From Prasinococcaceae sp. CCMP 1430 (Eukaryota > Plantae > Prasinodermophyta), in NCBI GenBank assembly GCA_013416795.1, contig RQSC01000003.1:269624-295816 (forward strand): 26,193 nt of DNA, written 5' to 3'. Below are positions 1 through 26,193 of this stretch, piece after piece; positions within the stretch are counted from its first letter, which is position 1; each line of letters starts with the position of its first letter. A program made the position numbers and the translations under genes. The notes under the pieces were generated by a model. The model was not told where the DNA came from. It worked only from the letters and a program-made list of their open reading frames with translations, and made no database searches.

Positions 1-94
1 CGTGTGGCGGCGCCGCCCTCGCTCGCGCCGCCGCAGCAGGGCGCGCCTGCTCCGCCGCGGCTGCCGCGGCGCCCCGCACGCCGGAGCCGTCCCC

Positions 95-140
95 AAACCC
101 TAAATCCTAAATACTAACCCTTAACATAAAACCTCAACTT
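95..140 (+). repeat. Degenerate plant-type telomeric heptamer array / telo-box (AAACCCT AAATCCT AAATACT AACCCTT ...)
   Basis: About 6 degenerate 7-mers starting with an exact AAACCCTAA at 95-103, forming an AT-rich island in a very GC-rich context. Confidence 0.6.
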
Positions 141-561
141 ACCGATCCGAGGTCGCGGGGGTTTTCGGGGGGAGCGGCGCCGGCCGCCGCCTGGCCCCTC
201 CGCGCGCGCGCGCAGCCGAGCCTCTTCTCCGCGGTTTATTATTCGTGTTTTGATGTTAGAATAACCGCTTGTATGGGACGAAATGGGGGCGCTGCGCGAG
301 TTCCTGCGTGTGTGGCTGCAGCGGGTGCGCTGCGCTGCGCTGGGCTGCGGCGGGGTGGCGACGGCGCCGGCGCCGGCGGCGGGCACAGAGCGACCAGGAG
401 TGCTCGCCTGTATCTCGTCCAGCATGGTAAGGAGCTCCGTAAAGGTCGACCACCCGCACAGGCCCACGCGCGCCGCGAGACCGCCGCACCTCCCCCACCC
501 CCGCCTCTCCCGCCCCTCCCCCCTCCTGCGGCCTCCCCGCTCGGGCAGAAACGGCGCCCGC

Positions 562-585
562 GATAAGGACGTTTGCGCCACGTCA
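562..585. promoter_or_regulatory. Candidate promoter elements: GATAAGG (I-box-like, 562-568) and GCCACGTCA (bZIP TGACGTGG site, 577-585)
   Basis: Exact motif matches lie beside poly-T tracts in the intergenic region. Function is not demonstrable from sequence. Confidence 0.25.
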
Positions 586-1121
586 TTTTTCCGTGCAATT
601 TCGCGAGCGCTTTCTGCACTTTTTGACGAATAAACGCGTGATGAGATACTCTCCAGGACGTGATTTCGTCCGGCGGATTTTTTTTTGGGATTTACAAATC
701 CGCGCGCGGTTGGGTCGGCCCCTCGCAGTCACCTCCTCAATTTTTTTTTGTTTTTTTTTTTTGTGGAAAACGAAGGGGCGCGCGCCAGCGGAGCGTCGAT
801 CCGAATTCCACCGAGCAGCAGAGTCCTCACCCATCTCGCTCGCGGTGCGCCCGTCGGTCGGTCTCCCCATCACCTCGTGCGGATTCGGGAGCTGGCACAG
901 TGGATTCTCGCATTTTTTTTTTCCTGGCGCGGGGCGGAAAAATGGCAAGCGAGCGCCGCGGGGGATGGTCGGGCGCATCATCGCCGAGCATCGTGTAGAG
1001 GAGTAGCGCGTTGGCGCGCGAGGGTCTACGTGTGCACGCGGGGCGCCGACGGCCGGACACGTACTGCCGAGAGGTGCGTCACAGCGACGAAAATACAGAG
1101 AAATTGGTATGGGCTGCCGCC

Positions 1122-2405
1122 TCAAGGGTTGAGCACGCCTGGCGCCTGTTTGAGCATCGCCCGCTTGAAGCCCTCCCGTACCGCCAAGTCGTCGAGGATC
1201 TCGATGCTCCCCCCAGGTATCGCCATGGAGCGCACGGAGCGATACAGCCGCTCGACGACTTTCCCCTTGCCTTCCTTGATGACCGAGGCGCCGCCAAAGA
1301 TCTGGCTGGCCTCGCGCGCGCACGTCTCGAAGGTGAGCGTCGACTGAACCTTGCACAGCGCAGCGCGGCCGCCGAGCTCGGCGTCCGGCACGCCACTGGC
1401 GATCTGATAGGCGAGCGACTCGACCATGTCCCAGCTGGACTCAATCAGCCGCGCCATGGTGGCAATTTTTGCGCGAATGACCTGGTGCTCCACCAAGCGC
1501 TTTCCGAAAGTCTTGCGGCGCAGCGCATGGCGGGTGGCCTCCTCCAGGCACAGGCGCGCGCACCTCGTCGCCTGCACAGACAGCACGAGCCTCTCGTGGT
1601 TGAAGTTGGTCACGATGTACCTGAAGCCTCTGCCCTCTTCTCCTATCATATTACTAAGCGGCACGCGCACGTCATCGAGCGTGACGAACGTTGTGTTTGA
1701 GGTGTCCGCCGCCTGCGTCTCGAGCTTTCGCACGTGGAGCCCCGGCGTGTCTGCGGGCACAAGCACGAGCGATATGCCCGCCATGCCCGGGCCACCTGTG
1801 CGCACGGCCATCACGAACCACGACGCCCACAGCCCGTTCGAGATCCACTTCTTCTGGCCGTTGATTAGGAAAGACGCGCCGTCCTCGGAGCGCACGGCGC
1901 TCGCGCGAATAGCACTCACGTCGGAGCCGGCAGTGGGCTCCGAGATGGCCAGGCATATGAACTTCTCGCCGCGGATGACAGGGGGCGCCACCTCGCGCCG
2001 CATTGCGTCCGACCCGTGCTCCAGCACCGGCGGCAGCGCCATCGAGTTTATCGCGAGCCCGCCCATGACGCCTGGCACGCCAATGCGCGCGAGCTCATCC
2101 CACATAATGACCTCGTGGAAGGCGTCGAAGCCCTCGGGCGGCGTGCCATCGTACTCCTGAGGGAAGATGGCGCCGGCGATGCCCGCGTCGTACGCCTCGC
2201 GGTGCAGCTCCCTCGGGTAGCTCGCGCCCTTCTCAAGCCACTCCTCGGCGCGCGGCTTGACGCTCTCCGCCCACGCGCGGCACCTGTCGCGGAATGCCGC
2301 GTGCGACGCCGTATAGTACGGGCTCGCATGCCCCTGGTACCATGCAGGGTCGGCGAACGGCACGCCGTCGCCGAGGGGCGGCAGGCCGGGTCGCCGCGGC
2401 GCCAT
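1122..2405 (-). CDS. Acyl-CoA dehydrogenase (LCAD-like), 427 aa, intronless as seen; the 5' end abuts the assembly gap
   Basis: ACAD motifs LAISEPTAGSDV, INGQKKWISNG, NFNHERL, RKTFGKRLVEHQVIR, QIFGGASV and IPGGSIEIL. ATG at 2405 (MAPRR...), TGA at 1122-1124. Confidence 0.93.
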   Translation of the reverse strand: MAPRRPGLPPLGDGVPFADPAWYQGHASPYYTASHAAFRDRCRAWAESVKPRAEEWLEKGASYPRELHREAYDAGIAGAIFPQEYDGTPPEGFDAFHEVIMWDELARIGVPGVMGGLAINSMALPPVLEHGSDAMRREVAPPVIRGEKFICLAISEPTAGSDVSAIRASAVRSEDGASFLINGQKKWISNGLWASWFVMAVRTGGPGMAGISLVLVPADTPGLHVRKLETQAADTSNTTFVTLDDVRVPLSNMIGEEGRGFRYIVTNFNHERLVLSVQATRCARLCLEEATRHALRRKTFGKRLVEHQVIRAKIATMARLIESSWDMVESLAYQIASGVPDAELGGRAALCKVQSTLTFETCAREASQIFGGASVIKEGKGKVVERLYRSVRSMAIPGGSIEILDDLAVREGFKRAMLKQAPGVLNP

Positions 2406-2426
2406 GCGAGCGGCCGCACGCGGCCG

Positions 2427-2809
2427 NNNNNNNNNNNNNNNNNNNNNNNNNNNNNNNNNNNNNNNNNNNNNNNNNNNNNNNNNNNNNNNNNNNNNNNNNN
2501 NNNNNNNNNNNNNNNNNNNNNNNNNNNNNNNNNNNNNNNNNNNNNNNNNNNNNNNNNNNNNNNNNNNNNNNNNNNNNNNNNNNNNNNNNNNNNNNNNNNN
2601 NNNNNNNNNNNNNNNNNNNNNNNNNNNNNNNNNNNNNNNNNNNNNNNNNNNNNNNNNNNNNNNNNNNNNNNNNNNNNNNNNNNNNNNNNNNNNNNNNNNN
2701 NNNNNNNNNNNNNNNNNNNNNNNNNNNNNNNNNNNNNNNNNNNNNNNNNNNNNNNNNNNNNNNNNNNNNNNNNNNNNNNNNNNNNNNNNNNNNNNNNNNN
2801 NNNNNNNNN
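2427..2809. other. Assembly gap (383 N)
   Basis: Run of N. Confidence 1.
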
Positions 2810-3003
2810 CGCGCGGTCGCGGCGGCAGAGCGGCGAGGCAGGCGACCATCGAGCGGCGGGCCGCCGCCCGCCTGGGCCGCCGCACTTTCCGCCCCACGCG
2901 CCGTTCCAGAAAAAATAATACGCAAAAGGCCGGGAAAAAAACACCCAACCAACAAACGCAACGGCGCCCCGCCGGCATCCATCAATGATGGATCCGAACC
3001 GGG

Positions 3004-3115
3004 CCAATGATGGCCAATGATGGCGGCCCCGAGGTGTGTGGCGGCAGCGCCCCGCCGCCCCGGATCGCATTGCATCAATTTCGTCCGCAGGGCGGTGCGG
3101 CAGACCACCCATTGG
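3004..3115. promoter_or_regulatory. CCAAT boxes in the divergent ACAD / large-membrane-protein promoter
   Basis: Tandem GGCCAATGAT x2 (CCAAT at 3004-3008 and 3014-3018) plus reverse ATTGG at 3111-3115. Confidence 0.4.
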
Positions 3116-3324
3116 TTGACATCCAGCCCGATCCGGACGATGGTGGTGTACCTGGTTTGTAGCACTGTACCTGGTACTCCACAGCTGTTAGACTGTCAGA
3201 CCGTAGATTGCACCTGGGTGTAGTACAATGTGCAGGCGTCATCAGAGGATGACGTGCGTCGTTTTATTCGAGGGTGCGCACACAAAAATGTCAGTTTGAA
3301 ATTGCCGCGCGCAGGTTTTGGCGC

Positions 3325-6300
3325 ATGGGCGCCGCGTTTGATGATCGGCATGCAACACCCGCTGATCGGCGCGTCGGTGCGCGCGCGCGCGCGCACGGGG
3401 GGCCGGGGCCACACAGCGCGCGCGCCCGGACGCTGCTCGCGGCGGCGGCGGCGCTCGCGGCGGCGGGCGGGGTGGGCGCGGCGGACACGAAGCCGCAGCC
3501 GCAGCTCTGCGTGGGCACCAAGCCGGGGAAGTGCGACGTCATAGAGAACAACGTGCCCGCTGCGATGTATGCCCCGCCGAAGAAGGTGCGGAGCCCGCGC
3601 AGGCGAAAAATCCAACACCCATTTCCTTCCCGCGCGGAGAGCAGTGCGACTTGCCCCCCTCCCCGCTCCGCGCGCGCTCCGCCGCCACGCGCGCGGGGCA
3701 GTCGCTCGTCGCGCGTGCCACACGCCAGCGAGCTCGGTGGGAGGGCCGCCAAGGTCGGCGTAGTGCGCCGTCGGTGCTCGGCAGATGAACAATGCAGCCA
3801 CGACCCACGGCTCACCGCCTCTTGATGCTGGCGCTGTGTTGACCGCGGGCTGACACGGATCGGCTGCCCGCTGCTGGCGCGCCGCGCGCCCGCGCCAACG
3901 CAGGAGGACCCTGACGAGGGGCCGGCGAATCACAAGGTGTACCCCGAGGGCAAGGACTCGGTCACGCTGTACGTCTCGGCCAAGGAAAACGAGGCCAAGA
4001 AGGCGGTGCTCATGGCGCTGGGCACCGACAAGACGCTGGACCCCAAGGTGACGGCCAACTGGACCGGCGCGATCGCCCCGGGCGACACCGGGCTGGCAAC
4101 CGTCACCTTTAACTGCAAGGAGGGCAACGCGGACGCCACGCGCGTCATGCTCGTCCTCGCTGACCGGCCCTCGGGGGTCGCCGCACGCTTTGCGATGTAC
4201 AAGAAGTGCGCGGGTGTCCAGACGTCGCAGGACACCGTCAAGGCCATCGGAGTGGACGTCGCCACCAAGGCCGGCCTGGGCCCTGCGACGGGCGAGAGGC
4301 ACAGGGCCATCAGCACGCCCGACGTGGTCGAGAACGGCAGCCCCACCGCTGCGTACGTCATGGGCACCGACGCCAAGAAGGACGGCCTCAAACCTGTTGC
4401 GGCTGACGTGGGCTTCACCACCTTCTTCGTCGCCCTGAGCAGCGAGGCGCGCGAGAACGGCGACAAGATCGAACTTGGCCCGATGTCAGTGATCGCCGAG
4501 GCCTCGACCGCCCGCCCCGTGGTCAGCGGCCCACTCGCCGAGGGGGGGTCGCTCGCCAAGGACTCGCCAGCGTCACTCCCGCTGACCGTCACCTACAACT
4601 GCCGCCGCACGGGCAAGACGCCCGTCAGCGTGCGCATTCCCGTGACGAGCCCGAAGGGCTCCATCACCTTCTCGTTCATGAAGGAGTGCGCCGTCGACGA
4701 CACGAACAAGACCGCCATCAAGCGCGCCGTGCGCGCCAAGGCGAGCGTGCCCGGTCTGACGGTCCAGACGTCCAACACCTACGACCCGTTCACCATGGTG
4801 GAGAACGGCTTCACCGTGCCGTCGTTCACCGAGTCGGCGGGCGGCGACCCCGGGGCACCGGGGCGCAACATGATCAGCGCTGGCCGCAAGGCGTTCTCCT
4901 TCGCGGCCTTCATGTCGGGCGAGAACACCGAAGCCGTGGCCGTCGATGCCCCCATCGTCTTCGTGGAGGACGCCGAGGTGGCGTCCGCGCGCATCGACGA
5001 GGACATCACCCAAGTCACCGCCGAAAAGACCGAGATGAAGCTCAAGTTCCGCTGCTTCAAGACGGGCTCGACCAAGGTGTCTGTGACCATCCCGCTCAAC
5101 CCGCCCACCGGCGAGGTCAAGTTCACCATCGTCAAGGTGTGCGACCCCGACCAGTCGCTGATCGAAGAGAACCGCGCCGCGGAGAATGCCGACGCGGGGG
5201 CCAAGCCGACGATGGCGCTGGACATCGCCACGAGCGCCAAGGGAGACCCCGTTATCGTGCGCAACGGCAACGTGCAGGATGACTTCGTGGCGCGCAAGCT
5301 GGCGACCCGCTACGCGCCGCCGGTGGACGACGTCCTGAAGGCCACGCGCGCTCCTGCGCTCAAGCTGAGCGAGGGCTGCCTCGGCTGCCTGCCCGCGACC
5401 GACTCGCTGGGCATGACGGCCGCGACGGTGCAGTCCAAGCTGGTGAAGTGCAACGTCACCGCGGCGTGCTCCTTCGAGGAGTACAACGCCGCGCGCAAGG
5501 CGTTCCGCAAGGTGGTCAGCGGCGCCTACGGCGACGCCGCCGGCCCGGCGGTGATCGCCCCGGGCGCCTTCTCGATGGATGCGTTCCTGCGTGCGAGCAG
5601 CGGCGCCCTGCAGATCGGCAACGCCGAGGTGGTGTCCTTCGACGAGAAGGTGTGCGTCCCCAAGCTGGTCGGCCCCGGCGCGCTTGCCAGCACGCTCAAC
5701 CCCGACGGCAGCAACAAGGCCAAGCGCCTCACGGTGACCTTCAACTGCGTGGGCTACGGCGGCACCGCTCTGGTCATGGTGACCGTGCCCGTGTACGGTC
5801 GCAAGAGCGGAACCGTGAGCTTCTCGGTGCTCAAGCAGTGCGCGGCCGTCAACGCCACCGAGTTCGGCGGCGAGGAGAGTGACAACGCGGAGATGGCCAA
5901 CGAGCTCGAGAACGTCATCGCGCACGCCGGCGCGGGCCTCCACGTGGGGCGCGCGGCCTCGGGCGATGGCGCAAAGGACGTGGTCGACAATGGTCTGGTG
6001 CTGCCCGAGTTCCTGCCCACCAGCAGCGTCGAGGACCGCGATGCGGGTGGCTACCAGGTCACCGAGGACAAGAACAGCTTCACGTTCTACCTCAGCAGCG
6101 CCGAGGGGCCCGACGCCGAGGCCATCTCGGTGGGCATCCCGCAGGTGATCTCCTTCAACCCGCGCATCGCCAAGACCACCGTGAGCGAGACGAGCGACCT
6201 GCACCGCAGCCAGGCGTCGCGCCGCAAGTTCCAGCTCAACGAGCCGCTGGAGATGACGGTGAATTTCGACTGCCTGTCCGAAGGCATCGCGGTCATCGCC

Positions 6301-7752
6301 GTCGCCGTGCCGCTGGGTCCCCGCGGCGGCGGGATCCACTTCGAGTTCACCAAGGCCTGCCCGGCGGACGAGGGCTTCAAGCCCTTCACGGGCGAGGTCA
6401 TCAAGGGGCTGGCGGTCGGCACCGCCGAGGGCGAGGCGGACGTCATCAAGGACGGCCAGACGGCGCGCCTGTGGACGCGCTACAAGAAGTCGGTCGGCCC
6501 AGGCGGTCGCAAGATGGTGGACGCCGGCACGCAGACGGTGGACTTCTACCTGAAGTACGATGGCGACAAGCCCATGAACTTCGGCGCCCCGCTCGTGGTC
6601 GCGCACAAGCCCACGTGCAACCCCAGGATCGAGGGCGCGGCCGCGGAGGGCGGCGCGCTCACCAAGTCGACCACAAAGCTCAGCATTCGCTTCAACTGCG
6701 TGTGGGACGGCCAGACCGCGGTGACGGTGTTTGTGCCGCTGCCAGGGCACAAGGACAACGGCCACGTCGTCTTCACCATGACCAAGCGCTGCACCACTAT
6801 GGCGAGCGACGTCAAGGGTTCCGACTTTGAGATTCCCCTCGACGAGCTCAGGCTCGTGGACGCCGACGGCGACGGCGTGGTCGGGCCGTTGCACGAGGAC
6901 TGGATGCCCTGGAACGCCGACGCCGACTACGGGGACTACTACGGAGCCTACCGCGGCTACTACGCCGCGTACGACAACTACTACGCGTACGACTACGCCC
7001 CCTGGACCAATGACTGGCAGCCAGACGAGTGGGCCGACAAGAAGAGCGACGAGTACTGGTGGTACGGCGATCAGACCTCCTACTATGGCTCGTACGACTC
7101 GTACAACGAGGGCGATATGATCGACCCTTGGAGCTACGAGCTCGAAGGCTACGGCGACGAGTACGAGGATATGGGCGACGCGCTGGTTGACGAGATCGAG
7201 GCACGCGGCTGGGACAACACCAACGCACTCAGCGTTGGCACGCATGTCGGCAGCATGGACATCGTCAAGGACGGCGTGCCGATGCCGCGCTTCAAGCTCT
7301 GTGAGCCAACGCCGGGCCAACCGTGCGATCTCATGTCGCTGATGGGCAAGGACGCGACCTCGTTCGTCGTCACCGCCAGCTCGGGCTCCGAAATCCTGCG
7401 CCGCCCGCAGGCATTTGCCAAATACCCGCGCAGCGTGGTGGCTGAGATTACGAACGCGGACGCGATCGACGGCAAGGTGGTCACCCCCGAGGAGCCCGTC
7501 GAGGTGCACGTCTCGTTCACATGCCTCAAGCAGGGCGTCACCTCGCCCGTGCTCATTACACTGCCGTATGGCCCGTTCCACGTGGACTTCGCGCTGGTTA
7601 AGGTGTGCGGCAAGCGCTACTCCGCCGCGACCGTCGCAATTGAGGCCACGACGGTGTTCGTGGGCATCGGCATCGTGGCGTCGATGCTACTCAGCTTCCT
7701 GGCCGGCAGCAAGCTCAAGAAGCTCAGGGACGGCCGCGACCTCAACGCTTAG
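3325..7752 (+). CDS. Uncharacterised large type I membrane protein, ~1369 aa, join(3325..3585,3904..7752): signal peptide, 7 Cys-paired beta-sandwich repeats, C-terminal TM helix, short basic tail
   Basis: Long ORF with strong GC3 codon bias. The upstream in-frame exon encodes TLLAAAAALAAAGGVGA (signal-peptide-like). Phase-0 intron GTGCGG(3586)...GCTGAC...ACGCAG(3903). TM segment TTVFVGIGIVASMLLSFLAGS followed by KLKKLR. Sequons NWT, NKT, NVT, NAT. Start codon is uncertain. Confidence 0.85.
3586..3903 (+). other. Spliceosomal intron (318 nt, phase 0)
   Basis: AAG|GTGCGG donor, GCTGAC branch-like site at 3849-3854, ACGCAG| acceptor. It joins two exons in frame. Confidence 0.8.
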
Positions 7753-7984
7753 GCGCGCACGCGCACTCACGCGTACGGGCTCTGCCCCAATGCATACACA
7801 TACGACACGTCGATCGACCGGGGACGGCAGGGACGGGCCGGCGGGGGCGCGAGCGCCTCGGCCCGCCCGGCGCGTATCCGCTCCTCTGGCGCGCCTCCCC
7901 TCCGACGCGGCGGACGACTCGTGACAAACTAAGTAAGACTCGACCGATTGAACGACGCAACCATAGACTGTACAATGACGTATG

Positions 7985-7989
7985 TTACA
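7985..7989 (-). terminator. TGTAA green-algal-type polyadenylation signal for the Cu-ATPase
   Basis: TGTAA on the minus strand ~28 nt after the TGA. UGUAA is the known chlorophyte poly(A) signal. Confidence 0.45.
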
Positions 7990-8016
7990 CATGCGTGCGC
8001 GGCGATGCGACCATCT

Positions 8017-11000
8017 TCACACGGGGGCCAGGGCGCCCCAACGCGCGCTGCTGGCCGTTGCTTGCCCATTTTGGATGAGCGGTGCGTCCTCGCGCTCCCC
8101 GAACGCCGATACGGACGAGTCTGACCCATGCTCATCATCGAGGAGCTCGTCCGTCAGTACGGCGTCAGCCAGCGCGGATCCGTCGACCCTGTGCATGGCG
8201 TCCGGGCCGCTCCTCACGCTCGCGAGAACCTTCGGAGGCCTATACCAGCGGAGTGCGAGGCTGGAGCACACGACACTCACGCTACTGCACGCCATTGCAG
8301 CCCCGGCGAGCATGGGCGGGAGACGCAAGCGCCAGCAGGGATACAGCACGCCCGCCGCGATAGGAATCATGAAGACGTTGTAACCCATGGCCCAGACGTA
8401 GTTGATGCGGATGCGCTTGAAGGTGGTGCGCGACAGGTCGATGGCAGTGAGCACGTCGCTCAGCGCGTCACGCATGAGCACAAAGCTGGCGGCCTCCATG
8501 GCGATGTCGGCGCCCGCCCCAATGGCCACGCCGATGTCCGCGGCCGCCAAAGCTGGCGCGTCGTTGACGCCATCGCCGACCATCGCCACCACGTGCCCTT
8601 TGGCCTTGAGATCCGCCACGATGCCGGCTTTACCTCCAGGCAGCACCTCAGCGCGAACGTTCGACGGGTCGATACCCGCCGCGTACGCTACCGCCTCCGC
8701 CGTCGCCCGGTTGTCCCCTGTGATCATGTGGACCTCGATGCCAAGCTTCTCCAGCCCGCTGACAACCGCCGACGCATCCGGCTTGATCGGGTCGGCCATG
8801 CCAAATGCGGCCACGAACACGCCATTGCAGGCGGCCACGATGGGCGTGCGTGCAAAACGCGCACACTCCGACACAAACTGCTGGGCGCGCTCCATGTTGA
8901 CCCCCTCGAGCTGCAGGAAAGCCGGGCTGCCCACGAGCATGGTCGTGCCATCCACGTCGCACTTGACGCCACGACCAGGAACAGCCTCGAAGTTCTCCAC
9001 GCCAAGTTTGGCCATGGACCGGCCGGCCACCTCTCTGCGGCAGAAGTTCACGATGGCGCTCGCCAGCGGGTGCTCGGAGCTCCCCTCGGCCGCGCCCACC
9101 AGGGCAAGCACGCGTTCGCGCGTGAGGCTGGGGTCGTGCGCGAGCATGGCGTGCTCTTCGAAGACCTCGACGCTGGGCCGGCCGCGCGTGAGGGTGCCCG
9201 TCTTGTCGAAGGTGATCGCCGTGACGCGGTGAGCCATCTCGAGCGCCTCGCCACCCTTGATAAGGATGCCGTGGGTCGCGCCCACACCTGTGCCCACCAT
9301 CACGGCGGTCGGTGTGGCGAGGCCCAGCGCGCAGGGGCACGCGATCACCACCACGGAAATGGCGAACAACAACGAAAACAGGAAACTGTCTGTGCCCTTG
9401 GGACGCCAGTCGTCCGGGTACAGCCCCTCCACGCCCGCGAGCATCCACACAGAGAAGGTAATTAATGACAGGCTGACCACCACAGGCACGAAGATCGAGC
9501 TCACAACGTCGGCGAAAGCCTGCACAGGCGCTTTGCTCAGCTGTGCTCGCTCCACTAGTCGCACGATCTGCGACAGGACGGCGTCCGCACCGACGCGCGA
9601 CGCGCGCACCCTCAGCGCGCCGTGGCCATTCAACGTGCCGCCCGTCACCTCCGAGCCAACGCCCTTGGCCACGGGCATTGACTCGCCGGTGAGCATGGAC
9701 TCGTCGACGTGTGATTGACCGTGGATGACGACGCCGTCGCAGGGCACCCGCCCCCCGGGTCCCACGCGCAGGACGTCGTTGGCCTGCACCAGTGCGGCGT
9801 CAATCTCCTTCTCAGACAACACACTGCCGTCCTTGTCGAGCTCGAGCAGTGTGGCCAGATCGGGCGTCAGCTGCAACAGCTTGCGAATGGCGTCAGACGT
9901 GCGGCCCTTGGCGAGCGCCTCGAGGTACTTGCCCAGCAGGATGAACGTGATTAGCATCGCACTGGTCTCGAAGAAGTCCGTATCCTGGAAGGATGTGAAG
10001 GCGCCGTAGATCACCGCAAACACCGAGTAGAAGTAGCTCGCGTTGGTACCGAGTGAGACGAGCACATCCATGTTGGCCGCGCGGTTGCGCAGCGCCTTGA
10101 TGGCGCCCGTGTGGAAGCGCATTCCGACCCAAAACTGCACGGGCGTGGCGAAGATGAACATGAGCACGCTGTGCAATCTGAAGGGGCCGACGTGATCGTC
10201 GAGCAGGCGGTGCGCTGCAGGGATATGCGGACAGATGCTCGTGACGACGAACGCTGGCAGCGTGAACAGGCATGAGCGTCGAAAGAGCGTCCACCACATC
10301 TGCACCTCGCCCTTCGTGCGCTCGTCGGCCACGTCGCCTCCCATGCCCCCGGCAGCCGCCGGCCGCGCCTCGAAGCCCGCCTCCGCGACAGCAGCAACGA
10401 TGTCGCGCACACCCGTGAGGGCCGGGTCATACGCTACGTGCGCGGCGCCTGCTAGAAGGTTGACCTGCGCGTCTTCCACGCCGTGTACGCGCAGTAGCGC
10501 GCCCTCCACCGCCGAGCTGCAGCTCGCGCAGCTCATCCCCTTGACCTCCAGGTCGACCATGCGCTCGCCGATCTCGATGGCCGCCTCTGCGCCGAAGCCG
10601 CAATTCAGGATGGCCTCGCGCAGCGCCGCCGGCTCGATCGCGCGCGGATCGTAGCTTACCTCTGCCTGTTCTGTGGTGGCAGAGACGACCGCCCGCGTGA
10701 CGCCGTCCAGCTTCCGCAGCGCGTTCTCCACGGACGCCGAGCATGCCGCGCAAGTCATTCCAGTGACTACAAAGCGCGCTTTCGCCTCCGCCCCGCCAGC
10801 GGCGGCGCCGTTGCAGCCTTCCGCTCGTGCTGGCCCGCCCCCCGCCCCCCGCTGCCCGCCAACGGATCCGTTGGCGCCTGCGACGCTCGCCTCGAAGCCC
10901 GCGTCCTGTATGGCCTGCACGATCGCCCTCTGCACCTCCTCGGTCGCCGGCTCGCCCTCCAGCAGCGTCGCGACTGCGTCACCGCTCACGGCCGACGCGG

Positions 11001-11115
11001 CTGCGCCGCCGACAGCCGGCGACGCGCCGAGAATCGCTCGCTCGCACGCAGCGCTGCACGCCGCACACGTCATCCCCCCCACGCGCAGCCTCACCTCCTC
11101 CACGGAGGCGCCCAT
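8017..11115 (-). CDS. P1B-1 type Cu(I)-transporting ATPase (RAN1/HMA5/ATP7-like), ~1032 aa, intronless, 3 N-terminal metal-binding domains
   Basis: GMTCAAC x2 and GMSCASC, TGES, CPCALGLATP, DKTGT, SEHPL, GDGVNDAPAL, YN and MACSS in the last TM helices. ATG 11115 (MGASVEEV) is preferred over upstream ATGs. Confidence 0.97.
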   Translation of the reverse strand: MGASVEEVRLRVGGMTCAACSAACERAILGASPAVGGAAASAVSGDAVATLLEGEPATEEVQRAIVQAIQDAGFEASVAGANGSVGGQRGAGGGPARAEGCNGAAAGGAEAKARFVVTGMTCAACSASVENALRKLDGVTRAVVSATTEQAEVSYDPRAIEPAALREAILNCGFGAEAAIEIGERMVDLEVKGMSCASCSSAVEGALLRVHGVEDAQVNLLAGAAHVAYDPALTGVRDIVAAVAEAGFEARPAAAGGMGGDVADERTKGEVQMWWTLFRRSCLFTLPAFVVTSICPHIPAAHRLLDDHVGPFRLHSVLMFIFATPVQFWVGMRFHTGAIKALRNRAANMDVLVSLGTNASYFYSVFAVIYGAFTSFQDTDFFETSAMLITFILLGKYLEALAKGRTSDAIRKLLQLTPDLATLLELDKDGSVLSEKEIDAALVQANDVLRVGPGGRVPCDGVVIHGQSHVDESMLTGESMPVAKGVGSEVTGGTLNGHGALRVRASRVGADAVLSQIVRLVERAQLSKAPVQAFADVVSSIFVPVVVSLSLITFSVWMLAGVEGLYPDDWRPKGTDSFLFSLLFAISVVVIACPCALGLATPTAVMVGTGVGATHGILIKGGEALEMAHRVTAITFDKTGTLTRGRPSVEVFEEHAMLAHDPSLTRERVLALVGAAEGSSEHPLASAIVNFCRREVAGRSMAKLGVENFEAVPGRGVKCDVDGTTMLVGSPAFLQLEGVNMERAQQFVSECARFARTPIVAACNGVFVAAFGMADPIKPDASAVVSGLEKLGIEVHMITGDNRATAEAVAYAAGIDPSNVRAEVLPGGKAGIVADLKAKGHVVAMVGDGVNDAPALAAADIGVAIGAGADIAMEAASFVLMRDALSDVLTAIDLSRTTFKRIRINYVWAMGYNVFMIPIAAGVLYPCWRLRLPPMLAGAAMACSSVSVVCSSLALRWYRPPKVLASVRSGPDAMHRVDGSALADAVLTDELLDDEHGSDSSVSAFGEREDAPLIQNGQATASSARWGALAPV

Positions 11116-11591
11116 CCCGGCCAGCCGAGCGGCGCTCGCGCCCTCCCTCCGCGCCCCCCGCTTCAGCGTGCGCACCCGCCGCGCCGCGCCGCGCCAGCAC
11201 GGGGACTGGGGCATAGGTATCATCGTCTGGACGAGCGCGCTGCTGGTCATGTACACCGCGGTGTGGCCCGCCGCCGGCGGCGGCGCCGCCGCGCCGCGCT
11301 GCTGCGAAAAAACGCACCGCTTCCACCACCGGCGGGTGTTGGCGAGGAGGGATGGAAGGGGGGGCAAAGGGGCAGGCGCGCAGGGTATCATCATCACGCT
11401 ACGCTGGGCGCCATGCGCCGTGAACGTGTGGGCCTCACCATCACTTCATGCAGCTGCTCCGTTTTTTTTTTTGGTTCCCTTCTCCACGCCCCGTGTCTCC
11501 GTCAAATCGCACGTGTTTTTTGTTTTTTTTTGTCACGGAGAGGGACGCCTGGCCATATTGCTGTACTGTATAGACGGATGGTGACCTACGG

Positions 11592-11660
11592 ATTTTGATT
11601 TTGATTTTAATTTTGATTTTAATTTATAATTTTGATTTTGATTTTAATCGATTTTGTTTT
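11592..11660. repeat. AT-rich hexamer tandem repeat (ATTTTG/ATTTTA) x~10
   Basis: Units read directly: ATTTTG ATTTTG ATTTTA ATTTTG ATTTTA ATTTATA ATTTTG ATTTTG ATTTTA ATCG ATTTTG. Confidence 0.9.
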
Positions 11661-12754
11661 CCCATTTGATGATATCATACTGTAGGAGGCTAGGAGCGTG
11701 CCAAAAAAAAAAGGGCGGGTGGGGCGGCGGCGGGGGGCTCGCGTCGGCCCGCTCGGCGTGCGGGGCGCGAGCGCGGCGCGGCATCCGCTTTGCGTGCGGT
11801 GGTGCGGGCAAAGCACAAATGGATTCAAAATATCTGGTTTGTCTGTGAAAAAAGTGCGAATCCATTAAATCCACGGAGGGCACGCGCGCGAGCGCGTCGG
11901 CGCCGGCCTCCGGACCGAAGGCGTCCGAACGCCATCAGCGGGAAAAACGCGGGATATGTACGATCGAAATTGCACTACGCGGTTTCGGGCGCGGCAGCGC
12001 AGCCCGCGCGCGCGCGCGCGCGCGAGCGCGAGCGGTCGCAGCGGCGAGGGGCGGAGCGGCTCGGGGATGGAGGGGCGCCGCGCGCGATGGGCGAGGGCGG
12101 TGCGGCGCGCCACGCCCTCGCCGCGGGGCGGCGGCGCGAGGCTCCCCGGCGGTGCGAGTTTTTTTTTAGGGGGGCCGGGGGGCCGCGGCGAGGGTGTCGG
12201 GCATGCGTTTTGATGTGCGCGCCGGCGCTTCCGCCCTGTTCGAAAAAGGCGTGCGGGCCGTGGCGGGCGCGGCGGGCGGGGGCGGACGGTTGCGCCCATG
12301 GCGCCCGCGCAGCGATGGAGGGCCGCGCGGCGTCGTCACGCCCGCACCAGGGAGTTTTATCTCCCGCGCTGGGGCGCGCGCGCGCAGCGCAGCGCCGCGC
12401 ACAGCTCGGGGCGGGCTGCGCTCGAAATGCGCGGCGTCCTGCGGTCAGCCAGCTGGCATGTCACGCTGCGGCGTAGTGCGGCGCGGCGTGGCACGGCAAA
12501 GAGCCTGCGAGCGCCGCCACCCACCCCTCCCATGCGGGCAGGCGATGGCGCGCATCGATGCATACTGCATGGGCACGCAGCAGCCGAGCTCCCGCGCAAC
12601 TTTTCGGGCTGAGCCATGCGCTGCTGCGCGTGAAACCGACGCGACGCGGAGCGACGCGCCGCGGCGCCGCTGAAGTGCCCTCAGCCGCGCGCGTGCTGAC
12701 ACCCCGGCCCTGCCCTACGTGCTGCGCGCAGAGGCTCGCAGGGCGTCGGGCGCC

Positions 12755-13572
<818 letters not shown>

Positions 13573-13805
13573 GGCGCGGCAACTCGAGTCTGCCGCGGGG
13601 CGGCGGTTGGTAACTTGTACTCCTATTAGCGCCTTTTTGTTCGCACACGGTGGGCCAGCTGCCCGCATGGCGCGTGCCGGTGGGCTGCGCGCATCGAGCG
13701 TGGCTTCTGCGCCGTTTAGGACAGCCGAGCGCGGCTGCTGCGGCTCTCTTCGGGCGTGCGAGTATCTGTACTCTATAGAAAATATTAATGGTGTGACCTA
13801 ACTGA

Positions 13806-14198
13806 CTACTGCCCCGCCGCCTTGCGCTGCTCAATCTGCTCCTTGAGCTCGCGCTCGCCGCGTTGCCGCTCCTCCCATGTCTCTCCTTCGTCGACCGCCC
13901 AGATTGCCTCCCGCTTGCTCCCCCTACCCTGCGACACGTTCACTCTCAGCACTCGGCCGAACAGCTCGGCGTTGTCCATGTTGTCCACCGCAGCGGCGGC
14001 ATCGTCTTCCTCGGCGAACTCGACGAAGCCGAAGCCCTTGTGCTTGCCCTCCTTGTAGTCCATAGGAATCTGCACGTCACGCACGTCGCCGAACGGCACG
14101 AACGCCGCGTTGAGCGTCTCCGCCGTCACCTGGTCGGCCAGGCCGCCGACGTACAGCGTGCGGCCGTCGTTGCCCACGTTCGCCGCGCCGCCCTCCAT
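13806..14198 (-). CDS. RRM-only protein homologous to the N-terminal RRM of PPIE/Cyp33 (spliceosome-associated), 130 aa
   Basis: RTLYVGGLADQV (RNP2), KHKGFGFVEF (RNP1), DAAAAVDNMDNAELFGRVLRVN and AIWA motif. No cyclophilin domain before the TAG at 13806-13808. Confidence 0.9.
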   Translation of the reverse strand: MEGGAANVGNDGRTLYVGGLADQVTAETLNAAFVPFGDVRDVQIPMDYKEGKHKGFGFVEFAEEDDAAAAVDNMDNAELFGRVLRVNVSQGRGSKREAIWAVDEGETWEERQRGERELKEQIEQRKAAGQ

Positions 14199-14351
14199 GG
14201 CGCCGCGCGCCGCGCCCCACCCCCACCCACCCCTGCCTGCGGGCCGCCGCAGCGGAGCACTCGCGCGGATTGGCCGCCGCGGCGGCCACCTCTGACTTCG
14301 GCTTTGTCGACACCTCCGGCGGCCCGCAGGCCGCTGCCCTGCCTCGCCATC

Positions 14352-14360
14352 AACCCTAAA
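14352..14360 (+). promoter_or_regulatory. Telo-box-like AACCCTAAA in the RRM/TMEM39 divergent promoter
   Basis: Exact sequence match; telo-boxes are known in plant promoters of RNA-processing and translation genes. Confidence 0.3.
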
Positions 14361-14434
14361 GCCGTCATGAAAGCCGCCCCAAAAATTCCGCTGGAAAACG
14401 GCGCGAAAACGGGGCGAGGAAAAAAACACGACGA

Positions 14435-14465
<31 letters not shown>

Positions 14466-14833
14466 GTGGTGGTGGTGGTGGGGGGCGCCCCGCCAGAGCG
14501 CGCGCGGCGCGCGGCCTTGCTCACCCTCTCCCCCCCCCTCCTTGCCGCTGCAAGGCGGGCTGGGGGAGAGCGTGTCCACGCCGCCGTGAGCCGCTGGGGC
14601 GATCCAGGCGGCGCTGCATTGCGCAGCGAGGCGCGGCGCGGGCCCGGGGTACGCTGGCGCCAGCCGTGTCGGTGAGAGCGCGCCAGGCGTGGCGTGCCGG
14701 GCGGCCCAGTGCCGCCGGGCGTAGGGTTGCGCGCCCTCTCGCTATCGCGCGTGCCCTGCGAGCTACGGGACTGGGTTGGGGGTGCTCCTTTCGCAGCGCG
14801 CGTCGGGGGGTTCGGTGCTTACCACCGTCGGCC

Positions 14834-16255
14834 ATGACTCGCAAGGGCCAGGCTAGCGCTAGCCGCTTGTCGAAGTCGTTCGGGAGTGTCAGCAAGGGCG
14901 CGGGCGGCCGAGACGTGCCCGGCGCACTGCCGCGCAATGGTCGGGACAGCCGCGACCGCAGGCCTCTGGCGGAAACGGCGTCGCTCTCGTACATTGAGAT
15001 ACGCTTCGAGCTGCTGCTCACGATCGTGCAGATCGCGTTCGCGTTCGCTCAGACGTACAACGTGTACCATTTCAGCTGGCTCTACAACACCAACTGGATC
15101 GCCATGGCCTTCCTGTGCCTGCTTCTCTCGCGGCGGCTGTTGCAGGCGCTGCTTCTCGCACCACTGCCCCTGCCCGCGCCGCCCCCGGTGCAGCGACATC
15201 GAAGCGCGAAGGCAACCCAGGCGGCGCATGCCGCGTACACGGCGCAGGTGGCGGCCATGCGACGCTGGAAGATCGTCGCCATCACGCTCGCTATTCTTGG
15301 CGCCACCTGGCTCATGTCGCACGTGCTGCTGGTCGTGTCTGCGGGGCAACTGCTGCACATGCTCGTCCCATGGCTGCTGCAGTCCGTCTTGATGGACTGG
15401 AAGCTGAACAATGACATACCTGAGAAGAAGGAAGCCGAGCATGCCGACGCTGAGGGCGCCGAGGACGACCAGGGAGGGAAGGCCAGCGGGCGTCCTGAGA
15501 GCGAGCTACGGCGGCCGCTGTCAAGAAAGGGCGGCGGCAGCAGCTCGGGAGTGGGCGGCGGGCACAGCGGTGGGGGTCGGGCGAGCGGTGGCGACGGCGG
15601 CAGTGACACAAACAGAGGCAGCGGTGCGGGCCAGGACGTGAACGGCATCAACGACCGGATGCTTGCGAGTTTGAAGAGCTCGCCCACTCGCGGCCTCCTA
15701 CGTGGTTGGCCCAAGGCCGTGTCAGAGGGCATCATTATGGCGTACATCGCCACCATTCTGCCGATGCGGCTCACGCCGCACGACGAATTCTTTTTCTACC
15801 CTTTGGATTGCGCAGCCGTGTCTGCGTCCTGCGCAATCACCTGTGCCTTGCTGCTGCGTACGTGGGCGGTCGCCTCGTCGACCTACCCGTTCGTACCCCT
15901 GTGCTCCGACACGAGCCTGCGAAGGATCTCGGAAAACATCCTGCAGGCGTTGCAGCGCGCAAACTCTGACTTCGAGTTGCCCGCGAGCAACCAGAATCGA
16001 TACAACTTGATGGCCACGATCGTGGTCGGTGAGGCGAGCGTCTTGCTGGCGAATGGGCTTTTAGCCTTCTGGCGGAGGCATTGGCCACCCTACCTAGTCG
16101 GCTGTGTCTGCGCGGAGCTCGTGCTTCTGGTGGTTGCACAGCCGCTGTTCGCGTACCGAGGGCGCTACAAGACCGACATGAAGCATGCGAAGATATCTGC
16201 GAAAGTGGACGCCATGATCGTCACGACCACGCAGGCAAGCCCCCGGGACGAGTAA
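14834..16255 (+). CDS. TMEM39 (Tmp39)-like multi-pass ER membrane protein, 473 aa
   Basis: RFELLLTIVQIAFAFAQTYNVYHFSW...AFLCLLLSRRLL resembles TMEM39A [26 protein letters not shown]...AFITVMLARRLV. IMAYIATILPMRL resembles SAYYVAFLPLCF. Multiple hydrophobic segments; gccATG start. Confidence 0.75.
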   Translation: MTRKGQASASRLSKSFGSVSKGAGGRDVPGALPRNGRDSRDRRPLAETASLSYIEIRFELLLTIVQIAFAFAQTYNVYHFSWLYNTNWIAMAFLCLLLSRRLLQALLLAPLPLPAPPPVQRHRSAKATQAAHAAYTAQVAAMRRWKIVAITLAILGATWLMSHVLLVVSAGQLLHMLVPWLLQSVLMDWKLNNDIPEKKEAEHADAEGAEDDQGGKASGRPESELRRPLSRKGGGSSSGVGGGHSGGGRASGGDGGSDTNRGSGAGQDVNGINDRMLASLKSSPTRGLLRGWPKAVSEGIIMAYIATILPMRLTPHDEFFFYPLDCAAVSASCAITCALLLRTWAVASSTYPFVPLCSDTSLRRISENILQALQRANSDFELPASNQNRYNLMATIVVGEASVLLANGLLAFWRRHWPPYLVGCVCAELVLLVVAQPLFAYRGRYKTDMKHAKISAKVDAMIVTTTQASPRDE

Positions 16256-16552
16256 TCTCAGCGCGGACCGCTTTCGCCACGCAAGGCCGCTCAGTGCTCT
16301 GGCACACCCCCGTTGTCGCGCGGCTCGGCTAATAAGACACACGCTACCCGCACTGGGTTCCCGCGCGGGCCTCGCGGCGATCAACCTGCCTCCATCCTCC
16401 CCACCCCACTTGGGCGCTCGGAGAAAGATCGATTTCATTATGAAGGGCGCGCTGCACCTCGTCGCGCGCAAGCGCCAAAGGCGCTCACGCCCACGGTCGC
16501 GGCGACGGCCCCTTCCAGTGTCGCGCTTGCGACGATGCTGATTAGAGCGCTA

Positions 16553-17458
16553 CTACTGCTGCTGCTGGCCCTCCATGACGAGCTCCGCGTTCTGCAGCAG
16601 CTGCGCGAGCCAGCGGCGCGTGGTTGCATCGTCCTTGAGGCAAGCCGTGAAGGAAGGGTCGCGCAGCAGCTCCGGCAGGCACTGCCGCAACGCCTCACGC
16701 GCGCGAAGGTTATCGCTCAGGCGCAGGTAGCACCGGATGATGTGCTTGAGCAGGCGCACGCTCGGCTGTTCGGCCAGGCTCTGGACCATCGACCCGAGCA
16801 CGGCTCCCACAGCAAAGAAGCGCTCCGCCGTCGCACAGATGTAGTTGAGGCCCACCTCATCCAGCAGGATCTTCTGGACGATAAAGGTTGCGACGGTCTT
16901 GCTCAGCTCGCTGCCGAGTTCCATGGTGCGCAGGCAGAGCGGAATGATTTCGGTGCTCAGCAGGAAGTTGATCACGTCGGTGTCGTCGACCTTGACGAGC
17001 GCGCCGATCACTCCGAGGCTCGTCAGCCGCAGGTACTCAAAGGGACGCGTCTTGGACACGGTGTTCAGGAAGGGATAGAGGAAGAGCGGCACGTGCGCGT
17101 TGAGGAACAGCGAGCGCGTGTCCTGGTGCGACGCGACACACTGCAGGAGCGCGAGCGCGTTGCACACGCGGTTCGAAGCGTGCGCGGTGAGCGTCGGCGG
17201 GCTGAGCAGCGGGTAGATCGACACAATCTCTTGCAGCAGCGCCGCGATGGTTGCGCGGGAGTGCCACAGGATGGGCGCGAGGTCAGGAAATGCCTCTCGC
17301 TTCTTCGACAGGTCCAGCAGCGCCGTCTCGCGTGTCTCGGGGTTCACGAGGTCCAGGACCAGCTGTGCGGGCTGCGCGTCCGCCCCGCCCCCCGCCGCTC
17401 CGCCGCCGCCGCCCCCGCTGTTGCTGCCCCCCTGCGGCATCGAGCTGGGCACCGCCAT
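16553..17458 (-). CDS. CNOT9: CCR4-NOT subunit 9 (Rcd1/CAF40/RQCD1), ~301 aa; the N-terminus may instead use an upstream exon
   Basis: [107 protein letters not shown]. Confidence 0.97.
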
Positions 17459-17590
17459 GGGGCCTCTACCTGCGCCTTTGAGCGCTCTTCGCGCTCGCGT
17501 TTCTTCTGCAGGCGCAGAGCCTCCTCGTCGTTCATGGGGGCGGCCGCCTGGCCGCTCCCTCCTCCCTGGCTGCGATACCAGGCCTGCCAT

Positions 17591-17616
17591 GTGCGTGTGC
17601 GTGTGCGTGTGCGTGT
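17591..17616. repeat. (GTGCGT)n microsatellite upstream of CNOT9
   Basis: About 4 direct copies read from the sequence. Confidence 0.7.
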
Positions 17617-17910
17617 ACGTGCCGCCACCCGCCCGCCGCCCGCCCGACGCGCGAATTAGGGCGTCGGCCCGAGGCGCGCGCGCTGTGGCCCTCGCGCGCT
17701 TTTTTTCTTTTTCGCCAAGGGGGGGGAAAAAAAACTTGTGCCCCAACGACGGGGAACGACGACCTCCAGACCCGCAGGTTCACGCGCCGAGTGGTGAATA
17801 GACCGGGTCATCATGCGCGTGTGTAGTACTACCGGGTGTGTGCGCGGGGTGGTTGCGGTTTCGTCTGGGTGGAGGGCCGAATGACCCCGGTTCGGGCGCG
17901 GCCCCCTTCG

Positions 17911-17962
17911 TGGTTGGTTGGTGCTTGTTTGGTTTTGGTCTTGGTTTTGGTTGTTTGTGGTG
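17911..17962. repeat. Degenerate TTGG/TTTTGG array in the CNOT9/UBP12 divergent promoter
   Basis: tggttggttggtgcttgtttggttttggtcttggttttggttgtttgtggtg is G/T-only except for two C. Confidence 0.7.
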
Positions 17963-18350
17963 GGTCGATCGCGGGGGCGCGCGCGCGCGCGCGGGCGCGG
18001 GCGCGCGCCGGACCAGGACCCGCTTGCTATACGAACGTGTGACGGTACCGGCGGCGGCGGCGGCGGCCGCCGCCGCCCTCCCGCTCCCGCTCCACGCCAC
18101 ACGCTCTCTCGCGCGCCTGCGCGCCTCGCCGGAGCGGGTTGGGGGCGAAGAAGTGTGCGATTAATGCCACGACCGCACACCGACCGGCCGGCCTGCCTGC
18201 CGCCCCACCGCTACCGCCGCCGCCGCTGCGGGCGGCGACGGCTGCCGCAGAGGATCTGCCGCACGCGTGCACATGCGTCAGATGCGCTGACATCTGACCC
18301 GACTCACCCCTACCGCTCGTGCCCGCGCGCCTCTCGTGCAGGACGTCGAG

Positions 18351-21300
18351 ATGGTGGACTCGCCGTACACGCCGGGCGCCCAAGGTGAGGCGCTGTCGCT
18401 GCTTTGCTGCGGCCGCGGCTGCGCGGAGGGCACACACACCGCCGCAAGCGCGTGTGCGCGCGAAAAAAGTGCATGCTCTTTGTCGTTGCGATCACTTGAA
18501 ATCAGTCGCTTGCTCACCCCCCGCACACGCCCGGCGATGGCGGCGGCGGTAGGATGTGTGGGGAAGTGAGCACGCGAGACGTGCCGATCCGAGCTGGCTG
18601 GGCAGGCGCCGCACGCGCGTGCTTGCGGTGGTGGCAGCGGTGCGCCCTGGCGGCGAGTTTTTGGTCTTTTGTTCGTGCGAGGCACGATGCGGCTCGGCGA
18701 GCCCCTGGTGCGGTGAGATCTATCGCCTTGCGAGACGCCGTCGCGCCGTGGCTGACGCGTCTCTCGGCGCGTGCGCGTTTGTGCCACACGAAGTGCAAGC
18801 GCCGCCGGTGGCGACGGTGGTCCAGGAAGGCATCGATAGCGGTAATGACCAGGCGCCGGTGATTGCCACGACGACGGGCAAGGCGTCTTGCCTGGAGGGC
18901 AAGTACCAGTGGCGGATCACCAACCTGAGCCAATTGCCCGACAACAAGGTCACGAGCAAGACGTTTATAATCGGCGACTTCAAGTGGAAGCTGCTCGTGT
19001 TCCCGCGTGGGAACAACATGTCAAACGCGGACTTCATGTCGGTCTTTCTCGACGTGACCGACGCATTGGAGCTGCCCCACACCTGGTCGCGCGGCGCCAA
19101 GTTCACGCTGAGGCTCGTCAACCAGCGGAACCCCGAGCAGTCGCTCGTGAAGGATACGAGCCACAACTTCACGCGGCTGGAGCGCGACTGGGGGTTCGCG
19201 CAGTTCGTGCGCCTGGATGAGGTGCGAGACCCTGCGAAGGGCTTCATGGTGAACGACTCAATCGTGCTGGAATGCGACGTGGGCATGTTCAAGGAGATCA
19301 CGTGGTGGAACTACGACAGCAAGAAGGAAACAGGCTACGTGGGGCTGAAGAATCAAGGCGCCACATGCTACATGAACAGCCTGCTGCAGTTCCTCTTCCA
19401 CATCCCTTTCTTCCGCCAGGCCGTGTACGGCCTACCGACCACGGAGGCGGACGAGCCCGCGAAGAGCATCCCCCTTGCGATGCAGATCCTGTTCTACAAG
19501 CTACAATTTGACAACAAGCCGGTGGGTACCAAGGAGCTGACCAAGTCGTTCGGCTGGGACTCATTCGAGGCCTTCCAGCAGCACGACGTACAGGAGCTCA
19601 ACCGCGTGCTGTGCGAGAACCTCGAGGAGAAAATGAAGAAGACAGACGTCGAGGGAACCATCCAAAAGCTCTTCGAGGGCCACATGGTCAACTACATTGA
19701 GTGTGTGAATGTCGACTTCAAGAGCACGCGCAAGGAAGAGTTTCTGGACCTGCAGCTGCAGGTGAAGGATTGCAAGGACGTGTACGAGTCGTTCGACAAG
19801 TACTGCGAGGTTGAAACGCTGGACGGGGACAACTTGTACGAAGCCGAGGGCCACGGGAAGCAGCCCGCGCGCAAGGGCGTGCTCTTCCAAGACTTTCCGC
19901 CTGTGCTGCAGCTGCAGCTCAAGCGCTTCGAGTACGACATGATGCGCGACATGATGGTGAAGATCAACGACCGCTACGAGTTTCCGCTCGTGCTTGACCT
20001 CGGCAAGAATGGCAAGTACATGACATCCGACGCAGACCTTTCGAAGCCCGCTCGGTATCTGTTGCACTCGGTCCTCGTCCACTCCGGGGGTGTTCACGGT
20101 GGCCACTACTACTCCTTTGTGCGTCCCGACTGCGGCGTCGAAGGGCTTGTGACGTCGAACGCGGGCGAATCGGGGCAGTGGTACAAGTTCGACGACGACC
20201 GAGTGACCAAGGAGGACGAACACGAAGCGACGGAGTTGCAGTTTGGTGGCGACGGCACGGCGCCCGCGCCGCCCCCGACTCAGGGCTTCAACCCGCCCCT
20301 TTTCTCCAAGCTGAGCAAGTACTCGAATGCCTACATGCTCGTGTACGTGCGTGAGTGCGACGTCAAGAGCGTGCTGTGCCCTGTGACCAAGCAGGACATT
20401 GCCCAGCACCTGCACGAGCGCGTGGAGCGAGAGGCGGCGGAGAAGGCGCGGCGGAAGAAGGAGCTGGAAGAGGCGCACATGTACACGCAGGTCAAGGTAG
20501 CCAGGGACGAGGACATGCGCGCACAGATCGGGAAGACGGAGAACATCCTCTTCGATCTGATAGACTATGAGAAAATCCCGGCGCGGCGCGTGCTCAACAC
20601 CACGACGCTCGCCCAGCTCAAGGAGGAGCTCGCGCAGGAATATGGCGTGCCGGCGACGGGCCTGAGGTTTTGGCTGTGGGCCAAGCGCGTGAACAAGAGC
20701 TGCCGCCCATCCAGATCTCTGGCGGACACGGAGCTGCAGACGCCCATGGACGAGCTCCACAAGGCGCTTGGCATGAAGGGGGGGGCGCTTGAGTTACTCG
20801 TCGAGACGCCGCAGCCACCGCTAACGTCGCTCCCGGTCGTTGCCAAGGGCGACATGCTGCTCTTCTTCAAGTTTTTCGACCCCGTCACCGCGACCATCAG
20901 CTTCGCAGGCTACATGTACTGCAACAACGGCGCGCAGCTCATGGACTACTGCACGAGGATGCGTGCCATGGTCGGCCTACCGGCCAATGAGGAGCTCCTA
21001 GCGTTCGAGGAGATCAAGTATGCTCCGGACCTGATGTGCGAGCCAGTGGACATGCGGCTGCAGCTCAGTGCTGCGCAGCTCGAGGACGGCGACATTATCG
21101 TCTTCCAGTCCTGGCGCGCCGGTAGGGGCCAGCCCTTTGAAACCGCGCTTAGCTTCCTCGAGTACCGCCTCCAGAGGCAGACGGTGGTCTTCCGCCCACT
21201 CGACAAGCCCGTGGATGACGACGCAGCCATCGAGGTGGAGCTCAGTCGCGAGTCTAACTACGACGACGTTACCGCGGCGCTCGGTGAGAAGCTGGGGGTG

Positions 21301-22152
21301 GACGACCCGACGCACTTGCGGCTGACGGCGCACAATGTACGTATGAATGGCCCGCGGCCCGGCCCCCTTCGCTTCCGCCAGATCGTGGCCGTCGGCAACA
21401 TGGTAGGTACACCCACCATCGATGAGCTGAAGGCAGCGTCGTACGAGCCGGTCACGCTGTACTACGAGCGGCTGTCGATGCCACTCCACGAGCTGGAGAC
21501 GCTCAAGACTCTCAAGGTTGATTTGTACAGCGCCGACTGCAAGTATGTGTCGACGCACACGATTCACGTGCCGCCGAGCGCGCCCGTGGCCGCGGCGCTG
21601 GCGGAGGTGGCCAAAGCGGCATCGCGTCCACCCGATGCGCCCCCACTTCGCCTGGTGCATGTGCACCATTCCAAGATCTTCAACGCTTTTGAGGCCGGCC
21701 AAGAGCTGTCCCATGTCGACTCGAACGCATACCTGCGCGCCGAGGAAGTGCCGGAGGATGATGCGGGGGCGCCGTCGCTGCTCTACGTTTACCATGTTGA
21801 GGAAGGCTCCTTGGAACAACCTGCGCACACCACACACTTCGGTGAACCCATGCTCGTCGGGTTGCATGATGGGGAGACGGTTGCGAGCGTGAAGGCCCGC
21901 ATCCAGAGGCGCCTCAGTGTCAGCGATGAGGACTTCGCCAAGTGGAAGTTCCATGGCTTCTGCGGCGGGCAGGGGTCGCCTCTGCGGGACGGGGACGTGG
22001 TTGCCGACAAGATCCACGCCATGAACCGCAACCCGACGTCGATGTACGATACATACCTGGGGGTAGAGCACGCCAACACCGGGCCGCGTCGCCCGGTGGG
22101 GGCGAGCCGGCCAGCGACGGGCTTCGAACGCTCAATCAAGATCTCAGGCTGA
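18351..22152 (+). CDS. UBP12: MATH-domain ubiquitin-specific protease UBP12/13 (USP7 orthologue), join(18351..18384,18794..22152), ~1130 aa; a further upstream coding exon is possible (acceptor at 18341)
   Basis: MATH domain (FIIGDFKWKLLVFPRGN, DWGFAQF), Cys box GLKNQGATCYMNSLLQ (Cys at 19366), QHDVQE, His box HSGGVHGGHYYSF, WYKFDD, SNAYMLVY, UBL tail and C-terminal LGVEH...ERSIKI. Intron CAAG|GTGAGG(18385)...GCTGAC(18751)...GAAG|(18793). Confidence 0.95.
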
Positions 22153-22476
22153 GCTAGCTGCTCCACCTTTGAGCTTGCTGGCGTGTGCGGCAGGCGTCCG
22201 CTGAGGCGGCAAGGGCCGTGGCACGGGGTACATTCACTTCTTGCCTTGCCACCGGAACGCCTGACGGCGCAAGCGCGCGTAAGCGGAGCAAGCGCGTGCG
22301 GCACACTTTTAATTATGAGAACTGGATGGGCCAGCGTGTCTCTCGGCCGTCACTACTTGGCTACGTTACCGGTTTGAAACGCACCACGGCGCTTTGTGCA
22401 CACGTCGCTCGCACGTGTCGCAGCCCATCATGGCGCGGCGCGTGCCTCAGGGCCGAGGCGACCCTCCCCCTGTCCC

Positions 22477-24987
22477 TTACAGCGGGCACGTGCCCAGGGG
22501 CTCACCGTCCTCCGCGAGCCACATGTCGTCGAAGAGCTCGTCTCGCACGGCATCGCCGGCGCAGTCGTAGCCCAGTGCACGCTTGCGGAAGCCGCGCAGA
22601 GCGCGCTCCTCGTCCGAGCTGAGCGCCATGTCCTGCGCCTTTTCCGTGAGGAGCGTGTCTGCGAGGTAGTGCATCCACATTGCATTCGTGCGCAGGTTGG
22701 AGCTCTCCCAGCGCTTGCGCAGCACCTTGCGCATGCGGCGGTACGTGTCGAATTGGCACACGCCAGCCGTGCCCATGAAGATCTCGGGATCCTCCTCGAG
22801 GTTGCAGAAAAGTACCCGCCCATTCGCCTCAAGTCGGGACAGCGTGAAGTCGATGAGCTGCATGTGTAGGCCACCTGTCTTGCAGCGCGCGGTACGCCCA
22901 CCCATGGTGAACTCGAAGGGCTTCGGCGCCGCCGCCTGCTCAGTGCTGGTGAGAGTCTTCTTGGGCTGCTTGGAGCGGCCACGCGGGTTGCCGGGGCGGG
23001 AGAGCAACACGTTGCCCCAGTGCAGGTCGCGATGCTCGAAGGCGAACGCCTCTTCGGCAGCACCAAGCGCACCCGCAATCTGCAGCAGCATGCCACGCGC
23101 CTCGTCAAAGGAGCGCAATTCAAAGCCCTCCAGGTCGCGGCCGCCGTCCGCAAAGGCGAAGACAATGTACAGCTGGTCGGGCGGAAACTCCCCCGGGCGG
23201 TCGTTCTCCGATTCCTGCAGAGGCGCGCGAGAGGGCAGGAGCGGGGCAGCGGGCGCGCGAGCGAGGCAATGGGTGAGGGGGAGAACTCGTCAGGGCGCGC
23301 AGGATGGTATACGCCCGGGCACTCACGCTCACAGACATGCCGAACGGACATGCGCCGGCGAAGCATCATGAGTGCGCACCTTCTTCTCGTCGAACTCGTC
23401 CCAGGCGGCGAGCAGCGCGGGTGAGTACTCTCCCTTGCACACGCCCACCGCGTGGCAGTGGATGAAACCGCTGGTGGCGGGGGGTGGCGCATCCACGGGC
23501 GTGTCGTCGCCGCGCGGCCCTCCAGCGCGCAGCGAGCTAAGCTCGTACGCGATCATTGCCTCGCCGAGCACCTCGTCGGCGCCCTTCTGGTGCTCTCCGT
23601 TGACCACCAGGTCGCCCTCTATGGGCATCACCTTGTACACGTGCTCTGCGCTCTTGAAAGCCTCGCCGAAGGTGCCCTCGCCGATCTTGATCACCCTGCT
23701 TCCCTTCGCGCGAGCGACCACGAAATCATCGAGCGTGGGCAGCGCGGACTCGTCCTGCTTGCACAGATGCAGCAGCTGCTGCAGCGGCGTCGCGTCCTCG
23801 GGCAGCGCGCTCACCTCCTCAGCCGCAATGTCGGTGTCCTCGCGGGTCTCTGCAGATGCGGGCACCTCGGCAATGCTCGCAATGTCCGACACATCTGCGA
23901 TCAGCGTGCTGCTCTGCTCGACCTCTTCGGCGAGCTCAGGCAGCGCAGGCACTGTGGAAAGCCTTCCAGGGAGCGGCGCTAGCGATGCGCGGCCCAATGA
24001 ACCCAGCGGGAGTGGTGCTGCGATCGACGAGCGGCGAGCCACGCCCGCGCCGACGGACGACCAGCGCGCGCCCGCGTGCAGCGGCGGCGGTGCGGCGACG
24101 CTGCTGCGCCTGTGCGCCACGCTAGAGCGCCGCCCGTGGTGCGACTTGCGCACGCGTGTGTGCGCCTCGCGCTCGCACGGAGCTTCCTCGTCCTGCCCCG
24201 CGATGGCAGGCTCGGCGGGCTCGGCGATGGACGCCCCCTGCAAACCTTCGCGTCCGGTCTCCGCCGCAGCGGCGGCAGCCGAGTCGCGCGCATCAGGCTC
24301 GATCTGCTCGTCACCAGTGCGCACCAGCGCTGTGTGGCCGTCCTCCACGACCTCTTTGTTCTGCTCGGGCGCGTCAGCTTCGGACTCGAGTGGCTCCTCC
24401 ACGGCGAGCTCGGCGATCTCATCCGCGAGCTCTGCCACCGTCGCCGTGTCATTGGCCTCCAGGATGGCCTCCAGCCCGCCGCGCGCGGGGGGCGGCGCCG
24501 ACCGAGCCGCTGGCGCGGCCTGCGTGGGCTCATCTCCTTCACTATCGCAGGCATCGTAGTCACCGGCGTCTTCCTCGAGCTCGAACTCGTCCACTTCGGC
24601 GAAATGCGCGCGCTGTGCCTCGAATCTCTGCGCGTGCGTTCGCTCCCACTTGGCAAAGTCGAATTCCTTGGGGCCAGCACGCCTGCTTCCCGGCACGGCG
24701 GGCGCGATCAGGTCGCCGCGGGTGCTGTTCTCGTCCTCCAAAGCGGCTTCAGCGTCAGCCTCTGCCGCAGCGACGTCTGTGGCGCTCGCGGCCTCGCTGC
24801 CGGTGGAGGGCCGGCCGCGCGAGGACGCGCCAGAGACGCTCTCGCTGTCGTCGTCACCACTGTCGTCTTCGCGCGCGAGTTGCGCGCGCTTGAGGGCGGC
24901 GAGGCTCAGGCTCTTGCGCCTGTATCCGAGGGAGCGCCCGACAAAGACGGAGCTGCGGCGGCGGTCGGCATCGTCACTCCACACCAT
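22477..24987 (-). CDS. HASPIN: Haspin histone H3T3 kinase, join(complement 23380..24987, 22477..23214), ~781 aa; the true start may be further upstream
   Basis: KIGEGTFGEAF, VYKVMPIEG, SENDRP..FPPDQLYIVF...GGRDLE, FEHRDLHWGNVL, IDFTLSR (haspin DY/FT instead of DFG), QFDTYRRMR. Intron AAG|GTGCGC(23379)...CTGAC...CTGCAG|(23215), 165 nt, phase 0. Confidence 0.95.
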
Positions 24988-25296
24988 CTCCGCTGGAAAG
25001 CGCCGGCGCGCGTACGTGGCAGGCCCGCCGCGCGCCGCCGCCGCCTCGCCTGCGGCCACGCTGCCGTCCTGCGCACCGCGGCGCGCGGAGANGCCCCCTC
25101 CCTCCTGGCAGGCGTGGGCACGCGCGCGCGCTGTGGCCGCGGGCGCGCGCGCGCGCGCGCGCGCTCGAACTTGAACCTCCCCGCCATCACACCGCACTCG
25201 CTTTGTTTCTCGCGCGCGCCCCCGAACCTCAACCTCCCGCCGCCTCCGACCCCACCCCAACCAAACTCAAACTGACCTCTGCGAACGCCAGTACAG

Positions 25297-25304
25297 AAAC
25301 CCTA
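25297..25304 (+). promoter_or_regulatory. Telo-box AAACCCTA within an AACC-rich tract upstream of haspin
   Basis: Exact match, flanked by AACCAACCTC/AAACTCAAA and poly-T tracts at 25365-25376 and 25437-25445. Confidence 0.35.
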
Positions 25305-25590
25305 CATACGAACCAACCTCAAAGAGTCGGCCGGCGCGCCTCCTAACAACGCGCGGCGGGGACCTTTTTTTTTTTCCTGTGCGGAGGGGGAGTCTCTCCC
25401 GCGGGCGATTCCGCATGCGTTTTGACCTCCGTACCCTTTTTTTTCTCGCGCTCGCCGCGCGCGCCCGCGCGCGCCCGCCGCGCGCCGAACGTGACCCTAA
25501 AAATATCCCGGGCGGGCCCGGAGGCTTGATCGCGGCGCATTACATCATTTGTAATCCGAAATTACGCGATGCGCGTGTTTGGGTTACATT

Positions 25591-26098
25591 TTACGTAAAC
25601 CCTGATTGCACGTAGCCGTTGGCGCGCGCCTCGTCTGACTTTTCCTTCTGTGCCCAACCGGTTGCGCTCCGCAGGCGCGCGCACAGCAACCGCGCACACG
25701 CACGCACGCACACACAAACACACGCACGCGGTGTGCGAGAGGCAGCGTCGGGTGGTAGCGAGCGAGCGAGGGTGCCACAGCGCGCGCGCGCGCAGCAGGG
25801 CGGAGCGCGTGGCCGTGCCCGTCCACCCACCCACCCACCTGCCCACCACCACCACCACCACCACCACCACCACCACCACCTTGCGCCCTTGCCCCCTTGC
25901 CCCCTTGCCGGCAGCGGCCATGCCGCCGACGAGGCGCCGCGCGGCATGCGCACCGCGGCGCGCGGAGAGCGCCGTGGCGGCCGCTGTCCCCGCACGCACG
26001 GCGCGCGCGCGCGCGCCTGCCGCACCCCACTCGCGCTCAATCGCCTTGGCGGCCGTCGCCGCATCGCTACCCACGTTGGTCACGTCCCCCAGCGCCAT
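25591..26098 (-). CDS. Possible small spliced gene (MALGDVTN... plus terminal exon KEKSDEARANGYVQSGFT*); exon structure unresolved
   Basis: GGCATGGCG start at 26098, GCACAG| acceptor at 25648, coding-like codons in 25647..25594, TAA at 25593-25591, then two TGTAA signals (25588-25584 and 25545-25541). Confidence 0.3.
25843..25880. repeat. (CCA)12 trinucleotide microsatellite
   Basis: 12 perfect units plus CC. Confidence 0.95.
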
Positions 26099-26193
26099 GC
26101 CCGCCGCGCGCCGACGACGCCCGCGAGGGAGGTGGGGTCGGGGGGCGAGGGGAGGTGCAGCGGACCTGCGCGACCTGCGCACGCGTCCGCGGC

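Follow-up and report, generated by a model that had tools for sequence, protein, structure and literature searches.

This locus lies in a window of 26,193 nt (the whole stretch of DNA that was analysed) and raises the question of what protein is encoded by a long Prasinoderma coloniale gene, which a first-pass annotation had taken for an orphan cell-surface protein whose cysteine-capped repeats recall the WIF domain of animals.

A two-exon gene for a type I membrane protein

The gene comprises two exons (3325-3585 and 3904-7752) and its product has 1,369 aa. The ATG at 3325 is the first in frame past a stop at 3250, the intron runs from a GT donor at 3586 to an AG acceptor ending at 3903, and exon 2 is in frame through the stop codon at 7750-7752. 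The product is a membrane-anchored type I protein with a signal peptide, seven repeats, one transmembrane (TM) helix and a 14-aa tail, arranged as follows.

3325..3585, + strand: exon 1; start codon, long N-region and, at aa ~36-53, the hydrophobic core of the signal peptide; also the opening ~30 aa of repeat 1 (L-C-V-G-T...C-D-V-I-E-N-N)
3586..3903, + strand: GT...AG intron of 318 nt, splitting repeat 1
3904..4209, + strand: remainder of repeat 1, to Cys189; Cys 158/189
4240..4689, + strand: repeat 2, aa 200-349; Cys 320/349; HMM i-E 9.8e-30; alignment
4747..5142, + strand: repeat 3, aa 369-500; Cys 471/500; HMM i-E 7.1e-27
5209..5841, + strand: repeat 4, aa 523-733; Cys 702/733; HMM match split (5-32 / 32-134)
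5929..6360, + strand: repeat 5, aa 763-906; Cys 877/906; modelled on its own and joined to repeat 6
6400..6792, + strand: repeat 6, aa 920-1050; Cys 1019/1050; the most canonical of the seven
6793..7218, + strand: Asp/Tyr/Trp/Glu-rich spacer, aa 1051-1192; opens with a D-x-D-x-D-G calcium-loop-like motif
7219..7608, + strand: repeat 7, membrane-proximal, aa 1193-1322; Cys 1294/1322 and an extra pair 1220/1228; HMM i-E 1.3e-22
7633..7707, + strand: TM helix, aa ~1331-1355; hydrophobic stretch whose outer edge carries a conserved Glu
7708..7752, + strand: cytoplasmic tail of 14 aa (K-L-K-K...G-R-D-L-x-A) and stop codon

Exon 1 matches positions 3-38 of the family HMM and the part of repeat 1 downstream of the intron matches positions 35-134. 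The splice, for which the first-pass annotation had proposed a check, is present in P0001 (MMETSP transcript / PRCOL_00002018 protein, 100% identical), a transcript-derived protein that reads across the junction (...PPKK/EDPDEG...) and is identical to ours over 1,289 aa, junction included. The public gene model, which begins at Met81 and has no signal peptide, is corrected by the two-exon model. The signal-peptide exon is backed by the full-length ortholog P0017, where a signal peptide precedes the same C-V-G-T...C-D-V-V motif; this motif, as C-V-G-T..C-D-[VI]-[VI], is kept in orthologs P0017, P0003 and P0028, and a short classical signal peptide is found in P0017 and P0028. The G+C content of the region is 64-69%, a range where spurious long ORFs are common, and a 1,002-aa antisense ORF overlaps the gene, so that these features and the start of the public model at Met81 could be read as signs of an annotation artefact or a pseudogene, with repeats that are low-complexity products of the high G+C. 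We reject this explanation as extremely improbable in view of the transcript-derived protein, of colinear orthologs that retain every Cys pair down to 37% identity, of homologues in the hundreds and of models that fold confidently. The genomic neighbours (an acyl-CoA dehydrogenase, a heavy-metal P-type ATPase and a USP7-type protease) offer no functional context.

With the family HMM, exactly seven copies of the repeat were found in the ORF, as the first-pass annotation had counted (main-segment i-E 3.5e-8 to 4.7e-35), and no further copies or paralogues elsewhere in the window. Its positions for the seven Cys pairs are right for all 14 residues, and the type I topology and seven-copy beta-sandwich array that it proposed are supported, while three of its figures had to be amended: the repeats, every one of which ends in a Cys...Cys pair, measure ~130-211 aa and not ~145-270, the N-x-S/T sequons are five (aa 139, 231, 355, 604 and 737) and not four, and the tail has 14 residues instead of ~13. 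Repeat 4 holds an insert of ~90 aa (about 5284-5562) with four extra cysteines (C-x2-C ... C-x5-C), both insert and cysteines being kept in P0017, P0003 and P0028. The spacer, with 24 Asp, 20 Tyr and 9 Trp among 135 residues, keeps its composition and its D-x-D-x-D-G motif in all three orthologs. The TM helix and tail, 64-72% identical to those of the orthologs, are among the best-conserved parts of the protein, and are the best-conserved part in the comparison with the most distant ortholog, that of Prasinococcus.

An unnamed repeat family of non-animal eukaryotes

The claim that the protein is an orphan did not survive. Colinear orthologs occur in Prasinoderma-like algae and in Prasinococcus, with the repeats in the same sevenfold order and all Cys pairs kept (P0017, 68% identity; P0003, 49%; Prasinococcus P0028, 37%). 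Moreover, the search with a repeat profile that the annotation had suggested yielded 508 representative proteins when the limit was E<=1e-3 and 220 when it was E<=1e-10, spread over several eukaryotic supergroups. The named members come from prasinodermophyte and red algae (Prasinococcus, Gracilaria, Gracilariopsis, Agarophyton), leptomyxid amoebae (Flabellula, Rhizamoeba) and one ciliate (Furgasonia), and many others from environmental eukaryotes; where the proteins bear a name it is 'hypothetical protein'. The repeats are members of a large family that occurs in non-animal eukaryotes and as yet has no name. Nearly all complete members have a signal peptide, tandem repeats (up to nine copies in relatives), a TM helix and a short tail; in 84 members the TM helix is C-terminal to all the domains, and their tails have a median length of 26 aa. 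The family signature, to which all seven repeats conform by their HMM matches, starts with G-L-x-V-G-T...D-V-V-x-x-G followed by an F-Y strand and ends with L-x-V-x-F-x-C-x3-G...V-x-V-x-x-P...F-x3-K-x-C; in an alignment of 93 sequences the first Cys never varies, and conservation of the G, the K and the last Cys is at least 90%. Pfam gave no match at E<=1 on the whole seven-repeat protein and no domain in the ten relatives scanned, and a protein search seeded with a 32-protein family alignment returned only the first sequence of that alignment.

Relationship of the repeats to the WIF domain

The WIF domain (PF02019; WIF-1/Shifted and RYK/Derailed; 2YGN, 2D3J, 7ME5) is, as the repeats are predicted to be, an extracellular beta-sandwich of ~130-145 aa in which short helices follow the first strands. 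Its fold has been described as a sandwich of nine strands, with two short helices where one corner splays open, and its conservation as highest in alpha1, beta1, beta2, beta4 and beta7 (bioRxiv 10.1101/2021.04.29.442059). It differs from the repeats in that it is reported from animals and occurs once per protein, ahead of EGF repeats or of a TM helix plus pseudokinase; the algal protein has seven copies in tandem, a TM helix and the 14-aa tail, and contains neither an EGF nor a kinase domain. The other candidates are the generic Ig-like sandwiches of the PapD/ASH/MSP type (pilus chaperones, HYDIN, CEP192 SPD-2, the C-terminal domain of VesB/VesC), in which no terminal disulfide is conserved. 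The repeat family is secretory, whereas proteins with ASH/MSP domains reside in the cytoplasm or in cilia and PapD comes from bacteria. If the repeats were of this generic kind, their Cys pair and weak WIF matches would be convergent and the protein a row of spacer or adhesin beads.

At the sequence level, WIF was the sole Pfam family recurrently matched, in 4/93 and 7/122 family domains of two independent sets (best E 0.0047). These 11 matches in 215 domains compare with ~0.01 expected by chance for any single family, and every other family had at most two, those to DUF1573, MOV-10 Ig-like, TIG and HYDIN/VesB Ig-like, which would favour a generic fold, being single and weak. Among whole proteins, 5/14 had a WIF match. 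The matches were always colinear and fell on the C-x3-G...K-x-C block, and in three whole proteins the end of the profile coincided with the terminal Cys of the repeat; read by profile position, this Cys stands at 131 of 131 and the first Cys inside the aligned block (profile 76/86-131). However, as the proponent of a generic fold would stress, all were below the Pfam WIF gathering score of 25 bits (best 15.1-15.3 bits, whole-protein E 0.017-0.019), and for this reason formal WIF membership is not established. In the PDB sequence set, no WIF chain was found by hmmsearch with two family profiles (A1 and A2), the first giving only two uS9 matches that we judged due to chance and the second none; likewise, phmmer against PDB with the best WIF-matching domain (P0034:997-1143) gave only an artefactual match to concatenated RecA.

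In the AF2 models, which are predicted and not solved structures, strand 1 leads into a short helix, after which come further strands and, last, a meander of three strands. When the model of repeat 5 was compared by Foldseek, as the first-pass annotation had proposed, the WIF domains of WIF-1 and Drl-2 were at the top (E 4.5e-4), and in exhaustive VIA searches these same domains were top for repeat 6 and joint top for repeat 5. The WIF alignments cover 117-127 residues, that is, the whole WIF domain, against ~85-105 (a few up to 114) for most generic folds. Identity to the repeat-5 model was 17-20% for WIF and 6-10% for most generic folds, PapD/ASH/MSP included, a margin that is gone for repeat 6 (WIF 12-13%, VesC 16%). 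Residue 144 of the model, the closing Cys, aligned with residue 177 of WIF-1, the last residue of that domain, whose terminal disulfide joins Cys140 to Cys177. The spacing between the two cysteines is 37 residues in WIF-1 and 28-31 in the algal repeats. In Foldseek, the tandem model of repeats 5-6 (pTM 0.59, with uncertain inter-domain geometry) retrieved generic Ig arrays only, a result that can be counted for the generic reading and that, being dominated by such arrays, is uninformative about WIF.

The models resemble WIF in fold, and among known domains the nearest relative of the repeats, by structure as well as by sequence, is the one that metazoan WIF-1 and RYK/Derailed possess. Of the analogy first drawn from the sequence, the structural matches and the recurrent WIF hits on the C-x3-G...K-x-C block speak for it, while a match at the Pfam threshold is missing. 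Specific WIF homology is likely but not proven, because generic Ig folds of the PapD/ASH type come close to WIF in score. We consider generic sandwiches with convergent cysteines an unlikely, if respectable, account, and a distant pre-metazoan homologue of WIF the most likely identity of the family.

Possible location and function

Taking these data together, and with a probability of about 60%, we believe that the protein is a type I secretory-pathway membrane glycoprotein of this unnamed family, a likely distant pre-metazoan WIF homologue, that acts as a multivalent array for binding or adhesion at the surface. We infer a ligand-binding or adhesive ectodomain in which the extracytoplasmic part of ~1,270 aa would be a string of seven beta-sandwich domains, each presumably closed by a disulfide from the strand ending in ...F-x-C to the last residue of the domain (...K-x-C). 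Such an array may form a stalk at the cell surface or at the interface with the cell wall. Ligand could be contacted at the most conserved, N-terminal corner (G-L-x-V-G-T ... D-V-V-x-x-G, strand 1 plus helix 1), whose counterpart in WIF domains is the best-conserved, ligand-binding region. The acidic, Tyr/Trp-rich spacer with its DxDxDG loop might provide a calcium-dependent or cross-linkable membrane-proximal segment, and the strongly conserved TM helix and tail could couple the protein to a membrane or cytoplasmic partner.

The tails of the family might also hint at another location. YxxPhi motifs are present in 36/84 of them, against 13.5 +/- 3 in shuffles, many tails read [KR]-Y-x-[PR]-V-S-T and some have acidic dileucines, as might be expected of an endomembrane, vacuolar or lysosome-like glycoprotein, resident or cycling, that served as a luminal coat or a sorting or lipid-handling receptor in the manner of LAMPs or sorting receptors and not as a surface adhesin. 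Since a phospholipid can be accommodated within the sandwich of the WIF domain of WIF-1, one can by analogy conceive of a luminal role in lipid handling, but RYK-type WIF domains have no lipid pocket (bioRxiv 10.1101/2021.04.29.442059). LAMPs, which serve here as an analogy only, are likewise type I, with luminal domains that are rich in beta structure and stabilised by disulfides, and with a very short tail; tyrosine sorting motifs are a feature they share with many members of the repeat family. In contrast, the tail of the seven-repeat protein has no YxxPhi motif, and neither it nor those of its three orthologs contain Tyr or dileucine, K-L-K-K...G-R-D-L-x-A being kept instead; besides, YxxPhi also drives the endocytosis of genuine surface receptors. 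No LAMP-domain match in sequence or fold appeared in any search, and membership of the LAMP or NOMO/Nup210 type was rejected on both counts. All in all, an endomembrane post for this protein seems to us distinctly doubtful, and a surface-exposed binding or adhesion array is the reading that we prefer.

The searchable literature regards WIF as a domain of animals that serves the reception of Wnt and Hedgehog, WIF-1 has been dated to the bilaterian ancestor (PMC7565927), and our literature search on the WIF domain in protists yielded nothing relevant. The new element is a set of more than 500 representative proteins of algae, amoebae and ciliates that have WIF-like domains and no Pfam model. Neither this alga nor the other algae and protists with the repeats are known to have Wnt or Hedgehog. 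If the homology is true, the WIF domain would have originated well before animals and there would be many natural variants with which to ask what it bound before Wnt. As a tentative extension, for which we would give somewhat less than even odds, WIF may descend from an ancient pan-eukaryotic family of tandem ectodomains, clamped by disulfides, to which the seven-repeat protein would belong and whose ligands, hydrophobic or carrying lipid, would be bound at cell surfaces or at endosomal membranes; were this so, the study of such ectodomains would reveal the ancestral job of WIF. For the alga itself, the seven-repeat protein is among its largest predicted surface or secretory proteins.

Gene model and genomic setting

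The gene lies among unrelated housekeeping genes (an acyl-CoA dehydrogenase, a heavy-metal P-type ATPase and a USP7-type protease), in eukaryotic DNA with a G+C content of 62-74% outside an assembly gap; an apparent dip to 43% is due to that gap.

Features of the gene and its neighbourhood (window coordinates)
1122-2978, minus strand: acyl-CoA dehydrogenase ORF with Pfam ACAD N, M and C domains
2427-2809: assembly gap (run of N) at the 5' end of the acyl-CoA dehydrogenase gene
3325-3585, plus strand: exon 1, from the start ATG
3586-3903, plus strand: GT...AG intron, from the sequence, its junction crossed by transcript ORF P0001
3904-7752, plus strand: exon 2, with the stop at 7750-7752
about 5284-5562: insert of about 90 aa in repeat 4, with four cysteines (C-x2-C, C-x5-C)
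6793-7218: 142-aa spacer between repeats 6 and 7, opening with D-x-D-x-D-G
7633-7749: transmembrane (TM) helix and 14-aa tail, C-terminal to repeat 7
8017-11397, minus strand: heavy-metal (HMA-domain) P-type ATPase, single long ORF
18556-22152, plus strand: MATH-UCH USP7-type ubiquitin protease, single long ORF

The ATG at 3325 is the first in the frame chosen by the first-pass annotation downstream of an in-frame stop at 3250, and splicing, which is confirmed by the uninterrupted run of P0001 over the junction, yields a product of 1,369 aa. This is identical to the public model, Prasinoderma coloniale PRCOL_00002018-RA, and to the MMETSP transcript ORF (P0001), both of which begin only at Met81 (nt 3565) and so omit the signal peptide together with the opening strand and helix of repeat 1. 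The 80 upstream codons are nevertheless coding, since the C-V-G-T...C-D-[VI]-[VI] motif of this part of exon 1 is kept in three orthologs, and two of these (P0017 and P0028, the latter from Prasinococcus) carry a short classical signal peptide just ahead of C-V-G-T.

Repeats, inserts and membrane segment

Alignment of the product with two orthologs disclosed one pattern common to the seven repeats: G-L-x-V-G-T, a short gap and D-V-V-x-x-G at the start; an F-x-F-Y strand and then a P-x-V strand in the middle; and L-x-V-x-F-x-C-x3-G-x3-V-x-V-x-x-P...F-x3-K-x-C at the end. The family HMM found exactly seven copies in the ORF and none elsewhere in the window. Repeat 1 is interrupted by the intron and repeat 4 by its insert, whose four cysteines are kept in all orthologs and which has one conserved N-V-T sequon. 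When checked on the spliced product, all 14 cysteine positions first assigned to the repeats were correct, while N-x-S/T sequons number five rather than four.

The spacer between repeats 6 and 7 contains 24 Asp, 20 Tyr and 9 Trp within a 135-residue stretch; both this composition and the calcium-loop-like motif (D-x-D-x-D-G-[VI]-[VL]-x-P) are conserved. Similar membrane-proximal Tyr/Asp-rich stretches occur in P0037 and P0035, family members from unrelated lineages. The TM helix has a conserved Glu close to its outer end, and the tail terminates in a conserved G-R-D-L-x-[AD]. Identity of helix plus tail to the orthologs is 64-72%, and this is the best-kept segment with respect to the Prasinococcus ortholog (64%, versus 30-53% for the ectodomain repeats), which suggests a membrane or cytoplasmic partner.

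Orthologs and the wider family

The protein had been taken for an orphan. Full-length searches, however, found colinear orthologs with 68% (P0017, environmental), 49% (P0003) and 37% identity (P0028, matching Prasinococcus capsulatus transcripts), and a profile from 21 repeats gave 508 matches at E<=1e-3 among 1.84 billion representative proteins (220 at <=1e-10, 54 at <=1e-30). Most members have 2-9 repeats, and no Pfam domain was found in any member scanned. Named members come from amoebae (Flabellula baltica, Rhizamoeba saxonica), a ciliate (Furgasonia blochmanni) and red algae (Gracilaria domingensis, Gracilariopsis chorda, Agarophyton chilense); the red algae have a three-repeat form of about 520 aa annotated as 'hypothetical protein'. 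On two environmental contigs (L002 5492-7160, L003 4047-5715) a three-repeat member adjoins an EMP70/TM9SF gene, which may be coincidence.

In 84 of the members listed, the last repeat is followed by a single TM helix, beyond which the tail is short (median 26 aa). YxxPhi occurs in 36 of these tails against 13.5 +/- 3.0 in shuffled ones (about 2.7-fold enrichment), often as [KR]-Y-x-[PR]-V-S-T; among members P0029-P0175, many tails have this motif or an acidic dileucine. The gene product and its orthologs have no tyrosine sorting motif in the tail.

Relationship to the WIF domain and possible role

Pfam scans (24,736 families, E<=1 per query, 215 queries in all) pointed to WIF (PF02019). Among 93 diverse family domains it was the family matched by most members (4 matches, best E 0.0076; every other family at most 2), and in an independent set of 122 domains it was matched 7 times (best E 0.0047) and all others once each; the 11 matches compare with about 0.01 expected by chance for any one named family. 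When long proteins were scanned whole, 5 of 14 matched WIF (E 0.017-0.49), always through the C-terminal third of a repeat (from profile position 53, 76, 83 or 86 to 108, 110 or 131 of 131), and in three the profile ended exactly at the last Cys of the repeat. A model of repeat 5, built with the 21-repeat alignment (pLDDT 83), is a beta-sandwich with a short helix following strand 1; its first five Foldseek matches in the PDB were human WIF-1 (2YGN, 2YGO, 2D3J, 2YGP) and Drosophila Drl-2 (7ME5), with best E 4.5e-4, TM-score about 0.5 and 17-18% identity. The tandem model of repeats 5-6, from 67 aligned two-domain units, reached pLDDT 87 (repeat 6 mostly 80-98).

The C-terminal block matched is the one in which the WIF likeness was first noticed. 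Every score lay below Pfam's 25-bit cut-off; HMMER with family profiles found no WIF chain in the PDB. The rival explanation is a generic Ig-like sandwich whose terminal disulfide arose by convergence. The description of the protein's structure is secure. Specific homology to WIF is unproven, but we consider it the best-supported reading, with a probability of roughly 0.6.

A phylogenetic study placed the origin of WIF-1 in the bilaterian ancestor (PMC7565927), and the literature searched contained no relevant report of a WIF domain in protists; non-animal proteins with WIF-like domains in tandem seem not to have been described as a family. In view of the tyrosine sorting motifs carried by the tails of many paralogous members, a large part of the family seems to cycle through endosomes. 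For the protein itself, a role in binding or adhesion at the surface or wall interface, in which it would act with a membrane partner, is suggested by the long multivalent ectodomain, the calcium-loop and Tyr-rich spacer and the conservation of the TM helix and tail.
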